Below, one piece after another: positions 1 through 64,000 of a stretch of DNA of 64,000 bases. The notes beneath the pieces were generated by a model. The model was given only the letters and a program-made list of their open reading frames with translations. It had not been told where the DNA came from and searched no databases. The position numbers and the translations under genes are program-made. The DNA lies in contig JBHPGB010000001.1 of NCBI GenBank assembly GCA_042571085.1, positions 3,190-67,189 on the forward strand, read 5' to 3'. How positions within the stretch are numbered: position 1 is the stretch's first letter; each line of letters starts with the position of its first letter. The stretch comes from Patescibacteria group bacterium (GTDB lineage: Bacteria; Patescibacteriota; Minisyncoccia; Phycocordibacterales; JBHPGB01).

Positions 1-2019
1 GAGGTTCACGAAGGTGAAACAGTAACCGACTGGATGGAGCAAGAGCGTGAGCGCGGTATTACTATTACTGCCGCTGCTATTTCTTGCGGATGGATTCCTA
101 CATATGCAAATGGTGATGAAAGTGCTCGTAATACATTCAACATCATTGATACTCCAGGTCACATCGACTTTACTTCAGAGGTAAAGCGTTCTATGCGCGT
201 ACTAGATGGTGCTGTTGTTGTGTTTGATGGGGTTGCTGGTGTTGAGCCACAATCAGAAACAAACTGGCGTTATGCAGAAGAAGCTCAAGTGCCACGACTG
301 TGTTTCATAAACAAACTTGACCGAACAGGTGCCAGCTTTGAGCGTTCATATGCATCACTACTTGAGCGCCTTTCTCCAAAAGCAATGCGTGTACAAATTC
401 CAATCGGTGAAGAAGAGGCGCACGAAGGAGCTGTGGATCTTTTGACAATGAAAGCATACAAGTATGAAGGTGCGATGGGAGAGAATGTTATTGAAGAAGA
501 AATTCCTGAAAACTTGAAAGCCGATGCAGAAAAATACCGCGGAGAACTTATAGAAAAAATTGTTGAAAATGATGAAGACTTAATGAACAAATATCTTGAA
601 GGAGAAGAAATTCCTTTGGAGACTTTGAAAACAGAATTGCGTAAAGCAGTAATTGCAAATGAAGTATTCCCAGTATTTTGTGGTTCAGCTCTTAAAAATA
701 AAGGTGTGCAGCTCGTACTTAACGGAGTTGTTGATTATTTGCCAAGCCCACTTGATTTACCTGCTGCAAAAGGAACTAATCCTGACACAGGTGAAGAAAT
801 AGAACGTGAAGCAAATGATGATGCACCATTCTCTGCTTTGGTATTTAAGTTGCAAACAGACCCATTCGTAGGACAGCTTTCATTCTTCCGAGTGTATTCT
901 GGTTCTGTAGAAGCGGGTTCATATGTATATAATGCATCAACAGAAAAGAAAGAGCGTGTTGGTCGTATCGTGCGACTTCAGGCTGATAAACGTGAAGAGG
1001 TGAAAAAGGTTGGTACTGGAGAGATTGCTGCAATGGTTGGAATGAAAGAAGCAAAAATCGGACACACGCTATGTGATGAAGATAATCCTATAATTCTTGA
1101 AGAAATGACATTCCCAATTCCTGTTGTTGCTGTGCGTATCGAACCAAAAACAAAAGCAGACCAAGAAAAGATGGGTATGGCACTTGCAAAATTGTCAGAC
1201 GAAGACCCAACATTCAAAGTATCATCTGATCCAGAAACAATGGAAACAATTATTTCAGGAATGGGTGAGCTTCACTTGGATATTATTGTTGATCGTATGA
1301 AGCGTGAGTTCTCAGTGGAGGCAGATATTGGTAAACCACAAGTTGCATATCGTGAAACAATTACCGGAAATTCTTCATCAGAAGTTAAATATATAAAACA
1401 GTCTGGTGGACGTGGTCAGTATGGTCATGTGAAAATCAACATTAAACCAATGGACAAGGAAGTTGATGTGGAAGATTTGCCAAAGAATACAAGGCGAACT
1501 GAAATATTTGAATTCGTAAACAATATTAAAGGAGGTGTTATTCCACAAGAATATATTCCTGCTTGTGAAAAAGGATTTAAAGAAGCTATGGAGAAAGGTG
1601 TTGTTGCAGGATATCCGATGGTGGATGTGTCAGTAGATCTTTACGATGGTACATACCATGATGTTGACTCATCAGAAATTGCCTTCAAAATCGCATCTTC
1701 TCAAGCATTCCAAGATGCTGCTAAAAAAGCAAACGCAGTATTGCTTGAGCCAATCATGAAAGTAGAAGTACAGGTACCTGAAGAATACATGGGAGATGTA
1801 ACAGGATCTATCAACTCAAAGCGCGGACAAGTGGAATCTATGGATGATCGCGTAGGAGTGAAGGTTATTACTGCAAAAGTACCTCTTTCAGAAATGTTTG
1901 GGTATACAACAATGCTTCGCTCACAAACTCAAGGACGAGGTAATGCTGTGATGGAATTCTCACATTACGCAATTGTACCTAAGAATGTGGCTGAGGATAT
2001 TGTTTCTAAAAGAGCATAG
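1..2019 (+). CDS. fusA: Elongation factor G, 5'-truncated by window edge (reading frame open from base 1)
   Basis: Translation shows GTPase G-motifs (IIDTPGHIDF, FINKLDR) and EF-G domains IV/V; frame continues upstream of first Met at 34. Confidence 0.95.
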   Translation, partial: EVHEGETVTDWMEQERERGITITAAAISCGWIPTYANGDESARNTFNIIDTPGHIDFTSEVKRSMRVLDGAVVVFDGVAGVEPQSETNWRYAEEAQVPRLCFINKLDRTGASFERSYASLLERLSPKAMRVQIPIGEEEAHEGAVDLLTMKAYKYEGAMGENVIEEEIPENLKADAEKYRGELIEKIVENDEDLMNKYLEGEEIPLETLKTELRKAVIANEVFPVFCGSALKNKGVQLVLNGVVDYLPSPLDLPAAKGTNPDTGEEIEREANDDAPFSALVFKLQTDPFVGQLSFFRVYSGSVEAGSYVYNASTEKKERVGRIVRLQADKREEVKKVGTGEIAAMVGMKEAKIGHTLCDEDNPIILEEMTFPIPVVAVRIEPKTKADQEKMGMALAKLSDEDPTFKVSSDPETMETIISGMGELHLDIIVDRMKREFSVEADIGKPQVAYRETITGNSSSEVKYIKQSGGRGQYGHVKINIKPMDKEVDVEDLPKNTRRTEIFEFVNNIKGGVIPQEYIPACEKGFKEAMEKGVVAGYPMVDVSVDLYDGTYHDVDSSEIAFKIASSQAFQDAAKKANAVLLEPIMKVEVQVPEEYMGDVTGSINSKRGQVESMDDRVGVKVITAKVPLSEMFGYTTMLRSQTQGRGNAVMEFSHYAIVPKNVAEDIVSKRA

Positions 2020-2120
2020 TAGATTAAATTCCCGACTTTATTTTCTTAAGAGCGAAGCGAATTAGAAAATAAGAAGTACTCTTGTGGTGAAATCTCAAAC
2101 CCTAAAATCAAAAACTAATA

Positions 2121-2152
2121 AAAAAGCGCGGGCTAAAGCCCGCGCTTTTTTA
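2121..2152 (+). terminator. Rho-independent terminator after fusA
   Basis: GCGCGGGC-taaa-GCCCGCGC stem followed by TTTTTT. Confidence 0.7.
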
Positions 2153-2244
2153 TGCACACAGCATGCTTGCCCAAGGTTTTTAATAGCAGTACAATGAATA
2201 AGACAAGATTGTCTAATAATTATTAACAAAATTAACCAATAACC

Positions 2245-2868
2245 ATGCAAGATCTAATAAAAACAACAAAAATAATCGTTTTGGCATTTGTAATAGCAGC
2301 AGGGGCAAGCTATGTATATGCTTGGACAGGACCAACCTCGCAACCACCAAATGCTAACGCAGATTCGCCGATAAACGTGGGTGTAGAGAGTCAGTACAAA
2401 GATGGAGCCTTTGGTGTCGGTGGGCTTCTGCGCGGATATGCAGATTTGATTGTTGACGGTGGTGTTGGTATTGGTACTGAAACGCCTACAGCAACACTGG
2501 AAGTGGTTGGGGATATAAGAACAAATGGTTATTCCAGAAGCGATACAGATAATGGAAATTTTCGAACAACACAACAAGATGGGGGTGGACGATATCATCA
2601 AGCATGGAATGTTGAAGGTACTTCCATATATACAGGAACATATGAAGTCACTGGAGATCCGGCATTATGGATAAGATGGAGTACAGATGGATGGACATTT
2701 AAAACAGCAGCGGCTGGAACAGCAGGTGATACGATTGTTTGGACAGATGGCGCAAACCAAAATGTAGACGGTACTTTTAGAGCCAAAGGAGGTCTTGTTA
2801 TAGAAACTCGTACAAGTGACCCAGTTTCTCCAGTTTCTGGTCAAATGTGGCTACGAACAGATTTGTAA
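2245..2868 (+). CDS. Hypothetical secreted/signal-anchored protein (TLEVVG-type beta motif)
   Basis: N-terminal hydrophobic segment KIIVLAFVIAAGASYVYA; no recognisable catalytic motif; inserted between fusA and tuf. Confidence 0.5.
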   Translation: MQDLIKTTKIIVLAFVIAAGASYVYAWTGPTSQPPNANADSPINVGVESQYKDGAFGVGGLLRGYADLIVDGGVGIGTETPTATLEVVGDIRTNGYSRSDTDNGNFRTTQQDGGGRYHQAWNVEGTSIYTGTYEVTGDPALWIRWSTDGWTFKTAAAGTAGDTIVWTDGANQNVDGTFRAKGGLVIETRTSDPVSPVSGQMWLRTDL

Positions 2869-2877
2869 AATTTATAC

Positions 2878-4644
2878 ATGCATAGTTACAAAAATTATCT
2901 TACACACTTAGTTAAAGCCAGCACTCTTATGGTGTGCGCTTTATTTTTGTTGCTAAGTGCCCACTTTGCACATGCGGCAGAAATAGATCTTGGGCTACGT
3001 TTTTCTGATGGATCAGAAACATACATAGCAGCTATAGAGCCTTTTGGCACACTAACTTCTCCACTACGTATTTCTGATGAAAACGGTGATGTGTACGGAG
3101 TTATTCTGGTGGACGTAAGTGATCCTGATGCATTACCTGTTCGTATACAAACTTCAGGTGGAACTAAGGCGATAAAAAAATATAACCCATTTGATCCGAG
3201 TGTCATCACATCATGCGAGGAGCTTCAAAAGATTGGCTATTACGCGGAATATCCTGGTTCTGAAGATTACACAATTGATCCAGACCCAGCAAAAAACTAT
3301 GGTAATAATTACATAGACTGTAGAGCAACAAATCCAGCAAATCCGGAAAATGCAGGTTCTGTTTGGGATGCAACGACTGGTGGGTTATATTATTCAGCTG
3401 GAGGAAAGGGATTTTTACCATTAGCAATAGGCTCAGTCTTTACTGGCTCAATTGATGGACAGGGTAATAAGATAGTTAATCTATTCATCGATAGGCGTAC
3501 ATCATCTGACTATGGATATTCTACTGGTTTGATCTCATACGGTTCTGGTGCAAGTATAAGCAATCTAGGGCTACAAAGCACTACCATAAAAGGAGAGACT
3601 TATGTTGGAGGACTAGTTGCCAGTTGTGCAGGATGTACAATCACTAATTCTTATGTAAAAGGCACGGTTAATGGATACGGACCCTCTGGGGATAAGGGAG
3701 GTCTTGTCGGGAGGCTTATGAGCCCTTCTGTGGTTACAAATTCTTATACAACAGGAACGATGGGAATAAGAGACGGGTATTTAACTGGTGGTGTGTTTGG
3801 TAGTGTGTATGGTTCTACAATCGACGGATGTTATTCAACTGCAACCACATACGGAAAAGGAGGTCTTGCTGGTACTGTTGACTCATCCACCATCACAAAT
3901 TCATACACGACCGGACGTGTTATAGGAAAATACGGTGGAAGCATGACTGGTGGATTGGTTGGGTATGTTAGCGGCGCATCATCAATAACAAATTCTTACG
4001 CAACAGGGAATGTAACAGCCGGAGATTACGGATGGCACACAGGGGGGCTCGTTGGGGTTAATAGTGGTGGTTCAACTATTACAAATTCTTATGCAACTGG
4101 AAATGTGTTTGGTGACCAGTACAATACCGGTGGTTTGGTCGGAAAAAATGATAGATCAACAATTACAAAGTCTTATGCAAGCGGAGATGTTGATGGATTA
4201 TATGATGTGGGAGGGCTTGTTGGATATAATGATGGTAATATAACCGCCTTGACAGGCTCCACAATCACAAACTCCTATGCAACTGGAAATGTAACAGGTA
4301 CTTCATGGGTCGGAGGATTTGCAGGACTCCATCAGTACAATTCTAAAATCAATAGGTCTTACTCAACTGGACTGGTTACTGCAGGAGGACAGAGCGTAGG
4401 TGGTTTTATTGGAAGGAATATTAGTTCTACACAGGCTTATTCATACTACAATTATCAAAGCTCTGGACAAGCTAACCCGGTTGGATCCGGCTCAAGTACT
4501 GGAGTAGGTAAAAAAACAACAACACAAATGAAACAACAAGGTACTTACACAGGATTTAACTTTACAACACCTATATGGAAAATGATTTCAGGTAGGTATG
4601 CTTGTTTAAATTGGCAAACAAACGCTTCTTGCCCAATTCCTTAA
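2878..4644 (+). CDS. Secreted repeat protein with multiple GLUG-type motifs (TITNSYATGNV...GGLVG repeats)
   Basis: Signal peptide-like N-terminus; at least 8 tandem approx 25-aa repeats each containing GGLVG/GGFxG and TNSY(A/T)TG. Confidence 0.6.
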   Translation: MHSYKNYLTHLVKASTLMVCALFLLLSAHFAHAAEIDLGLRFSDGSETYIAAIEPFGTLTSPLRISDENGDVYGVILVDVSDPDALPVRIQTSGGTKAIKKYNPFDPSVITSCEELQKIGYYAEYPGSEDYTIDPDPAKNYGNNYIDCRATNPANPENAGSVWDATTGGLYYSAGGKGFLPLAIGSVFTGSIDGQGNKIVNLFIDRRTSSDYGYSTGLISYGSGASISNLGLQSTTIKGETYVGGLVASCAGCTITNSYVKGTVNGYGPSGDKGGLVGRLMSPSVVTNSYTTGTMGIRDGYLTGGVFGSVYGSTIDGCYSTATTYGKGGLAGTVDSSTITNSYTTGRVIGKYGGSMTGGLVGYVSGASSITNSYATGNVTAGDYGWHTGGLVGVNSGGSTITNSYATGNVFGDQYNTGGLVGKNDRSTITKSYASGDVDGLYDVGGLVGYNDGNITALTGSTITNSYATGNVTGTSWVGGFAGLHQYNSKINRSYSTGLVTAGGQSVGGFIGRNISSTQAYSYYNYQSSGQANPVGSGSSTGVGKKTTTQMKQQGTYTGFNFTTPIWKMISGRYACLNWQTNASCPIP

Positions 4645-4670
4645 AAATTGTAATCCTCTTAGTTTATTTA

Positions 4671-4700
4671 AAAAGCCCGGGCCAAGCCCGCGCTTTTTTT
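4671..4700 (+). terminator. Rho-independent terminator after GLUG-repeat gene; near-copy of the fusA terminator
   Basis: AGCCCGGGC-caa-GCCCGCGCT stem plus T7 run. Confidence 0.65.
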
Positions 4701-4702
4701 AT

Positions 4703-4730
4703 TGACAAAAGCCAGCTATTCATATAATAT
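4703..4730 (+). promoter_or_regulatory. Sigma70-like promoter candidate for tuf
   Basis: TTGACA at 4703-4708 and TATAAT/TAATAT at 4723-4730 (spacer 14-16). Confidence 0.4.
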
Positions 4731-4851
4731 ACGGGATACGCGCTGCGGGCTTTTTTGTTTGTGGGCGTACTTAAAAGATTAATTATTAATTATATAACGG
4801 TAAGTATTTAGGCTTTCTCGCGCTTTAAATACTTTTCGTTATCAAAACAAT

Positions 4852-6045
4852 ATGGCAGATGCATTTGATAGAACAAAGCCACACGTAAACGTAGGTACTA
4901 TTGGTCACGTTGACCACGGTAAAACTACTCTTACAGCTGGTATTTTGAACTCATTGAAGCTAGACGGACAAAACGTAAAGTTTGAAGACGTTGCTTCAAT
5001 TGATAACGCTCCTGAAGAGCGTGAACGTGGTATTACAATTTCACTTCACCACAGTGAATACGAGACAGCTAATCGTCACTACGCGCACATCGATGCGCCA
5101 GGTCACGCCGACTACATCAAAAACATGATTACCGGTGCGGCACAGATGGACGGCGCAATTTTGGTTGTTGCTGCTACTGATGGTGTGATGCCTCAGACTC
5201 GTGAGCACATCTTGCTTGCAAAACAAGTTGGTGTGCCAAAGATCTTGGTATTCATTAACAAAGTAGACATGGTAGATGATCAAGATATGATTGACCTTGT
5301 TGAAGAAGAAATCCGAGAACTTCTTACAAAGTACGGATTTGATGGTGAAAATACACCTATTGTTAAAGGTTCAGGTTTGAAAGCTGCAGAAGCTTCAGAT
5401 ATCAATGATGAATATGTACAAAAATGTCTTGAGCTTATGAAAGCTCTAGATGAATGGATTCCAACACCAGAGCGTGAATTGGACAAGCCTTTCCTTATGC
5501 CAATTGAAGACATCTTCTCAATTGAGGGACGTGGAACAGTAGTAACAGGACGTATTGAAAGAGGTCAGGTTAAGGTTGGAGAAGAAATTGAAATTGTTGG
5601 TATCAAAGATACAGCAAAGACAACAGTTACAGGTATTGAAATGTTCAACAAAAGTCTTGAGTCAGGACAGGCTGGAGACAACGCGGGAATTTTGGTTCGT
5701 GGAACAAAGAAAGAGGACATTACTCGTGGACAGGTTCTAGCTGCTCCAGGGTCAATTACACCTCACACAGAATTTGAAGCTGAAATCTACGTATTGAAGA
5801 AAGAGGAAGGTGGTCGTCACACTCCATTCTTCTCAGGTTACAAGCCTCAGTTCTACATTAGAACAACAGATGTAACAGGAGACGTTACACTTCCAGAAGG
5901 AACAGAGATGGTTATGCCTGGAGATACAGTAACATTCAAAGTTAAGCTTGTTGCTCCAGTTGCTATGGAAGACCAAATGCGCTTCGCGGTTCGTGAAGGT
6001 GGTAAGACTGTAGGTGCTGGTGTTGTTACAAAAATCATCGCTTAG
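4852..6045 (+). CDS. tuf: Elongation factor Tu
   Basis: [21 protein letters not shown] motifs; 397 aa. Confidence 0.97.
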
Positions 6046-6050
6046 TTGAA

Positions 6051-6162
6051 ATTTCCAAAATTGACGCGGAGCTTTGTTGGCTTCCTCGAAATAATACTCA
6101 CAGTACTCTTGTACAGCTCGTGTCATTTCTTGTTGCCGCCTCGCTCCACATTCAATTTGTGC
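6051..6162 (+). repeat. Copy 1 of conserved about 100-nt intergenic element (TCGAAATAATACTCACAGTAC...GTACAGCTC...GCCTCCTCG) in S10 leader position
   Basis: About 75-80% identity to copies at 9526-9627 and 18884-18996; flanking 7-nt stem covaries between copies. Confidence 0.7.
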
Positions 6163-6252
6163 AAATTTCAACGCCAATTCAAACCGTCGTGGTTTAAAAA
6201 AGTAAATTACCAGTTGTCGCTAAACCCAAGGGGTATAGGTAAATAAACATTT

Positions 6253-6594
6253 ATGGCTACAAAAAAAACTACAAAAAAAGGAGATGAGACACCAAAATTG
6301 CGTATTCGCGTAGGTGCATATGAGCACAAAGTGCTTGATGCATCTGTAAAGCAGATCATTGATACTGCTATGCGCTTAGACGCACAAATTATTGGTCCAG
6401 TCCCTCTTCCTACAGAGAAAAAGAAATATACCGTCAACCGCTCTTCATTTGTCTACAAAGACGCGCGAGAGCAGTTTGAAATGAGGATTCATAAGCGATT
6501 GATTGATATTTTGAACCCTACTCCAAAGATTGTGGAGGCGTTGACTAACCTCAACCTCCCATCAGGAGTTAACGTGGATGTTAAGATGAGCTAA
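6253..6594 (+). CDS. rpsJ: Ribosomal protein S10
   Basis: 113 aa, canonical S10 sequence ([13 protein letters not shown]...). Confidence 0.95.
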
Positions 6595-6608
6595 TTATTT
6601 AAGCATTA

Positions 6609-6656
6609 CACACAAAACAAAAGCGTCGGCTTCGCCGACGCTTTTGTTTTGTGTGT
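6609..6656 (+). terminator. Very stable hairpin/terminator after rpsJ (22-bp perfect stem, UUCG tetraloop)
   Basis: CACACAAAACAAAAGCGTCGGC-ttcg-GCCGACGCTTTTGTTTTGTGTG. Confidence 0.7.
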
Positions 6657-6660
6657 AAAA

Positions 6661-6722
6661 ACTAATCGGCTCACTCGCAGTGAGTCGATTAATATGTTGA
6701 AGAATAAGGGTAAAAAAATCGC
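6661..6722 (+). repeat. Member of CGGCTCA-palindrome repeat family (variant copy)
   Basis: AATCGGCTCActcgcagTGAGtCGATTAATAtgTTGAAGAATAaGGGT; compare 34471-34532 and 36393-36454. Confidence 0.6.
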
Positions 6723-6766
6723 ACTGGAGTAAGTCGGCAGGGGTAAATTAAATTAGGTGTGGGGGC

Positions 6767-6795
6767 TTGCACCAATTCAGCTTATGGTGTAATAT
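6767..6795 (+). promoter_or_regulatory. Sigma70-like promoter candidate for rplC (S10 separated from L3 by terminator + promoter)
   Basis: TTGCAC (6767-6772), 17-nt spacer, TAATAT (6790-6795). Confidence 0.5.
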
Positions 6796-6867
6796 GGTGG
6801 ACATTAAACAAGCGAATGGCTTACGTGAACAGATACGAAGCCAGTACGCTGTCTTTATTTTTGTACT

Positions 6868-7479
6868 ATGAAAAAGTTTATCTTAGGAACAAAAGAAGAA
6901 ATGACACAAATTTTTACCGAAGACGGTAAAGTTATTCCTGCTACAGTAGTAAATGCTGGGCCGGTTAAAGTTACTCAGGTAAAAAGCACTGACGGAAAAG
7001 ACGGATACGAAGCAGTACAGGTTGGATTTGGTTCAAAGAAAGAAAAGAGTATAAATAAGGCCGAAAGAGGTCATATGGGAAATGATGATAATTTCAGCGA
7101 TTTAGTAGAGTTTCGTACTGAAGGGTCAGAACTTAAGAAAGGAGACGAAATCACAGCTGACATTTTTGAAGAAGGAGATGACGTACAAGTAAGCGGAATC
7201 AGTAAGGGTAAAGGTTTCCAAGGTGTTGTTAAGCGTCATGGATTTCACGGAGGACCACGAAGTCACGGTCAGAAGCACTCAGAGCGTGAGCCAGGATCAA
7301 TTGGTGCTACGGGACCGCAAAGAGTATTCAAAGGTAAACGAATGGGCGGCAGAATGGGATCAGACAGAGTTACTGTTAAAGGATTGAAGATTGTGGGAGT
7401 AGATAAAGAAAATAATAAGCTTTTGATATCAGGAGCTGTACCAGGAAAGCGTGGAACACTACTTGAAATTCGCGGATAA
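6868..7479 (+). CDS. rplC: Ribosomal protein L3
   Basis: 203 aa; L3 signature around GKGFQGVVKRHGF. Confidence 0.95.
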   Translation: MKKFILGTKEEMTQIFTEDGKVIPATVVNAGPVKVTQVKSTDGKDGYEAVQVGFGSKKEKSINKAERGHMGNDDNFSDLVEFRTEGSELKKGDEITADIFEEGDDVQVSGISKGKGFQGVVKRHGFHGGPRSHGQKHSEREPGSIGATGPQRVFKGKRMGGRMGSDRVTVKGLKIVGVDKENNKLLISGAVPGKRGTLLEIRG

Positions 7480-7504
7480 TAAATTTCAAAAAATATAAAA
7501 CATT

Positions 7505-8167
7505 ATGAATAGCAAAGTATACAACCAAACAGGAAAAGAAGCAGGCAAGATTGATTTGCCAGAAGCTGTTTTCGGTTTGCCTGAAAATATGGACTTGATT
7601 CATCAGGTTGTTATTTCTATGCAAAGTAATGCTCGAACAAATGTTGCACATGCTAAAGACAGAAGTGAAGTACGTGGTGGTGGTAAAAAGCCTTGGAAAC
7701 AAAAAGGTACAGGACGAGCACGACACGGATCAAGCCGCTCACCAATTTGGGTTGGTGGTGGTGTAACACACGGACCAACAAACGAGAGAAACTACACAAA
7801 GAAAATCAACAAGAAAATGAAAACAAAAGCTTTGTTTACAGCGCTTTCAGGAAAATTGAATGACAATGAAATTCTTTTTGTAGACTCACTTGATTTTACA
7901 GAAGCAAAAACAGCAAAAGCTAGCGAAATATTTAAGGCACTAGCTGGCATTAAAGGATATGAAGCGCTTGGAGAAAAGAAGCAAAACACAGCTCTTATCA
8001 CAACACTTTCAAAAGACGAAAATGTATACAAGAGTTTTGGTAATTTCGGAAACATTGCAATTGAAGAGGTGAGAAACTTGAATCCGGTAGATGTACTTAC
8101 ATACAAGTATTTGATAGTAGTTAATCCAGAAGAAAGTGTTAAATTTTTGGAAACTAAATTAGCATAA
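7505..8167 (+). CDS. rplD: Ribosomal protein L4
   Basis: 220 aa; RGGGKKPWKQKGTGRAR motif. Confidence 0.95.
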   Translation: MNSKVYNQTGKEAGKIDLPEAVFGLPENMDLIHQVVISMQSNARTNVAHAKDRSEVRGGGKKPWKQKGTGRARHGSSRSPIWVGGGVTHGPTNERNYTKKINKKMKTKALFTALSGKLNDNEILFVDSLDFTEAKTAKASEIFKALAGIKGYEALGEKKQNTALITTLSKDENVYKSFGNFGNIAIEEVRNLNPVDVLTYKYLIVVNPEESVKFLETKLA

Positions 8168-8175
8168 TTAAAATC

Positions 8176-8649
8176 ATGGCATTTTTTACAAGAAAAGTTG
8201 AAGATACAAAAGCTAAAGGCGCAAAAGGGCGCGAGGATGCTTTGGGCGCAAAGGTGCACAGTAAAGATTCAAAAGAATTCAAAAGTGGTAAAGAAGCTGA
8301 TGTTGTTGGAGCTGACAAAGTAAAAACTGCTCCAGCTAAAAAAGTGTCTGTGAAAGCGGTATCAACAAAAGTGACAGGAAATCCAAACACATTGCTTCGC
8401 CCACGTATTACTGAAAAAGCAACACTACATGCGGAGAATGGTGCATATGTATTTAATGTAAGCACAGCAGCCTCAAAGAGTGAGATCGCAAAAGAGGTTG
8501 AGCGTGTATACGGAGTAAAGCCAGAGAAAGTAAGAACATTACCTGTGCCGAAGAAAACAGTTATCCGTAGAAACAAGAAAGGGGTGAAAAGTGGCGGAAA
8601 GAAGGCGATAGTATATTTGAAAGAAGGAGATACTATAGAGATTATATAA
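8176..8649 (+). CDS. rplW: Ribosomal protein L23 with Lys-rich N-terminal extension
   Basis: C-terminal 95 aa match L23; N-terminal about 60 aa K/A-rich. Confidence 0.9.
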   Translation: MAFFTRKVEDTKAKGAKGREDALGAKVHSKDSKEFKSGKEADVVGADKVKTAPAKKVSVKAVSTKVTGNPNTLLRPRITEKATLHAENGAYVFNVSTAASKSEIAKEVERVYGVKPEKVRTLPVPKKTVIRRNKKGVKSGGKKAIVYLKEGDTIEII

Positions 8650-8682
8650 ATATACGAATAAAGAATTTGTAATTATTATTTT

Positions 8683-9525
8683 ATGAAAAGATATAAACCA
8701 ACAACACCATCACGAAGAAATATGAGCACGGTTACATACCGAGGTGTGTTGACTGCGTCTGAGCCTAAAAAATCTCTTACAAAAGGACGTAAGCGTGCTG
8801 TTGGTCGCAACAGTGCTGGACGTATTACAGTGCGCCACAAAGGAGGTGGACATAAGCGTTTATATCGAGAAATTGACTTTAAATACAACAAAATTGATAT
8901 CCCAGCTAAAGTGGAAACTATTGAATATGATCCAAACCGTTCAGGATTTATTGCTCTTGTTGTGTATGCAGATGGTGAGCGTCGTTATATACTTGCTCCA
9001 AGTTCACTTAAGGTTGGCGATAAGTTTGTAGTTTCAGAAAAAGCAGAAGTAAAAGTTGGAAACAGAATGCCACTTAAGAATATTCCGATAGGTACTTTTG
9101 TATACAATATCGAATTGAAGCCTGGTGCAGGTGCACGTATTGCACGATCAGCAGGATCATACGCTGAAGTAGTTGCAAACTCAGAAGGATACACAAACAT
9201 CAAAATGCCTTCAAGTGAAGTACGTAAAGTATTGGAATTAGCATGGGCTACAATCGGTGAAGTTTCAAACTCAGAATACAAATTACGTAATATTGGTAAA
9301 GCTGGACGTAGTCGTCACATGGGAATTCGTCCAACGGTTCGTGGTTCAGCCATGAACCCAGTAGATCACCCGTATGGTGGTGGTGAAGGTAAAGCAGGAC
9401 GAGGACGTCGTCGCGCAGTATCTAAGTGGGGTAAGCCGACTGGAAAAGGTCAGAAGACTCGTCGCGTAAAGAAATACTCAAACAAACTTATAGTATCTCG
9501 CCGAAAAGTTGGCAAGAAGAGATAA
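8683..9525 (+). CDS. rplB: Ribosomal protein L2
   Basis: 280 aa; RHKGGGHKRLYR and GGGEGKAGRG motifs. Confidence 0.96.
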   Translation: MKRYKPTTPSRRNMSTVTYRGVLTASEPKKSLTKGRKRAVGRNSAGRITVRHKGGGHKRLYREIDFKYNKIDIPAKVETIEYDPNRSGFIALVVYADGERRYILAPSSLKVGDKFVVSEKAEVKVGNRMPLKNIPIGTFVYNIELKPGAGARIARSAGSYAEVVANSEGYTNIKMPSSEVRKVLELAWATIGEVSNSEYKLRNIGKAGRSRHMGIRPTVRGSAMNPVDHPYGGGEGKAGRGRRRAVSKWGKPTGKGQKTRRVKKYSNKLIVSRRKVGKKR

Positions 9526-9627
9526 TTCCATTTTTGGCGCAGAACTTTGTCGACTGCTTCGAAATAATACTCACAGTACCACTCGTACAGCTCATATTAT
9601 TTCTCATTGCCTCCTCGTTCTGCATCC
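9526..9627 (+). repeat. Copy 2 of conserved r-protein-operon intergenic element
   Basis: TTCCAtttttGGCG...TCGAAATAATACTCACAGTACcactcGTACAGCTC...GCCTCCTCG; closing stem GCAGAAC/GTTCTGC. Confidence 0.7.
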
Positions 9628-9653
9628 AAAAATGAAATTATCTTGAACTAAAC

Positions 9654-9686
9654 AAAAAACGACCCGCACATGCGGGTCGTTTTTTG
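9654..9686. terminator. Bidirectional terminator between rplB (+) and K+ channel gene (-)
   Basis: AAAAAACGACCCGCACATGCGGGTCGTTTTTT. Confidence 0.7.
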
Positions 9687-9701
9687 TTTATTTTTTTAAC
9701 T

Positions 9702-10475
9702 TTATTCAAGTGAGAATTCGTTCTTTATTACATGGCCACAATGCTTGCAGTGCGAAGCGTCTAGTTCGTGTCTACGTAGCCCACAATCTGGGCATTCATA
9801 TTGAATACGTGGGCGACGAAAAATACTTTGTGCAAGTCTAATAAATAAAGTAACGCCGAAAATCATAATGATAATGGAAAGCATTTTACCTGCGGTTCCA
9901 ACGGCTATAATATCCCCAAAACCGGTCGTGGTGAGTGTTGTGATGGTGAAATAGAGAGCATCAAGGTGGTTACCTATATTTGCATTGATTGAGGATTGAG
10001 AAACAAATACGATTACTGTCATTACAAAAAGGAATACAAAGAAGTTTAAAATTCCAACGATTATATTTCTATTGCGCGCGATTGCACCATTTTCTTTCTC
10101 TAGATAATCAAGTGCGCGGTATGTTCTGAAGATACGCAATGTCCTTATTACTCGAAGGATTGCAAGATTGCCGACAAGTGCAGGCATCAGAAGTGACACT
10201 ATTACAATAAAATCAGTAATCGCTAGCAGGCTAAATGCATAATTAAGCTTTTTAGGTGCAAGCCATAATCTACCGATGTACTCAAAGGTAAATATTATTG
10301 CAAAGATGATTTCAACAGCATGTACCACCGAATGCTCAGGATATACGGCCTCAATTGCGAATAGGGAAAATAGTAAAATATCTATTAAAAACAACGTTTT
10401 ATTGAATATAACACTGGTGTGTTTCTTCCCATAAAAAAGTGTCCGCAATTTCCTTTTAAATTTCCTGATAGTCAT
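9702..10475 (-). CDS. Voltage-gated K+ channel-like protein (S4 sensor + TTGFGD filter) with C-terminal CxxC-CxxC zinc ribbon
   Basis: LRVIRTLRIFRTYR (Arg every third residue), selectivity filter TTTGFGDI, C-terminal CPDCG...CKHCG. Confidence 0.75.
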   Translation of the reverse strand: MTIRKFKRKLRTLFYGKKHTSVIFNKTLFLIDILLFSLFAIEAVYPEHSVVHAVEIIFAIIFTFEYIGRLWLAPKKLNYAFSLLAITDFIVIVSLLMPALVGNLAILRVIRTLRIFRTYRALDYLEKENGAIARNRNIIVGILNFFVFLFVMTVIVFVSQSSINANIGNHLDALYFTITTLTTTGFGDIIAVGTAGKMLSIIIMIFGVTLFIRLAQSIFRRPRIQYECPDCGLRRHELDASHCKHCGHVIKNEFSLE

Positions 10476-10954
10476 TACATATATTGTACTTTGAATCTCA
10501 GATGTTTCAACTGGTAATTTGACTTAGTGTATCATTGCTGTTAATCTGTGCGAGGAGTTTGAGCTGTTCTTGTTAATTTATGAGGAGAAATTATATGGCT
10601 GAAAACGGTGTAATGCCCACAGCAGCATCTTTATTTCCGACGGAATGGAATTCCGACGGGTGTGAACACCAAAGTGTGATTCTCACAGCTTTGAACATAT
10701 CATGTCCGGAAGATGCTGGTGTTGCTTCCGTGCAGATCGATGACCTTGAACCGTTTGTTCCTGTGAAAGGTAAATACTGGAGTCTCGCTTTTGCGCGATT
10801 TGTTGCAGGTTGTTTCGACTCTGCTTTTCGCGGTGTCACGAGCTCTTCATATGCATATAGCATTAATGATGAAATGAAGGAGCTTTGTTGGGCATGCTTT
10901 GGTTTGCCTGAGGATCATGGTGGTTTTTACACAGCATTTCTTAACGGCAGTACA

Positions 10955-11815
10955 ATGCAAATTAGCTACATATCAACAGGAGAAATTGAAGTGAATGAAA
11001 ACATACAGAAAATCATCGAAGAAGCTTTTGAGCAGCGGGCAGAGATTAATCATAAGAATGCCTGTAGTACCCTTCGGCAGGCTGTTGCTATTGCTATAGA
11101 GGGATTGGATGACGGATCTGTTCGTGTTGCTGAGAAAATTGACGGCGACTGGGTCGTCAACGACTGGGTCAAGAAGGCGGTGTTGCTTTCGTTCAGGATT
11201 AACGATAATGAGCCAATATTAGGCGGTTTCACCAACTATTATGACAAAGTGCCGTCCAAGTATGCCGGTGCCAGCGACAGGCGCCTACGCGATGATGGTG
11301 TGCGCATAGTACCCCCAGCTGTCGTTCGCAAGGGCAGCCACATTGCTTCAGGTGTTGTACTCATGCCGAGCTACGTGAACATCGGCGCCTATGTGGACAG
11401 CGGCACTATGGTGGACACCTGGGCCACGGTCGGCTCCTGTGCTCAGATCGGTAAGAATTGCCACATTTCTGGCGGTGCTGGAATCGGTGGTGTATTGGAG
11501 CCATTACAAGCCAACCCAACCATCATCGAAGATAACTGCTTCATTGGAGCTCGTTCCGAGATCGTGGAAGGGGTGATTGTTGAAGAAGGTTCAGTGATTT
11601 CCATGGGCGTCTTCATCGGTCAGAGCACCAAGATCTACAATCGCGAAACCGGTGAGATCAGCTATGGCCGCGTACCTGCTGGTTCTGTGGTGGTTGCTGG
11701 TTCTTTACCATCAGCTGATGGTAGCTATAGCCTCAACTGTGCAATCATCGTCAAACAGGTGGACGAGAAAACACGTGGCAAGGTTAGCATCAACGAACTG
11801 CTGCGCGAGGCCTAG
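10955..11815 (+). CDS. dapD: Tetrahydrodipicolinate N-succinyltransferase (gammaproteobacterial type); annotated from internal Met, ORF open to 10580
   Basis: Very high similarity recalled to E. coli DapD across 270 aa (e.g. [80 protein letters not shown]); local GC clearly above flanks. Confidence 0.85.
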
Positions 11816-11855
11816 ATCTGTTCTTTCAACTAAAAAATTGACCAAATTTATGGTC

Positions 11856-11882
11856 AAAAACCCCGCAAACGCGGGGTTTTTC
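11856..11882 (+). terminator. Terminator after dapD
   Basis: CCCCGC-aaac-GCGGGG plus TTTTT. Confidence 0.6.
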
Positions 11883-12010
11883 TATGCATATATTCATGAA
11901 AAGTTTAAAACATGTTTTCAGATTGCTTGAAAGTCCAGAAAATTTGACTTTATTCTCCATTCTGCTAATATATGCGGGAAGCTCTCGTAGGGCTTTTTGT
12001 ATTTAAACTT

Positions 12011-12346
12011 ATGACAAGATCACTTAAAAAAGGACCATATCTCGACGAAAAGTTGATGAAAAAGATTTCAGGAAAGAAACCGAGTGAAACCGGCGTAATT
12101 AACACGTGGGCACGCTCAAGTCAGATTTCTCCAGACATGGTTGGATTTACTTTTGGTGTGCACAACGGACGCAAGCATATTGAAGTATTGGTAAGTGAAG
12201 AAATGGTTGGTCACAGACTAGGTGAGTTTTCACCTACAAAAACATTCCACAAGCACGGTGGTAAGATGCAGAAAGAATTAGAACAGAAGAAGAAAGAAGC
12301 AGAAATTACTGCTGCTAAAGCTGCAAAAGCAGCTGCTGATAAATAA
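12011..12346 (+). CDS. rpsS: Ribosomal protein S19 with short K/A-rich C-terminal tail (start moved to internal Met)
   Basis: [15 protein letters not shown]... canonical S19 N-terminus begins at codon 14 of the ORF 11972..12346. Confidence 0.9.
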
Positions 12347-12369
12347 TTTCAATTTTTTAAATAATAATC

Positions 12370-12831
12370 ATGCAGGCCAAATTAAAAAATTATCGACAAT
12401 CACCACGAAAAGTTCGCTTAGTTGCGAATCTTATTCGCGGTAAGAAAGTGGATAGAGCACTTGCAGAACTCACATTTTTAAATAAAAGAGCAGCTCACCA
12501 AATGAAAAAGGTTTTAGAGTCTGCAGCAGCTAACGCAAGAGATAAAGAAGAAGGTGTTGAGAATAAAGACTTAACTGTAAAAGAAATCACAGTAGATAAA
12601 GGCTTTGTATTAAAAAGATGGCGTGCGCGAGCATTTGGTAGAGCAGCTCCAATACACAAGCACACAAGCCATATAAAAATCACTCTTGGTAAGGTAGATA
12701 AGTCAGAAAAAGCGGATAAAAAGGAAGTAAAAAAAGCAGAAACAAAAAAGGCTGAGAAGAAAACAAAAGAACCAAAAGTAGAAGTGAAGAAAGAGGTAAA
12801 AAAAGAAGTTAAAAAAGAAACCAAAAAATAA
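12370..12831 (+). CDS. rplV: Ribosomal protein L22 with Lys-rich C-terminal extension
   Basis: L22 core; C-terminal KKEVKK repeats. Confidence 0.9.
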   Translation: MQAKLKNYRQSPRKVRLVANLIRGKKVDRALAELTFLNKRAAHQMKKVLESAAANARDKEEGVENKDLTVKEITVDKGFVLKRWRARAFGRAAPIHKHTSHIKITLGKVDKSEKADKKEVKKAETKKAEKKTKEPKVEVKKEVKKEVKKETKK

Positions 12832-12848
12832 AATAATATATTAAAAAC

Positions 12849-13514
12849 ATGACACACGTAGTACACCCATATTCACATAGACTAGGAATAATTAGAGATT
12901 GGAAATCTCGTTGGTTTGGTGTGCATGGTAAATATCAAACATTCCTACGCGGAGATGTTGTGATTCGTCAATATCTACAAAAACGTTTGAAAGGATTTTA
13001 TGTTTCTGGTGTAGAAATTGAGCGTGATGACAAGACTCTACGTATCATCGTTAGGTCTTCACGTCCCGGTATGATTATCGGACGATCTGGTGAGGGTATG
13101 ACCAAATTGCGCAACGATGTTGTAAAGCAATTGAAAAGAAACAAGATCGAAATGCCACAGGAGCTTAAGATTGATATAGAAGAAGTATCTAATCCAGAAG
13201 CAGATGCAGCTATCGTTGGACAAATGATTGCTGAAGGTTTGGAAAAGAGAATGCCGTTTCGTCGTGTATTGAAGCAAACACTTGAAAAAGTAATAGCAAA
13301 TCGTGAAGTTAAAGGTGCACGATTTGTGTTGTCAGGACGACTAGGTGGAGCTGAAATGGCGAGAAAGGAAGAAGTGAAAAAAGGAGGTATTCCATTACAG
13401 ACATTCCGAGCAGACATTGATTTCGCTAGAGAGCGAGCAAATTTGCCATACGGAGTGGTTGGTATTAAAGTTTGGATATATAAGGGAGAAGTATTTGATA
13501 AAGATAAAAAATAA
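12849..13514 (+). CDS. rpsC: Ribosomal protein S3
   Basis: 221 aa, KH domain, GRLGGAEMAR motif. Confidence 0.95.
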   Translation: MTHVVHPYSHRLGIIRDWKSRWFGVHGKYQTFLRGDVVIRQYLQKRLKGFYVSGVEIERDDKTLRIIVRSSRPGMIIGRSGEGMTKLRNDVVKQLKRNKIEMPQELKIDIEEVSNPEADAAIVGQMIAEGLEKRMPFRRVLKQTLEKVIANREVKGARFVLSGRLGGAEMARKEEVKKGGIPLQTFRADIDFARERANLPYGVVGIKVWIYKGEVFDKDKK

Positions 13515-13516
13515 AC

Positions 13517-13939
13517 ATGTTATTTCCTAAGAAAGTAAAATTCAGAAAATGGCAGACAGGGAGAAAGAATCCCAAGAAGCTTCTAACACCTGACACAAGA
13601 GGTACAACTATGGCCTTTGGTTCTTTTGGATTGAAATCACAGTCACAGGCTCGTATTACTTCAAACCAAATTGAGGCTGCACGTCGTGCACTTTCTCGTA
13701 AAGCTGGAAAAACAGGTAAGATTTGGATCCGTGTATTCCCTGACAGACCTATAACAGGTAAAGGTTCAGAGATGCCCATGGGTAAAGGAAAGGGTGATTT
13801 GAAGCATTATGTGATGGAAATTCGTCCAGGGAGAATTGTATTTGAAGTGGATGGTATTGAAGAAGACGTTGCAAGAGAGGCCCTTAGAAAGGCGGGCACA
13901 AAATTGCCAGTAAAGACAAAAATCATCTCAAGAAATTAA
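13517..13939 (+). CDS. rplP: Ribosomal protein L16
   Basis: 140 aa; KKVKFRKWQTGR N-terminus. Confidence 0.95.
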   Translation: MLFPKKVKFRKWQTGRKNPKKLLTPDTRGTTMAFGSFGLKSQSQARITSNQIEAARRALSRKAGKTGKIWIRVFPDRPITGKGSEMPMGKGKGDLKHYVMEIRPGRIVFEVDGIEEDVAREALRKAGTKLPVKTKIISRN

Positions 13940-13989
13940 TTGGCGCATTTCTAATTGTGTGCTAGTATGCTTGAGTGTAAACAACAATC

Positions 13990-14175
13990 ATGAAGGATAT
14001 AAAAAGCAAAACAGAAAAAGATTTAGAGAAAGAGCTTTCAAAACAGCGTGAAGGTTTGAGAGAATTTCGTTTTGGAGTTTCTGGATCTAAGGTAAAAAAT
14101 ACCAAGGAAGGCAAAAATACCAGAAAAGAAATAGCTCGCATAATGACAGAGCTAAACGCTCGTAAAAACGCATAA
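13990..14175 (+). CDS. rpmC: Ribosomal protein L29
   Basis: 61 aa, coiled-coil L29 pattern. Confidence 0.85.
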
Positions 14176-14183
14176 TATTTCAT

Positions 14184-14432
14184 ATGGAAAAAAATAATGA
14201 AAAAAAGAATAAAAGAACAGTTACAGGCGTAGTTGTTTCAGATAAAATGGATAAGACCATAAGTGTTTTGGTTGACCGATTTGTAAAGCATACAAAGTAT
14301 GGAAAATTCATGAAGAGAAGCAAGAAATACAAAGCGCATGACGAGGCTAATGTACACAAGATTGGCGATAAGGTAACGATAGAAGAATGTAAGCCAATCT
14401 CAAAAGACAAGTCTTTCAAAGTAGTAGAATAG
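14184..14432 (+). CDS. rpsQ: Ribosomal protein S17
   Basis: 82 aa; [22 protein letters not shown]. Confidence 0.93.
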
Positions 14433-14517
14433 ACCTCCAGCATTACCGTTTCACTATTAGACATTTAGACCACTGGTCTAGCGGTCTAATAGTGAAGTGG
14501 TTTAGGAATTTAAAAAT

Positions 14518-14889
14518 ATGATACAACCAGAAACAAAAGTTAAAATCACTGATAACTCCGGAGCAAAAATCGGAAAGGTATTTAAAATACTCGGAGGATC
14601 AAAGAAGCGATATGCACGCATTGGTGACGTGGTTGTATTGTCTGTAAAAGTTGCTGAACCGCGCAAGGCTACAAAGAAAAAGGATGTTGTTCAGGCTGTA
14701 GTCGTTAGACAAGTTCAACCATTCCGAAGAAAGGATGGGTCATACATTAAGTTTGATGAAAACTCAGTTGTGATTTTGGAGAAAGGTAAGAAAGATCCAA
14801 AAGCAGGACGTATCTTCGGACCAATTCCAAGAGAGTTGAGTGAATTAGGATACCAAAAGATTATTTCTTTGGCCCCTGAGGTGATTTAA
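14518..14889 (+). CDS. rplN: Ribosomal protein L14
   Basis: 123 aa; [17 protein letters not shown]. Confidence 0.95.
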
Positions 14890-14905
14890 TTTAGATATTT
14901 AAACC

Positions 14906-15211
14906 ATGAAAATAAAAAAAGGAGACAACGTAATAATAATTGCCGGAAAGGACAAAGGTAAAGACGGAAAGGTGATAAAATCAATCCCCGCTAAAGATCA
15001 GGTGGTTATTGAGGGCGCAAATATCAAAAAGAAACACCAGAAAGCTCGAAAAGGTGGTCAGAAAGGACAAGTTATAGAATTTTCTGCACCAATACATGTT
15101 TCAAATGTAATGATTAAGGATCCGAAGACAGGAAAGCCTACTAGAGTAGGGATGAAAATAGATGGAAAGAAGAAAGTAAGAGTTACGAAAGCTAGTGGAG
15201 TAGAGGTGTAA
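14906..15211 (+). CDS. rplX: Ribosomal protein L24
   Basis: 101 aa; KIKKGDNVIIIAGKDKGK KOW motif. Confidence 0.93.
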   Translation: MKIKKGDNVIIIAGKDKGKDGKVIKSIPAKDQVVIEGANIKKKHQKARKGGQKGQVIEFSAPIHVSNVMIKDPKTGKPTRVGMKIDGKKKVRVTKASGVEV

Positions 15212-15250
15212 TTAGGCACTATTAAGCTCTGATAGATTAGATATAAAATC

Positions 15251-15796
15251 ATGGAATCAACAAAACAAAAACAAAATAAAATGTTTGATACTTTAAAAGG
15301 AATTTTTGAGTACAAAAATGTTATGCAGACACCTCGCGTTACTAAGGTGATTGTTAGTACAGGAGTTGGGTCAACACAAGATAAAGACAAAATTAAACTC
15401 ATTCCTGAGCGATTGGCTAAAATTACAGGGCAAAAACCAACAGCGCGTGCGGCAAAAAAATCAATCGCAACATTCAAATTGCGAGAAGGTGATATTGTTG
15501 GATACGCTGTAACACTACGCGGACAAAGAATGCATTCATTTTTAGACAAGTTGTTTAATGTTGTATTGCCACGAACCCGTGACTTCAAAGGACTCAATCG
15601 TTCAGCAATTGATGAAATGGGCAACCTTACAATCGGTATTAAAGAACACACAATTTTCTCAGAAACATCTGATGAAGAATTGAAAAATGTATTTGGTCTT
15701 TCAATAACACTTACAACAACAGCAAAAACAAAAGAAGAAGCGGAAAAATTGTTTGAAGAAATCGGAGTTCCGTTTAAGAAAAAGGAAGAAAAATAA
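15251..15796 (+). CDS. rplE: Ribosomal protein L5
   Basis: 181 aa; canonical L5. Confidence 0.95.
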   Translation: MESTKQKQNKMFDTLKGIFEYKNVMQTPRVTKVIVSTGVGSTQDKDKIKLIPERLAKITGQKPTARAAKKSIATFKLREGDIVGYAVTLRGQRMHSFLDKLFNVVLPRTRDFKGLNRSAIDEMGNLTIGIKEHTIFSETSDEELKNVFGLSITLTTTAKTKEEAEKLFEEIGVPFKKKEEK

Positions 15797-15849
15797 AACA
15801 ACAAGTATAAAAACAAACAAAAAACTAGCCATCACGGCTGGTTTTTTGT

Positions 15850-16446
15850 TTGTTTGACTTTCGTGTTTGTATTGATAATATGTGTATAGGTTCGGTTTTT
15901 TGTTGGAGAATGTATATGAATATTCCCATTGATCAAGATCCTAGTATTCCAGAAATGGATGTTTTGGAATGTTTATCTAATGAAGAACTCGCAAGACTTT
16001 TACTAAGACAGCTTTGGCAATGCTATGACAGTGGTGGAATATCTATAGGAAGATCTCCAGAAAGCCAGTTGCTTGAAGCTGTTATGAATATCATCCCATT
16101 ACCAGATCTTGTAGATATGGATAGATTTTATTCAGATGATATTATGATAGAAGCAAGGATTCGTTTTGTCGTGATAGGGCGTGAGTCGTGTGAAATGAAG
16201 CAGTGCGCTTTGTTTCAACAAGATCCTACGTTGTCTGATAACTGTCTTGTGTATTTGCTTCTGAAAAAACTAACCAACCTTTATGAAAAGGAAGAATTTC
16301 CAAGATTGGCTGAAGTTGGACTCATAACAAATGCAATGAAACTTATTTCTATTGATCTGATTGAGAATTTGGAGTCTTTGCCCGATTTTTCTGAAAAAGT
16401 TTTGTTGCAAGAAGCAGCTGATAGAGATTGGGCTAAAAATCATTAA
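15850..16446 (+). CDS. Hypothetical protein (inserted between rplE and rpsZ)
   Basis: 198 aa, Cys-rich N-terminus, no recognised motif; stop overlaps start of next gene (TAAATG). Confidence 0.55.
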   Translation: MFDFRVCIDNMCIGSVFCWRMYMNIPIDQDPSIPEMDVLECLSNEELARLLLRQLWQCYDSGGISIGRSPESQLLEAVMNIIPLPDLVDMDRFYSDDIMIEARIRFVVIGRESCEMKQCALFQQDPTLSDNCLVYLLLKKLTNLYEKEEFPRLAEVGLITNAMKLISIDLIENLESLPDFSEKVLLQEAADRDWAKNH

Positions 16447-17439
16447 ATGAGTGTTGTTATTTTATTTTGCAGCACTCTTTTTTGTTTAATTGACTTATGT
16501 GCTTGGACGAGTATTATGATACCAGGTTTGATTTTTGAGGATTTAACAATGAGTAATCGAAAGGTAAAACTGCTGACCTATGGAACAATTCCGTGCTGGT
16601 ACGAATTAAGTTGGGACAAAAATAACCTAGCAATAATTTTTAAGTTGCACAAAAACGCAATTTTGAATAATGGGATTGGTTTCGCCAAGAACTTTCCATC
16701 CGATGCTCCGATTGTAGAGCATTTGCATAAAAGTTTGGGTCTAAATGAGTTTTGCGGCAACTTAGATACAGATTTTGGTTTCGGTGGTGTGCTTAAACAC
16801 AAAGGAGAAGAGGGTGAATTCGTTGTCTTTTCTGTTGCGCTGCCAAATATACGAAAAACCACAAATAACAAATGCCCTATCTGTAATGATAATGGTGATG
16901 AAGGGTGTCTTTTTTGCGGTGGTAGTGGTGTGGAATGGAGATTTGATCATGATCTTCTATTTAATATTTCCGCATCTTTTGTAGTTATGTTTACGGCGTT
17001 TGGTGAGTATTCTGACTACGACACTGAATGTGAATTTCCACAATTGATGACGGTTGATCTAACGATTGAGAAAAGATCTGTGTATGGAGCTTGTATTGGT
17101 GGAAAATTTGGAATTGATTTGGTGAAGTGGATGAGTACTTTTAATCCAAATACCAAAATTACAGAAATGATAGAGGCGATGAAGTGCGCGTATGGACAGA
17201 TGTCCGGTATTGTTCCTGATAAATACGAAAGGTTTCTTGCAAGCATTGACTATGAAAACGGATGGCTTAATGTTAGTTGTCCTGGAAATGCATGCGGACT
17301 GAATCCTTCTAATGGAAACGTTTGTGCCGGTGAAGGATATGGGTTTTCTCCACATAATACAGACACACCCTTACAGCAGCTTACTCTTCTTGCTGGTCTT
17401 GCGGCATTGCATGACAAAGCCCGAAAAGAAATGCCCTAA
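16447..17439 (+). CDS. Hypothetical protein with DnaJ-type CxxC-x7-CxxCGGSG zinc-finger-like motif
   Basis: 330 aa; CPICNDNGDEGCLFCGGSG; translationally coupled to upstream ORF. Confidence 0.55.
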   Translation: MSVVILFCSTLFCLIDLCAWTSIMIPGLIFEDLTMSNRKVKLLTYGTIPCWYELSWDKNNLAIIFKLHKNAILNNGIGFAKNFPSDAPIVEHLHKSLGLNEFCGNLDTDFGFGGVLKHKGEEGEFVVFSVALPNIRKTTNNKCPICNDNGDEGCLFCGGSGVEWRFDHDLLFNISASFVVMFTAFGEYSDYDTECEFPQLMTVDLTIEKRSVYGACIGGKFGIDLVKWMSTFNPNTKITEMIEAMKCAYGQMSGIVPDKYERFLASIDYENGWLNVSCPGNACGLNPSNGNVCAGEGYGFSPHNTDTPLQQLTLLAGLAALHDKARKEMP

Positions 17440-17467
17440 GTTGTTTTAAGGTTTAATTGAAGCAAGG

Positions 17468-17493
17468 GCGGTCGGATTTCCGGCCGCTTTTTT
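17468..17493 (+). terminator. Terminator after the 2-gene insert
   Basis: GCGGTCGGAtttCCGGCCGC plus T6. Confidence 0.6.
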
Positions 17494-17501
17494 CTTTGAA
17501 A

Positions 17502-17530
17502 ATACGGCTCATTTGGGCTGAGCCGTATTT
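17502..17530. repeat. CGGCTCA-family perfect hairpin (ATACGGCTCA-tttggg-cTGAGCCGTAT); second related hairpin at 17557-17581
   Basis: Perfect 11-bp stem; shares CGGCTCA/TGAGCCG arms with repeats at 6661, 34471, 36393. Confidence 0.6.
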
Positions 17531-17758
17531 TACATTCAAAAACAAGGGTTTTTGGGCAACGGCTCAGCAGGCTGAGCTGTTTAAAATATCATAGTTGCAT
17601 TTTGAGACGCTTTTTGATAGTATAGCTCTACACTTGAATTTCATCAGATCCGCCATTCTCCTCTCGTATTCCTTGTTTCGGCTCGGAATACGGAAGAATA
17701 ATGGTGTGATATCTAATGAAAATTTGAAAATAAACGTTTTTTAGCGTTTTTATTATAT

Positions 17759-17944
17759 ATGGCAAAAAAATCAGTAATCGCAAGATCACAAAAGACACCA
17801 AAATTTAGTACGCGAGGAGTAAATCGTTGTTTTAAATGTGGACGAAAGCATGGATATATGCGAGATTTTGATTTGTGCCGTATTTGCTTCAGGGAATTGG
17901 CAAACGATGGAATGATTCCAGGAATTAAAAAATCTAGTTGGTAA
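17759..17944 (+). CDS. rpsZ: Ribosomal protein S14, Zn-ribbon type (S14 type Z)
   Basis: 61 aa with CFKCGRK...CRIC. Confidence 0.93.
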
Positions 17945-17952
17945 AATTTATT

Positions 17953-18339
17953 ATGGATCCAGTATCAAACATGTTAATACAAATAAAGAATGCAGGAATG
18001 GCTGGGCTACAGTCAGTGCTTGTTCCGCATTCAAATCTTAAGTTTGAAATTGCTAACCTTCTGCAAAAAGAAGGGTATGTTGGGTCTGTAGAAAAGAAAG
18101 GAAAGAAGGTTAAGAAGCATATAGAAATCGTTATTTCATACAAAGATAAAGCGCCACGTATCAATGATTTGAAGCGTCTGTCTAAGCCGTCACGTCGTAT
18201 ATATGTTGGGGTGAAAGATATAAAGCCAGTACGTAACGGATATGGAATTTCAGTACTTTCAACACCAAAGGGAATTATGACAGACAAAGCAGCAAGGAAA
18301 GAGCACGTTGGTGGTGAATTGTTATTTAAGATTTGGTAA
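17953..18339 (+). CDS. rpsH: Ribosomal protein S8 (start at internal Met)
   Basis: MDPVSNMLIQIKNA canonical S8 start at codon 6 of ORF 17938..18339. Confidence 0.92.
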   Translation: MDPVSNMLIQIKNAGMAGLQSVLVPHSNLKFEIANLLQKEGYVGSVEKKGKKVKKHIEIVISYKDKAPRINDLKRLSKPSRRIYVGVKDIKPVRNGYGISVLSTPKGIMTDKAARKEHVGGELLFKIW

Positions 18340-18348
18340 TAAAATATT

Positions 18349-18882
18349 ATGAGTCGTATAGGAAAACAAACAATAGTAATACCAGAAAAGACAGAAGTCG
18401 TTCAAAACGATGGTGTTATTACTGTGAAAGGACCGCTTGGTGAACTTAAAAAAGAGCTTAGAGATAATATTGAGATTAAGATTGAAGGGAATGAAGTTAC
18501 GCTTGCTCCAAAAGATGAGTCAAAATCTACAACAGCATTATGGGGAACATACGCATCACATATTAAAAACATGGTTGACGGTGTTAACAAACTGTATGAG
18601 AAAAAGCTTATCGTTGAAGGTGTTGGATTCAAGGTTGATTTGAAAGGTAATGAAATTGAAATGGCGCTTGGATTTTCACATCCTGTGAAAGTAGCTATTC
18701 CAGAAGGAATAACAGTAGCCGTTGAAAAAAACACAATCAGCATTTCAAGTATTGATAAGGAGGCGTTAGGACAATTTGCCGCAAAAGTAAGAGCTTTGAA
18801 GAAACCAGAGCCTTACAAAGGAAAAGGAATTAGATACGAAGATGAGGTTGTCAGACGTAAGCAAGGTAAGAAAGCAGTCTAA
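18349..18882 (+). CDS. rplF: Ribosomal protein L6
   Basis: 177 aa; two L6 alpha/beta repeats. Confidence 0.95.
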   Translation: MSRIGKQTIVIPEKTEVVQNDGVITVKGPLGELKKELRDNIEIKIEGNEVTLAPKDESKSTTALWGTYASHIKNMVDGVNKLYEKKLIVEGVGFKVDLKGNEIEMALGFSHPVKVAIPEGITVAVEKNTISISSIDKEALGQFAAKVRALKKPEPYKGKGIRYEDEVVRRKQGKKAV

Positions 18883-18883
18883 A

Positions 18884-18996
18884 ACTTCCAAAATTGACGA
18901 ATTTCTTTGTCAGCTTCGGAAAAAATATTTTCACAGTACTACATGTACAGCTTCAAATATTTTTTCCTAGCCTCCTCGAAATTCATTCAATTTATG
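18884..18996 (+). repeat. Copy 3 of conserved r-protein-operon intergenic element
   Basis: ACTTCCAAAATTGACGaatTTCTTTGTcaGCTTCGGAAAAAATAtTTTCACAGTACtacatGTACAGCTtc...AGCCTCCTCGaaattCATTCAATTTaTG; closing stem GAATTTC/GAAATTC. Confidence 0.7.
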
Positions 18997-19018
18997 AAAG
19001 TTTAAGTTAAAATCGATT

Positions 19019-19363
19019 ATGTTAAACATAAAAACACAAAAGAAAATACGACGCCACGCGCGAATTAGAGCAAAAGTTGCCGGTACTGCCAGCAGACCTC
19101 GTTTGAGTGTGTTTAAATCAAACATGCAAATCTCTGCACAGCTAATCGATGATGAAAATGGTGTTACTTTAGGTGCTGTGAATGACAAGAGCGCAAAAGG
19201 GAAAACTAAAACAGAGCGAGCTCATGAAGCAGGAGCACAAATTGCAAAGATTGCTAAAGATAAAAAAATTGATACAGTTGTGTTTGATAGAGGTGGATAT
19301 ATTTTTACAGGACGTGTTAAAGCTTTTGCAGAAGGTGCGAGAGAAGGAGGGCTTAAGTTCTAA
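19019..19363 (+). CDS. rplR: Ribosomal protein L18
   Basis: 114 aa; RLSVFKSN... Confidence 0.93.
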   Translation: MLNIKTQKKIRRHARIRAKVAGTASRPRLSVFKSNMQISAQLIDDENGVTLGAVNDKSAKGKTKTERAHEAGAQIAKIAKDKKIDTVVFDRGGYIFTGRVKAFAEGAREGGLKF

Positions 19364-19381
19364 TTTCTAACAAAAACTAAA

Positions 19382-19939
19382 ATGACAGAAAACAAAGAAC
19401 AAAAGAATACAGTAGTTGAGAAAAAGGAGGCACCTAAGGCTTTTGCTGGTGGCGCTCGTCCTATGCGCCCTAAGAATAGAAACACAAGGCCACGCCGAAA
19501 AATAGAGCGAGTAAAGCCTGAGTTTGATCAAAAGATCCTTGATATTCGCCGCGTAACTCGTGTTGTTTCAGGAGGTCGTAGATTTAGTTTTTCTGTGGCT
19601 ATTGTTGCTGGAGATAGAAAAGGACGCATTGGTGTTGGAATTGGGAAAGCTTCTGATACAGCGCTTGCTATTGAAAAAGCATTCAAGAATGCGAAAAAGA
19701 ACATGATTAAGGTGAATTTAAATAAAGAAATGTCTATTCCACATGATGTGGAAGCAAAGCTTGGTAGTGCAAAATTGATTATTATGCCTGCACCAGGTCG
19801 CGGTATTGTTGCCGGATCTGCTGTGCGAAACATTTTGGACCTTGTTGGTGCAAAAAATGTTGGGGCAAAGATTTTGTCACGAAGTAAGAATAAACTAAAC
19901 ATTGCCCGAGCGACAATCAAGGCACTTAAGAAACTTTAA
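19382..19939 (+). CDS. rpsE: Ribosomal protein S5 with N-terminal extension
   Basis: 185 aa; VTRVVSGGRRFSFSVAIVAGD. Confidence 0.95.
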   Translation: MTENKEQKNTVVEKKEAPKAFAGGARPMRPKNRNTRPRRKIERVKPEFDQKILDIRRVTRVVSGGRRFSFSVAIVAGDRKGRIGVGIGKASDTALAIEKAFKNAKKNMIKVNLNKEMSIPHDVEAKLGSAKLIIMPAPGRGIVAGSAVRNILDLVGAKNVGAKILSRSKNKLNIARATIKALKKL

Positions 19940-19942
19940 AAT

Positions 19943-20395
19943 ATGCAATTACACGATCTACAAAGAAATAATCCAAACAAAAAAGCACGACGAGTTGGTC
20001 GTGGTGGTAAGCGTGGTAAGACGAGCGGCCGCGGTATGAAAGGTCAGAAGGCTCGCGCTGGTACAAGTGGACGCCCTGAAATGCGTGATATAATCAAGAA
20101 GTTGCCTAAGAAGCGTGGTTATGGAAAGAACCGAGCACGCACAGTAAACCCTAGTGCACTTAAGCCTGAAACAATAAACGTTTCATCACTCGAAGCTCTA
20201 TTTAATGCTGGTGAAAAGGTTACTCCTGCAGCATTACTTGAAAAGCGTTTGGTACGTCGTCAAAAGGGTAGAGCTCCAGTAGTTAAAATTTTGGGCACTG
20301 GTACTATCACTAAAAAACTAACTATCTCTGGTTGCGAATTTTCTACAAGTGCAAAAGAGAAAGTTGAAAAAGCAGGTGGAACAATCACAAACTAA
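19943..20395 (+). CDS. rplO: Ribosomal protein L15 (directly follows S5: no L30 gene)
   Basis: 150 aa; RVGRGGKRGKTSGRGMKGQKAR. Confidence 0.95.
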   Translation: MQLHDLQRNNPNKKARRVGRGGKRGKTSGRGMKGQKARAGTSGRPEMRDIIKKLPKKRGYGKNRARTVNPSALKPETINVSSLEALFNAGEKVTPAALLEKRLVRRQKGRAPVVKILGTGTITKKLTISGCEFSTSAKEKVEKAGGTITN

Positions 20396-20398
20396 TCT

Positions 20399-21667
20399 AT
20401 GGATTTAATTCAAAAAGCAAAACTCATCATTCGTGACAGCAGTTTGCGCAATCGCATCCTGTTTATTTTAGGTGCTCTTGTGCTTTTCCGTTTACTAGCA
20501 GTGATTCCGATTCCAGGAGTTGATACTTTGAAGTTGCAAGAATTTTTTGGTAACAATCAATTCCTAGGACTTTTGAATATTTTTTCTGGAGGAGGTTTGT
20601 CTAGCTTGTCTATTGTAATGCTTGGTGTTGCACCGTATATTACAGCATCTATTATTATGCAGCTTTCAACAGTAATGTCTGAAAAATTGAAGGCAATGTA
20701 TCATGATGATGGTGAAGCTGGACGAAAAAAGTTTTCACAATATTCTCGTTTCCTCACAGTACCACTTGGTGCAATTCAAGGATTTGGTTTTCTTACAGTG
20801 TTGCAAAGACAAGGTGTAATTGATCAATTATCTAGTACAGACTTCATAACAAACATAATCATTATTACCGCAGGTTCAGTACTGCTCATGTGGATTGGAG
20901 AGCTAATCTCAGAATTTGGTATTGGTAATGGTGTTTCTATAATTATTTTTGCAGGTATTGTTGCTTCGCTACCTACTACGATTAGTCAACTCGTATTTAC
21001 ATTTGATGTGTCACAAATCCCTCTATACCTAGGATTTGTTATTGCTGCTATAGCTGTTACGGCCGGTGTTGTTGCTATTACAGAAGCAGAACGCCCTATT
21101 CCTATCACATATGCAAAACGTGTACGCGGACAAAAAGTATACGGTGGAGTATCAACATACCTACCACTACGAGTGAACCAATCTGGTGTTATGCCAATTA
21201 TCTTCGCTCTGTCTATTTTGCTATTGCCACAAATGATTGTTGGATTCTTGGCAAATGCCGGTAACCCAACAGTACAGACTGTTTCATCAGCAATTCTTTC
21301 ATTCTTAGAAAATGGTTGGTTCTACTCAATTTTCTACTTCGTGTTAGTATTCCTATTTACATACTTCTACACAGCTATTACATTTGATCCACACGCAATT
21401 GCTACAAACCTGCAGAAAAGTGGAGCATTCGTACCAGGTGTACGACCAGGAAAAACAACCGAAGATTATATCGCAAAAATCGTTACTCGTATTACACTAG
21501 TAGGAGCAGTATTCCTAGGAGCTGTTGCTGTATTGCCTCTTGCTATGCAAGCAATCACAGGAATTACAGCGCTTGCCGTAGGTGGTACAGCACTTTTGAT
21601 TGCAGTGTCAGTGGTTCTCGATCTTGTTAAAAAGGTTGAAGCACAAATCTCAATGCGCGAGTATTAA
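20399..21667 (+). CDS. secY: Preprotein translocase subunit SecY
   Basis: 422 aa, 10 TM pattern, canonical SecY. Confidence 0.95.
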   Translation: MDLIQKAKLIIRDSSLRNRILFILGALVLFRLLAVIPIPGVDTLKLQEFFGNNQFLGLLNIFSGGGLSSLSIVMLGVAPYITASIIMQLSTVMSEKLKAMYHDDGEAGRKKFSQYSRFLTVPLGAIQGFGFLTVLQRQGVIDQLSSTDFITNIIIITAGSVLLMWIGELISEFGIGNGVSIIIFAGIVASLPTTISQLVFTFDVSQIPLYLGFVIAAIAVTAGVVAITEAERPIPITYAKRVRGQKVYGGVSTYLPLRVNQSGVMPIIFALSILLLPQMIVGFLANAGNPTVQTVSSAILSFLENGWFYSIFYFVLVFLFTYFYTAITFDPHAIATNLQKSGAFVPGVRPGKTTEDYIAKIVTRITLVGAVFLGAVAVLPLAMQAITGITALAVGGTALLIAVSVVLDLVKKVEAQISMREY

Positions 21668-21775
21668 AAAAGAGCTTCTAGTGAGTAGTGTAAACCTTTT
21701 TATTTCAAAAGCGCCGGCATAGCTGGCGTTTCTGCATACTTGATACCTTATACCTAATATCTTATACTTAAAAAC

Positions 21776-22378
21776 ATGACTAAACCACAAACATTCATAT
21801 TCTTTGGACGTTCTGGCTCTGGAAAGGGTACACAGGCGCGTCTTTTGGTGAAAAAACTTACTGAAACAAATTCTCATAAAGTTTTATTTTTTGAAACTGG
21901 AAAAAAATTCAGGGAATTTATGGAGTCTGATTCACACACAGCTAAGATTACAAAGGAAATAATCAATTCAGGAGGTTTGCTGCCAGAGTTTTTACCAATT
22001 TGGGTATGGACTGATTTTTTTGTAAAAAATCTGACAGGAAATGAACACTTGGTACTTGATGGAGTATCACGTGACAAAGACGAAGCTGATATTTTAGACA
22101 ACGCTCTTAAGTTTTATAAAAGAGAAAAGCCATTTATAATCAATATAAACATGTCGCGAGAACGTGCGACTGAGCTGATGAAAGGCAGAGGGCGTGCTGA
22201 TGATGAAGATGAAGATATTGCCAAAAGACATGATTGGTATGATTCTGATGTGGTTCCATCAATAGAATATTTTCGTACAAATCCAGACTACATATTTTTG
22301 GATATAGATGGTGAAAAAGCAATTGAAGAAGTGCAGGCTGAAATTTCAAATAAAATCGCTTCTGCCCAAGTAGAATAG
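21776..22378 (+). CDS. adk: Adenylate kinase-like nucleoside monophosphate kinase
   Basis: P-loop FFGRSGSGKGTQ; position after secY. Confidence 0.8.
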   Translation: MTKPQTFIFFGRSGSGKGTQARLLVKKLTETNSHKVLFFETGKKFREFMESDSHTAKITKEIINSGGLLPEFLPIWVWTDFFVKNLTGNEHLVLDGVSRDKDEADILDNALKFYKREKPFIININMSRERATELMKGRGRADDEDEDIAKRHDWYDSDVVPSIEYFRTNPDYIFLDIDGEKAIEEVQAEISNKIASAQVE

Positions 22379-22382
22379 TTTT

Positions 22383-23147
22383 ATGAAACCGTACTCACAA
22401 AAAGAAATAGATTTGTTGAGAGAGGGTGGTAAAAGACTTGCTAATATTTTACACACAGTTGCGCGTGAAGTGCGACCAGGTGTAACAACAAAAGAATTAG
22501 ACACTCTTGCCGAGAAATTAATTCGTGATGGTGGCGATGAGCCAGCCTTTTTAAACTATAAACCAGAGGGTGCCAGTAGGCCCTATCCGGCGAGTTTGTG
22601 CGTGTCTGTTAACAATGAGATCGTCCACGGTCTCCCGGGTGATAGAGTATTAGAGCAAGGTGATATCGTAGGACTTGATCTCGGTTTGACTCATGGCGGA
22701 CTTGTCACAGATTCTGCAATTACAGTGCCTGTTGGAAATATAAGTAAGGAAAAACAGTGGCTCTCTGACGCCACACTAGGCGCCCTACACGCCGGTATTG
22801 ATGCAGCACGTGCCGGGAACACTATTGGAGATATTGGGCACGCAATAGAGGAGTTTATAAAGCCATATGGTTATGGACTCATAGAAGAGCTTGGTGGGCA
22901 TGGCGTTGGTAGGAAAGTGCACGAAGAGCCGTTTATCGCTAATTATGGCAAGAAAGGTACTGGTATGAAATTGATGCCTGGAGTGGTAATAGCTCTTGAG
23001 CCAATGTTTACTCTTGGAGGAAAAGATGTGATTTTGGCCAAAGATGGTTTCACATTTAAAACAGCCGATCGCTCTACATCTGCACATTTTGAACACACAA
23101 TATTAATCACAGAAGACGAGCCAGAAATATTAACACAATTACAATAA
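22383..23147 (+). CDS. map: Methionine aminopeptidase type I
   Basis: 254 aa; metal-binding D/D/H/E/E pattern (HGVGRKVHEEP). Confidence 0.93.
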   Translation: MKPYSQKEIDLLREGGKRLANILHTVAREVRPGVTTKELDTLAEKLIRDGGDEPAFLNYKPEGASRPYPASLCVSVNNEIVHGLPGDRVLEQGDIVGLDLGLTHGGLVTDSAITVPVGNISKEKQWLSDATLGALHAGIDAARAGNTIGDIGHAIEEFIKPYGYGLIEELGGHGVGRKVHEEPFIANYGKKGTGMKLMPGVVIALEPMFTLGGKDVILAKDGFTFKTADRSTSAHFEHTILITEDEPEILTQLQ

Positions 23148-23256
23148 TGTTGATTTGGGGAGAGAGTGATGTTAGTATGTGTGAATTCAGTCATCGAAAA
23201 TTAAATTTTCATTTTTTTAGTGATAGATTTTTGCACAAATTGCATTTATGAAAAAC

Positions 23257-23289
23257 GAGATATAGCCTTAGCTACATTGAGTTTTGAAT
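23257..23289 (+). promoter_or_regulatory. 33-bp motif GAGATATAGCCTTAGCTACATTGAgTTTTGAAT upstream of ndk; inverted copy upstream of comFC at 57433-57465
   Basis: 34/35 identity between two sites 34 kb apart, each 30-90 bp upstream of a gene start. Confidence 0.6.
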
Positions 23290-23378
23290 GGATGTAAGAG
23301 GTGTGAAAATATACACTAAAAATGTGGAAATTTTGTTTGAGGAGACTGATCTATTAATAAAATAAAATTTAAAGTAAA

Positions 23379-23855
23379 ATGGAAAATCCAAAAGAAGAAC
23401 AGACATTAATAATTATGAAGCCTGATTGTTTGCAGAGAAGTTTGGCTGGAGAAATCTTGCGCCGCTTTGAAAGAAAGGGCCTTAAGATTATTGGATTGAA
23501 GATGATGCAATTAGAAGATGCGGTTCTTGAGGCACATTATGCGCACATCAAAGACAAACCATTTTTTGGTGGGATTAAGAATTATATGAAATCTGCACCA
23601 GTTATCGTAATTGCACTTTCAGGAATTAATGCTGTTTCTGCCGTACGGCTGATCGTCGGACCAACTAAAGGGCAAGAAGCAGACGCAGGAAGTATTCGTG
23701 GAGACTTTTCAATCAGTGGGCAATCAAACATTGTACACGCATCAGATTCAGTTGAAAACGGAGAAAAAGAAATCGAAAGATTTTTCTCTAAAGAAGAATT
23801 GTTTGAGTATAAAAAGTTAGGCTACGAATATATCTACGCCGACGAGTCTTTCTAA
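23379..23855 (+). CDS. ndk: Nucleoside diphosphate kinase
   Basis: 158 aa; active-site region NIVHASD. Confidence 0.9.
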   Translation: MENPKEEQTLIIMKPDCLQRSLAGEILRRFERKGLKIIGLKMMQLEDAVLEAHYAHIKDKPFFGGIKNYMKSAPVIVIALSGINAVSAVRLIVGPTKGQEADAGSIRGDFSISGQSNIVHASDSVENGEKEIERFFSKEELFEYKKLGYEYIYADESF

Positions 23856-23943
23856 AAAATAGAAATCATTTATTGGGTTACGTCAAAAGATATTATTCTT
23901 CAAAGTGAAAAAGAAGGTGCGGGCATAGCCCGCGCCTTCTTGC

Positions 23944-23973
23944 TTGACTATGAAATACAGAATGGAATATACT
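23944..23973 (+). promoter_or_regulatory. Strong sigma70-like promoter (TTGACT-18-TATACT) driving a non-coding transcript
   Basis: TTGACT 23944-23949; TATACT 23968-23973. Confidence 0.55.
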
Positions 23974-23979
23974 GCAAGT

Positions 23980-24133
23980 AGGGTTACCTGGGATATTATC
24001 TAGGTTAAACAAATTTTTAAGGGAGTCTAATCGCGCTGCGACAAGGTCGTAGTGTTGCGGACACCCACCTAGTATCACGCTAGGTTAATATTCTGGGAAT
24101 CCTACATAAAAAATCTGCTTTTGCAGATTTTTT
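23980..24133 (+). ncRNA. Candidate small RNA (about 150 nt) of unassigned family, bounded by consensus promoter and intrinsic terminator
   Basis: No ORF of note; ends in ATCTGC-tttt-GCAGAT plus T6 at 24108-24133; region contains short direct repeats CTAGGTTAA. Confidence 0.45.
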
Positions 24134-24233
24134 ATGTAAGAGTCTCAGCAAACTGATAACTAATCATGAAAAATTCGCACTAAAGTTTTATTTGCGCGAA
24201 TTTTTCATTATATATTCATGATATAATATATTC

Positions 24234-24626
24234 ATGATTACTCCGAAACGCAAAACATTCGCCCTGCTAGCGGCGCTGTTGTATGTGATACTTACACTAC
24301 ATTTACTAGCGCTATATTTTTATTGGTATTGGATGTTCTGGTGGTATGACATATTACTACATTTTCTTGGTGGTTTGTGGCTTGGCGGTACCGCATTATG
24401 GTTTTTGCAGTATGTTAAAGAGAAGCCAATGAGTCGCTTTAAACAATATATGTTTCCTGTCGCTATGGTAATACTTATAGGGCTAGGATGGGAACTCTTT
24501 GAATTTAGTTTAGACACATTCGTTATTTTCCAAACAAATGATATCATAGATACTATAAGCGATTTGTGGATGGATGTTGCAGGAAGTCTCACAGCAACAA
24601 TTTTTATGATAAAAAATTACAACTAA
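24234..24626 (+). CDS. Hypothetical integral membrane protein
   Basis: 130 aa, 4 predicted TM helices, Trp-rich. Confidence 0.5.
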   Translation: MITPKRKTFALLAALLYVILTLHLLALYFYWYWMFWWYDILLHFLGGLWLGGTALWFLQYVKEKPMSRFKQYMFPVAMVILIGLGWELFEFSLDTFVIFQTNDIIDTISDLWMDVAGSLTATIFMIKNYN

Positions 24627-24627
24627 T

Positions 24628-26028
24628 ATGGAAGAAAATAATCAAAAAAGTAAAACAAAAAATACTTCAACCATAACATTCTATGGCGGTGCGAATACTG
24701 TAACCGGTTCTAATTTTATGTTTAAAGATGATGTTAGTGGCACTACAATACTTATTGACTGTGGACTCTTGCAAGGTAAAAAAATAGCAGCTGATGAAAA
24801 CCGTAAGCCATTTGCATATGATCCGACTAAGGTTGATATTCTTTTTATTACACATGCGCACATTGATCACATCGGCCTTATTCCTAAGTTAGTAAAAGAG
24901 GGTTTTCATGGAAAAATTTACTCCACACCACCAACAAGAGAAATAGCAGAACACATGCTGGTAGACAGTATGGGTGTGCTCGGTAAAGAAGCGAAGCGTG
25001 ATGGTTTGCCTGTAATCTATGATGCAGAAGATGTGCGCAAGGCAATGGCTTTGTGGGAAACGATTCCGTATCATAAGGCGACGGATATGCCTGGTGGATT
25101 TCAGATTACTCTACTCGACGCAGGGCATATACTAGGATCAGCAATGGTTGAAATTGTGCGCGATGGTAGAAAAATTGTATTTACTGGTGACCTTGGCAAC
25201 TCACCAGCGCCACTTTTGCGCGATACTGAAAAGCTGAAAGGAGTGCACTATCTAATAATGGAAAGTGTATATGGAGATCGTAATCACGAAACAAGAGCCG
25301 AGCGAAAACAAATGCTTGAGGATGTGATTGAGGAGACTGTTCTAGCCGGTGGTACGCTTATGGTTCCAGCCTTTTCTCTTGAACGAACACAAATATTACT
25401 TTTCGAAATAAAAGACCTTGTTGATAATGGTCGCATTCCTAAAGTACCGATTTTTCTTGATTCGCCACTCGCTATAAAAGTTACGGGAGTATATAAAAAA
25501 AGTGCTGAATATTTTAACACCAATGCGCACGACATAGTAACTGGTGGTGAAGATGTGTTTAAATTTCCAAACCTAAAGTTTTCAATGGAAACAGAAGAGT
25601 CAAAAGCAATAGCTGGCGTGCCGAGTCCTAAAGTAATAATTGCTGGATCTGGAATGTCTAACGGCGGTCGTATTATTCACCACGAAAAAATGTATCTTCC
25701 AGATCCAAAAAATACACTATTGATAATTGGATATCAGGCAGCTGGCACACCAGGTAGAATGTTGGCAGACGGTGTGAAGAATGTAAAGATTTTAGGTACA
25801 GAAGTTCCTGTGAACGCTCGTATTGCAAAAATAAGTGGATATTCTGCACACAAAGATTCAGACGGACTTGTTGATCTTGTGAAAGACACGGCTGATTCGT
25901 TAGAAAAAGTATTTGTAACAATGGGTGAGCCCAAATCAGCAACCTTCCTTGCTCAAAGATTGCGAGATTACTTAGGAGTACAAGCGGTTCTTCCGGAGCA
26001 GTGGCAAAGTATACAGGTTGATGTGTAG
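24628..26028 (+). CDS. MBL-fold beta-CASP family RNA-metabolising hydrolase (RNase J-like)
   Basis: ILFITHAHIDHIG metallo-beta-lactamase motif plus beta-CASP region. Confidence 0.75.
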   Translation: MEENNQKSKTKNTSTITFYGGANTVTGSNFMFKDDVSGTTILIDCGLLQGKKIAADENRKPFAYDPTKVDILFITHAHIDHIGLIPKLVKEGFHGKIYSTPPTREIAEHMLVDSMGVLGKEAKRDGLPVIYDAEDVRKAMALWETIPYHKATDMPGGFQITLLDAGHILGSAMVEIVRDGRKIVFTGDLGNSPAPLLRDTEKLKGVHYLIMESVYGDRNHETRAERKQMLEDVIEETVLAGGTLMVPAFSLERTQILLFEIKDLVDNGRIPKVPIFLDSPLAIKVTGVYKKSAEYFNTNAHDIVTGGEDVFKFPNLKFSMETEESKAIAGVPSPKVIIAGSGMSNGGRIIHHEKMYLPDPKNTLLIIGYQAAGTPGRMLADGVKNVKILGTEVPVNARIAKISGYSAHKDSDGLVDLVKDTADSLEKVFVTMGEPKSATFLAQRLRDYLGVQAVLPEQWQSIQVDV

Positions 26029-26104
26029 AATCCCTGTCAGCTCTGTTTTTGGGTGCAAAATATGGTATAATCTTCTCAAGGTAATTTAAAAAATATTTTA
26101 TAAT

Positions 26105-26734
26105 ATGTTAGAACAACAAAATAAACAAAAATTTAGAATTTGTGTATCTGGTGCTGCAGAAACTGGGCATTGCGGTATTGATGCGCTGGATAAAGCAAAA
26201 AATTTAGGACGCGAAATTGTGAAGCAAGACGGAATTCTTTTAACTGGCGCAACCACAGGTTTCCCACTATGGTCTGCCATGGGTGCTAAAGAGGAAGAAG
26301 GTGTTTCTATCGGTATTTCACCAGCGGCGTCTCCTAAAGAACATGTAGACGCGTACCGTCTACCACTTGAATACACTGATTTAATCATGTACACAGGATT
26401 TGGGTACGCCGGAAGAGATTTATTGCTCGTGCGTTCGTCAGAAGCAGTAATTGTTGGATGTGGACGTGTTGGAACAATACATGAATTTACAGTTGCCTTT
26501 GAAGATGATAAGCCAATTGGAGTATTGGAAGGAGATTGGGAAATGGATGAGACAATCAAAAGAATTATTGAAAAAAGTAATCGTAAGCATGAAAAGATTG
26601 TGTTTGATGCTGATCCTAAAACTTTAATAAAAAAGATCATTGCTTTAATCGAAGAAGATAGGGGCTCAGATAGAGAAACCTATAGCTACCGTCCAGCAGA
26701 AGATGCGGCAGCAAAGCCAGAAGTTAGAGGCTAA
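26105..26734 (+). CDS. LOG/TIGR00725-like Rossmann-fold protein
   Basis: ICVSGAAETGHCG...LLTGATTG...YTGFGYAGRDLL pattern. Confidence 0.55.
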   Translation: MLEQQNKQKFRICVSGAAETGHCGIDALDKAKNLGREIVKQDGILLTGATTGFPLWSAMGAKEEEGVSIGISPAASPKEHVDAYRLPLEYTDLIMYTGFGYAGRDLLLVRSSEAVIVGCGRVGTIHEFTVAFEDDKPIGVLEGDWEMDETIKRIIEKSNRKHEKIVFDADPKTLIKKIIALIEEDRGSDRETYSYRPAEDAAAKPEVRG

Positions 26735-26809
26735 ATAATTCAATTCTTTTTGAAAACCACCGACAAGTCGGTGGTTTTCATTTGCTATCTTGGGATGTAC
26801 AATATACAC

Positions 26810-27385
26810 ATGAATGTAGAATTAGAAAAACTAGCTGAACAAATACGTATTTGTGAAAAATGTCCACTTGCTGAAGGACGCTTATATGCTGTGCCAGGGT
26901 CAGGTAGTGGAAAATCTGGAATTGTATTTATAGGCGAGGGGCCAGGCGCGAGAGAAGATAAGATTGGAGAACCATTTGTCGGTGCTGCTGGAAAATTTTT
27001 GGATGAAATGCTCGCTGACATTGGGCTCAAAAGAGCGGATGTGTTTATTACCAATATTGTGAAGTGTCGCCCACCAAACAACAGAGACCCTCTTCCTGAT
27101 GAAGTGAAGATTTGTACAGAAAATTTTTTGTGGAAACAATTGGAAATCCTTAATCCAAAAGTAATTATTACGCTAGGTAGACATGCTATGCATAGATTTA
27201 TTCCGTCCGACAAAAAGATAGGAGAGGTGCACGGTATGTTGTTTCATCTCACGAGCCCAAAAACAGATAAAAAGTTTAATATTTTACCACTCTATCATCC
27301 TGCCGCTGCATTATATAATGGAGGTCTGCGCAAAACACTTAAAGAAGATTTTCAAAATGTGCCTAAAATAATTAAGGAATTATAA
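26810..27385 (+). CDS. Uracil-DNA glycosylase, family 4 (start at internal Met)
   Basis: GEGPGAREDKIGEPFVGAAG and ITNIVKCRPPNNRDP motifs; 4Fe-4S Cys ligands. Confidence 0.85.
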   Translation: MNVELEKLAEQIRICEKCPLAEGRLYAVPGSGSGKSGIVFIGEGPGAREDKIGEPFVGAAGKFLDEMLADIGLKRADVFITNIVKCRPPNNRDPLPDEVKICTENFLWKQLEILNPKVIITLGRHAMHRFIPSDKKIGEVHGMLFHLTSPKTDKKFNILPLYHPAAALYNGGLRKTLKEDFQNVPKIIKEL

Positions 27386-27687
27386 AAAAGCCCCCGCCTA
27401 GTGCAATGGGACTCATGGGAGAAGTTTGGTCCCGATACAGCACGTTGGCGGAGGAAAACAGTGAGTGCACTCACTAAAACTAACGCAAATGGTTATATAC
27501 ACAGTATACCTTATTTTAATTTATAAAAAAAAGACCCATCCGGGGAGAGAGGGATGGGTCTGAAAAGCGCTGTTAGGCGCTGGAGGAGGATAGTTGGTTA
27601 ATGTTCAACCTGTTACATATACTACACCATATCTGAAAAAAAGCAAGCCCCTAAAAAACAGCCGGAGTAGGCTGTTTTTTCGTATAT

Positions 27688-28029
27688 TTATGCAACTTCC
27701 TTAACAATTTTTACAAATGTTTCAGGGTTGTTTTCTGCCAAATCTGCAAGAATTTTTCTATCAAGTGCAACTTCTTTCTTTTTAAGTGCACCGATTAGCT
27801 TGCTGTATGAGATGCCGTTTTCACGTGCTAGAGCATTTATCTTGATTTGCCATAAACGACGGAAGTCATTTTTCTTTTTACGACGGTGTGCAAAAGCGTG
27901 TACTCCAGCGTGAACAATAGCTTCCTTGGCTTGTCGTTCTTTTGTACTGCGTCCAAAACGATACCCTTTAACTGCTTTAAGGATATTGCGACGACGCTTC
28001 ATTGATGTTGTTCCTCTTTTTACTCGCAT
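27688..28029 (-). CDS. rplT: Ribosomal protein L20
   Basis: 113 aa canonical L20. Confidence 0.93.
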   Translation of the reverse strand: MRVKRGTTSMKRRRNILKAVKGYRFGRSTKERQAKEAIVHAGVHAFAHRRKKKNDFRRLWQIKINALARENGISYSKLIGALKKKEVALDRKILADLAENNPETFVKIVKEVA

Positions 28030-28052
28030 GATTTTTAAGTTATTTTATATAA

Positions 28053-28241
28053 TTATTTCTTTGGAAGAAATTGGCTCTTATCTTTATTGCTGATTTTAAA
28101 CTCAACCGCTTTCTTTCCGTGTAGCTGTGTCTTACGAGACTGTTTTGCATTGAAATGGTTAAAGCCCGGTTTGCGCGCTAGCACCTTGCCGGTTTTTGTT
28201 ACTTTAAGTCTTTTTGATAGTGATTTGTTTGTTTTTGTCAT
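28053..28241 (-). CDS. rpmI: Ribosomal protein L35
   Basis: 62 aa K/R-rich. Confidence 0.85.
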   Translation of the reverse strand: MTKTNKSLSKRLKVTKTGKVLARKPGFNHFNAKQSRKTQLHGKKAVEFKISNKDKSQFLPKK

Positions 28242-28278
28242 ATTACTTATTTAAAAACTTTCATAAATTTTGGAAGTT

Positions 28279-28785
28279 TTACTTGCTCTTCTCTAATATT
28301 ACGGTTAGACCCTTTGGGCTCTTCTTCGGACCATCAGCTATTTTATAGTTTTCGGTTATAAGTACCAAAAGTCTATCCATACGCTCTTTAAGAAAATCTT
28401 GCTTCATGTATTTAGCACGTCCTGCAAGGAAAAGATCAAGTTTGATACGGTGTCCTTCCTTAAGCCACTTAGAAGCATTCTTTGCCTTCAGGTTAAGGTC
28501 GTGTTCCCCAGTACCAATTTTTACCTGTAGTACTTTTGTTTCCGTTACACTTGCTTTTGCCTTAGTTTCCTTTTGCTTTTTCTTCTGATCGTACTGAAAT
28601 TTTCCGTAATCGGTAATTTTAACAATCGGCGGCTTAGCATTTGGCGATATTTCAATAAGATCAAGCCCGTCAGCTTGTGCTTTGCTTATGGCCTCTCTTG
28701 TTGGCATTGTGCCGAGATTTTCCCCGTCGTCATTCAATACGCGTACTTCAGCGGCCCTTATTTGATTGTTTATTCTTACTTTCAA
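28279..28785 (-). CDS. infC: Translation initiation factor IF-3
   Basis: 168 aa; N and C domains of IF3. Confidence 0.92.
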   Translation of the reverse strand: MKVRINNQIRAAEVRVLNDDGENLGTMPTREAISKAQADGLDLIEISPNAKPPIVKITDYGKFQYDQKKKQKETKAKASVTETKVLQVKIGTGEHDLNLKAKNASKWLKEGHRIKLDLFLAGRAKYMKQDFLKERMDRLLVLITENYKIADGPKKSPKGLTVILEKSK

Positions 28786-28894
28786 AATACTTTAAAAAAT
28801 CCCGATTTCGGGATAATGGTGATATATTACAGGAGTTATGCAAATAAGTCAAATTCATGACAGGGTCATATAATATAGACTTTTTGACTATAAT

Positions 28895-29353
28895 ATGCGA
28901 TTATTTGAGCAGTTTGATCCCTTAAGCAGCCAAGGAGATATCATGGATATATTCACTCTAATTATTTTGTGGGTAGTAATAGGCATTCTTGTGGGTAAAT
29001 ATAGATGGGAACTTGCCTATGGTGTGGATTTTAAAAATTTGAAATTAGGTGATCGTTTTTTGCTTTCGATAAATTGGCCAGTCACGTATGTTGTGTGCGG
29101 CCCGGATATTTCGTGGTTTATCAGACATCCTAAAAAGCCATCACTTGCTTTTGATTGTTTTTCTGATGAAGATGCATTTATCAAAACATTTGAGACTAAA
29201 TATGGATATTGTGCAGCCATGATGTTTTGGGGGTTTCCTTGTTTCATATTTTCAACTACTGTCTTTGTGCTTGGTTGCATCTTAAGGATTATGTATGAAA
29301 TGTTAGTACCTGTTTATAAAATATGCATGTGGTGCATTAAATGCATCATATAG
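28895..29353 (+). CDS. Hypothetical membrane protein (Cys-rich C-terminus)
   Basis: 152 aa; 3-4 TM; ...CMWCIKCII. Confidence 0.45.
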   Translation: MRLFEQFDPLSSQGDIMDIFTLIILWVVIGILVGKYRWELAYGVDFKNLKLGDRFLLSINWPVTYVVCGPDISWFIRHPKKPSLAFDCFSDEDAFIKTFETKYGYCAAMMFWGFPCFIFSTTVFVLGCILRIMYEMLVPVYKICMWCIKCII

Positions 29354-29409
29354 TAATAATGATGAATATGTTGTATTGTTAATACTGCTCGGGATGAGCA
29401 GTATTTTTT

Positions 29410-30246
29410 ATGGAAAAAGTCAAATTAAATCAGTATATAGCTCAGGCCACTGGCATGTCCCGTAGGGAGGCCAGTGAGGAGATAAAAGCTGGGAAAATCA
29501 AGATAAATGGGCGCAAAGCTCTTTTTTGGGAGGAAATTGACCCTAAAGAGGACAGTATTCTATACCAAGGCAAGAAAATCACCTTACCAGAGCATACTAC
29601 TACAATTATCCTAAATAAGCCTGTTGGGTATGTAACAACCCGAGATGATGAATTTGGAAGGGATATCGTGATGGATTTGTTGCCAGAAAATTTACAATAC
29701 CTAAAACCGGTTGGCCGACTTGATGCGGATAGTGAAGGTCTGCTTATCCTCACTGATGACGGAGATAAGATATATGAATGGACACATCCAAAATTTGAAC
29801 ACGAAAAAGAATACGTCTTAACGCTCAAAAAACCAATTACCGAAGAATTGCTGCAAAAATTTATAAAGGGTGTGAAGCTACAGGAGGGAATTGCCGTGGC
29901 TGACTATGTAGAGCCTATCTGGAAATCTCATTCCGGCTCTATGTCTCCAAATTTTGCTCGGAAACTCGTAAAAAATTCTTCAAAATATCCCGATATTCCT
30001 CAGAAATTTTTTACTTCGTCCCGAACCAAATTTGAAAACATATCCTCGAAAGCAGATTCCCAGACAGGCTCTGAAAAGATCAGTACAAAAGAATTAAACA
30101 TAGTGATCCACCAAGGATGGAAGAGGCAACTGCGCCGCATGGCAGAAAAATGCGGGAATGAAGTGACAAAACTAAAGCGTATTCGTATGGGAGACATTAC
30201 TCTAGATGACTTGCCAAGTGGTGAGTGGAAGAAGGTTGATTTGTAA
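29410..30246 (+). CDS. S4-domain pseudouridine synthase (RsuA/RluB family) with C-terminal extension
   Basis: S4 RNA-binding N-terminus; GRLDADSEGLLILTDDG catalytic motif. Confidence 0.85.
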   Translation: MEKVKLNQYIAQATGMSRREASEEIKAGKIKINGRKALFWEEIDPKEDSILYQGKKITLPEHTTTIILNKPVGYVTTRDDEFGRDIVMDLLPENLQYLKPVGRLDADSEGLLILTDDGDKIYEWTHPKFEHEKEYVLTLKKPITEELLQKFIKGVKLQEGIAVADYVEPIWKSHSGSMSPNFARKLVKNSSKYPDIPQKFFTSSRTKFENISSKADSQTGSEKISTKELNIVIHQGWKRQLRRMAEKCGNEVTKLKRIRMGDITLDDLPSGEWKKVDL

Positions 30247-30323
30247 TGTCTCGTTGATATAAATTATTTTTGGTGTATAAATATCTTAACAAATCATTTT
30301 TATAATAATTTAATAACACCTCT

Positions 30324-33300
30324 ATGAAGAATAAAATATTTAGCAAGGGTCTCTATTTCTTAATTTTTACGGCAATTTTTGCTGTTTTGCCTTTATCTGC
30401 TTCAGCTGCAACATATGTGAGCGGCACAATTTCCACCGATACCGTTTGGACTGCTTCAAGTAGTCCGTATGTGGTGCAGGGTATTGTTGCTTTGGATCAA
30501 TACAGAACTCTTACAATAGAACCTGGTGTGGTTGTTAAATTTGATACTGGCGCATTGTTGCATGCACACGGTACACTTAACGCTCAAGGTACCACAGAAG
30601 ACAAAATATATTTCACCTCAATCAAAGACGACAGTATCGGTGGCGACACAAATGGAGATGGAGATGCTTCAGTGGCAGCGCCTGGTGATTGGGGTTTTTT
30701 AAATATTTCTACCTATCTGCCACGCAGTCCCCTTTCTTCCATTAAAAATATAGTGGTTCGATATGGTGGAGGTGTTGATTATAATACTACCGGTGCAGCG
30801 GTTATAATTTCTGATTCCGGGCTAGAGTCTATAGATAATTCTGAATTTGCATACAATAAAGTTGGACTTTACAACGAGTATGACAGTGTTGAGATAACTA
30901 ATAGTAATTTTCATCACAATGAAATCGGTGTGTATTCAGCTCCAAGACATCGTGGTTGGGGTGCGACAAGAATACTTACTTTTAATAACAACACAATTTC
31001 TGACAACTCATTATACGGGGTAGATATAGGATATTACAAGCCAACTTACGGTGTTGTGTCCAGTAGTTTTGATTTTAATAATAATATTTTCACAAATAAT
31101 CCAACAGCTTTGCGTGTGTATAGTAATACTATATTATCTCATTCAAACAATTCTGCTTCTGGTGGTGATAAAAATGGAATATTAATTGGTGATGGAATAC
31201 ATCCAAATACAAATTGGAATGCCGATAATATTCCATATATTATTGATGGTAATATTTATTATCGCGGTGGTACTCTTACCATTGATCCTGGAACTGTAAT
31301 TAAATTTACTTCTCCCGAATCTATTTTAGATATACATGCTCGTGTTTTTCTTCATATAAATGGAACTCAAGATGAACCAGTTTATTTTACTTCTATCAAA
31401 GACGATAGTGTCGGTGGCGACACAAATGGAGATGGGTCTGCTTCAGTACCAGCAGCAGGTGACTGGGGATATGTTTCTATAGGAGAGGGATCTTCTAATA
31501 TAGGTTTGGATATAAATTATATGAAAGTGCGCTATGGAGGTGGCTCTTTTTTCCGAAATAATATTTACCCTGCTCTAGCCCTGTCTTTTAATTGGTATCA
31601 ATATACTTTAGTTAAAGATTATTACTTGGAAAACATTGAAGTTTCAAATAGTAAATCTGGTCTCTATGTGCATTCTGTTAAACACAGATTTCATCTTTCA
31701 AACAGTAGTATCCACGATAATGAAGACTATGGGCTGTATGCATATACATATTTTAGATACGGACCTAACGGAGAAGTAGATGCACAAAATAACTGGTGGG
31801 GAGATGCTTCAGGGCCATATCAAGTGGATCAAAATCCTTCTGGTCTTGGAAATGAAATTTCTGGTGATGTCCCAACAAATGCATCATTTGATCCATGGCT
31901 TACAGAGGATCCGCTTGTTTCAACACCAACATGCTGTTCTAGTGTGGTGTTTTTGCCAGGTTTGGAAGCAAGTCGTTTGTACCGACCTGGGTTAACGCTA
32001 TTTTCAGAAGACCAATTATGGTATCCGAATACCACAAACGATATACAAAACCTCTCACTCTCTACAACCACTGGTGAGAGTATTGATCCAAATGTTTACA
32101 CGCGTGATGTGCTTGATGAGGTTGCTGGGACAGTAAATATATACAAAGGCTTTTTGTCTGATATGAATAAGCTTGTAGATTCTGGAACAATAGCGCAATT
32201 TGAACCTATGCCATACGATTGGCGTAAAGATCAGAAAGATGTTGCAATGCAACCTGTTGTGATTGGAAGAAATGGAGAAAGTTATTCAATGGTACAAAAG
32301 ATTGAAGAATTGGCGTCGACATCACAAACAGGAAAAGTTACGATCATAACACACAGTAACGGAGGGTTAGTTGCAAAAGAGCTTATTGAATTACTTCGTA
32401 AGGCTGGAAAGAGTTCTTTGGTGGAACAGCTTATTATGGTAGCAGCACCAGAATTAGGAACACCAAAAGCGGTTTTGTTAATGTTGCATGGAGAAAATCT
32501 TACTGGGCCACCTGATTATGTAAACACTCGTGAACTCGGAGAAAATATGAAAAGTGCGTACACCCTCCTGCCTTCCAGTGCGTATTTTGATCCGAGTAGA
32601 ACAGGATTATTACCTAGTCAAAATATTATAGAATTTAGTACTACAACTTCCGCAACGCAATATTTCCGCGATTTGTATGGAGAGAGTATTTCAGATTACG
32701 ATACATTACGAAAGTTCTTGCTTGGGGACAATGGATTGCGTATCGAGCCTATAGCGAGTGCAGTCAGTGAGCCAAATGTTCTGAAAGAAAATTTCTTGGA
32801 GAATGCTGAAACTCGCCACAGTTTTCAAGATACATGGACTCCTCCTGAAGATATTAAAGTAACAGAGATTGTTGGATGGGGCCTTGATACTGTGAATGGA
32901 ATTCGTTATGATGCAACACAAAAAACCATATGTAATGAAGACAAGTCTGTATGCACCAAACAAGATATTATTGATCCGCAACCATTAGTTACTGTAAATG
33001 GAGACGGAACGGTTGTGCATTTGTCGGCAGAGGCGACAGAAGGAGCGGATAGGTATTGGGTTGATATAAGCGAGTATAATGCAGGACCAAAAGTTAATCG
33101 TGATCATAAAAATATTCTAGAAGTTAAACCCTTAATTGCTCTTTTGTCTACTCTTGTTAAAAATGATGAGGTTACAATTCTGCCTGATGACTATATAAAA
33201 TCAGATCAGCCACAACTTTCTGATGCAGAGTCACGATTGCGCATCGGTGTTCATTCACCTGTAACGCTACATCTTTATGACAACTATGGTCGTCACACAG

Positions 33301-33959
33301 GACCAGCTGTAAATCCAGATCCAGACTCAGATCTTCCATTTGTAGAAGAGCAGATTCCAAATACTTACTATTGGAATATTGGAGAAGGTCAGTATGCAGG
33401 TGTTGGTGTAGACACAATAACTACAATAAAATTAACAGGGAAAAAACTCGGCACATTTACTGTTGATATTGATGAGGTTGTTGGTGATGAGTCTGTATCC
33501 ACAAACATATTTGCTAATATACCAACTACTGAAAATACTATCGCACATATTGCAGTGGGTGAAACAGTACATACACCAGTACTTCTGGTTGATATAGATG
33601 GTGATGATAATAATGATGTAGAAATCAACCCTAATGAAGAAGTGTCTGACACAGACTATCTTGTACTTTTGCGCGGCGTCATAACAACAATGGATTTGTC
33701 AGAGAAAAAAGAGGAAAAGCTTATTAAAGCAATAGATCGTATTCTTAAGTCTGTTGAGAAAGAAGAAAAGTGTGTAAACAAAAAAGAAGAAAATGCACAA
33801 AAGAAGTGTGATATACATTTTGATCATAAGTTTGGAAAAAGGTTTGACTACTTTGTAAAAATAATTGAAAAATTTGAAGAACGAGAAATATTGTCTGATA
33901 TCGAAGCGAGAGAACTAATTGATGTTATTGGTAAAATTGAGGGTGAGATGGTAATATAA
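30324..33959 (+). CDS. Giant secreted multidomain protein: duplicated N-terminal module, right-handed beta-helix (NosD-like) repeats, central LCAT/PGAP1-like alpha/beta-hydrolase (lipase/acyltransferase) domain, coiled-coil C-terminal tail
   Basis: Signal peptide; repeat YFTSIKDDS(I/V)GGDTNGDG.ASV.A.GDWG twice; CCSSVVFLPGLEASRLYRP and ITHSNGG lipase-like nucleophile; C-terminus ELIDVIGKIEGEMVI. Confidence 0.65.
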   Translation: MKNKIFSKGLYFLIFTAIFAVLPLSASAATYVSGTISTDTVWTASSSPYVVQGIVALDQYRTLTIEPGVVVKFDTGALLHAHGTLNAQGTTEDKIYFTSIKDDSIGGDTNGDGDASVAAPGDWGFLNISTYLPRSPLSSIKNIVVRYGGGVDYNTTGAAVIISDSGLESIDNSEFAYNKVGLYNEYDSVEITNSNFHHNEIGVYSAPRHRGWGATRILTFNNNTISDNSLYGVDIGYYKPTYGVVSSSFDFNNNIFTNNPTALRVYSNTILSHSNNSASGGDKNGILIGDGIHPNTNWNADNIPYIIDGNIYYRGGTLTIDPGTVIKFTSPESILDIHARVFLHINGTQDEPVYFTSIKDDSVGGDTNGDGSASVPAAGDWGYVSIGEGSSNIGLDINYMKVRYGGGSFFRNNIYPALALSFNWYQYTLVKDYYLENIEVSNSKSGLYVHSVKHRFHLSNSSIHDNEDYGLYAYTYFRYGPNGEVDAQNNWWGDASGPYQVDQNPSGLGNEISGDVPTNASFDPWLTEDPLVSTPTCCSSVVFLPGLEASRLYRPGLTLFSEDQLWYPNTTNDIQNLSLSTTTGESIDPNVYTRDVLDEVAGTVNIYKGFLSDMNKLVDSGTIAQFEPMPYDWRKDQKDVAMQPVVIGRNGESYSMVQKIEELASTSQTGKVTIITHSNGGLVAKELIELLRKAGKSSLVEQLIMVAAPELGTPKAVLLMLHGENLTGPPDYVNTRELGENMKSAYTLLPSSAYFDPSRTGLLPSQNIIEFSTTTSATQYFRDLYGESISDYDTLRKFLLGDNGLRIEPIASAVSEPNVLKENFLENAETRHSFQDTWTPPEDIKVTEIVGWGLDTVNGIRYDATQKTICNEDKSVCTKQDIIDPQPLVTVNGDGTVVHLSAEATEGADRYWVDISEYNAGPKVNRDHKNILEVKPLIALLSTLVKNDEVTILPDDYIKSDQPQLSDAESRLRIGVHSPVTLHLYDNYGRHTGPAVNPDPDSDLPFVEEQIPNTYYWNIGEGQYAGVGVDTITTIKLTGKKLGTFTVDIDEVVGDESVSTNIFANIPTTENTIAHIAVGETVHTPVLLVDIDGDDNNDVEINPNEEVSDTDYLVLLRGVITTMDLSEKKEEKLIKAIDRILKSVEKEEKCVNKKEENAQKKCDIHFDHKFGKRFDYFVKIIEKFEEREILSDIEARELIDVIGKIEGEMVI

Positions 33960-33963
33960 ATGT

Positions 33964-34410
33964 ATGTTGAATCATAAAAAAGTCGCAATATTTTTGTTTA
34001 CAGCAACCGTCATTATAAATTATATTGTCTATTTAATCTGGGAACCTCCATACGATAGTTTGTGCGGTGGTGGAATTCATGAAAATAGAGATTGTGTTAA
34101 TTTAATAAACAACTTAAGCGAACCTGTTTTTTGGTCTTTTCTAGCACTTCTTCCAGTTACTATAGCTCTTTTCTTCCTACGTCGTGAAGTATTTGTGGCT
34201 TGGGTAAAGTTTGCAGCTATTGGATTTCCTATAATGCTTGCAGGACTTCTCTATACATTCAACATGCCACAATCTACAGGATCATTTATGGGAGGTCCAT
34301 CAGAATCAGAAATTGCATCTGTTGTTCTTCCAGGCCTCTTCCTCATTATCTCCCTCTTAATCATCGCAATAAAATCTTGGAAGTTGAGGAAAATGAATGG
34401 TGCTGAATAA
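33964..34410 (+). CDS. Small 4-TM membrane protein, paralog A (C-terminal 27 aa identical to paralog B)
   Basis: ...GLFLIISLLIIAIKSWKLRKMNGAE; followed by the same terminator as paralog B. Confidence 0.6.
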   Translation: MLNHKKVAIFLFTATVIINYIVYLIWEPPYDSLCGGGIHENRDCVNLINNLSEPVFWSFLALLPVTIALFFLRREVFVAWVKFAAIGFPIMLAGLLYTFNMPQSTGSFMGGPSESEIASVVLPGLFLIISLLIIAIKSWKLRKMNGAE

Positions 34411-34470
34411 ATATAAAATACAACAAAAAACCGCCCTCAAGCGGTTTTTTTATACCCACAGGGCACAGGT

Positions 34471-34532
34471 ATAAATTAATCGGCTCAACCGGGTTGAGCC
34501 GATTAATAGTTTGAAGAATATGGGTTTTTTGA
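34471..34532. repeat. 62-bp repeat containing perfect palindrome ATTAATCGGCTCAACCGGGTTGAGCCGATTAAT
   Basis: Near-identical copy at 36393-36454; variant at 6661-6722. Confidence 0.75.
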
Positions 34533-34553
34533 CACTCAAATATCACAGGCCAA

Positions 34554-34796
34554 ATGGATATTCAACACGGACTTAAAACAGATATACAAGAAAAATTAAA
34601 AATTGCTCAAAAGGAATTCAGTAAAGAAAAACAAGATAATGCTATTAAGAAGCTTGATGATACAATAAGAAAACTAGAGGATGAAGTTCATCAAAATATT
34701 AAGCGTACTGAAAAAGAGAAAAAGATAAAAATATCAACAGAAGATGCACAAAAATTGATTGATATTATTGTGAAAATAATAGATGGAATGGTATAA
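34554..34796 (+). CDS. Small coiled-coil protein sharing C-terminal motif with the giant secreted protein
   Basis: 80 aa; C-terminus KLIDIIVKIIDGMV vs giant protein ELIDVIGKIEGEMVI. Confidence 0.55.
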   Translation: MDIQHGLKTDIQEKLKIAQKEFSKEKQDNAIKKLDDTIRKLEDEVHQNIKRTEKEKKIKISTEDAQKLIDIIVKIIDGMV

Positions 34797-34804
34797 TAAA
34801 AGTA

Positions 34805-35212
34805 ATGTATAAAAGAAATATTATAAAATACCTTGAGATATCTTTTGTTGGAATTATTCTTAGTCTAATATTGTTAAATGCACCAGAAATTGGTTTTTGT
34901 GTTAATTGTTACGGTTTGGCAGATGTTGGGCAGCCTTTAAGTTTGTTGTTTTTGTCACTCGTTGTTATTTTTACGTTTTTGTTTTTCGCAAAGAAGATGG
35001 TTTTCACAACATGGAAAAAGTTTGCAATTCCATACCTCATATTTTCCACGATCATTCTTCTAATACCATCTGGTGGCATGGGTGGATTTATGGGGGGAGG
35101 GCCTGACAATGAATTTTTTGCAATAATACTTTCTGGTCTCTTCCTCATAATCTCCCTCCTAATCATCGCGATAAAATCTTGGAAGTTGAGGAAAATGAAT
35201 GGTGCTGAATAA
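34805..35212 (+). CDS. Small 4-TM membrane protein, paralog B
   Basis: Same architecture and identical C-terminal 27 aa plus identical terminator (AAAAAACCGCCCTCAAGCGGTTTTTT) as 33964..34410. Confidence 0.6.
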   Translation: MYKRNIIKYLEISFVGIILSLILLNAPEIGFCVNCYGLADVGQPLSLLFLSLVVIFTFLFFAKKMVFTTWKKFAIPYLIFSTIILLIPSGGMGGFMGGGPDNEFFAIILSGLFLIISLLIIAIKSWKLRKMNGAE

Positions 35213-35265
35213 ATACAAAACTCAACAACAAAAAACCGCCCTCAAGCGGTTTTTTGTTGTTGGAA

Positions 35266-35301
35266 ATATCGTTCTAAATTAAAGAAATGGGTGAGGTGTT
35301 G
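35266..35301 (+). promoter_or_regulatory. 36-bp duplicated upstream module TATCGTTCTAAATTAAAGAAATGGGTGAGGTGTTGA (copy 1), ends in -35-like TTGAC
   Basis: Identical copy at 35795-35830; each followed about 70-165 bp later by a small ORF. Confidence 0.55.
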
Positions 35302-35373
35302 ACGAAATAGTGTATATGTGATAATGTTTACTTCAGAAATTTCCCATTCAATAAAACTCTATAGGAGTTTCAG

Positions 35374-35703
35374 ATGAAAAAAACTGATTTGGAAAAATTG
35401 AGAAGTGGGCCTAGTAGCAGAGTCCGTGAAAGTGCTGGTACGAATGCTTTTGTAGTAACTGAAAAACTTGGGCTACACGAAGCAACCGTTCAAAGAACCT
35501 TAAGAATAATGAACCCGCTTGAATGGTTGGCCAACGGCAAACCATTCGACAAGATTGGTGATTTAAGGAGTGGTGACACTCTTAAACATGTAACTTTCGG
35601 TAGTACTTTTGTAGTAGAAGAAGTTGGTGAAATTTCTGCTTTCTCTGTAGAAACAAAAACTATCAATCTCAACAATTTTGATCAATGGGATATTATTTCT
35701 TAA
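35374..35703 (+). CDS. Hypothetical small protein (cassette 1)
   Basis: 109 aa; own promoter module and terminator (GGCCGTTCGCTTGAACGGCC plus T-run). Confidence 0.5.
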   Translation: MKKTDLEKLRSGPSSRVRESAGTNAFVVTEKLGLHEATVQRTLRIMNPLEWLANGKPFDKIGDLRSGDTLKHVTFGSTFVVEEVGEISAFSVETKTINLNNFDQWDIIS

Positions 35704-35794
35704 TTTAAGTACTTGTTGATAGAGGCCGTTCGCTTGAACGGCCTTTTTTATATTTACACAACCAGACGGAGGAATGTTACGTTTGTGTGGTAAG

Positions 35795-35830
35795 TATCGT
35801 TCTAAATTAAAGAAATGGGTGAGGTGTTGA
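35795..35830 (+). promoter_or_regulatory. 36-bp duplicated upstream module (copy 2)
   Basis: Exact repeat of 35266-35301. Confidence 0.55.
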
Positions 35831-35995
35831 TATAAATTGCTTTTAGGTGTATAAACAATATTAGTAAGTATATTTGCTAATGAGGATTGTGACGGAAAGA
35901 TAGGGTCACAAGCAAGATTTTGTGGTGGGTCCATTGATGTCAAAAAAGATGTTGATTCTTGGCGGTGTCAATTACAGTATAATAGGAGATGTGAA

Positions 35996-36322
35996 ATGAG
36001 CTACAAGGCAAGAGCTACTACCGACGGAAAAGGTATGCGTCCGATATGCGGAGGATTATTTCGTACGGATCTTAAAGCTCAATCTTTAGGGCAGGCTGGA
36101 GTAGACATTTGGTCGATTGATATTACTCTTTACTCAACCATATTGGTTAAGTTACTCAATCAAGATAAATTTAATCTGTTGGCCAGTCGGCTAATAAATG
36201 TTGAGGGGTACCACCCAAATACTGAAGTGATGGCTGGTCATAAACCAAGTCTTACTGCCATTGAAATTGGCGATAAAAAATATCGTGCGCGTGGGAATAC
36301 TATTTATGAAAAAAAAGTATAA
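35996..36322 (+). CDS. Hypothetical small protein (cassette 2)
   Basis: 108 aa; no similarity to cassette 1 protein. Confidence 0.5.
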   Translation: MSYKARATTDGKGMRPICGGLFRTDLKAQSLGQAGVDIWSIDITLYSTILVKLLNQDKFNLLASRLINVEGYHPNTEVMAGHKPSLTAIEIGDKKYRARGNTIYEKKV

Positions 36323-36392
36323 AGGCTCACGTTGCAAATGGCCCTGCTTGAGTTTAAGTAGGGCTATTCTTTTTATAAACTTGCTTTTTTAT

Positions 36393-36454
36393 ATAAATTA
36401 ATCGGCTCAACCGGGTTGAGCCGATTAATAGATTCGAGAATATGGGTTTTTTGA
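36393..36454. repeat. 62-bp palindrome-containing repeat, second copy
   Basis: ATAAATTAATCGGCTCAACCGGGTTGAGCCGATTAATAGaTTcGAgAATATGGGTTTTTTGA. Confidence 0.75.
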
Positions 36455-36458
36455 ATAT

Positions 36459-37727
36459 TTATTTTGACTTTTCTGCCATATCAGTACCAGCTACCCAGCC
36501 GGTGGTCCAGCAGAGTTGTAGAGAGAAGCCTCCTGACGGACGATTGATGTCTAATATATCACCGAGTAGATATAGGTTTGGATATAATTTTGAGGTCATG
36601 TTTTTAAAATTAACCTCTTCAAGGATGATGCCACCGTCTGTAACGACGGCTTTTTTGTGTCCGAGTGTACCTGTGATTTCAAATGTTAGATTTTTAAGTT
36701 TTTTCACAAGAGTTTTTCGCTCTTCTTTTGTGATGGAGTTGATTTCTAAATCGTCCATTTTAACATCTGGTAGATTTAATATTTCTCTCGCCAAGTTCTC
36801 CGGAAGTAATTCAGGTAGTACGTTTCTCAACTTTTTATTTTTGTTTTGTTCAAAAAGTTTTAATACTCTCTTATCTAAAACATTTTCTTCTGTATCGGGG
36901 AAAAGATCAATAGATGCTTCCACTGCACCTTTCTTTAACAGCTCCTTCACTTCGTATGCAGAATTTAAAATGAGCGGTCCTGAAACACCAAAGTGTGTGA
37001 AAAGAATTTTACCAGTCTTTTTGAGTGCAGATTTACCCTTTTGCATAAAGCGGATAGTCATGAATGAAAGATCCAGCCCAGATAATCTATGTACCCACTC
37101 ATCAGATGTAGTAAGTGGTACTACGTTTGGATTTGGCTCTTTGATTGTGTGCCCTAGGTTTTTTAGGAAGTTGAAACCGTCACCACTTGATCCTGTTTGA
37201 GGTGCAGCAACACCACCCGTTGCGATTGCAAAATTTTCTGCAGAAAATTCAGCTCCTTTTTTGGTGGTGATTGATACAATCTTGTCTCCATCTTTATTTA
37301 TAGATGCCACGCGGTTGTTTGTGATTATTTCCACATCATTTCTGCGCATGTATTGTTCAAGTACTAAGAATACATCAGACGCCTTTTGTGATTTTGGAAA
37401 TACTCTGTTGCGGGCCTCTGTTACTAAAGGTAGTTTAAGATTTTCAAAGAATGTAAAAGTATCTTTCGCAGAGAATTTTGAAAAGGGGGAGTATAGAAAA
37501 TCTTTTGCACTTGGGAAATTATCTAAGAATTTACGCACATCAAATTCGGCGTTGGTGATATTGCACCTGCCGCCGCCTGTTATTTTAAGCTTTTCCCCAA
37601 GCTTTTTATTACGTTCAATAAGTAGTACTTTTGCACCCAGCTCTGCAGCGCGTCCTGCCATCATCATTCCGGATGGCCCGCCACCTATTACTATTAGATC
37701 GTATTGTCCTTTTCTGTTATTTGCCAT
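36459..37727 (-). CDS. HI0933-like FAD-dependent flavoprotein (aminoacetone oxidase family)
   Basis: YDLIVIGGGPSGMMMAGRAAELGAKVLLIERN dinucleotide-binding motif; 422 aa. Confidence 0.8.
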   Translation of the reverse strand: MANNRKGQYDLIVIGGGPSGMMMAGRAAELGAKVLLIERNKKLGEKLKITGGGRCNITNAEFDVRKFLDNFPSAKDFLYSPFSKFSAKDTFTFFENLKLPLVTEARNRVFPKSQKASDVFLVLEQYMRRNDVEIITNNRVASINKDGDKIVSITTKKGAEFSAENFAIATGGVAAPQTGSSGDGFNFLKNLGHTIKEPNPNVVPLTTSDEWVHRLSGLDLSFMTIRFMQKGKSALKKTGKILFTHFGVSGPLILNSAYEVKELLKKGAVEASIDLFPDTEENVLDKRVLKLFEQNKNKKLRNVLPELLPENLAREILNLPDVKMDDLEINSITKEERKTLVKKLKNLTFEITGTLGHKKAVVTDGGIILEEVNFKNMTSKLYPNLYLLGDILDINRPSGGFSLQLCWTTGWVAGTDMAEKSK

Positions 37728-37788
37728 AATGAGTGCAGTGTAGCATTATTTTATATAATTACTAGGTTATTTTATTTAAATACCCATT

Positions 37789-37817
37789 AAAAAAGGCCCC
37801 GAGTTGCTCGGGGCCTC
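37789..37817. terminator. Bidirectional GC-rich hairpin between flavoprotein gene and ilvC
   Basis: GGCCCCGAGTTGCTCGGGGCC. Confidence 0.6.
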
Positions 37818-37836
37818 TCCGATTACTGTAATCGGG

Positions 37837-38865
<1,029 letters not shown>

Positions 38866-38892
38866 TTATTAAGAACAATGTAAATGTTTGTT

Positions 38893-38915
38893 GATTATCA
38901 ACAAACACAGTTTTT
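38893..38915. promoter_or_regulatory. Perfect palindrome TGTTTGTTGATtATCAACAAACA just upstream of ilvC start (operator-like)
   Basis: 11-bp arms, 1-bp centre; 35-55 bp upstream of ilvC start codon. Confidence 0.5.
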
Positions 38916-39071
38916 ACACCTCGGTAAAGCTACATGTAGTATAAGAATAAATCGGGTTGTGTCAAATATCCTCTCTAAACACTATGATTTTGTAGTTATT
39001 GCGCAAAGTGGGTGCGGGGGTGTACAATAATAGTAAATTAATCTTATTACTAATAATCTAATAAACATATT

Positions 39072-40226
39072 ATGACTAAATTAAAACAATTTTTTACTGC
39101 TACACTTGCCGTTGCAGTACTTATGCCAGTCTTGGCATTTGGTGCCACTATTGAAGCAGGCGAGGAGGTTTTTATAAAAAAGGGTGAAAATATCAGAGAT
39201 AATGTATATGCTGCTGGCGGGAATGTTTCTGTGAGCAGTGCCGTATTTGGTGATTTGCTTACTGCTGGCGGTAATATTCTAATTTCAGAAAATGTGTCTG
39301 AAGATATCGCGGCGGCTGGTGGCGCTATTACAATTCTAGGTGATAGCAATGGAGATGTGCGTGTTGCCGGTGGGAACGTTTTGATTGCTGGTGATGTTGC
39401 TGGTGATTTGATTGTGGCTGGTGGTACCGTTACTGTTTCTTCTGATGTTTCTATCGGAAAAGATTTGGTGCTTGCTGGTGGACAGGTTTTATTTGATGGG
39501 AATGTTGCCGGAGATGCGCAGATTGCCGGAGGAATTGTGACTCTAAACGGTCACATAAAAGGAAATGTAAAAGCAGATATTGATGAGAAATTAACAATAG
39601 GTGACAGTGCTGTAATTGATGGAACTTTGGAATACGGCGCACGAAGTGAAGAAGTATTGGTCATTAGTGACAACGCAACAATAACAGGAGAGATCACATT
39701 TAAAGAAATGGAAAGAGTGAACACGGAAGGTGTGAAAAATTTTGTATTTGCAGCTGTTGGCGCTTTTGTACTCTTCAAACTAATTTCGTTCATTGTTGTA
39801 GCACTTATACTTGTGCTGCTCTTTAGAAATTTCTCAAATAAGGTTGTTGAGAAAGCCGTGCGTAAGCCACTCAAAATGCTCGGGAAAGGATTTGCAGTGC
39901 TCGTGCTCGTGCCCGTTGCGTCAGCAATACTATTTGCAACATTATTTGGCGCACCTCTTGCTTTAATAGCTTTGTCTATATATGGATTACTTCTAATTCT
40001 TTCTAGTATATACGGCGGTGTTGTTGTTGGAGCATGGCTTGCTGGTCTAATAAGTAAATCAGATCGTGTAAAAATAACATGGCAGAATGTAATTGGAGGT
40101 ATGTTTTTAATTACAGTGGTGAAATTCATACCGCTTATCGGATGGATTGCATGCCTGCTTGTGCTTTTGGTTACACTTGGAAGTATTTCACACATAGCGA
40201 GTAAAAAAATGTGGGGAGATAGATAA
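39072..40226 (+). CDS. Membrane protein with N-terminal extracytoplasmic bactofilin-like beta-helical repeats and C-terminal multi-TM region
   Basis: Signal peptide; repeats (D/N)VxxAGG(N/T)VxIxG; C-terminal 4 TM helices. Confidence 0.55.
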   Translation: MTKLKQFFTATLAVAVLMPVLAFGATIEAGEEVFIKKGENIRDNVYAAGGNVSVSSAVFGDLLTAGGNILISENVSEDIAAAGGAITILGDSNGDVRVAGGNVLIAGDVAGDLIVAGGTVTVSSDVSIGKDLVLAGGQVLFDGNVAGDAQIAGGIVTLNGHIKGNVKADIDEKLTIGDSAVIDGTLEYGARSEEVLVISDNATITGEITFKEMERVNTEGVKNFVFAAVGAFVLFKLISFIVVALILVLLFRNFSNKVVEKAVRKPLKMLGKGFAVLVLVPVASAILFATLFGAPLALIALSIYGLLLILSSIYGGVVVGAWLAGLISKSDRVKITWQNVIGGMFLITVVKFIPLIGWIACLLVLLVTLGSISHIASKKMWGDR

Positions 40227-40250
40227 GTATTAATCTTTGTAAGAAAAGTT

Positions 40251-40520
40251 ATGGAAACAAAATCAAAAATAAAGGAAATAATTGTATACTCAACACCACC
40301 ATGTCCATATTGCAAAATGGCAAAACAATTACTTTCAGAAAAAGGAATTGAATATAGCGAAGTGGATGTTTCAACACAAGATGGTCTTAAGGCAATGCAG
40401 ACAAAAGGAGATTTCAGAACAGTGCCTCAAATATTCATAGGCGAAGAGCATATTGGTGGATATGATGAATTGTCAAAATTGAATAATGAAGGAAGGTTAG
40501 ACGACATGCTGAAAGAATAA
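40251..40520 (+). CDS. Glutaredoxin/NrdH-like thioredoxin-fold protein
   Basis: CPYC active site, 89 aa. Confidence 0.85.
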   Translation: METKSKIKEIIVYSTPPCPYCKMAKQLLSEKGIEYSEVDVSTQDGLKAMQTKGDFRTVPQIFIGEEHIGGYDELSKLNNEGRLDDMLKE

Positions 40521-40647
40521 AACGTAATATTAAAAAACTCCCGAGCTTGCTCGGGGGTTTTTAATATATAAAGACAAAAAGCTGGCATATAGACGAAATG
40601 AATCGTTTTTATGCCAGCTCATGGTATACCTTGGTTGTACTAGATAT

Positions 40648-41001
40648 CTATTTTATTATCTGGACGCTTTGGAGTATGCCGCACATTACTGTGTGGCGAA
40701 TAAATCTCTTAGCGTCAAAGCCTTCTAGTATTGTCGCAAGGTATTTCCTAAAGAAGTCGTGCCCCCATATCCCGTGTTCAACTGCACAAAGCAGGCTGTC
40801 TGCGTTTATGGGTCCGACATCAATTGCATTTCCATTTGGGGCACACATTTGCACCACTGCATTGAAGTGTGCTGCATTCCCAGGTTTTTTTAAGCCATCT
40901 TTAGCAAAAACTATAATTAATTTGTTGCCTGGCTTAGCTTTTGTGATGATTGTACGTATTTCGTCTGGAGACATCCCGACACACTCTGGTTGAGTATTCA
41001 T
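40648..41001 (-). CDS. Hypothetical protein (start at internal Met with AGGTGA RBS); longer ORF to 41160 is probably not translated
   Basis: AAGGTGAtcgtgATG context; Cys/His-containing 117 aa. Confidence 0.4.
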   Translation of the reverse strand: MNTQPECVGMSPDEIRTIITKAKPGNKLIIVFAKDGLKKPGNAAHFNAVVQMCAPNGNAIDVGPINADSLLCAVEHGIWGHDFFRKYLATILEGFDAKRFIRHTVMCGILQSVQIIK

Positions 41002-41276
41002 CACGATCACCTTTACAATTAAAACATCATAAAAGAAAGGAAGTGCAAGGAGAGCATGTTTGGAAACTGTTGACGTTGCGAGAAATTGTATTGTGAGGCG
41101 AGAATGTGGTGAGGAAAACGAGTCATAGCCGTAGCTATGATGAGTTTTTTGAACCGTCATTCGCAGCCCATAATACGATTTTGCAGTAGTCTAGAGTTTC
41201 CTAAATATGCTCGCGGTTAAAAACACCTAACCTACCTATACTGTACAATGGATTAAAATAATATGTCAAGCAATAA

Positions 41277-41720
41277 TTGTTTGTTTTGTGTATAATATTA
41301 CATAATATGAGAGAAGAACAAGAAATAAGAAAATCATTTAAAGTTGAGGTGAATAAAACAGGATTTCTTCGCGTGAGCTTTTTTGAAGATATAATAGATA
41401 TAGAAGAAAATGCACGACGTGCAGAATTGGTTGCTGCTGATTTTTACAATATTTTTGATAGAGAACCTGATAAAAAATTTAATATACTTATTGATATATC
41501 AAAAATGAACAAAAGTCATATATCTGAAAAAGCAAACGAAATATATAGAAATGTTGCTAGAAGAGAGCAGGTTATAAAAGTTGCAATTATCGGCAGGCCA
41601 GGACTTCAATCTCGTGTTTTGTCGTTCGTACTGCCTTTTATGAAGGGTGAAGGTAAAAAAGTTTTGTGGTTTTTGGATGAAAAAAAAGCTGTCTCGTGGC
41701 TCGGAATCAGTAAAGAATAA
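41277..41720 (+). CDS. Hypothetical protein
   Basis: 147 aa; no confident motif. Confidence 0.4.
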   Translation: MFVLCIILHNMREEQEIRKSFKVEVNKTGFLRVSFFEDIIDIEENARRAELVAADFYNIFDREPDKKFNILIDISKMNKSHISEKANEIYRNVARREQVIKVAIIGRPGLQSRVLSFVLPFMKGEGKKVLWFLDEKKAVSWLGISKE

Positions 41721-41744
41721 TTATTAGTTAATATATAAATTATC

Positions 41745-42212
41745 ATGGATAGAAAAAATATACTTACTTTAATAATCGCTGTTCTTGCTGTTGTTGGCGC
41801 TGTCTATTTCCTCGCACCAACACTCCTGAATAATGTAGATCGATTGCCTGCAGAGGAAGAGATTCAAGAAGAAATCGATGAACAAGTCGGCATTGAAACA
41901 GTTTCTTTGGATCCAGAAAGAATAGACAGAGAAGTGTTTGTTGGCGAAGCTATACTTGTAGATGTGAGAACGGATGCTGAGCTGGAAGAAACTGGATATG
42001 CAGCTAACTCAATACATTTTGATCTTGCGCGTCTTGAGGCGGGTGAACTCCCAGAATTTCCACAAGATATAAAAGTGTATACATACTGTAAAGCAGGTAC
42101 GCGTGCTGGTAAGGCAAATGACATCCTTGAAGCCAATGGATTTACTAATGTAGTAAATATCGGCGGGCTGATTGACTGGGAGCAAGCTGGCGGGCTTGTT
42201 GTGAAAGAATAA
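41745..42212 (+). CDS. Membrane-anchored rhodanese-domain sulfurtransferase
   Basis: N-terminal TM; active-site CKAGTRAG. Confidence 0.8.
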   Translation: MDRKNILTLIIAVLAVVGAVYFLAPTLLNNVDRLPAEEEIQEEIDEQVGIETVSLDPERIDREVFVGEAILVDVRTDAELEETGYAANSIHFDLARLEAGELPEFPQDIKVYTYCKAGTRAGKANDILEANGFTNVVNIGGLIDWEQAGGLVVKE

Positions 42213-42393
42213 GCGAGCTAATTGACTTATTGTATAGAGTATGTTAATATCAACATACTTTTATTGAAGACGTTTCAGCAGGTTTACAGACCTGATACTT
42301 GAAGACCTCTTTATAGGGGTCTTTTTGTATGTAGTATTGATGTCTAAATTTCTCTATGTACAGATACGGTTATAAATACAGTTTAAAAATAAA

Positions 42394-43674
42394 ATGATGA
42401 AAACTAAAACATCCGCAAAGCGGTACAGTGGCGGCCCTCGTTCTAAGGGCAATTCTCCACGAAAAAGAAAATTTTCAGGATCTTTTCGAAAAGGTCCTTC
42501 TTCTGGTGGGCGAAAATCACAAGGGGGTAGATCACAAGGTGGTAGAGGTAGATACAATAGTAAAAAGAAAACGAGTTTTGATTATAATTTGTTTATAAAT
42601 AAAGCGGTGACATCAACAGAAACCGTTGAGCATTTTGTGCCTGACAACGCTTTTGCTGATTTTGATGTTGATAAGCAAATAAAAGAAACACTTGCGAATC
42701 GTGGGTACGAAAACCCAACTCCAATTCAAGATAAAATTATTCCTCATATTTTAAAAGGTGAGGATGTTGTTGGTCTTGCAAATACTGGTACAGGTAAAAC
42801 AGCAGCATTTCTTATACCTATCATTCACAAATTATTGAATAATAGAAAACAAAGAGTATTGATACTTGCGCCAACACGAGAGCTGGCACTTCAGATAGAT
42901 GAGGAATTGAGCATTTTCGCAAAAAAATTGCATTTGTGTTCGGTTGTTTGTGTTGGTGGTGTGCGCATCGGTGGACAGATAAAGCAATTAAGATCACATA
43001 ATCATTTCATCATAGGAACACCAGGGCGTGTTATAGATTTAATGAAACAAAAGTATCTTAATCTTTCAGACGTAAAGACTGTGGTATTAGATGAGGCTGA
43101 TAGAATGCTAGACATGGGATTCATTAATGATATACGGTTTATCTTGGGGCAGGTTCCAGAAGAGCGACAATCACTTTGTTTTTCAGCAACCATGGCGCCA
43201 GAAATAGAAAGATTGGTAAAAGATTTTCTAATTGAGCCGGTTAAGATATCAGTGAAGACTCGAGATACATCAAAAAATATTGATCAAGATATTGTGCGTA
43301 TTGGCGGGAGAGATAAAACGGATATTCTTTCAGGCTATCTTGCACAGGATGAGTTTAAAAAGGTTATTGTGTTTGGGCGAACTAAGCATGGCGTAAGAAA
43401 ACTTTCTACCGTGCTAAATAAACGCGGATTAAATACAGAATCAATTCATGGAGACAAGAGTCACGTACAAAGACAATTGGCACTTAGGAAATTTAAAGAA
43501 GGTCGCTTAACGGCGCTTGTTGCAACTGATGTTGCTGCACGTGGACTTGATATCAGCGGAGTTACACACGTGATTAATTATGATCTTCCTGAAAGTTATG
43601 ATGATTATGTGCACCGCATCGGTAGAACAGGCCGAGGTGAGAATAAAGGAAAGGCACTCACATTTGTTGGATAG
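42394..43674 (+). CDS. DEAD-box ATP-dependent RNA helicase with N-terminal Arg/Gly/Ser-rich extension
   Basis: Q-motif region, GTGKT, VLDEADRMLDMGF (DEAD), SAT, HRIGRTGR. Confidence 0.9.
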   Translation: MMKTKTSAKRYSGGPRSKGNSPRKRKFSGSFRKGPSSGGRKSQGGRSQGGRGRYNSKKKTSFDYNLFINKAVTSTETVEHFVPDNAFADFDVDKQIKETLANRGYENPTPIQDKIIPHILKGEDVVGLANTGTGKTAAFLIPIIHKLLNNRKQRVLILAPTRELALQIDEELSIFAKKLHLCSVVCVGGVRIGGQIKQLRSHNHFIIGTPGRVIDLMKQKYLNLSDVKTVVLDEADRMLDMGFINDIRFILGQVPEERQSLCFSATMAPEIERLVKDFLIEPVKISVKTRDTSKNIDQDIVRIGGRDKTDILSGYLAQDEFKKVIVFGRTKHGVRKLSTVLNKRGLNTESIHGDKSHVQRQLALRKFKEGRLTALVATDVAARGLDISGVTHVINYDLPESYDDYVHRIGRTGRGENKGKALTFVG

Positions 43675-43844
43675 GCAAATTTTGCAACGCAAAATTTTTG
43701 ACCAAAAGAAAAAATTTAAAAATAGCCATGTTTATCGCATGGCTGTTTTTTATTCAGTATTTATTTGATGAAATATGTAATTCCTGTATTATTAAGTAGA
43801 TATATTTCGCGCTTATTATTTGCGATAAATGTAATTAAATCTAT

Positions 43845-44231
43845 ATGAAATACCGCATACTTATTATTGAAGATGATAAATTTTTCAGAAATATCGTAAC
43901 TCATAAATTTGAGGAATCAGATTTGGTTGAGGTTGATTTTTTGGAAAATGGAAAGGGGGCTGTAGAAAAGATAAAGAAATACACGCCAGATCTTGTATTG
44001 TTAGACTTACTAATGCCTGATGTTGGTGGATATGAAACTCTCAAAGCCGTTCGTTTTGATGAGGATGTGAAAGATACACCAATAATAATTTTGAGTAATC
44101 TTAGCAAGCAAGAAGATATAGACAAATGTAAAGCATATGGGAGCGTTGATTTTATGGTGAAGGCCATGAGCTCACCTCAGGAGATAGTTGATAGGACACT
44201 TGAGTTTTTGGAAGGGCAGGCGAAGCAATAA
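43845..44231 (+). CDS. Single-domain response regulator (CheY-like receiver)
   Basis: D-D...D(LLDLLMPD)...T...K pattern; 128 aa. Confidence 0.8.
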   Translation: MKYRILIIEDDKFFRNIVTHKFEESDLVEVDFLENGKGAVEKIKKYTPDLVLLDLLMPDVGGYETLKAVRFDEDVKDTPIIILSNLSKQEDIDKCKAYGSVDFMVKAMSSPQEIVDRTLEFLEGQAKQ

Positions 44232-44295
44232 ATTATTTGAAAACAACCACGCGGAAGCGTGGTTGTTTTTTTGTTTGTGGACTGGAATATACAAT

Positions 44296-44994
44296 TTAAT
44301 ATTCCTCAGTAGTATTTAGAAAATATTCAGCAAAAAAATGATTTTTTGATTTTGAAAGCAATTTGATTATTTGTGCAACACCAGGCATAAGTTTTCTTTG
44401 CTTCATATCATTTGTACTCATCCATGAACAAGTTCCTATAGATGAATCTTCTATAAATTTTCCAACAATATTTTTTCCTACAAAAATATGACAGAGCATG
44501 TGTGTGATTAATTTTTCCTCATCGCTAATATGTAAATAGATATCTCCTCTATGTTTCAAGACCCCTGTTAAACCAACTTTTTCTTTTAATTCACGCCCTG
44601 CGCTTTCTTGTATTCTCTCTTCAAGATGAATTTTTCCATAGGGGAATCCGAACTGGTTAATCAGAGGTTGACGCTTTCTCTTGTAGATAAGATACTCACC
44701 TTTTTTGTTTGTTAAGACTAAAAGGGTCACGATTTTTGGCTGAATGCGCTCGTCAAAGCTTTTCAGAGTCACCCTGTCTACATATTGTTTACCTTTTGCA
44801 GATAGAACATACGCGCCTGTTTGTTTAGAAATGTAGCCACTGGAAATTATCTTTTTCAGGTGATACATGAACATATTTCCTTCAACCGATTTTGGTTTCA
44901 GGTCTCTATATCTTGCTTTTCCGAGTAATGTGAGTTTTTTCAATATGTGTTTTTGTAAATCGTGCATAGTAGTTAGAGTATACGTAAAACTCAA
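44296..44994 (-). CDS. Winged-HTH plus Nudix-domain protein (regulator-like; Nudix box with E-to-K substitution)
   Basis: N-terminal wHTH; Nudix box GKIHLEERIQESAGRELKEKVGL. Confidence 0.7.
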   Translation of the reverse strand: MSFTYTLTTMHDLQKHILKKLTLLGKARYRDLKPKSVEGNMFMYHLKKIISSGYISKQTGAYVLSAKGKQYVDRVTLKSFDERIQPKIVTLLVLTNKKGEYLIYKRKRQPLINQFGFPYGKIHLEERIQESAGRELKEKVGLTGVLKHRGDIYLHISDEEKLITHMLCHIFVGKNIVGKFIEDSSIGTCSWMSTNDMKQRKLMPGVAQIIKLLSKSKNHFFAEYFLNTTEEY

Positions 44995-45077
44995 TTTGAG
45001 TCAATTTTTTTTGACTAGACTCCATATAAGGTCGAGGGCTATCATGATTATGGGTGTTCTTTTCAAAAGCATAGGAG

Positions 45078-45959
45078 ATGATCATGACATGCATAGATCG
45101 TATTTATAGTGTATCCGCACTGGTCGGATCCGGAACCTGTAATGGGAAATGTGCCTTTTGCGCTGGTGAGTATTTGCGACCTCAGGCAGAAAATCCCGAT
45201 ACGGAAAAGTATTGGAAAAATTTTAAGTCTGCGATCAGGCTTTGTGCGAGATATGGCGGGTGGTCTTTATCGCTCACAAGTAGCGGTGAGCCGACTTGCG
45301 ATCCGAATGCGGTAACAAAAGCGCTTGAAGCTTATCAAGAGTGTGCGCAAGAAGGCGCCTACTTTCCTAATGTAAATTTGTTTACGAATGGAATTGAATT
45401 CGGTAGAGACAAATTTTGCGATAAATGGTTGCCAATTTGGAAGGGTCTTGGTCTGACAAATATTGCCGTCTCAATACACTCCACAAGTATTGAAAAGCAA
45501 GCTGAAGCTTATGGTCTACCAAAGTACCCAGAGTTTAACACCATATTCAACAATATTCGCAAACATGGTGTTGGGCTAAGGTGCACATTGTTGCTAAGAA
45601 AAGGAGAGGTGGATAATGCTGCTCGTTATAAAGAAGCTGTTCATCATTTGATAGAGCGACATGGTGTAGACAACATTACGTCTTGGCCCGTAGCTGAACC
45701 AGATGGTGTACGAAGTGAATTTACTCCATCACGGCTTGGTATGCTATCAATACGTAATTGGCTTAGGAAAAATACCATATTGTGCCACGGGCATTCGTGG
45801 GGTGGTGGAGTCTATGACTACAATGGCAACATTCTCAGACTGACCGACTATGTGACAAAACATAATCGACGAAAGGATTTTGTGAGGCAGCTCGTAGTGT
45901 TCCAGGATGGAACAGTTGCTTATTCGTGGATTAAAGAAGGTGCGTTGTGCATGAAGTAA
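45078..45959 (+). CDS. Radical SAM enzyme, paralog 1 (unassigned subfamily)
   Basis: CNGKCAFC (CX3CX2C), SSGEPT glycine-rich SAM motif, TNG ribose motif; 293 aa. Confidence 0.75.
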   Translation: MIMTCIDRIYSVSALVGSGTCNGKCAFCAGEYLRPQAENPDTEKYWKNFKSAIRLCARYGGWSLSLTSSGEPTCDPNAVTKALEAYQECAQEGAYFPNVNLFTNGIEFGRDKFCDKWLPIWKGLGLTNIAVSIHSTSIEKQAEAYGLPKYPEFNTIFNNIRKHGVGLRCTLLLRKGEVDNAARYKEAVHHLIERHGVDNITSWPVAEPDGVRSEFTPSRLGMLSIRNWLRKNTILCHGHSWGGGVYDYNGNILRLTDYVTKHNRRKDFVRQLVVFQDGTVAYSWIKEGALCMK

Positions 45960-46032
45960 CATATTCGGGCGGTGGATGTATTTATGTTCATCGCCCATTA
46001 TTGTTTATCCGACTACTTATATGAGGTGAGTT

Positions 46033-46833
46033 ATGGAAAATAGTCTTTCACTTTTTGTTGGTACAAGAAAATGCAATGCTCATTGTGGACACTGTGCTGG
46101 CAAGGTTCATCGTAGGCATGCTCCTACCAAAGATGGGATTGTGGATGAAGAGTTGGTAATTAAAACACTTAGAGACTGCTATGTCAGTGGAGCGCGACGC
46201 TTAACGATCAGCAGTAGTGGAGAACCAACACTGTCTCCAATTTCAGTGACTAAAGTATTTCAGATCATTGATAATATGCGAAGAAAGGAAGGTGTTGTAT
46301 ATTCGCCAATAAGTCTTTACTCAAATGGTATTAGGATTGGAGAAGACCAGTGTTTTTCTGAAGAATATCTTCCATTGTGGAAGGCACTTGGTTTGACTAA
46401 GGTTTATATAACAATCCATGATATCAACGAGCATGAAAATGCTAAGATTTATAGAATTGCAGAATATCCAAAATTGGTGACGATAATTGAGAGGATTCAC
46501 GATGCAGACTTGTTGATGAGAGCAAATCTTGTACTCAGTCGTAACACAACGTGTGAACTTGGGAAATTCATTTCAATTGTCAAACATTTGGAAGATATTG
46601 GCGCAGATAGTATTTCCGCGTGGCCAATTCGTGGGATTGACGATGAGGTTGATAAGGAAAGAGCTCCTATTGCTTCTGAGATGAATAAAATGAGTGAGTG
46701 GGCTTTGCAATATTCCAGACCAGGATTTGAATTGCGTGTGTTGGGGGAGGAGAATCGAATCGCATATCAATCAGGTCAGAAGTTAACATTATTTCCCGAC
46801 GGTAGTTTATCGGGGACATGGTGTAATAACTAA
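46033..46833 (+). CDS. Radical SAM enzyme, paralog 2
   Basis: CNAHCGHC, SSGEPT, SNG; 266 aa; same motif spacing as paralog 1. Confidence 0.75.
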   Translation: MENSLSLFVGTRKCNAHCGHCAGKVHRRHAPTKDGIVDEELVIKTLRDCYVSGARRLTISSSGEPTLSPISVTKVFQIIDNMRRKEGVVYSPISLYSNGIRIGEDQCFSEEYLPLWKALGLTKVYITIHDINEHENAKIYRIAEYPKLVTIIERIHDADLLMRANLVLSRNTTCELGKFISIVKHLEDIGADSISAWPIRGIDDEVDKERAPIASEMNKMSEWALQYSRPGFELRVLGEENRIAYQSGQKLTLFPDGSLSGTWCNN

Positions 46834-46894
46834 ACATAATCTATCTAAATGATATTCCGCCACGTCTGTGGCGGATTTTTTTTGTTTGTGGAGA

Positions 46895-46914
46895 TGGGGA
46901 GAATGTCCCGCAGT
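46895..46914 (-). repeat. Duplicate of the 3'-terminal 20 nt of the tmRNA gene (attachment-site-like direct repeat)
   Basis: TTTGTGGAGATGGGGAGAAT identical to 47137-47156. Confidence 0.6.
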
Positions 46915-47074
46915 TACTAATCTTTTTGCTTGAAGGAATGCTTCACATGCTATTTGATAGAGAATCGGGGTCAAGTCACATCAATATTTTGTTCGTGCTT
47001 CGCACTCCAAAATATTGTGTGCTTCCTCCCCGGACTCGCTTCCCATTCTTCCAGAATGGGTCCCGGCTCCGTCT

Positions 47075-47160
47075 TTCGATTCTCCCCATCTCTCACAAAC
47101 GCAAACGCCGCCAAAGCAATGCTTTGGCGGCGGCGTTTTGTGGAGATGGGGAGAATCGAA
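47075..47160. repeat. About 85-bp near-perfect palindrome built from inverted copies of the tmRNA T-arm/acceptor (TTCGATTCTCCCCATCTC) around an 11-bp GC hairpin
   Basis: Left arm 47075-47117, loop AAT, right arm 47121-47160; inner GCCGCCAAAGC/GCTTTGGCGGC. Confidence 0.65.
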
Positions 47161-47685
47161 CTCCCGTGCAAATAATGCTTCTGAATGAGTCTACAAAGGT
47201 TAGTACACTTTGGTTTGTTTAGAAGAGTGAGCTAAAAAGTGAACAAAATTTCTCACACCTCGATTCTCTATGTTTCGGTATTGTATCGAGAAATAATACT
47301 CTTTCCGATTAAATACTTCTTAAGAAAACCTCAGAATTTTAGACGAGACAAAGTAAAAAATATAAAGAATATCCTTAGATATTTTGAATATTTTTTGCAA
47401 AGTCGTAGTCAAAATTATGGTGTTTTCAAGGAGTAGTTAATCGGAAAGGGTATAAAACAAGACCTAGTCTGAAAAATATTACACTCAGATTTCACCTATC
47501 AAACTTTAGTGAACTGAACGCCGGCTTAGGCTAAAGCGTAAGCTGGAGAAGCAAAGTATGGGCTAACCATTGCTTTTGCTTTTTGTGACAAGTTTGCACT
47601 TATCGTGTGTAGCCTTTTGAATAGTTACTACAGCTATCCTTCGCACATGCAAAAGGGAAATCATCTGTCGATACCGATCACCCCC
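47141..47685 (-). ncRNA. ssrA: tmRNA (ssrA) candidate, unusually long (about 545 nt) with about 200-nt AT-rich insertion before the T-arm
   Basis: 5' GGGGGUGAUCGGUAUCGACAG (tmRNA 5' consensus), acceptor pairing GGGGGUG/CAUCUCC with G3-U wobble, tag ORF ending ...ASPAYALA-UAA, 3' GGGAG-UUCGAUU-CUCCC T-arm; adjacent to smpB. Confidence 0.6.
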
Positions 47686-47736
47686 AATCTATATAATTAA
47701 TTAACTGTGCAGCTAATTATATAGATTGGAAGAAAT

Positions 47737-48183
47737 CTAAAATTGCTTAATATCTCTAGCAACCTCTCTTTCAACGTCTCGTTTTTTAATGCTCTCGCGT
47801 TTGTCGTATTTCTTCTTTCCTTTAGCTATAGCCAGCTCAAGCTTTATCTTATTACCCTTAGTATAAACACTTATTGGCACTATTGTCAAGCCCTTCTGGC
47901 TTTCTGCTCCAGCAAGCTCTTTCAGTTCCTTCTTATTTAGCAAGAGTTTTCTGGTGCGTGCAGGGTCGTAGTCTTTCGGTGTATTTGCTGGCTGATATGG
48001 TGGAATTGTTGCCCCAACCAAAAATGCTTCATTTCCGCGTATAATCACGTGCGCACCTTCAAAAGAACCCTGATTATTCTTCAGACTTTTCACTTCAAAA
48101 CCGAGTAAAACCATACCGGCTTCAAATTTATCAAGCAGCTCATAATTGAAACGTGCTTTTTTGTTTTGTATCAATGTAGGCAT
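47737..48183 (-). CDS. smpB: SsrA-binding protein SmpB
   Basis: 148 aa; canonical SmpB (KARFNYELLDKFEAG...). Confidence 0.93.
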   Translation of the reverse strand: MPTLIQNKKARFNYELLDKFEAGMVLLGFEVKSLKNNQGSFEGAHVIIRGNEAFLVGATIPPYQPANTPKDYDPARTRKLLLNKKELKELAGAESQKGLTIVPISVYTKGNKIKLELAIAKGKKKYDKRESIKKRDVEREVARDIKQF

Positions 48184-48263
48184 ACGTTTAGTATACTAGT
48201 ATATTAATAAATAAAAAACAAAGGCCCCGCATGCGGGACCTTTTTCTTTTATACCTGTACCTA

Positions 48264-48476
48264 TTATATTCTTGCGGAGAGGGTGAGTGAAAAGGCAAGT
48301 GTTGCCAAGAAGCCGACTACGACACTCGTTCCAAAAAATTGAAGAATTTTGTGGATGAACGGCTCATGAGGTTTTGGTGCCAGCTTATTGATGAGTGTTT
48401 GCCAAAGCTTCCCTCCCCAAACAAAAAATTTGTAAATGATATACAGGTGTTGTGCTTTGTTAATAATGTACTGCAC
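48264..48476 (-). CDS. Small hypothetical membrane protein
   Basis: 70 aa, C-terminal TM helix. Confidence 0.3.
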   Translation of the reverse strand: MQYIINKAQHLYIIYKFFVWGGKLWQTLINKLAPKPHEPFIHKILQFFGTSVVVGFLATLAFSLTLSARI

Positions 48477-48610
48477 TTGCTTCGTTCCTTATGTTTAAAG
48501 TTAAAAAAGTGTTAGTTCCCGCTATATTTATATCATAAGCACAGCCCTTTTGTATAGCCATATTTGGTGTATAATAGGGAAACCTTAAATCATCTAATAT
48601 TAAACACATT

Positions 48611-50536
48611 ATGAAAACAAATAATCAAAATAAAAGAAAAGGAAGAAAGAAAAAGCCAACGATGTGGCAGGCTTTTTTGGCGAATATTGTGAGCATCATA
48701 TTGGTGTTTGTGCTTATTATTTCCACATATTCTCTTTTAAGTGAGAATCAGAAAGATATTGAAAAAATTTCTATTTCAGATCTAGCAGGACAAATCGTTG
48801 ATGGTCGTGTGGAGAGTATTGTTGTTGAAGGAGAAAAATTGAAAATTACTAGTGTAGAGGAAATTGTGTTTGAATCTAAAAAAGAAACAGAGGCGGCACT
48901 TTCCGAAACACTTGCCAACTATGGTGTCACACCAGAGCATCTTGCCAGTGTAAATATTGAAATAAAAAATCCGAGCGGTCTTGGATATTGGCTAATGAAT
49001 CTCGCGCCATTCCTTTTTCCAATCATTTTCTTAGTATTTCTATTTTGGCTGCTTACCCGACAGGTGAAAGGTGCTGGTATGCAGGCATTTAGTTTTGGGC
49101 AAAGCAAGGCCCGTGTAATTGATCCAAAAGATAAAGGTCAAAAAATTACTTTTGCGAATGTTGCAGGTGTGAAAGAGGCCAAAGAAGAATTGAAAGAAAT
49201 TGTAGATTTTCTAAAAAACCCAAAGAAATTTATTGAAATTGGTGCACGTATTCCAAAGGGTGTGCTTTTGATGGGTGCACCAGGGACTGGTAAAACATTG
49301 CTCGCACGAGCGGTTGCCGGAGAGGCGAATGTGCCATTCTTCATTATCTCAGGATCTGAATTTGTGGAGATGTTTGTGGGGGTTGGAGCAAGTCGTGTGA
49401 GAGATCTTTTTAAAATGGCGAAAAAATCAGCACCTGCAATTATATTTATTGATGAGATAGATGCCGTGGGACGTGTTCGTGGCGCTGGTATGGGTGGAGG
49501 AAATGATGAGCGCGAACAAACTCTTAATCAAATTTTGGTTGAGATGGATGGTTTTGAGCCACAAGAAAAAGTAATCGTAATGGCAGCAACAAACAGGCCA
49601 GACGTACTTGATCCCGCACTTTCTCGCCCAGGAAGATTTGATCGTCGAGTGACTCTTGATTTACCTGACCGTAATGACCGTGAGGAAATTTTGAAAATTC
49701 ACGCAGTTAAAAAACCATTTGCTGAGGATGTGGACTTGCGCGTGATCGCTGAGCGCACACCTGGATTTTCAGGAGCTGATTTATACTCGCTTATGAATGA
49801 GGGAGCAATTTTGGCAGCGCGTGAAGATCGTAAAAAAGTTTCACAGTTTGATTTGATCCGTTCTATTGAAAAGGTAATGCTTGGCCCTGAGCGTAAGAGT
49901 CATATACTTTCTAAAAAAGAAAAAGAAATTACCGCATATCATGAAGCGGGACATGCGCTTGTGTCTTCAGTGCTTCCTTATGCTGATCCTGTACACAAGA
50001 TTTCTATTATTGCGCGTGGACGTGCAGGTGGATATACATTGAAGCTTCCAATTGAAGAGAGAAAGCTGCAATCAAAGAAAGAGTTTCTTGATGATATTGC
50101 GATGTCGCTTGGTGGTTATGCTGCTGAAAAAATGATATTTGGTGATATTACTACAGGACCATCAAATGATTTACAGGTTTCTACTGCGCTTGCACGAGCG
50201 ATGGTGACACGCTGGGGAATGAGTGACGAGCTTGGTCCTGTGGCGCTTGAGGGTTCTGGCGGAAAAGCGATGTTTGGGAGAGGTTTAGATGGCAAGGAGT
50301 ATTCAGAGAAAGTGAGTGCAGATATTGATCGAGAAGTTTCAAAAATTATGAATGAAGGTATTACACGTGCCACACAAACCCTGACTGATCATCGCAAAGC
50401 ACTTGAGGCAATTGCAAAGAAGCTTATTGAGGTGGAAACAATTGAACGAGAAGATTTTGAAAAGCTTTTGGTTGCAAATGGGATTACCCTGAAAGAAGAC
50501 ACAGATAAATCAAGCCCTTTACAAGATACTAAATAA
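48611..50536 (+). CDS. ftsH: ATP-dependent zinc metalloprotease FtsH
   Basis: Walker A GPPGTGKT, SRH, HEAGH zinc site; 641 aa. Confidence 0.95.
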
Positions 50537-50555
50537 GTTTTATTATCATTGTATT

Positions 50556-50586
50556 GCGCGTAAGCGGCATTGGTAGAGCGCAGAAG
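50556..50586 (+). pseudogene. Degenerate 5' half of a tRNA paralog (to anticodon stem), interrupted by IR-bounded insert
   Basis: GCGCGTAagcggcaTTGGTAGAGCGCAGAag vs intact GCGCGTAtagctcagTTGGTAGAGCGCAGAgc. Confidence 0.5.
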
Positions 50587-50605
50587 TATATCAAAATAAT
50601 TTTAA
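50587..50605. repeat. Left 19-bp perfect inverted repeat TATATCAAAATAATTTTAA flanking the tRNA
   Basis: Exact reverse complement at 50719-50737. Confidence 0.8.
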
Positions 50606-50627
50606 AATAATATATGGAAATATGAGT

Positions 50628-50700
50628 GCGCGTATAGCTCAGTTGGTAGAGCGCAGAGCTTATACCTCTGTGGTCCTAGGTTCAAGTCCTAGTGCGCGCA
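50628..50700 (+). tRNA. tRNA with anticodon UAU (tRNA-Ile decoding AUA by anticodon; 73 nt, no encoded CCA)
   Basis: Cloverleaf: acceptor GCGCGTA/TGCGCGC, D-arm GCTC-AGTTGGTA-GAGC, anticodon stem CAGAG/CTCTG loop CTTATAC, T-arm CTAGG-TTCAAGT-CCTAG. Confidence 0.85.
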
Positions 50701-50718
50701 CTCATCATTTCATATAGA

Positions 50719-50737
50719 TTAAAATTATTTTGATATA
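50719..50737. repeat. Right 19-bp perfect inverted repeat TTAAAATTATTTTGATATA
   Basis: Reverse complement of 50587-50605. Confidence 0.8.
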
Positions 50738-50763
50738 CCTCTGTGGCCCTAGGTCTCCCTGAG
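50738..50763 (+). pseudogene. Degenerate 3' portion of the interrupted tRNA paralog
   Basis: taCCTCTGTGGcCCTAGGTctccc vs intact taCCTCTGTGGtCCTAGGTtcaag. Confidence 0.45.
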
Positions 50764-51082
50764 AATGGGTATCAAAACAAAACTGGAGCTATGGCTCCGG
50801 TTTTGTTTTGCATATAAAAAATAAGGCGAATCATGGATATGTTCGCCTTATGTAATTACGCTATATACAATTATTTTTTCGGCTTGTGTTTAAACAAAAA
50901 TTTAATAAACAAGCCAAGTAAAAACCAGATAGAGATTATTAGAAACCAAGGTATCAACCATGGTTTTTTTATACAACCAATGCCTGATTTACTAGATCGA
51001 TGTCTTTTGATAGGAAGATCTTTCACGACGTATCCCCCTTATAGAACATACATGATTTAATTGTACAACATTTACTACCAAA

Positions 51083-53257
51083 TTACTCAAGGTGTATTTC
51101 GGTGTTGCGGGTTTTGAGTTGCTCGGCTATTTTTGGATGGCCTATTAGCTCCGGATCTTCTCCAAGAAGCTTTTGCGCCTCCGTACGAGCAGCTTCTACC
51201 ATTTTTATATTCTTAATCGCTTCCATACCGATATCTGATACACCCCACTGTTTATTTCCAGCGAGTTCGCCAGCGCCACGCAGTTGCAAATCAAGTTCAG
51301 AAAGCTCAAAACCATTTTTTGCCTTACTTAATGCCTCCAATCTCTGAAGAGCTTGTTTTGAATTTGAATTATCACTCGTAAATAAATAGCAGTATGATTG
51401 ATGTGTACTTCGCAGAACCCTACCACGCAATTGATGAAGCTGCGCTAAACCAAAGCGCTCGGCTCCTTCAATAATTATTACCGTTGCGTTTGGTACATTC
51501 ACACCTACTTCCACAACAGAAGTCGCAACCAAGATGTCAATTTCACCATTTGCATAGTCTGCCATCACCTCATCTTTTTCTTTTGGAGTCATCTTGCCAT
51601 GTAGAATTTCTATATTTTTATCTTTAAATACTTTTTCTTTTAGGCGCTCGGCTTCTGCTTTGACTGATTTAAGTCGCAGAGCAGATTCTTTTTCTGGGTC
51701 TGGCTCATCAATACGAGCGCAAATCACATAGACTTGTCGTCCTGCATCCATTTCTTTTTTAATTTCATCGTATCTTTTTTCTCGTTTTGTTGGTGGGACT
51801 ATTTCCGTGATTACCTTTTTTCTTCCTGCTGGCATTTCATCAAGTATTGTTAAATCCAAGTCGCCATAAATAGTTAAAGCAAGTGTGCGAGGAATTGGTG
51901 TGGCTGTCATCGACAACAAATGAGGTATACGCTTATCTTTCTGCGGCAACTTTGCTCTTTGGTTTGTGCCGAAGCGGTGTTGTTCATCAATAATTACATA
52001 TGCTAAATCTTTAAATTCTACCGTCTTTTGAATAAGTGCATGTGTACCAATAAGTATTGGGATTTCTCCGTTGGCAACCCATTTTAAAAGTTGGGCTCGA
52101 GAAATTTTTGTCCAAGTACTTGGATCATTTTTTGAAGGGAATTTTCTACAGCCGCTCCCTGTAATTAAACCGATTTGAATAGGGAGGTGTTTAAAATATT
52201 CGATAAAAGATTCATATAATTGAGTCGCTAATATTTCCGTGGGTGCCATGTATGCAACTTGTAGATTTCCGAAATCTTGTCCATTTGGACGGGTGCTGAT
52301 TACTGCATATGCAGTGGCTGCTGCAACAGCTGTTTTACCAGACCCCACATCACCCTCGAGCAGACGGCTCATTGGTTCGTTTTTAGAAAAGTCATTCAGT
52401 ATTTGATTAATTGCATTATCTTGCGCGTTTGTTAGTGGGAAATCAAATCGATCCAAAAATTCCTTTTTGTCATTTTCTTGTGCATTAATTATGTATGATG
52501 GATTACTTTTGTATTCTTTTCTCGCAATTTGTCGAGTTAATTGAATAAAGAAAATTTCTTCAAAGGCAAAACGCTTGCGCGCTGCCTGTGCATCCGCATC
52601 ATTTTTAGGCATATGAATCCACACAAGCGCTGTTTGCAAGCTAGGCAAATTATATTTTTTCAGTATTTCAGATGGGATTGGGTCTTTTAATTGTTCTGGA
52701 ATTTTATGCGCAATTATTTTTTGTATTGCATGATAAAACCAGCGGCTTGTGATGCCGCGGCGCTCGGGATACACAGCGTAGGCATATATCTCTGACTCAT
52801 CACTATTATCTTTTTTGAAAATAGAATCCCCGACATCAATCGGCAATTCTTTTGTTTGTTCAAACTCAGGATTGGCGAGATAGAGCGTGCCACTTTTTTG
52901 CTTCGTAACTTTACCAGCAAGTTTTACAAACTGATCTTTCTTGAGCATTTTTGCAGCATAGGGTTGATTAAACCACGTCGCTTTTATTTTCCCGGTCTTG
53001 TCTTCAATCGTAACCTCACCAATAGGAATTTTTGTGCGATATGCTTTGCTCATTTTAGTATTTAAAACTTTCCCGTATACAACAGCCTCATCATGCTCAC
53101 GTAAGTCCGCAATATTTTTTATTTCAGAGATATGATTATAGCGAGTAGGGAAATGGTATAGCAGGTCTTGCACGGTTGTAATGCCGAGTTTTGTCAGCGC
53201 CTTTTTCTGCTCTGACTTTAAGCGAAAGTGTTTTTCTGTTAGGTCCGTTGGAGTCAT
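51083..53257 (-). CDS. recG: ATP-dependent DNA helicase RecG
   Basis: 724 aa; wedge domain, Walker A GDVGSGKT, DEQH box, helicase C motifs. Confidence 0.93.
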   Translation of the reverse strand: MTPTDLTEKHFRLKSEQKKALTKLGITTVQDLLYHFPTRYNHISEIKNIADLREHDEAVVYGKVLNTKMSKAYRTKIPIGEVTIEDKTGKIKATWFNQPYAAKMLKKDQFVKLAGKVTKQKSGTLYLANPEFEQTKELPIDVGDSIFKKDNSDESEIYAYAVYPERRGITSRWFYHAIQKIIAHKIPEQLKDPIPSEILKKYNLPSLQTALVWIHMPKNDADAQAARKRFAFEEIFFIQLTRQIARKEYKSNPSYIINAQENDKKEFLDRFDFPLTNAQDNAINQILNDFSKNEPMSRLLEGDVGSGKTAVAAATAYAVISTRPNGQDFGNLQVAYMAPTEILATQLYESFIEYFKHLPIQIGLITGSGCRKFPSKNDPSTWTKISRAQLLKWVANGEIPILIGTHALIQKTVEFKDLAYVIIDEQHRFGTNQRAKLPQKDKRIPHLLSMTATPIPRTLALTIYGDLDLTILDEMPAGRKKVITEIVPPTKREKRYDEIKKEMDAGRQVYVICARIDEPDPEKESALRLKSVKAEAERLKEKVFKDKNIEILHGKMTPKEKDEVMADYANGEIDILVATSVVEVGVNVPNATVIIIEGAERFGLAQLHQLRGRVLRSTHQSYCYLFTSDNSNSKQALQRLEALSKAKNGFELSELDLQLRGAGELAGNKQWGVSDIGMEAIKNIKMVEAARTEAQKLLGEDPELIGHPKIAEQLKTRNTEIHLE

Positions 53258-53367
53258 GATGGGTATTATATCACGTCGTTTATTAATGATGTGAGAACTT
53301 GATATTTACCGTGTGTCTGGTAATGTGGACTGCAGATATAATCTATAGGCAATTATGGAGAACGCTG

Positions 53368-53772
53368 ATGAATAAGGTTATTGTTATTGTAAATAATGGA
53401 AGACTCATTGCAGAAAGGATTGCAACTGTTCTCGCCAAAGAGCTGTTGGGTGATGTTAATAAAAAACATCTTATATTATGTAGGAGCAATAGTTATCTTC
53501 AAATGTATTTTGCCAAATGGATCACTGTTAGTTGGGATTTCTTTGGATTGGCTTATGTAATAAGGTTTGATACTGAAGATCCTGACTCTGTTTGTGTCGA
53601 TAGTGAGATGCTTGAAAAAATCAAGACAGAAGTGTGCATCAAGTGTGACATCTGTGAACTAAATGGAATTAGTATTACTGATGAGCATGATGATATTGAA
53701 GCTCTTATGATAGACGAAGCCCAAAATGGTGATGAGGCTGTGCTTATTGGGCGTCCTGATACAGAAAAATAA
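53368..53772 (+). CDS. Hypothetical protein (start at internal Met)
   Basis: 134 aa acidic C-terminus; followed by GC hairpin terminator at 53786-53812. Confidence 0.4.
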   Translation: MNKVIVIVNNGRLIAERIATVLAKELLGDVNKKHLILCRSNSYLQMYFAKWITVSWDFFGLAYVIRFDTEDPDSVCVDSEMLEKIKTEVCIKCDICELNGISITDEHDDIEALMIDEAQNGDEAVLIGRPDTEK

Positions 53773-53869
53773 TCCTTTTTTTCAGCAGCGCGCTCTGCGC
53801 GCTGCTGAAAACAGACTCGCTTTAATAGCGGGTTTTTTGTTTAAGTAATTTTAGTATATACTATCTAAC

Positions 53870-54655
53870 ATGACAGAAATCTATATTTATACATTTGCAA
53901 GCGTTTTCATTGTGAGTTTGATTTCACTTATTGGAGCAATTGCAATTTCCATGAGCAAGCGTTTTTTGGGCCTCATTGTGCCTGTATTGGTAAGTCTTGC
54001 TGCTGGAGCATTGTTGGGTGATGCTTTTATTCACCTCATACCTGAAGCGTTTGAAGAAAGTGAAAGTTCTTTAGTAATTTCTCTGTTGATAATTCTTGGT
54101 ATATTGGTATTTTTTGTTTTTGAAAAATTTTTACACTGGCACCACTCACATGGAGAGAGTGATATAGATGAATATTGCGATTGCGATCATGTGGACGAAG
54201 AAGGAAGGGTGCGTCCAGTAGGTCGTATGGTCCTCGTGTCAGATGCATTTCATAATTTTATAGATGGTTTGATTATTGCTGCAAGCTTTCTTGTGTCTGT
54301 GCCGGTTGGAATTGCGACAACAATTGCAATTTTATTTCATGAAATACCGCAAGAGCTTGGAGATTTTGGTGTGCTTTTGCATGCTGGGTACTCAAAGAAG
54401 AAGGCTTTGTTTATGAATTTCCTTTCAGCGGTAACAGCGTTTCTCGGTGCTGCTACTGTACTCTTTTTTGGATCGGTGGTGGAGGGTGCAATAATATGGC
54501 TTATCCCTATTGCTGCCGGAGGCTTCATTTATATTGCGGCAGTGGATTTGATCCCAGAACTGCACAAAACAACAGAGGTTAAACGATCATTGCTGCAATT
54601 TTTTGCTTTCTTGATTGGTATCATAGCTATGATGGCTCTCATGCTTCTAGAATAA
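53870..54655 (+). CDS. ZIP-family metal (Zn/Fe) transporter
   Basis: HNFIDGLIIAASF and HEIPQELGDFGVLL signature; His-rich loop. Confidence 0.85.
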   Translation: MTEIYIYTFASVFIVSLISLIGAIAISMSKRFLGLIVPVLVSLAAGALLGDAFIHLIPEAFEESESSLVISLLIILGILVFFVFEKFLHWHHSHGESDIDEYCDCDHVDEEGRVRPVGRMVLVSDAFHNFIDGLIIAASFLVSVPVGIATTIAILFHEIPQELGDFGVLLHAGYSKKKALFMNFLSAVTAFLGAATVLFFGSVVEGAIIWLIPIAAGGFIYIAAVDLIPELHKTTEVKRSLLQFFAFLIGIIAMMALMLLE

Positions 54656-54656
54656 T

Positions 54657-55451
54657 ATGAAACAAAGTAACAAAAAAACCATATTATTTGTTCATGGCAT
54701 TATGGTTGGTGGATGGTGCTGGGATAAATACAAAAAATTTTTTGAAGAACGTGGATATAGATGCATCGCACCGAATTTACGTTATCACGACGGTGGCCAA
54801 AGCGTGAAACCAGATTCACGACTCGGGTCACTAAGTATACTTGATTATGTGGATGATTTGGAAAAAGAAATTCGCGCACTCAATTTACCACGCGGTGAAA
54901 AGCCAATCATTATCGGACACTCAATGGGAGGGCTTTTGCTGCAAAAGCTTGCAGAGCGGGGATTAGCCGAAATCGCTATTGCTATTGCGCCAGCTCCTCC
55001 AAGAGGAATATCACCAATATCAAGATTCACACTCAAAAACTTTTTTGGAATGAGGATACCGTTCACATTTTGGAAAAGCCCTATCGGAATTACTTTTAAT
55101 GGGCTAAAGTTTATGGCGCTTGAGTTTACACCACCTGAAGAACAAAAAACTGTATTTGAAAAAACAGGATATGAATCAGGTCGTGTCATGCTGGAGCTTT
55201 CACTATCATTTCTGGATCCACACAAGACTATAGGGGTTGATGAGAAAAAGGTTGCTTGCCCGATGCTTGTTATGTCTGCAGAAAATGACAAAATTTTAGT
55301 CCCTGCTACTGTGAAGAAAATTGCTAAGAAATATAATGCAGAGTATAAAAATTTCCCTGGTCATGCTCACTGGATTATTTCAGAGCCAAATTGGGAAGAG
55401 GGGGCAGAGTATGCTTATGACTGGATCGTAAAGAATGGGGATGAGTCATAA
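54657..55451 (+). CDS. Alpha/beta-hydrolase fold protein
   Basis: GHSMGG nucleophile elbow; C-terminal His. Confidence 0.8.
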   Translation: MKQSNKKTILFVHGIMVGGWCWDKYKKFFEERGYRCIAPNLRYHDGGQSVKPDSRLGSLSILDYVDDLEKEIRALNLPRGEKPIIIGHSMGGLLLQKLAERGLAEIAIAIAPAPPRGISPISRFTLKNFFGMRIPFTFWKSPIGITFNGLKFMALEFTPPEEQKTVFEKTGYESGRVMLELSLSFLDPHKTIGVDEKKVACPMLVMSAENDKILVPATVKKIAKKYNAEYKNFPGHAHWIISEPNWEEGAEYAYDWIVKNGDES

Positions 55452-55545
55452 TTAAACCCGGCTATATTGAATAATCACTACACTGTTGACAAAACTGCCT
55501 ATGAGATGTATTCTCAAGGCAGCTTAGTTTTTTAAATAATTAGAC

Positions 55546-56085
55546 ATGGGGGATATAATCATGCTTACGCGACTTTTTGTTGTTTTGGGAGTACTTATTC
55601 TGGTTCCGGGGTGTGCTGCTATGCAGGACACAATGCAAACAATCAGTAATGATCACAGCCATGGTGTTGTAAAAGAGGTTGTGGTATCGTCTGATGTGCA
55701 GGAGAAAAACAGACTGCTCGGCAGTTTCGACAAATCCCGGAGAGGTTTTTTGGGGAGGTTTCCAATAAAAGATCTGAGGTTGATTGTCGGGCAATTTGAT
55801 AAATCATTCGCGATTAAGCTTGAAGAAGATTCAGAAATATCTAAAGAATGGCCATCTGTCATTTATGATGATAAGGATAATAAGCTCGAGTTGCACTACG
55901 ATAATAAACTCACTGTGCAAAGAGAAGGGGACTATTGTGTGGCGTTTACACTGACCATGGAGAAGGTTGGTGGTGCTGCTCATTTGTATAGAGCACACGA
56001 ACAATATGCGTATAGAAACAAGGCTGGTGTCTGGAGTAGTTTAAAAAGCTACTCAATCCATCATTGGTGTTATAAGGATTCTTAA
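55546..56085 (+). CDS. Putative lipoprotein
   Basis: Signal peptide with lipobox LVPGC. Confidence 0.5.
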   Translation: MGDIIMLTRLFVVLGVLILVPGCAAMQDTMQTISNDHSHGVVKEVVVSSDVQEKNRLLGSFDKSRRGFLGRFPIKDLRLIVGQFDKSFAIKLEEDSEISKEWPSVIYDDKDNKLELHYDNKLTVQREGDYCVAFTLTMEKVGGAAHLYRAHEQYAYRNKAGVWSSLKSYSIHHWCYKDS

Positions 56086-56167
56086 CACAAAAATTCCACC
56101 AAGTTCAAAGGGGCAGGATTTATATCCGGCCCCTTTTTTGTATGACGTAATTGGTAGATAAAATGCA

Positions 56168-56197
56168 GTGCGGAGAGTGAGGGATTCGCCCCTCACA
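56168..56197 (-). repeat. Degenerate copy of tRNA-Ser 3' end (T-arm with 6-nt loop + acceptor + 3' flank)
   Basis: GAGGGgcgaatCCCTCACTCTCCGCACTG vs intact GAGGGttcgaatCCCTCACTCTCCGCACTG. Confidence 0.6.
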
Positions 56198-56264
56198 AAT
56201 CAAAGATTTGTTCCGAAACGCACTGTAAATATATTCGCTCCGCTCATTATTTACAGGCGCCTAC

Positions 56265-56285
56265 GGTTCGAATCCCTCACTCTCC
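56265..56285 (+). repeat. Inverted-orientation copy of tRNA-Ser 3' end
   Basis: GGTTCGAATCCCTCACTCTCC on + strand. Confidence 0.6.
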
Positions 56286-56353
56286 TTTATACGTTGTTGC
56301 GAAAATATTATTAATCGAGCAGTGTTTCGAAGACTGGTAAATAAACTACAGTG

Positions 56354-56440
56354 CGGAGAGTGAGGGATTCGAACCCTCGGTCCGTTTTCACGAACACATC
56401 CTTAGCAGGGATGCGCTTTCGACCACTCAGCCAACTCTCC
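56354..56440 (-). tRNA. tRNA-Ser (anticodon GCU), class II with long variable arm
   Basis: GGAGAGT-TG-GCT-GAGTGGTCGAA-AGC-G-CATCC-CTGCTAA-GGATG-TGTTCGTGAAAACGGACC-GAGGG-TTCGAAT-CCCTC-ACTCTCC-G. Confidence 0.88.
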
Positions 56441-56574
56441 GCACTATATTCTATTATTTAATTTTTGTTTTGTTCGGGATTCTCTCCATGGCTTGGCAGG
56501 GTAGAGATACTCTTTCGAACCCTAAAGGACTGCTGTTTGCAAATCAATCGCTTCGCTCTTGAGCAAACAGGGAG

Positions 56575-56591
56575 CACTCAGCCAACTCTCC
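56575..56591 (-). repeat. Isolated copy of tRNA-Ser 5' 17 nt (GGAGAGTTGGCTGAGTG) followed by unrelated hairpin
   Basis: Exact match to tRNA-Ser positions 1-17; remainder does not fold as tRNA. Confidence 0.55.
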
Positions 56592-56683
56592 AAATTAACC
56601 AATAACAATACGTTTGTAGTTGATTTAATAGGCAAAATATAGCATGTTTTTGCCTGTTTATCCATACTTTGGAGATGCTGTTT

Positions 56684-57409
56684 TTAATGCGCAATTGTGA
56701 AAGCTGTCACTTTTTTTGCACCAGATTTTTTCAAAACACGCTTCGCTTCTCTAAGAGTGGCGCCGGTTGTTACAACATCATCTATCAGAATAATATTTCG
56801 CCCTAGCACGCGCTCGGGATTTTTTACCTCAAAACATCCGTGTAAATTTTGCAGGCGCTTTTTTCTGTCTTTTATCTCCATTTGATTTTTTGTGTCCCTT
56901 GTCTTGTAAAGGACATCTTTTTCAAGTTTGAAAGATGAATCATCTATAAAAGACAAATGTTTTGCTATAAGGGCAGATTGGTTATATCCGCGCTTAGCTA
57001 AGCCCTTTGTTGATAGGGGGATTGGAATTATCAATGGTCGTTCCATGCTACCAAATGTGTGCATGTCTTGTAATTCATCAAGAATGTGTTCATACAAAAG
57101 CTCAGCCAACGGCTCAGCAAACATAGTCTTCTCGCGGTATTTTAATCTCCAGATTACTTTTTTTATAATTTTATTTCTGTAGTCAAATAGTGGATATATC
57201 CATGAGTATTTTTGGGGCGCTATTGTGCGCGTAATTTTTGCGGCACAATCATTACATAATATTTCGTTGTATTTTTTGCATCCAATACAAAAAACTGGAA
57301 ATAAAAAATTTAGAAATCCATTGTATGTTGGAAAAACATGTTTCTTTAAAAAGCTTTTCATTATATAATAGTATAGCCCCTTCAAAATAAATTCGCACAT
57401 TTTTGTCAT
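56684..57409 (-). CDS. comFC: ComF-family competence protein (double zinc ribbon + phosphoribosyltransferase domain)
   Basis: N-terminal CxxC pairs; PRTase motif IILIDDVVTTGAT. Confidence 0.85.
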   Translation of the reverse strand: MTKMCEFILKGLYYYIMKSFLKKHVFPTYNGFLNFLFPVFCIGCKKYNEILCNDCAAKITRTIAPQKYSWIYPLFDYRNKIIKKVIWRLKYREKTMFAEPLAELLYEHILDELQDMHTFGSMERPLIIPIPLSTKGLAKRGYNQSALIAKHLSFIDDSSFKLEKDVLYKTRDTKNQMEIKDRKKRLQNLHGCFEVKNPERVLGRNIILIDDVVTTGATLREAKRVLKKSGAKKVTAFTIAH

Positions 57410-57432
57410 ATATTTTCGTCTGTATCACACTG

Positions 57433-57465
57433 ATTCAAAATTCAATGTAGCTAAGGCTATATCTC
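57433..57465 (-). promoter_or_regulatory. Inverted copy of the 33-bp ndk-upstream motif, here upstream of comFC in the comFC/pilM divergent region
   Basis: GAGATATAGCCTTAGCTACATTGAaTTTTGAAT on minus strand. Confidence 0.6.
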
Positions 57466-57527
57466 ATTTCTCATCAGCACAATACAAACAAAAATCTATT
57501 GCCAAAAATACACTAATTTATTTTGAA

Positions 57528-58715
57528 GTGACTACCAATAAACTTTATATGGAAAACCCTCTAAAAAATATTTTAAAAACAGGGACAGATTTTTTTAAAA
57601 AAGAAGACAGTGTTATCGGTATTGATATCGGCTCTTCTTTTTTAAAGGTTGTGCAGTTGAAAAAAAAGCACGGGAAGGCTGTACTAGAAACATACGGTGA
57701 GCTTGCTCTTGGTCCCTATGCTGGTTTAAGTGTTGGGCAAGCAACAAATCTTGATGTCCCTAAAATAGCTGAAGCTCTCGATGATCTGTTGAGAGAATCA
57801 AATGTTACTACAAAAAATAGCGCATTATCTATACCTCTGTCTTCGAGCTTGTTATCTATAATGGAAATGCCAGATCTTGATACTAAGCAGCTTGCAAAAA
57901 TGATTCCTGTTGAGGCGCGAAAATATATTCCTGTGCCAATAACAGAAGTAACGCTTGATTGGTGGATCGTACCTAAGACCCCACAGGCAATCGGTGTAGA
58001 AACAACAACAGAACCAGTCGTTATTCCCAAAAAAGAAAAAATAAAAACAAAGAGGGTTGGCAAGGTGGATGTTTTGGTTGTTGCGATACACAATGATGTT
58101 GTAAGTAAATATCAAGAAATTATAAAAGCGTCTGGGCTACAAAACTCATTTCTTGAGCTAGAGGTTTTTAGTACTACACGATCAACATTTGGTAGTCACG
58201 CAAGCCCAGTTATGATTTTAGATGTCGGGGCAGGTAGTACCAAAATAGCTGTTGTTGAATATGGAATAATAAAGAATCAGCACATCATAAATAAGGGGTC
58301 TCAAGATATAACAGTTGCTATTTCAAAGTCACTCGGTGTTGATATGAAAAGAGCCGAAGAATTAAAGAAAGAGGTTGGGCTCAAAGGATCTAACGAAGAT
58401 GAAATCAATAAAAAGGTCTCAGAAATCGCGCAGCTAACAACAGATCATGTGTTTTCAGAAGTAAGTCGAGTATTATTGTCATACCAGAGACAGCACAACA
58501 AAACCATAGGGCAAGTTATCTTATCAGGAGGAGGTGCGCTACTTAAAGGATTACACGAATTTGCTGTAGAGCGACTTGAAACAGAAGTGGTGTTTGCTGA
58601 TCCGTTTTCAAAAATTGATGCACCTGCATTTCTTGAGCCCGTATTAAAGGAGGCGGGTCCTGAGTTTGCGGTTTCTCTTGGTTTGGCTCTTAGAAAATTA
58701 CAGGAATTTGAATAG
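57528..58715 (+). CDS. pilM: Type IV pilus assembly ATPase-fold protein PilM
   Basis: Actin-like fold; VIGIDIGSSFLKVV N-terminus. Confidence 0.85.
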   Translation: MTTNKLYMENPLKNILKTGTDFFKKEDSVIGIDIGSSFLKVVQLKKKHGKAVLETYGELALGPYAGLSVGQATNLDVPKIAEALDDLLRESNVTTKNSALSIPLSSSLLSIMEMPDLDTKQLAKMIPVEARKYIPVPITEVTLDWWIVPKTPQAIGVETTTEPVVIPKKEKIKTKRVGKVDVLVVAIHNDVVSKYQEIIKASGLQNSFLELEVFSTTRSTFGSHASPVMILDVGAGSTKIAVVEYGIIKNQHIINKGSQDITVAISKSLGVDMKRAEELKKEVGLKGSNEDEINKKVSEIAQLTTDHVFSEVSRVLLSYQRQHNKTIGQVILSGGGALLKGLHEFAVERLETEVVFADPFSKIDAPAFLEPVLKEAGPEFAVSLGLALRKLQEFE

Positions 58716-58865
58716 TTGTTAAGTGGATAGTTGTTAAGTGGATAACATTCGTTGTTGTTTGCAGCTATTTAAAATATAATAATAGTGTAATAAACATTTT
58801 GAATTACGAACTTATTTTTTGTAATTCAAAATTATAAAATAATTTTTTATCTATAGTATCATTCT

Positions 58866-59456
58866 ATGCCCCTAGATCAGCCACAACAATCTTTCGTTCC
58901 AAAGAAACCAATCACAGCCCAGAGGAAAGTTAAAAAAGCTTCCGGGGGACTTTTTTTTGGTATTTCTCTTATAATATTTATTCTAGCAGCAGGATCAGCA
59001 GGCTCAGTGTATTTTTATGAATTGTATCTGGAGAAAAAGGTTGAAAATATGAGAACTTCACTAGAGCGTGCAAAAGAAGCATTTGAACCATCTTTAATTC
59101 TTGAATTGAAAAATCTGGATGCACGCATAAAGTCAGCTGAAAATATTTTAAATAATCACATAGCCTTCTCAGAATTTTTTACCTTATTGGAGAAAGATAC
59201 ATTAAAAACAGTTAGATTTAATAATTTTGATTATTCTGTTGATGGTACTGGAGAAATAAATATTCGTCTGAGCGGGGAGGCAAAGAGCTATTCATCAGTT
59301 GCTCTGCAGTCCGACATTTTTGGAGAAAGTAAGTTTATAAAAAATCCAATTTTTTCTGATTTGAGTTTAGATGATGGAGGGAATGTAACATTTAATGTTA
59401 CAGCGGATGTCGACCAAGAATTAGTTTTGTACAGCAAATCGTTAGATAAAAAGTAA
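58866..59456 (+). CDS. PilN-like pilus assembly protein (bitopic)
   Basis: Single N-terminal TM then periplasmic coiled coil; position after pilM. Confidence 0.55.
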   Translation: MPLDQPQQSFVPKKPITAQRKVKKASGGLFFGISLIIFILAAGSAGSVYFYELYLEKKVENMRTSLERAKEAFEPSLILELKNLDARIKSAENILNNHIAFSEFFTLLEKDTLKTVRFNNFDYSVDGTGEINIRLSGEAKSYSSVALQSDIFGESKFIKNPIFSDLSLDDGGNVTFNVTADVDQELVLYSKSLDKK

Positions 59457-59472
59457 ATCTTAAATTATTATT

Positions 59473-60006
59473 ATGAAAATCATATTACCATTATTTTTTC
59501 TTATTGCTTCCGGGGGCTTGTTTTGGGGTGTTGTAGATCCTTCGTATGCTGAAGTGCAAAAATTGCAAAAGGATGAAAAATTGTTTGATGATGCACTCGA
59601 TAATTCAAAAATGTTGCAACAAATGCGTGATGATTTACTTGCGCAGTATAATTCATTTCCTACAGCAGATTTAGAAAGATTAGAAAAAATATTACCTGGT
59701 CATGTAGATAATGTGCGTTTGGTTCGCGATATAGACGGTATTGCTATGAGGTATGGCATGTCTTTACGCGGAGTAAGTGTTGAAATGACAGAAGAAACAT
59801 CCGCAGATATTAATGTCGGCGATGAAAAATACGGATCAGTTATACTAACATTTTCAGTTACTGGACCATACAAAACATTCTTACGATTTTTGACAGATCT
59901 AGAAAAGAGCCTACGTATTGTTGATGTTGTGAGAGTAGCTTTTTCTTCATCAGAAAAAGATTTATATGAATATAACGTATCAATAAAAACATATTGGCTT
60001 AAGTAA
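59473..60006 (+). CDS. PilO-like pilus assembly protein
   Basis: N-terminal TM, coiled coil; gene order. Confidence 0.5.
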   Translation: MKIILPLFFLIASGGLFWGVVDPSYAEVQKLQKDEKLFDDALDNSKMLQQMRDDLLAQYNSFPTADLERLEKILPGHVDNVRLVRDIDGIAMRYGMSLRGVSVEMTEETSADINVGDEKYGSVILTFSVTGPYKTFLRFLTDLEKSLRIVDVVRVAFSSSEKDLYEYNVSIKTYWLK

Positions 60007-60017
60007 CAATCTTAAAT

Positions 60018-60323
60018 ATGGATATATCTAAATATAAAAAACCAATAATTACAATCGTGATAATAGTTGTTGCGTTTGTTGCTTACAATAACTTTTTAAA
60101 ACCAAACGGTGTTGGAAATGATCAGTTTATTGTGAGTAGTGCTGCCGCAGAATCTTTGGCTGACGGCAGAGAGGTCCTCTTGCTATTAGAGGATTTGCAA
60201 TCTATAAATTTAAACCCAGATTTTTTTGCGGGTAAGACTTTTGTAAGTTTGCAGGATTTCAGTATTCCACTGGATCCAGAACCATCAGGAAGGACAAATC
60301 CTTTTTCTCCTATAGGGGAATAG
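60018..60323 (+). CDS. Small bitopic protein in pilus cluster (PilP-like position)
   Basis: 101 aa with N-terminal TM. Confidence 0.4.
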   Translation: MDISKYKKPIITIVIIVVAFVAYNNFLKPNGVGNDQFIVSSAAAESLADGREVLLLLEDLQSINLNPDFFAGKTFVSLQDFSIPLDPEPSGRTNPFSPIGE

Positions 60324-60345
60324 TGTTCAAATTTCATAAATAAAA

Positions 60346-62097
60346 TTGGTCATGGCATTTTTAGATAATCTTGCTGACAAAGGAATAATAAAACAGGGTG
60401 ATGTTGAAAGCATTTCACGCAAATCAGAAAAAGAAGGTATCGGGATAGATGAGATATTGCAAGAGTCCGGGGTTAAGCCCGATGAAATGCTCCGTCTTAA
60501 AAGCGAATATTTCAACATTCCAGTAAAACCAGACGGAGAGATAGAAGTCTCTTTTTCCGTATTGGAGTACGTGCCAGAAGAATCTTCTGCATACTATAAA
60601 TTTATACCGCTTGGAGTTGAAGACGGTGTGCTTGAGGTTGGGGTATTGAATCCTGAGATAGAAGGATTGCGTGATGCTATAGGATTCATCGCGACAAAAT
60701 TAAATGTGCCGTACAAGATGTTTCTTATTTCTTCTGTGAGTTTTGACAAGGTGGCTGAACAGTATGGTGGACTAAAAGGAGAAGTAACAAAAGCGTTGTC
60801 AGAATTAGAAACAGAATTGGTAAGTGATAAGGACATGTTTTCCCCAAGAAAAATGGAAGATGTGTCCGCTGAAAAAGTTGTTGCAGACGCCAATGCGGGT
60901 AAAACACAAATCATAGAAGATGCACCAGTAACAAAAATTGTTGCTGTTATTTTGAGGCACGCTATTGAAGGTAGGGCATCAGATGTACATATTGAACCAA
61001 TGGCACAAAAGATACGCGTACGATTCCGTGTTGATGGTGTTATGTATACCAGCTTAACATTACCAATAAGTGTTTCTAATGCTGTTGTTGCTCGTATAAA
61101 AATCCTTACAAAAACAATGAAGCTGGATGAAAAACGTAAGCCGCAAGATGGTAGGTTTTCAGCACGTATAGAAGGTAGAAAAGTTGACTTCCGTGTGTCT
61201 ACATTTCCTACATACTATGGTGAAAAGGTTGTTATGCGTATTCTTGATCCTGAAAAAGGTGTAAAGGTACTTGAAAAACTTGGTATATCTGATGAGAATA
61301 CAGCAGCCATTAGAGAAGCGCTAGGGCGTCCATATGGCCTTATTCTTCTGACTGGACCTACTGGGTCTGGTAAGACAACCACTTTGTATTCTATGGTCAA
61401 CGAACTTGGGCGTGACGAAAAAAATGTAGTTTCTCTGGAAGACCCTGTTGAATACAATATTGAAGGAATGAGCCAATCACAAGTGCGTCCAGAGATTGGG
61501 TATACATTCGCAAGTGGTTTGAGAAGTATTTTGCGTCAGGACCCAGACGTTATTATGGTTGGTGAAATACGAGATAAAGAAACTGCTCAGCTTGCTATAC
61601 AAGCAGCTCTTACTGGACACTTGGTTTTAGCAACACTTCACACCAATAATGCTGCCGGCGTAATTCCACGTTTGGTTGATATGGGAGTTGACCCATTTCT
61701 TATTGCTCCGACGCTTATCCTTGCAATAGCACAGAGATTGGTTAGGAGATTGTGTGATGACTCAGGAAAGGCTGTGCCTGTTGCAGATTCCATAAAACTA
61801 ATCATTGATAAACAAATTGCCGATTTGCCAGAGGATAAAAAACAAGCATTTCTTTCTGCAAAAGAAGTATACGAGGCAGAACCAACAGCGACTTGTTCGA
61901 CAGGGACACGCGGAAGAATTGGTGTGTATGAAGTGTTGAAGATTGATAAAGACATAGAGAGGGCGATTCTTACAAACCCTGTTGAAGATGAAATATATAA
62001 GATTGCTCGTGACAAAGGGATGTTAACAATGAAAGAAGATGCATTTCTGAAAACGTTCAAAAAGGAAATACCTTTTGAAGATGTGAATAAATTGTAA
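60346..62097 (+). CDS. pilB: Type IV pilus assembly ATPase PilB (GspE family)
   Basis: Walker A LTGPTGSGKTTTLYS, Asp box, His box, C-terminal zinc Cys-less variant; 583 aa. Confidence 0.9.
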   Translation: MVMAFLDNLADKGIIKQGDVESISRKSEKEGIGIDEILQESGVKPDEMLRLKSEYFNIPVKPDGEIEVSFSVLEYVPEESSAYYKFIPLGVEDGVLEVGVLNPEIEGLRDAIGFIATKLNVPYKMFLISSVSFDKVAEQYGGLKGEVTKALSELETELVSDKDMFSPRKMEDVSAEKVVADANAGKTQIIEDAPVTKIVAVILRHAIEGRASDVHIEPMAQKIRVRFRVDGVMYTSLTLPISVSNAVVARIKILTKTMKLDEKRKPQDGRFSARIEGRKVDFRVSTFPTYYGEKVVMRILDPEKGVKVLEKLGISDENTAAIREALGRPYGLILLTGPTGSGKTTTLYSMVNELGRDEKNVVSLEDPVEYNIEGMSQSQVRPEIGYTFASGLRSILRQDPDVIMVGEIRDKETAQLAIQAALTGHLVLATLHTNNAAGVIPRLVDMGVDPFLIAPTLILAIAQRLVRRLCDDSGKAVPVADSIKLIIDKQIADLPEDKKQAFLSAKEVYEAEPTATCSTGTRGRIGVYEVLKIDKDIERAILTNPVEDEIYKIARDKGMLTMKEDAFLKTFKKEIPFEDVNKL

Positions 62098-62193
62098 GAC
62101 CCACTTGCTTCAAAAGTGTATAACTTTGAACTTAAGACATTAAATTTGGTATAATAGTCGTGTGAAAGAACAAGTTTTACAGACACTAATCTT

Positions 62194-62577
62194 ATGGAAG
62201 ATAAAAAATATAAAATTTTAATAGTAGATGATGATAGGTTTTTACTGGACATGTATCCGGTAAAATTTACTCAACTTGGTTTTGATGTGGCAACTTCTCT
62301 TGGAAGCGTGGATGCGCTTGCGAAATTGAGAGAAGGGTTTGTTCCTGATGTCATACTCACAGACCTTTTGATGCCAACAATGGACGGCTTTGAATTGTTG
62401 GAAAAAATTAAAGAAGAGAAGTTGGCCCAGGGTTCTAAAATAATTATCTTATCAAACAAAGGCGAGAGAACCGACATAGATAGAGGTATTGCACTTGGTG
62501 CAGATGGATACATTATCAAAGCAAGCGTCATTCCTTCTGAGGTGGTAGAGAAGGTAATGGAGGTTTTGAAAAAATAA
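62194..62577 (+). CDS. Response regulator receiver protein (PilH/CheY-like) within pilus cluster
   Basis: VDDD...DLLMP...K receiver signature. Confidence 0.8.
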   Translation: MEDKKYKILIVDDDRFLLDMYPVKFTQLGFDVATSLGSVDALAKLREGFVPDVILTDLLMPTMDGFELLEKIKEEKLAQGSKIIILSNKGERTDIDRGIALGADGYIIKASVIPSEVVEKVMEVLKK

Positions 62578-62630
62578 CATTTTAAATAATTGAAGAATTT
62601 TAATAGTATTTCGTTAAACAAAATTGGTAC

Positions 62631-63695
62631 ATGACTGATTACAAAAAAGAGCTAGAAGATTTAATACTTACGACGATTCAGCAAGGAGCATCAGACCTTC
62701 ATTTGTCTGTTGATCGTCATCCAACAATACGTGTTTCCGGAACGCTTATTCCACTTGTTAAAAAAGAAGCTCTTACAGACGAAAGTGTTTCTGGTTTGTT
62801 GTCAGGACTCTTAACAGAAGAGAAGATGCAGGAATTTCTTATAAAAAAAGAGATGGACTTTTCGTATGGTTTTGGAGAAGAGGCGCGTTTTCGTGGTAAT
62901 GCATTTTTTCAAAGTGGGCATATTGGAGTTGCTCTCCGTCTTATACCAAAAGAGATACGAACATTTGCCGAGCTTGGTTTGCCTGAAATTTTAACTGATT
63001 TCGCCAGAAGAAAACAGGGTTTCTTTTTGGTAGTTGGTCCTGTTGGACAAGGTAAGTCTACGACTCTTGCTGCTATTATTGATTTGATTAATAAAGAAAG
63101 GACAGAGCACATCGTAACGATTGAAGATCCTATTGAGTATATGTTTGAGCCAGATAAATCAATTATTGATCAGCGAGAAGTGCGCATTGATACAAAAGAT
63201 TTTGCCACCGCTCTTCGTAGTGCATTTAGGCAAGATATTGATGTGATGATGATTGGGGAGATGCGAGGAAAAGAAACAATATCAACGGCTGTAACAGCTG
63301 CTGAGACAGGTCACCTCGTGCTTTCTACTTTGCACACAAATAATGCCGCACAAACAATAGATCGAATCATTGATTCATTTCCTCCAGACGGACAAGATCA
63401 AATTAGGGTTCAGCTTGCTGGGAGTTTGCTAGGTATTTTTTCTCAAAGACTTATCCCACGCGTTTCAGGAGGAATGATACCTGCGTATGAATTGCTTATA
63501 AATAACAAAGCAGTTGCTAATCTAATACGAGAGGGAAGGACGCATGAAATTAATGTTGTTATAGAAACAGGTCTTGAACACGGCATGGTTGATATGAATA
63601 AATCACTTCTAGAGCTTGTTAGAGCCGGAGAAATAACACCAGAAGATGCGAGATTATACTCATCTAATCCAAAAGGGTTGGAAAGATTGATGTAA
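62631..63695 (+). CDS. pilT: Twitching-motility retraction ATPase PilT
   Basis: Walker A VVGPVGQGKSTTLAAII, AIRSAFRQDIDV, GHLVLSTLHTN motifs. Confidence 0.9.
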   Translation: MTDYKKELEDLILTTIQQGASDLHLSVDRHPTIRVSGTLIPLVKKEALTDESVSGLLSGLLTEEKMQEFLIKKEMDFSYGFGEEARFRGNAFFQSGHIGVALRLIPKEIRTFAELGLPEILTDFARRKQGFFLVVGPVGQGKSTTLAAIIDLINKERTEHIVTIEDPIEYMFEPDKSIIDQREVRIDTKDFATALRSAFRQDIDVMMIGEMRGKETISTAVTAAETGHLVLSTLHTNNAAQTIDRIIDSFPPDGQDQIRVQLAGSLLGIFSQRLIPRVSGGMIPAYELLINNKAVANLIREGRTHEINVVIETGLEHGMVDMNKSLLELVRAGEITPEDARLYSSNPKGLERLM

Positions 63696-63754
63696 AATTT
63701 CGCTCGCGGATTCTGTACCGAGCTTGCTCGATATAGAATCCGCGATTCGCGAAA

Positions 63755-63897
63755 TATTACCCGCCTAAGTTTTACGGAGGGGAACGAAGTAAAAATTTGG
63801 CGGGTGTAAGAAGTTTAAATTTAAATATATGAGTGCGGTGATGGTGATTACCCGCCAAACTTTCGGCAAATAAATTTACCGAAACTTAGGCGGGTGA
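63755..63897 (+). promoter_or_regulatory. Two tandem imperfect stem-loops (ACCCGCC..GGCGGGT arms) preceding a gene starting at 63987
   Basis: ACCCGCCtAAgTTTT...AAAaaTTTGGCGGGT and ACCCGCCAAACTTT...AAACTTAGGCGGGT; AAGGAG RBS at 63966. Confidence 0.35.
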
Positions 63898-64000
63898 TTA
63901 AAAACATAGTCGCTTCACTCCTTGTTTTTAATCATGCAATTTAAATATAAAGTAATAACAAAAGAAGGAGAAGAGAAAGAAGGTATGATAGACGCCGTTA

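What the first reader, a model, noticed from the sequence alone, without database searches (positions are those of the whole stretch)
47141..47685. Unusually long tmRNA candidate (about 545 nt) next to smpB, with G3-U wobble acceptor and an about 200-nt AT-rich insertion before the T-arm
The minus strand starting at 47685 reads GGGGGUGAUCGGUAUCGACAG, the canonical tmRNA 5' end. A tag reading frame ends ...A-S-P-A-Y-A-L-A-UAA at positions 137-160. The only sequence able to close the acceptor stem (CAUCUCC-A, giving G1-C, G2-C, G3-U, G4-C, G5-U, U6-A, G7-C) lies at 47141-47148 behind a textbook T-arm GGGAG-UUCGAUU-CUCCC. That makes the gene about 200 nt longer than typical tmRNAs. The extra segment (about 47220-47420) is AT-rich and may be an intervening sequence or inserted element.
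Basis: partly seen in the sequence, partly recalled or inferred. Interest (0 to 1): 0.7.

Follow-up and report, generated by a model that had tools for sequence, protein, structure and literature searches.

The report
Mobile hairpin element inside a tmRNA gene
The ribosome-rescue RNA gene (tmRNA) of this tiny-genome Patescibacteria bacterium is real but about 160 bases too long, because a small mobile palindromic DNA element sits in a loop that appears to tolerate it; a second copy sits in frame inside a protein gene, as described so far mainly in Rickettsia.

Summary
The tmRNA gene is real: Rfam RF00023 covers 47138-47685 (-) end to end, directly after smpB. It has a G3.U acceptor, a T-arm and the tag ANLSQKAKAMVSPYFASPAYALA*. 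The extra segment is 156 nt (47297-47452, 28% GC), not about 200 nt at 47220-47420. It lies in loop 1 of pseudoknot PK3, about 130 nt before the T-arm. It folds as one long imperfect hairpin with 16-nt terminal inverted repeats and 2-3-nt flanking direct repeats. Removing it in silico gives a 389-nt tmRNA that ARAGORN calls; the intact gene is missed. None of about 85 relatives has an insert at this site. A contig identical over smpB and the first 229 nt of ssrA lacks it. A homologous 162-nt palindrome lies in frame inside a pseudouridine synthase gene (29911-30072). A sister genome has the exact empty site there. The insert is therefore a copy of a mobile MITE-like element that behaves like Rickettsia palindromic elements, which are also known in tmRNA genes. 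It is not an intron. The ssrA 3' half also differs by 23% from the insert-free allele, so the gene looks like a recombinant. Whether the hairpin stays in the mature RNA is untested.

The parts
47138..47685 (-). ssrA (tmRNA) gene. The mature RNA probably runs 47685..47141 (545 nt). The gene encodes CAA, not CCA, after the discriminator.
   Evidence: Rfam RF00023 matches the full model at 50.2 bits, E 7.8e-17. The full-length MFE keeps the acceptor stem and T-arm.
47737..48183 (-). smpB, 148 aa, immediately upstream of ssrA
   Evidence: ORF list. Pfam PF01668 on the identical product. RecG, tRNA-Ile, FtsH, SmpB and ssrA keep the same order in relatives.
47526..47597 (-). Tag reading frame (tmRNA nt 89-160): resume codon GCA, 23 codons, stop UAA. 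It encodes ANLSQKAKAMVSPYFASPAYALA.
   Evidence: ARAGORN on the insert-free allele L083 and on the in-silico excised gene. Near-identical tags occur in relatives L004, L007 and L088.
47297..47452 (-). Inserted palindromic (MITE-like) element, 156 nt, 28% GC. It has 16-nt terminal inverted repeats TACYCTTTCCGATTAA (one mismatch), containing a perfect 12-nt pair: CTTTCCGATTAA at 47448-47437 and TTAATCGGAAAG at 47312-47301.
   Evidence: It is absent from all relatives aligned and from allele L083. It folds as one hairpin: 191-nt context -50.7 kcal/mol, z -6.8; element alone -47.7 kcal/mol with 116 of 156 nt paired. The TIR occurs only here in the window. Excision restores an ARAGORN-callable tmRNA.
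47453..47455 (-). Left copy of the flanking direct repeat TTA. The right copy is at 47294-47296. This is a possible target-site duplication. By homology with the rlu copy, a 2-nt TA duplication with the element at 47296-47450 is equally possible.
   Evidence: Read directly from the sequence. The 2-nt GA duplication at the rlu copy is verified against an empty site.
47457..47464 (-). PK3 stem 1, 5' strand GGUCUUGU. It pairs with ACAAUACC at 47277-47284. Sequence identity to allele L083 ends at 47457.
   Evidence: Covariation in 20 tmRNAs: all 8 pairs show double changes and 91% of cells are paired.
47264..47292 (-). Rest of PK3: stem 2 5' strand UUCUC (47292-47288), stem 1 3' strand ACAAUACC (47284-47277), stem 2 3' strand GAGAA (47268-47264).
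   Evidence: Covariation: 5 of 6 stem 2 pairs show double changes. All strands are intact in the window.
47138..47293 (-). 3' part of ssrA (3' part of PK3, PK4, helix 2 3' strand, T-arm 47149-47165, acceptor 3' strand plus discriminator 47141-47148). It is only 77% identical to the insert-free allele and carries an acceptor strand of the 'CAUCUCC' type.
   Evidence: Searches show 0 mismatches in the first 229 nt against 23% divergence here. In 35 relatives, CAUCUCC pairs only with 5' GGGGAUG; the window alone combines it with GGGGGUG. The helix 2 duplex is still stable, -20.0 against -16.5 kcal/mol in L083.
47106..47132 (-). Intrinsic terminator-like hairpin after ssrA (12 pairs, 9 G-C, then a U-rich tail)
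29911..30072 (+). Second, homologous copy of the palindromic element. It is 162 nt including one copy of a GA duplication. It lies in frame (54 codons) in an RsuA/RluF-type pseudouridine synthase gene (29410-30246).
   Evidence: Local alignment score 44, against 19 +/- 2.8 (max 34) in 1000 shuffles and max 32 in 751 genomic windows. It folds at -55.8 kcal/mol, z -6.1. Pfam and PDB alignments show 54 extra residues. The empty site is in the sister MAG GCA_042577165.1 (L096/P0122, 98% identical protein). None of the other 118 listed homologues shows the full-length hit's combination of 278 aa, 100% identity and 100% coverage; most are 216-268 aa, and only P0122-P0126 were aligned and shown to lack the 54 residues.

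Best explanation
The gene is a genuine, standard (not permuted, not intron-bearing) ssrA. It has been invaded by a small non-autonomous mobile palindromic element, MITE-like and analogous to Rickettsia palindromic elements.

Shown:
- The 156-nt element has terminal inverted repeats and short flanking duplications.
- It sits in loop 1 of pseudoknot PK3, between the 5' strand of stem 1 and the 5' strand of stem 2.
- It folds on itself into a roughly 58-bp imperfect hairpin whose two ends meet.
- The following parts all remain intact: acceptor stem with G3.U, T-arm, helix 2, resume codon and tag frame, and both PK3 stems.
- A homologous copy interrupts a pseudouridine synthase gene in frame.
- That second copy is an insertion polymorphism between two closely related genomes, so the family has moved recently.

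Inferred:
- A transposase supplied in trans (not found in the window) moved the element.
- Copies persist only where the host molecule tolerates them, here a pseudoknot loop on the outer arc of tmRNA and probably a surface loop of the enzyme.
- The precursor is transcribed through the element, and the tmRNA still works with SmpB. The hairpin either projects from PK3 or is trimmed.

Second inference: the allele is a recombinant. From the element onward the sequence is 23% diverged from an allele that is identical upstream, and the 3' acceptor strand is of a type otherwise paired with a different 5' strand. The element therefore probably arrived together with a foreign 3' half, or marks the edge of the exchanged tract.
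For: - The tmRNA identity and intact parts are.
- The insert is delimited against 8 and then 11 relatives and against allele L083.
- PK3 is supported by covariation, which places the insert in loop 1.
- The hairpin fold has z -6.8, and 116 of 156 nt are paired.
- Excision in silico turns an ARAGORN miss into a call.
- The second copy is significantly similar: 0 of 1000 shuffles and 0 of 751 genomic windows reach the score.
- It lies in frame in a pseudouridine synthase gene.
- The empty site is in the sister MAG, with a GA duplication.
- The insert is found in two assemblies, the window and L081, which differ at 2 of 6447 nt.
- A third contig, L084, ends exactly at the junction 47457.
- For the recombinant allele, L083 has 1 mismatch in 1242 nt upstream against 77% identity downstream, and the window's acceptor combination is unique among 36 tmRNAs.
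- The window and the sister MAG are 99.97% identical around ssrA but 94.7-98% identical around rlu.
- As precedent, RPE elements lie inside the Rickettsia tmRNA and RNase P RNA genes and in frame in protein genes (PMC2229807).
- An unrelated ~125-nt hairpin lies in the PK4 region of relative L031.
Against: - Only two copies are known.
- None was found in about 100 related loci, in viral contigs, or, with the exact 12-nt repeat pair, in JGI metagenomes.
- No transposase or matching autonomous element was seen.
- The flanking duplication at ssrA is 2-3 nt in AT-rich sequence, so it is weak on its own. No empty site of the same 3' haplotype is available.
- There are no RNA data, so function and the fate of the hairpin are inferred.
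- The Rfam score is only 3 bits above the gathering threshold.
- The recombinant reading rests on one 1.4-kb metagenome contig (L083), which could be a chimeric assembly.
- No displaced native 3' half and no integrase were found.
Confidence: 0.72

Rival explanations
1. The origin is the same (an inserted palindrome), but the fate differs. The long double-stranded hairpin is cut out of the precursor by RNase III or a similar enzyme and the ends are not rejoined, as with intervening sequences in rRNA. The result would be a two-piece tmRNA held together by the acceptor stem, helix 2 and PK3 stem 1.
For: The hairpin offers more than 25 nearly continuous base pairs at its base. The three helices that would hold the pieces together are intact. 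Stable-RNA genes in this genome sit in long leader/trailer helices, which suggests processing of double-stranded RNA. CPR rRNA genes are full of insertions (PMC11270868).
Against: There are no RNA data. No RNase III gene lies in the 64-kb window (the rest of the genome was not seen). The known two-piece tmRNAs come from permuted genes (PMC11915505). The stem is AU-rich with many mismatches.
Confidence: 0.22
2. The insertion has inactivated ssrA, so this is a recent pseudogene in a strain that has lost trans-translation or is losing it.
For: The Rfam score falls from 80.8 bits (allele L083) to 50.2 bits. ARAGORN fails. The insertion is strain-specific.
Against: Every functional element is intact, and there is no other lesion. 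smpB is intact and identical in four contigs. The 3' half shows compensatory differences from L083 rather than decay. The insert-bearing allele occurs in two genomes that differ by 2-5% elsewhere. PK3 loop 1 is outside the tRNA-like and mRNA-like domains.
Confidence: 0.08
3. The extra segment is a lineage-specific structural expansion of PK3 that grew in place, like the expansions in relatives L014, L006 and L031. On this reading it is not a mobile element.
For: tmRNA lengths in this clade range from 340 to 523 nt, with extra hairpins at several places.
Against: It is absent from an allele whose 5' 229 nt are identical. It has terminal inverted repeats and flanking duplications. A significantly similar copy lies in an unrelated protein gene and has a proven empty site.
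Confidence: 0.04
4. The hairpin and the diverged 3' half were delivered together by a genomic island, or by another site-specific integrating element, that targets ssrA and carries a replacement 3' gene fragment.
For: tmRNA genes are classic island integration sites (PMC11915505). Identity breaks exactly at the element. A 20-nt direct repeat of the ssrA 3' end lies 252 nt downstream. No relative has the downstream genes next to smpB.
Against: No integrase lies within 10 kb and no integrase motif was found in the window. No displaced native 3' half occurs in the 47 kb downstream. There is no G+C anomaly. The 20-nt repeat belongs to a conserved downstream element that relatives also have. The crossover would lie in PK3, which is not among the usual integration sites as far as I know (own knowledge, not checked here).
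Confidence: 0.1
5. The structure is an assembly artefact: a chimeric join or a hairpin artefact created by the assembler.
For: The data come from metagenome-assembled genomes. Palindromes can be assembly artefacts, and the two unrelated hits look like such artefacts.
Against: The same structure appears in two assemblies that differ at 2 of 6447 nt here and by 2-5% elsewhere. The arms are only about 80% complementary, unlike fold-back artefacts. The insert restores a loop of normal length when removed. A second diverged copy keeps a reading frame open.
Confidence: 0.03
6. The segment is a self-splicing intron (group I or group II) at a new site in tmRNA.
For: Group I introns are known in tmRNA T-loops, and the authors of the tmRNA database state that other sites may have been missed (PMC11915505).
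Against: No Rfam intron model matches at E <= 10. At 156 nt, a simple two-armed hairpin leaves no room for a catalytic core. The homologous copy lies inside a protein-coding frame and is read through.
Confidence: 0.01

Closest known systems
Rickettsia palindromic elements (RPE), including the copies inside the Rickettsia tmRNA and RNase P RNA genes (Ogata et al. 2002, as summarised in PMC2229807)
   Same: Both are 105-165-nt elements whose transcript is one long stem-loop, with about 12 contiguous terminal pairs. Both insert into conserved protein genes in frame and into a tmRNA gene without destroying the recognisable parts. Both occur in a small, host-dependent genome.
   Different: There is no sequence similarity that I could test, the phylum differs (Patescibacteria), and only two copies have been seen so far. 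The tmRNA here is a one-piece standard form and the site is PK3 loop 1. One copy has a proven empty site with a 2-nt duplication. The tmRNA allele is also recombinant.
Bacterial MITEs in general (Correia/NEMIS, ERIC, RUP, BOX; review PMC2229807)
   Same: They are small (100-200 bp), have terminal inverted repeats, have short target duplications that often end in A or TA, form a long stem-loop when transcribed, and encode no transposase.
   Different: The copy number is unknown, and no parent insertion sequence has been identified. Most MITEs are intergenic; here both known copies lie inside genes.
Group I introns in the tmRNA T-loop (PMC11915505)
   Same: They also interrupt an ssrA gene, make it longer than 500 nt and cause gene finders to miss it.
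   Different: Those introns have a catalytic core, sit at four subsites of the T-loop, and are spliced with ligation. This element is a plain hairpin in PK3 with no intron signature.
Intervening sequences of rRNA genes removed by RNase III, and the insertions in CPR rRNA genes (PMC11270868)
   Same: An extra helix is inserted in a loop of a stable RNA, with patchy distribution among strains. CPR lineages are known for such insertions.
   Different: Over half of the CPR rRNA insertions are group I-like, and the insertions often encode LAGLIDADG endonucleases. Removal is documented for rRNA, not for this tmRNA.
Two-piece tmRNA from circularly permuted genes (alpha- and betaproteobacteria, cyanobacteria)
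   Same: [quoted passage not shown]
   Different: The gene here is colinear, not permuted. The Rfam tmRNA_permuted model scores 19.7 bits against a threshold of 47.

Membership tests
tmRNA, standard one-piece form (Rfam RF00023) | Match to the covariance model above the gathering score, over the full length | tested here: met
   50.2 bits against 47, model positions 1-374, E 7.8e-17. The margin is small because of the 156-nt insert.
tmRNA, standard one-piece form (Rfam RF00023) | tRNA-like domain: a 7-bp acceptor stem with G3.U70, a T-arm, and a discriminator A | tested here: met
   GGGGGUG pairs with CAUCUCC, with G3.U and an extra G5.U. The T-arm is GGGAG-UUCGAUU-CUCCC. The discriminator is A. 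CCA is not encoded (CAA).
tmRNA, standard one-piece form (Rfam RF00023) | mRNA-like domain: an Ala resume codon, a short frame and a tag ending in hydrophobic or Ala residues | tested here: met
   The frame runs from GCA at nt 89 to UAA at nt 158-160 and gives the tag ...PAYALA. ARAGORN returns it for the excised gene and for allele L083.
tmRNA, standard one-piece form (Rfam RF00023) | Pseudoknot PK3 with two stems | tested here: met
   86% of cells are paired against 62% in shuffles. 13 of 14 pairs show double changes in 20 sequences. Both stems are present in the window.
tmRNA, standard one-piece form (Rfam RF00023) | Aminoacylation, SmpB binding and tagging activity | not testable with these tools
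   This needs RNA or protein data. smpB is adjacent and intact.
MITE / RPE-like palindromic mobile element | Small size (about 100-200 bp) and no coding capacity for a transposase | tested here: met
   The copies are 156 nt and 160-162 nt.
MITE / RPE-like palindromic mobile element | Terminal inverted repeats, with the transcript folding as a long stem-loop | tested here: met
   The TIR is 16 nt with one mismatch. Fold z-scores are -6.8 and -6.1.
MITE / RPE-like palindromic mobile element | Target-site duplication | tested here: met
   The rlu copy has a GA duplication, checked against an empty site. The ssrA copy has TTA or TA, read from the sequence only, which is weak.
MITE / RPE-like palindromic mobile element | Presence/absence polymorphism at a precise site (evidence of movement) | tested here: met
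   The rlu site is empty in GCA_042577165.1. The ssrA site is empty in L083.
MITE / RPE-like palindromic mobile element | Multiple related copies in one genome | tested here: inconclusive
   Two copies lie in 64 kb, and the profile search finds no more in the window. The rest of the genome could not be searched.
MITE / RPE-like palindromic mobile element | A cognate autonomous element or transposase with matching ends | tested here: not met
   None was found in the window, the loci or viral contigs. Many MITE families, RPE included, also lack a known parent (own knowledge).
Group I / group II intron | Conserved catalytic core recognised by covariance models | tested here: not met
   No intron family matches at E <= 10 in 46800-47500. 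The only matches are hairpin-shaped miRNA models far below their thresholds.
Permuted (two-piece) tmRNA gene | The 3' acceptor piece is encoded upstream of the coding piece, with a match to RF04321 | tested here: not met
   The gene is colinear. RF04321 scores 19.7 bits against 47.
Genomic island integrated in ssrA | An integrase gene, a direct repeat of the crossover segment and a displaced 3' gene fragment | tested here: not met
   There is no integrase and no displaced fragment. The 20-nt repeat belongs to a conserved downstream element.
RNase III-processed intervening sequence | Absence of the segment from the mature RNA | not testable with these tools
   This needs transcript data.

The most novel reading that the evidence does not exclude
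The hairpin is cut out of the precursor by a double-strand-specific RNase, so this bacterium makes a two-piece tmRNA from a colinear gene. That would be a second evolutionary route to split tmRNA. In addition, the palindrome family may act as a breakpoint or vehicle for allele replacement, which would explain why the ssrA 3' half changes from 0% to 23% divergence exactly at the element.
Probability: 0.2. Interest if true: 0.7.

Novelty: new member of a known kind. Interest (0 to 1): 0.5.

Why it matters
1. Annotation. ARAGORN misses this gene and Rfam passes it by only 3 bits, so genomes like this one may be scored as lacking tmRNA. The published tmRNA gene forms (standard, T-loop intron, permuted) do not include a class for elements inserted in pseudoknot loops.

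2. tmRNA structure. If the RNA is active, this is a natural experiment showing that PK3 loop 1 can carry a 156-nt helix.

3. Genome biology. Palindromic selfish elements that live inside conserved protein genes and stable-RNA genes are best known from Rickettsia. A family that behaves the same way in an ultra-small Patescibacteria genome suggests this way of surviving is a recurrent feature of reduced genomes. My literature search found nothing on such elements in CPR.

4. Population genetics. The locus shows strain-level allele replacement in a group for which recombination data are scarce.

Tried and rejected
- ARAGORN on the window finds no tmRNA. The insert explains this.
- An Rfam search at E <= 10 over 46800-47500 gives only miRNA-hairpin noise and no intron.
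- BLAST and nhmmer with the element against the window and about 100 loci found no close copy. The weak nhmmer hit at 29951-30032 (E 0.32) led to the second copy.
- The 12-nt repeat pair gave nothing in viral contigs. Longer repeat and core patterns gave nothing in viral contigs.
- An exhaustive HMMER search with the 54-aa peptide encoded by the rlu copy found one unrelated repeat protein at E 2.5e-4.
- The island hypothesis failed on four checks: Pfam of ten downstream genes, a search for a displaced 3' half and for L083's flank, the G+C profile and motif scans for integrase and RNase III. All were negative.
- Attempts to extend the L083 haplotype or the window's own contig by exact-protein look-ups failed. 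FtsH and the right-edge ORF are not on record. The other look-ups returned only the sister MAG and short contigs.
- An SRP RNA or RNase P RNA reading of the GC-rich downstream element was dropped, because the motif is not conserved in relatives and there is no Rfam hit.
- The helix 2 energy comparison does not separate a native from a foreign 3' half; both pair well.
Full report
**1. Observation.** The minus strand from 47685 reads GGGGGUGAUCGGUAUCGACAG. Rfam's tmRNA model RF00023 aligns end to end to 47138-47685 (-) at 50.2 bits (gathering score 47, E 7.8e-17). It leaves 156 nt unaligned inside one hairpin loop. ARAGORN finds only tRNA-Ile(UAU) and tRNA-Ser in the window and no tmRNA. smpB (148 aa, 47737-48183, -) ends 51 nt upstream. 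The tag frame is nt 89-160 and encodes ANLSQKAKAMVSPYFASPAYALA*. The gene lacks an encoded CCA (it has CAA).

**2. Organism and relatives.** SmpB's closest relatives among GTDB species representatives are Patescibacteria (Paceibacteria, Campbellbacteria, Nomurabacteria and similar), at no more than 70% identity. The gene order RecG, tRNA-Ile(UAU), FtsH, SmpB, ssrA is conserved. ARAGORN or Rfam finds tmRNAs of 340-523 nt right after smpB in these relatives, with closely related tags such as ANLSQKAKAVVSNYFFAPALALA in L004. At 545-548 nt the window's gene is the longest of the 36 I mapped.

**3. Where the extra RNA is.** Alignments with 7 and then 10 relatives place a single block of about 160 nt after the conserved ACUAG. 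No relative has anything at that site.
- I aligned the PK3 region of 20 tmRNAs and counted pairs for a two-stem pseudoknot. 86% of cells pair, against 62% in shuffles, and 13 of 14 pairs show changes on both sides. The slid controls drop to 37-64%.
- In the window, stem 1 is GGUCUUGU (47464-47457) with ACAAUACC (47284-47277). Stem 2 is UUCUC (47292-47288) with GAGAA (47268-47264).
- The insert lies between the 5' strands of stem 1 and stem 2, which is loop 1.
- It is therefore about 130 nt upstream of the T-arm and occupies 47297-47452.

**4. Anatomy of the insert.**
- It is 156 nt with 28% G+C.
- It is a near-palindrome over its whole length. The two 78-nt arms align at about 80%, and 116 of 156 nt are paired at -47.7 kcal/mol.
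- In a 191-nt context the fold is -50.7 kcal/mol, against -27 +/- 3.5 for shuffles (z -6.8).
- It stays a separate domain in the MFE of the whole 548-nt RNA, which also keeps the acceptor stem and T-arm.
- Its ends are 16-nt inverted repeats TACYCTTTCCGATTAA (one mismatch, 12 nt perfect), which occur nowhere else in the window.
- TTA flanks it on both sides (47455-47453 and 47296-47294).
- Deleting the element and one TTA in silico gives a 389-nt sequence that ARAGORN calls as a tmRNA with the expected tag. The intact sequence is not called.
- No Rfam intron family matches at E <= 10.

**5. A population polymorphism and a recombinant allele.** An exact-sequence look-up of SmpB found four contigs.
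- L081 (NCBI GCA_042577165.1, 17-kb contig) matches the window over 6447 nt with 2 mismatches and carries the insert.
- L083 (JGI 3300032259) matches 48698-47457 with 1 mismatch in 1242 nt. It then lacks the insert and continues with a tmRNA 3' part only 77% identical to 47293-47136. Its tmRNA is 397-399 nt, scores 80.8 bits in Rfam, is called by ARAGORN and carries the same tag.
- L084 (ENA ERZ27251186) ends exactly at 47457. The same sample holds the window-type downstream genes (L094). That is what an assembly-graph branch would produce.
- The differences between the two 3' parts include paired changes in PK4 rather than decay.
- In 35 relatives, the 5' strand GGGGAUG goes with CAUCUCC-type 3' strands, and GGGGGUG goes with CAC(C/U)UCC. 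L083 follows this rule. The window alone combines GGGGGUG with CAUCUCC, which gives a G5.U pair.
- Helix 2 still pairs well (-20.0 kcal/mol).

I infer that the window's allele joins the native 5' 229 nt to a foreign 3' 156 nt, with the element at the joint. Two further facts are consistent with recent exchange at this locus. The window and GCA_042577165.1 are 99.97% identical around ssrA but 94.7-98% identical around the rlu locus.

I found no integrase, no displaced native 3' half and no G+C anomaly. A classical island is therefore unlikely. This inference rests on a single short contig, so I give it about 0.6.

**6. The element is one of a family, and the family moves.**
- A sensitive search gave a weak hit at 29951-30032. 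That region is the only other palindrome of comparable size in the window (fold -55.8 kcal/mol, z -6.1).
- The two elements share both ends and a core: AAAAAAT.TTCAAAATATC..GATATTC...ATTTTTTACTT.GTC.CG.
- Their local alignment score is 44. Dinucleotide shuffles give 19.2 +/- 2.7, palindrome-preserving shuffles give 19.3 +/- 2.8 (maximum 34 over both sets), and 751 other windows of the same genome give a maximum of 32.
- This second copy lies inside an RsuA/RluF-type pseudouridine synthase gene (29410-30246; Pfam PF00849 and S4). It is in frame and adds 54 residues between positions that are adjacent in solved homologues.
- Only the full-length hit P0121 (278 aa, 100% identical) has the insert. 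Most of the other 119 listed homologues are 216-268 aa, and the five I aligned (P0122-P0126) lack the 54 residues.
- P0122 is 224 aa, is 98% identical outside the insert and comes from GCA_042577165.1.
- At the DNA level the sister genome reads ...CTATGTAGA|AAAGATCAG.... The window has 162 extra nt at that point, with GA duplicated. That is a clean insertion polymorphism with a target-site duplication.
- By homology of the ends, the ssrA copy could equally be read as TA|CCCTTTCC...GAGTAT|TA.

**7. What I could not find.** I found no third copy in the window or in about 100 loci. There were no matches in viral contigs. The single JGI metagenome scan gave only chance palindromes. No protein elsewhere carries the 54-aa peptide. 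I found no transposase. The genomes themselves could not be searched beyond the window.

**8. Mechanism.**

Shown:
- The gene is a standard ssrA with all recognisable parts intact.
- It carries a self-folding palindromic element in PK3 loop 1.
- The element family has inserted recently at another site.

From established knowledge:
- tmRNA needs the tRNA-like domain, helix 2, PK1 and the tag frame.
- PK2 to PK4 lie on the outer arc and tolerate replacement in E. coli (my own knowledge, not checked here).
- Palindromic elements inside the Rickettsia tmRNA and RNase P RNA genes, and in frame in protein genes, are regarded as neutral or slightly harmful passengers (PMC2229807).

Inferred:
- The element is transcribed as part of the precursor.
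- Its closed stem brings the two ends of loop 1 together, so that PK3 can still form.
- The RNA remains functional.

Whether the hairpin is kept (my preference, about 0.5) or clipped by RNase III to give two pieces (about 0.2) is open. Inactivation is less likely (about 0.1).

**9. Comparison with what is known.** The 2025 tmRNA database paper recognises three gene forms: standard, group I intron in the T-loop, and permuted. It notes that introns at other sites may have been missed (PMC11915505). This case is none of the special forms. It is a standard gene with a MITE in it, and the closest precedent is the RPE copy in Rickettsia tmRNA. CPR rRNA genes are known for insertions, but over half of those are group I-like and the insertions often encode homing endonucleases (PMC11270868). 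I found no paper in the library that links MITEs or palindromic elements to Patescibacteria. Relative L031 has an unrelated ~125-nt hairpin in the PK4 region. An 89%-identical SmpB relative has a ~170-nt palindrome right after smpB. Hairpin insertions around ssrA therefore seem to recur in this clade.

**10. Verdict.** 'Inserted element' is the right reading and 'intron' is not. The case is a new member of a known kind: RPE-like or MITE insertion in a tmRNA gene. Two features add interest. The same family sits in frame in a protein gene with a proven empty site, and the ssrA allele looks recombinant at the element. Interest 0.5.

Noticed in passing
window 46885-47097 (-), just after the ssrA terminator; homologues at L088:4905-5084, L007:4947-5129, L019:4980-5147, L013:5256-5428, L069:4564-4775(-), L006, L047, L050, L021: A conserved, G+C-rich (45-57%), structured element of about 170-215 nt directly follows ssrA on the same strand in several Paceibacteria. 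Its 5' end is complementary to the tmRNA 3' end. Its 3' end repeats the genome's own tmRNA 3' end; in the window this is an exact 20-nt direct repeat, ATTCTCCCCATCTCCACAAA. RNAalifold finds 42 pairs, 25 of them with compensatory changes in 6 sequences. There is no Rfam match. It could be an unknown RNA with a tmRNA-like acceptor end, a processing structure, or a conserved pair of attachment sites.
   Followed up: partly
window 50581-50743 (tRNA-Ile) and 56260-56455 (tRNA-Ser): The tRNA genes sit in long helices formed by complementary leader and trailer sequences: 25 nt at 96% around tRNA-Ile(UAU) and 22 nt at 86% around tRNA-Ser. tRNA-Ser also has an inverted copy of its own 3' end about 70 nt downstream (26 nt, 92%), the same arrangement as at ssrA.
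   Followed up: no
window 50628-50701, and the same position in many relatives: A tRNA-Ile with anticodon UAU, unusual for bacteria, is conserved next to ftsH and recG across these Patescibacteria.
   Followed up: no
window 47684-47729 (-): A perfect 16-bp AU-rich hairpin (CCAAUCUAUAUAAUUA ... UAAUUAUAUAGAUUGG) lies between smpB and ssrA. Its 3' arm overlaps G1-G2 of the tmRNA (I3).
   Followed up: no
window 28856-29407 (ORF 28895-29353, 152 aa, no Pfam hit): A segment of about 550 nt between infC and the pseudouridine synthase gene is absent from the sister genome GCA_042577165.1 (L096). This is a second strain-level indel close to the element copy.
   Followed up: no
L085:632-826 (ENA ERZ27251186, SmpB 89% identical): A long palindrome of about 170 nt, unrelated in sequence, lies immediately after smpB where ssrA would be expected. 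The contig ends before any tmRNA.
   Followed up: no
L031:4857-5379 (tmRNA nt ~320-445): The 523-nt tmRNA of a Nomurabacteria MAG carries a hairpin of about 125 nt, closed by a 16-bp stem, in the PK4 region. This is an independent hairpin insertion at another tmRNA site. L014 (482 nt) and L006 (449 nt) have smaller expansions after the tag.
   Followed up: partly
window 57374-57534: A third long inverted repeat (35-nt arms, 80% complementary, 91 nt apart) spans the divergent intergenic region between ORFs 56684-57409 (-) and 57528-58715 (+). The element profile found no similarity to the ssrA/rlu family.
   Followed up: no
window 44296-46833: Two paralogous radical SAM genes (32% identical to each other) and a NUDIX gene with an extra N-terminal domain lie downstream of ssrA. 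None of the 80 relatives has them near smpB. Their function was not examined.
   Followed up: no

What the first reader, a model, noticed from the sequence alone, without database searches (positions are those of the whole stretch)
50556..50763. Intact tRNA(UAU) carried on a 151-bp segment with perfect 19-bp inverted repeats, inserted into the anticodon loop of a degenerate copy of the same tRNA
Outer fragments GCGCGTA..GCAGAag (50556-50586) and taCCTCTGTGG.CCTAGGT (50738-50763) reconstitute a tRNA paralog. It is split exactly between anticodon stem and loop by TATATCAAAATAATTTTAA-[tRNA]-TTAAAATTATTTTGATATA. The outer copy lacks a T-loop and is probably dead. This looks like a miniature IR-bounded element carrying a tRNA, or a remnant of an intron-like insertion. 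The UAU anticodon (AUA-Ile decoding without lysidine) is itself uncommon.
Basis: seen in the sequence. Interest (0 to 1): 0.65.

Follow-up and report, generated by a model that had tools for sequence, protein, structure and literature searches.

The report
tRNA gene nested inside its pseudogene
An intact isoleucine tRNA gene on a small hairpin-forming DNA segment sits inside the anticodon loop of the older, now dead, copy of the same gene, and about one in seven related Patescibacteria genomes show the same "tRNA within a tRNA" layout, which I did not find described in the literature searched.

Summary
Window 50556-50754 holds an intact tRNA-Ile(UAU) (50628-50700). It is flanked by arms with a perfect 19-bp inverted repeat, and these are flanked in turn by the two halves of a second, decayed copy of the same tRNA.

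The window is a Paceibacteria (CPR) chromosome. ftsH followed by tRNA-Ile(UAU) is conserved in about 77 related genomes. In the closest relatives with a simple gene, the same promoter and terminator flank one tRNA, so the outer copy is the ancestral resident gene and the inner copy is transcribed from its promoter.

Eleven scattered genomes have the same nesting, always split at the TATA of the anticodon loop (C-T-TATA-C) with TATA at each junction. In six of them, deleting the insert restores a valid outer tRNA. Inner and outer often differ throughout, so the inner copy was imported.

Relatives' inserts share a covarying hairpin with an invariant tandem G·A. This hairpin also occurs free-standing. 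The window's insert lacks it.

Most likely this is site-specific insertion of a palindromic, tRNA-carrying cassette that replaces the gene it disrupts. The enzyme is unknown, and no other copy of the window's repeat was found. An RNA-intron reading is weaker but not excluded for relatives.

The parts
50518..50546 (+). Resident sigma-70-type promoter (TTTACA - 17 nt - TATTAT). It ends 9 nt before the outer 5' fragment and is the only promoter-like site in 50400-50900.
   Evidence: The same TTTACA...TATCAT/TAATAT element precedes the simple tRNA-Ile(UAU) of relatives L083/L084 and L082.
50556..50586 (+). Outer (resident, dead) tRNA-Ile(UAU), 5' fragment. The acceptor strand GCGCGTA is intact, positions 8-16 are scrambled (the D stem no longer pairs), TTGGTAGAGCGCAGA is identical to the inner copy, and the end of the anticodon stem and start of the loop are mutated (AAG for GCT).
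   Evidence: D2, 15/15; no tRNA is called after in-silico removal of the insert; 17.5 bits.
50587..50590 (+). Left TATA. This is the anticodon-loop target TATA (positions 34-37 of the resident gene) and the first 4 nt of the inverted repeat.
   Evidence: The same TATA junction is seen in L010, L047, L062, L085 and L288.
50587..50627 (+). Left arm of the insert (41 nt), which is the 5' leader of the inner tRNA. Its first 19 nt form the perfect IR, and the rest pairs imperfectly with the right arm up to position -1.
   Evidence: (I1, I13).
50628..50700 (+). Inner, intact tRNA-Ile(UAU), 73 nt, with discriminator A73 and no encoded CCA. It is presumed to be the working AUA decoder.
   Evidence: 72.5 bits. 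It is 72/74 identical to the inner tRNA of L288.
50701..50737 (+). Right arm of the insert (37 nt), which is the 3' trailer of the inner tRNA. Its last 19 nt are the perfect IR, ending in the right TATA (50734-50737).
50738..50754 (+). Outer tRNA 3' fragment: anticodon-stem 3' strand, variable loop and T-stem 5' strand (CCTCTGTGGCCCTAGGT). It ends in the T-loop. The T-stem 3' strand and acceptor 3' strand are gone.
   Evidence: D1, 20/21 including the TATA; nhmmer profile positions 35-67 only, 8.4 bits.
50755..50772 (+). An 18-nt filler (CTCCCTGAGAATGGGTAT, a small CCC...GGG hairpin) that replaces the roughly 20 nt expected for the rest of the T-arm and acceptor strand. The break lies at the GGT|T T-loop position where relatives carry insertions.
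   Evidence: T-loop insertions in L042, L086, L016 and L021 at the same position.
50773..50810 (+). Terminator hairpin shared with convergent recG. It is homologous to the terminator that directly follows the simple tRNA in L083.
   Evidence: (I3).

Best explanation
The resident tRNA-Ile(UAU) gene downstream of ftsH was split at the TATA of its anticodon loop (C-T-TATA-C). The split was made by DNA-level, site-specific insertion of a hairpin-forming (palindromic) cassette of about 147 bp that carries a complete tRNA-Ile(UAU).

Because the cassette brings a working copy of the gene it destroys, the insertion costs the cell nothing. The inner copy took over AUA decoding. The outer copy became a pseudogene and then suffered further lesions at its D-loop and T-loop.

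The inner tRNA has no promoter of its own. It is transcribed from the resident promoter within a precursor of roughly 220-250 nt, in which the two cassette arms form a helix of about 40 bp that continues the acceptor stem.

Inferred steps:
- This helix forces the inner halves to pair with each other rather than with the near-identical outer halves.
- It is probably cut by a double-strand-specific RNase (RNase III type) before RNase P, 3' trimming and CCA addition.

The window is an old, decayed example of a process that recurs across Paceibacteria. Any tRNA-Ile(UAU) allele can be either invader or resident, so these genes are replaced serially from the inside.

Shown: the anatomy, the ancestral status of the outer copy, recurrence at the same site, and the foreign origin of the inner copy in several relatives. 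Inferred: the insertion chemistry (a TATA-core recombinase or a TA/TATA-duplicating transposase acting in trans) and the RNA processing route.
For: 1. Anatomy and non-randomness of the repeat and fold.

2. The outer copy sits where the single gene sits in the closest relatives. The promoter TTTACA-17-TATTAT lies 9 nt upstream of the outer 5' end, and the terminator follows the outer remnant directly. L083/L084 (81% FtsH identity) have the homologous promoter and terminator around one simple tRNA, and L082 (83%) has the homologous promoter upstream of one. No other promoter-like site lies inside the element.

3. Eleven of about 77 related genomes are nested at the same TATA: the window, L010, L029, L039, L042, L044, L047, L062, L078, L085 and L288. 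They are scattered over the FtsH tree. ARAGORN itself calls the outer gene with a 172-nt 'intron' in L010 and a 147-nt one in L078.

4. Deleting the insert in silico restores a valid tRNA-Ile(tat) in L010, L044, L078, L029, L085 and L288, but not in the window, L039, L062 or L042. This is a gradient of decay.

5. Inner and outer differ throughout, with compensated stems, in L010, L042, L062, L078, L085 and L288. Remnants of the displaced allele lie next to the new one in L016 and L021. This points to import, not local duplication.

6. L044 and L078 have FtsH 92% identical at the protein level and 80% at the DNA level, and the whole nested unit is 91% identical. Their inner tRNAs are identical and the arms nearly so. 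Yet the outer tRNAs differ at all 5 anticodon-stem pairs, and the unit is relocated and inverted.

7. TATA is repeated at every junction, including TATA-E1-TATA-E2(tRNA)-TATA in L010 and L047.

8. Leader-trailer pairing is seen only in nested loci. The six most stable leader-trailer duplexes, and nine of the ten most stable, belong to nested loci (one of them the partly nested L064); simple loci have z near 0.

9. No locus has an interrupted gene without an intact copy.
Against: - No second copy of the window's 19-bp IR exists in 64 kb. The metagenome scan returned only chance AT-rich single hits.
- No transposase or recombinase is linked to any nested locus, and no empty-site/filled-site polymorphism was found.
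- TATA is palindromic, so target duplication, a recombination core and simple extension of the IR cannot be told apart.
- In the window, inner and outer are the same allele, so a purely local origin cannot be excluded for this locus.
- Cassette arms are not conserved in sequence between genomes. The window and L288 have 97% identical inner tRNAs but unrelated arms. This is unlike transposase-bound TIRs and looks more like selection for pairing.
- The relatives' hairpin carries a strand-specific, invariant tandem G·A and more G·T than A·C pairs (10 against 3). This hints at an RNA-level role.
Confidence: 0.55

Rival explanations
1. Local, non-mobile origin. The tRNA gene was duplicated into itself by a replication or repair accident, such as template switching at the palindromic anticodon stem-loop or break repair using the sister copy. 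The complementary arms then arose or were perfected by quasi-palindrome correction and by selection for correct folding of the inner tRNA.
For: - In the window and in L044, inner and outer are the same allele.
- The inner copy's proximal leader (TGGAAATATGAGT) resembles the native leader of L082 (TGGAAATGTATGT).
- Arms are not conserved in sequence between genomes, only in pairing.
- The 3' arm of L288 is duplicated after the outer 3' end.
- The window's tRNA-Ser and tmRNA genes also have nearby partial copies, which suggests a general instability of structured-RNA genes in this genome.
Against: - In six relatives the inner and outer copies are different alleles with compensated stems.
- The same TATA junction recurs in at least 7 separate lineages.
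- No known slippage mechanism yields a direct full copy flanked by inverted non-tRNA arms.
- A tandem-triplication reading (73-nt offsets in the window) fails in other loci (offsets 68 and 78 in L044). It would also need complete sequence turnover of two half-genes.
Confidence: 0.2
2. An RNA-level intervening sequence. The insert is a new kind of bacterial tRNA intron, a hairpin with a tandem G·A motif that hosts a second tRNA. An unknown nuclease and ligase would remove it, so fresh nested genes would yield two tRNAs. The window would then be a case where the outer exons have since died.
For: - The outer exons are perfect cloverleaves in 6 of 11 genomes.
- The relatives' hairpin pairs the anticodon TAT with ATA, as eukaryal and archaeal introns do.
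- It covaries strongly: 93.6% paired, and 9 of 12 pairs have compensatory changes.
- It keeps an invariant, strand-specific G·A tandem at a fixed distance (CTTAT-N9-YGAR).
- It has G·T in excess over A·C on the sense strand.
- Outer copies also carry small hairpins exactly in the D- and T-loops. Patescibacteria are known to be intron-rich (PMC13011429).
Against: - No catalytic RNA family matches, and 77 nt of non-tRNA sequence is too short for group I.
- No bulge-helix-bulge is visible in the fold or by inspection of the junctions (no motif search was run).
- The hairpin also occurs outside tRNA genes (L037, L044, L065).
- The window's insert lacks the motif altogether.
- Outer copies decay or lose halves in many lineages (window, L039, L062, L064).
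- No genome relies on an interrupted gene alone.
- To my knowledge, protein-dependent tRNA splicing has not been reported in bacteria.
Confidence: 0.12
3. Scars of ordinary integrase-mediated integration and excision of genomic islands or phages that use the tRNA anticodon loop and T-loop as attachment sites, with the island interiors later deleted.
For: - The breakpoints coincide with the classical integrase sublocations, the anticodon loop and the T-loop (Williams 2002, as cited in PMC9897764).
- 3' remnants with duplicated trailers occur in L064, L073, L074 and at the window's tRNA-Ser.
- L085 and L086 differ by a 91-nt T-loop insert with a 7-nt converted flank.
Against: [quoted passage not shown] It does not give a 5' fragment and a 3' fragment bracketing a full copy within 150 bp.
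- No integrase gene or island content is present.
- Two independent island remnants would not be complementary to each other over 40 nt.
Confidence: 0.07
4. Chance similarity or an assembly artefact.
For: The source is a metagenome-assembled genome, and palindromes can arise from chimeric reads.
Against: - The structure is identical in two independent assemblies.
- Analogous structures occur in 10 other MAGs from different studies.
- Shuffle controls reject chance.
Confidence: 0.01

Closest known systems
Bacterial MITEs and hairpin repeats (Correia elements, REPINs/BIMEs, Rickettsia palindromic elements)
   Same: - Small size (about 150 bp), with terminal inverted repeats and a whole-element hairpin.
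- No coding capacity.
- AT-rich TA/TATA junctions.
- Insertion into functional genes, including RNA genes, at structurally tolerated places.
- The relatives' E1 hairpin shows REPIN-like compensatory evolution and also occurs free-standing.
   Different: - It carries a complete, functional tRNA gene as cargo.
- It sits inside another copy of that same gene.
- No multi-copy family was found for the window's arms.
- No partner transposase or RAYT is known.
- Arms differ in sequence between genomes.
tRNA gene fragments made by integrative elements (attL/attR; Williams 2002; PMC9897764)
   Same: Partial tRNA copies lie next to an intact gene. The breakpoints are in the anticodon loop and T-loop. 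The incoming DNA restores the function it disrupts.
   Different: - The incoming DNA is 150 bp rather than kilobases, with no integrase.
- It brings a whole tRNA rather than a 3' part.
- Both a 5' and a 3' fragment of the old gene remain and bracket the new one.
- The flanks are inverted repeats.
Group I introns in Patescibacteria tRNA anticodon loops (PMC13011429)
   Same: Same phylum and same loop. That paper reports insertions at nearly all anticodon-loop positions. Standard tRNA finders also miss the interrupted gene.
   Different: There is no group I core. Only 77 nt of the insert is non-tRNA. The insert contains a tRNA. The exons are dead in the window.
Archaeal disrupted tRNA genes (multiple-intron, split and permuted tRNAs; PMC4090602, PMC4390854)
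   Same: Interruptions occur in the D-, anticodon- and T-loops. The anticodon pairs with the insert. Both fit the idea that interrupting a tRNA gene destroys attachment sites for mobile elements.
   Different: The organism is a bacterium. No bulge-helix-bulge is visible, and no splicing endonuclease is known for it. An intact redundant copy is always present inside.
tRNA-Ile(UAU) AUA decoding without lysidine (Mycoplasma mobile; PMC3575796)
   Same: A bacterial tRNA-Ile with an unmodified-type UAU anticodon gene is the AUA reader.
   Different: Here it is a clade-wide trait of Paceibacteria. Whether tilS is absent could not be tested from 64 kb.

Membership tests
MITE (miniature inverted-repeat transposable element) | Terminal inverted repeats | tested here: met
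   19/19 perfect IR at 50587-50605 and 50719-50737. It extends imperfectly over the whole arms.
MITE (miniature inverted-repeat transposable element) | Target-site duplication | tested here: inconclusive
   TATA is present at both junctions and at every junction in L010 and L047. TATA is palindromic, however, and is also part of the IR.
MITE (miniature inverted-repeat transposable element) | Multiple copies in the genome | tested here: not met
   No other copy at up to 3 mismatches in 64 kb. The rest of the genome was not available. The metagenome scan gave only chance single hits.
MITE (miniature inverted-repeat transposable element) | A related autonomous element with the same ends | not tested
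   No transposase lies next to any nested locus. Whole genomes were not searchable.
Group I intron in a tRNA anticodon loop | Conserved catalytic core (Rfam group I model) | tested here: not met
   No Rfam hit in the window at gathering thresholds. None in eight related loci at E<=1. The non-tRNA part is only 77 nt.
Group I intron in a tRNA anticodon loop | The joined exons form a functional tRNA | tested here: not met
   With the insert removed, the window's outer copy is not called by ARAGORN (17.5 bits). This feature is met in six relatives.
Protein-spliced (bulge-helix-bulge) tRNA intron | Bulge-helix-bulge motif at the exon-intron junctions | tested here: inconclusive
   The predicted fold is one continuous helix from the outer anticodon stem into the arms, without the two 3-nt bulges. 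In relatives the junction is a 2-nt/9-10-nt asymmetric loop (by inspection). No dedicated bulge-helix-bulge search was run, so this rests on one MFE fold and reading by eye.
Protein-spliced (bulge-helix-bulge) tRNA intron | Splicing endonuclease and ligase encoded in the genome | not testable with these tools
   Only 64 kb of the genome was available.
Integrase att-site tRNA fragment | [quoted passage not shown] | tested here: not met
   Both a 5' and a 3' fragment bracket a full copy within 200 bp, with no ORF inside.
Integrase att-site tRNA fragment | Breakpoint in the anticodon loop or T-loop | tested here: met
   The break is at the anticodon-loop TATA. The outer copy is truncated at T-loop position GGT|T.
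E1 hairpin family of relatives (P1, tandem G·A, P2) | CTTAT-N9-YGAR ... YGAR-N4-P1' architecture | tested here: not met
   The covariance model R1 finds no copy in the window at E<=1. The window's arms have no YGAR at the required positions. The family itself is well supported in relatives.
tRNA-Ile(UAU) AUA decoder without lysidine | UAU anticodon in a canonical tRNA-Ile body | tested here: met
   All 70 related loci with a tRNA in view have it.
tRNA-Ile(UAU) AUA decoder without lysidine | Absence of tilS and of tRNA-Ile(CAU) | not testable with these tools

The most novel reading that the evidence does not exclude
Paceibacteria harbour a family of self-compensating 'matryoshka' cassettes. 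These are small palindromic elements that carry a complete tRNA gene and insert site-specifically into the anticodon-loop TATA of the resident copy of that same tRNA. The essential gene is therefore replaced serially from the inside, with the old halves left as decaying shells.

A stronger version is that the conserved G·A hairpin is a new, protein-dependent bacterial tRNA intervening sequence, and that fresh nested genes yield two tRNAs from one transcript.
Probability: 0.35. Interest if true: 0.85.

Novelty: new variant of a known kind. Interest (0 to 1): 0.7.

Why it matters
If the cassette reading is right, this is a mobile or semi-mobile element that solves the problem of inserting into an essential single-copy gene by bringing a replacement along. 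That is the same logic as phage att sites restoring a tRNA 3' end, but taken to a whole gene in 150 bp.

- It would explain why tRNA-Ile(UAU) alleles are distributed so patchily among close relatives.
- It would show that tRNA genes can turn over by invasion rather than by mutation.
- It would add a new class of interrupted tRNA genes that standard annotation misses or misreads. ARAGORN's intron mode calls chimeric 'tRNAs' here.

The covarying tandem-G·A hairpin in relatives is an uncharacterised structured element worth testing in its own right.

The window's tRNA-Ser and tmRNA genes show related scars. The process may therefore be general for structured-RNA genes in these reduced genomes.

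Tried and rejected
1. Tandem triplication. In the window both outer pieces lie exactly 73 nt from their inner counterparts, and promoter to terminator spans about three tRNA lengths. Other nested loci have unequal offsets (68 and 78 in L044), and the 'missing' half-copies show no residual similarity. I treated this as coincidence.

2. A general leader-trailer processing stem for tRNA-Ile. This was rejected because strong pairing is confined to nested loci.

3. Homology between L082's 78-nt leader and the window's outer half plus left arm, which would date the event. It is not significant (178 of 500 shuffles score as well).

4. Genome- or metagenome-wide copies of the 19-bp IR. The scan returned 120 single, AT-rich chance hits with no tRNA context, so it was uninformative.

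5. Phage carriage of the cassette. No nested tRNA-Ile was found in the viral contigs.

6. Known RNA families in the inserts. None were found.

7. The E1 hairpin in the window. None was found.

8. Empty-site polymorphism in the L085/L086 population. The other contigs were too short.

9. Association with a GIY-YIG endonuclease. GIY-YIG genes abut the tRNA in L016 and L032, and by eye in L035, but in none of the loci nested at the TATA. I did not adopt this as the mechanism.

10. L008 was first counted as nested. On inspection it is an upstream 5' two-thirds fragment with its own decayed anticodon arm, so it was excluded.
Full report
**What is in the sequence**

The region 50518-50810 reads in this order:
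- a sigma-70-like promoter, TTTACA-17-TATTAT (50518-50546);
- a 31-nt 5' fragment of a tRNA-Ile(UAU) (50556-50586);
- TATA, followed by the rest of a 41-nt arm (50587-50627);
- an intact 73-nt tRNA-Ile(UAU) (50628-50700; ARAGORN; Rfam 72.5 bits);
- a 37-nt arm ending in TATA (50701-50737);
- a 17-nt 3' fragment of the tRNA, running from the anticodon-stem 3' strand to the T-stem 5' strand (50738-50754);
- 18 nt of filler;
- a terminator hairpin (50773-50810).

The outer 19 nt of the two arms are perfectly complementary. That 19-mer has no other copy in the window at up to 3 mismatches, and 0 of 100 shuffles reach two matches.

The outer fragments match the inner tRNA 15/15 and 20/21.

As RNA, the whole unit folds into one long helix that extends the inner acceptor stem, beginning with a -1:73 pair, and is closed by the outer anticodon stem. 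The fold is -114.5 kcal/mol with z = -10.7.

Small corrections to the break point and the 3' limit are given in the observation check.

**Where it comes from**

The neighbouring genes are smpB, tmRNA, ftsH and recG. FtsH is at most 75% identical to species-representative genomes, all of them Paceibacteria/Nomurabacteria-type Patescibacteria MAGs.

A second strain with an identical structure exists in an independent assembly (L081). This rules out an assembly artefact.

**The tRNA is native and the anticodon is normal for the clade**

In 70 of 80 related loci a tRNA-Ile(UAU) lies just downstream of ftsH. In three of the other ten a tRNA fragment runs off the contig end; the rest show none in the sequence held. 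UAU is thus the standard AUA reader in this clade. It is not a peculiarity of this locus, although it is rare in bacteria generally (PMC3575796).

**The outer copy is the old resident gene**

The closest relatives with a simple gene are L083/L084 (81% FtsH identity) and L082 (83%). L083/L084 have the homologous promoter a few nucleotides upstream of their single tRNA and the homologous terminator directly after it; L082 has the homologous promoter further upstream and its own terminator.

In the window those two elements bracket the outer fragments, and no other promoter-like site lies inside. The inner tRNA is therefore expressed from the resident promoter, through the outer 5' half.

With the insert removed in silico, the window's outer copy is not recognised as a tRNA. 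Its D stem no longer pairs, and the T-stem 3' strand and the acceptor 3' strand are gone.

**The architecture recurs**

I searched with k-mers and with a profile of the tRNA. This found the same nesting in L010, L029, L039, L042, L044, L047, L062, L078, L085/L086 and L288. L064 is a partly deleted derivative.

That is 11 of about 77 genomes, scattered over an FtsH tree in at least seven lineages.

In every case the resident gene is split within the TATA of the anticodon loop C-T-TATA-C, and TATA (or TAT) is present at both junctions. L010 and L047 read TATA-hairpin-TATA-[arm-tRNA-arm]-TATA.

ARAGORN in intron mode itself reports the outer genes of L010 and L078 as tRNA-Ile(tat), with introns of 172 nt and 147 nt.

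After in-silico removal of the insert, the outer gene is a valid tRNA-Ile(tat) in L010, L044, L078, L029, L085 and L288. It is also valid in L047 once a D-loop hairpin is removed. It is decayed in the window, L039, L062 and L042.

Strong leader-trailer pairing is confined to nested loci.

**The inner copy is often foreign**

Two body types of tRNA-Ile(UAU) circulate: a 'C type' (CCGCCC..., 75 nt) and a 'G type' (GCGCGT/GGGCGC..., 74 nt).
- G-type genes sit inside C-type shells in L010, L042, L062 and L288.
- A C-type gene sits inside a GCGCCC shell in L085.
- 3' remnants of C type lie beside intact G-type genes in L016 and L021.

L044 and L078 are close relatives, with FtsH 92% identical at the protein level and 80% at the DNA level. 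They share identical inner tRNAs and nearly identical arms (the whole nested unit is 91% identical). Their outer tRNAs nevertheless differ at all five anticodon-stem pairs and in the T stem, with each remaining a perfect cloverleaf. The whole unit also lies at a different place and in the opposite orientation.

This is hard to reconcile with vertical descent of one event. It fits insertion of the same cassette into different resident alleles.

In one population (L085 and L086, with identical FtsH protein), the outer gene differs by a 91-nt T-loop insert that brought 7 nt of foreign flanking exon with it. So the locus is still changing.

**A conserved hairpin in relatives, absent from the window**

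In the relatives' inserts, the anticodon TAT plus 6 nt pairs with 6 nt plus ATA (P1). Three nucleotides further on there is YGAR. On the other strand there is YGAR, then 4 nt, then P1'.

On 13 sequences this structure:
- is 93.6% paired;
- shows compensatory changes at 9 of 12 pairs;
- beats all slid registers;
- keeps G14 A15 / G34 A35 invariant as a tandem G·A.

G·T pairs outnumber A·C pairs 10 to 3 on the tRNA-sense strand. The hairpin is therefore selected in single-stranded form, as RNA or as one DNA strand.

The inner tRNA sits either at the tip of this hairpin (L044, L078, L029, L062, L042, L085, L288) or after a closed hairpin (L010, L047, L039).

A covariance model and a descriptor scan also find the hairpin free-standing upstream of ftsH in L037, L044 and L065. 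So it is a repeated element rather than a tRNA-specific intron.

The window has no copy. Its arms form a plain AT-rich helix.

**How it most likely works**

Shown:
- A hairpin-forming segment carrying a whole tRNA-Ile(UAU) lies in the anticodon-loop TATA of the resident gene.
- The resident gene is dead.
- The inner gene depends on the resident promoter and terminator.

Inferred:
- Insertion was a site-specific DNA event at TATA. This could be a TA/TATA-duplicating transposase, or a recombinase whose substrate is the palindromic circle junction TTTTGA-TATA-TCAAAA recombining with CAGAGCT-TATA-CCTCTG.
- It is tolerated because the cassette replaces the function it destroys.
- In the transcript the arm helix keeps the near-identical inner and outer halves from mispairing.
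- A double-strand RNase then cuts the helix before RNase P, 3' trimming and CCA addition. CCA is not encoded.
- The extra lesions of the outer copy lie at the D-loop and at T-loop position GGT|T. These are the places where relatives carry small hairpin or 90-nt insertions. They look like further hits on a dead gene rather than random decay.

**Rivals**

A purely local duplication cannot be excluded for the window itself, because inner and outer are the same allele and the inner leader resembles a native leader. It does not explain the foreign inner copies elsewhere.

A true RNA intron is suggested by the intact outer exons in six genomes and by the strand-specific hairpin. Against it:
- there is no ribozyme match and no bulge-helix-bulge is visible;
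- the hairpin also occurs free-standing;
- the motif is absent from the window;
- outer copies have repeatedly decayed or been lost;
- no genome depends on an interrupted gene alone.

Ordinary integrase scars do not give a full copy bracketed by both halves of the old one, with complementary flanks (PMC9897764 describes the usual pattern).

**Comparison with the literature**

Group I introns in Patescibacteria tRNA anticodon loops are described (PMC13011429), but the inserts here are not of that kind.

Seven full-text searches, four of them aimed at this architecture, found no description of a tRNA gene nested in the anticodon loop of its own pseudogene. The library covers only part of the literature.

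I class the finding as a new variant of known kinds, namely hairpin MITE/REPIN-like elements and self-restoring insertions into tRNA genes. A stronger reading remains possible, as set out in the novel case.

**Limits**

- Only 64 kb of this genome could be read.
- No enzyme is identified.
- No empty-site allele was found.
- All RNA-processing steps are inference.

Noticed in passing
window 56171-56591 (minus strand): The only other tRNA in the window, tRNA-Ser(GCU) at 56353-56440, is also surrounded by pieces of a second copy:
- a 17-nt 5' fragment (56591-56575) broken in the D-loop;
- an inverted copy of the 3' end (56265-56285);
- a direct 3' fragment starting in the T-loop, with the trailer duplicated (56188-56171 and beyond).

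There is also leader-trailer pairing around the intact gene (56340-56361 with 56434-56455). Nesting and replacement may therefore not be restricted to tRNA-Ile.
   Followed up: partly
window 47138-47685 (minus strand); arms 47296-47330 / 47419-47453: The tmRNA gene is 548 nt, against about 360-410 nt in relatives. It contains an AT-rich hairpin insertion of about 150 nt (35-nt arms, 83% complementary). The sequence is unrelated to the tRNA-Ile arms.
   Followed up: partly
window 47075-47109 vs 47126-47160: An inverted near-copy (80% over 35 nt) of the tmRNA 3' end (T-arm, acceptor strand and trailer) lies tail-to-tail immediately downstream of the tmRNA gene.
   Followed up: no
L044 2931-2991 (-), L065 2926-2991 (-), L037 2797-2864 (+): Free-standing copies of the tandem-G·A hairpin (E1) lie just upstream of ftsH. 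In L044 and L065 one arm, read on the ftsH strand, is TTTACA-N17-TATAAT, which is the predicted ftsH promoter. The element may therefore supply promoters.
   Followed up: partly
L085 6545-6560 vs L086 3588-3690: Two contigs encode the identical FtsH protein but differ in the outer tRNA. L086 has a 91-nt insertion in the T-loop, ending ...TACAGAATCTGTAAG, and the 7 nt to its left are converted to another allele's T-stem. L042 carries a clearly homologous insert at the same T-loop position; L286 shares the same ...TACAGAATCTGTAAG end before its 3' remnant, and L064, L073 and L074 have inserts or remnants at that position.
   Followed up: partly
L008, L047, L062 (outer 5' halves): Small homologous hairpins (for example CCTGCCAAAGGCAGACAGG) are inserted in the D-loop (after ..CAGTT in L008 and L062, a few nt earlier after ..GCTC in L047) of the displaced tRNA-Ile copies in three separate genomes.
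   Followed up: no
L016 4847-5161, L032 4932-5168, L035 upstream of 4945: Small GIY-YIG (UPF0213-like) ORFs end 7-13 nt before the tRNA-Ile(UAU) gene in L016 and L032, and apparently also in L035. L016 carries a replaced allele with a remnant of the old one. This is a possible endonuclease-linked route of tRNA allele replacement.
   Followed up: partly
L289 4678-5388: A 236-aa reverse transcriptase (RVT_1) gene lies about 110 nt downstream of the tRNA-Ile(UAU) in one relative.
   Followed up: no
L074, about 150 nt upstream and 160-250 nt downstream of the tRNA at 2863-2937: Two extra tandem 74-nt units each repeat the 9 nt upstream plus the first 12 nt of the tRNA. Downstream, a 3' fragment is followed by a duplicated trailer. 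L002, L003, L037, L038, L043 and L069 have a single 9-12-nt copy of the tRNA 5' end about 70-74 nt upstream.
   Followed up: no
loci L001-L080: The tRNA-Ile(UAU) is on the strand opposite to ftsH in 14 of 70 loci. These include five of the eight loci in this set that are nested at the TATA (plus the partly nested L064), so the locus is inverted or relocated unusually often.
   Followed up: partly
protein P0017: One FtsH homologue is 1082 aa long and carries LAGLIDADG and intein-splicing Pfam domains. It is an intein-containing FtsH in a related Patescibacterium.
   Followed up: no
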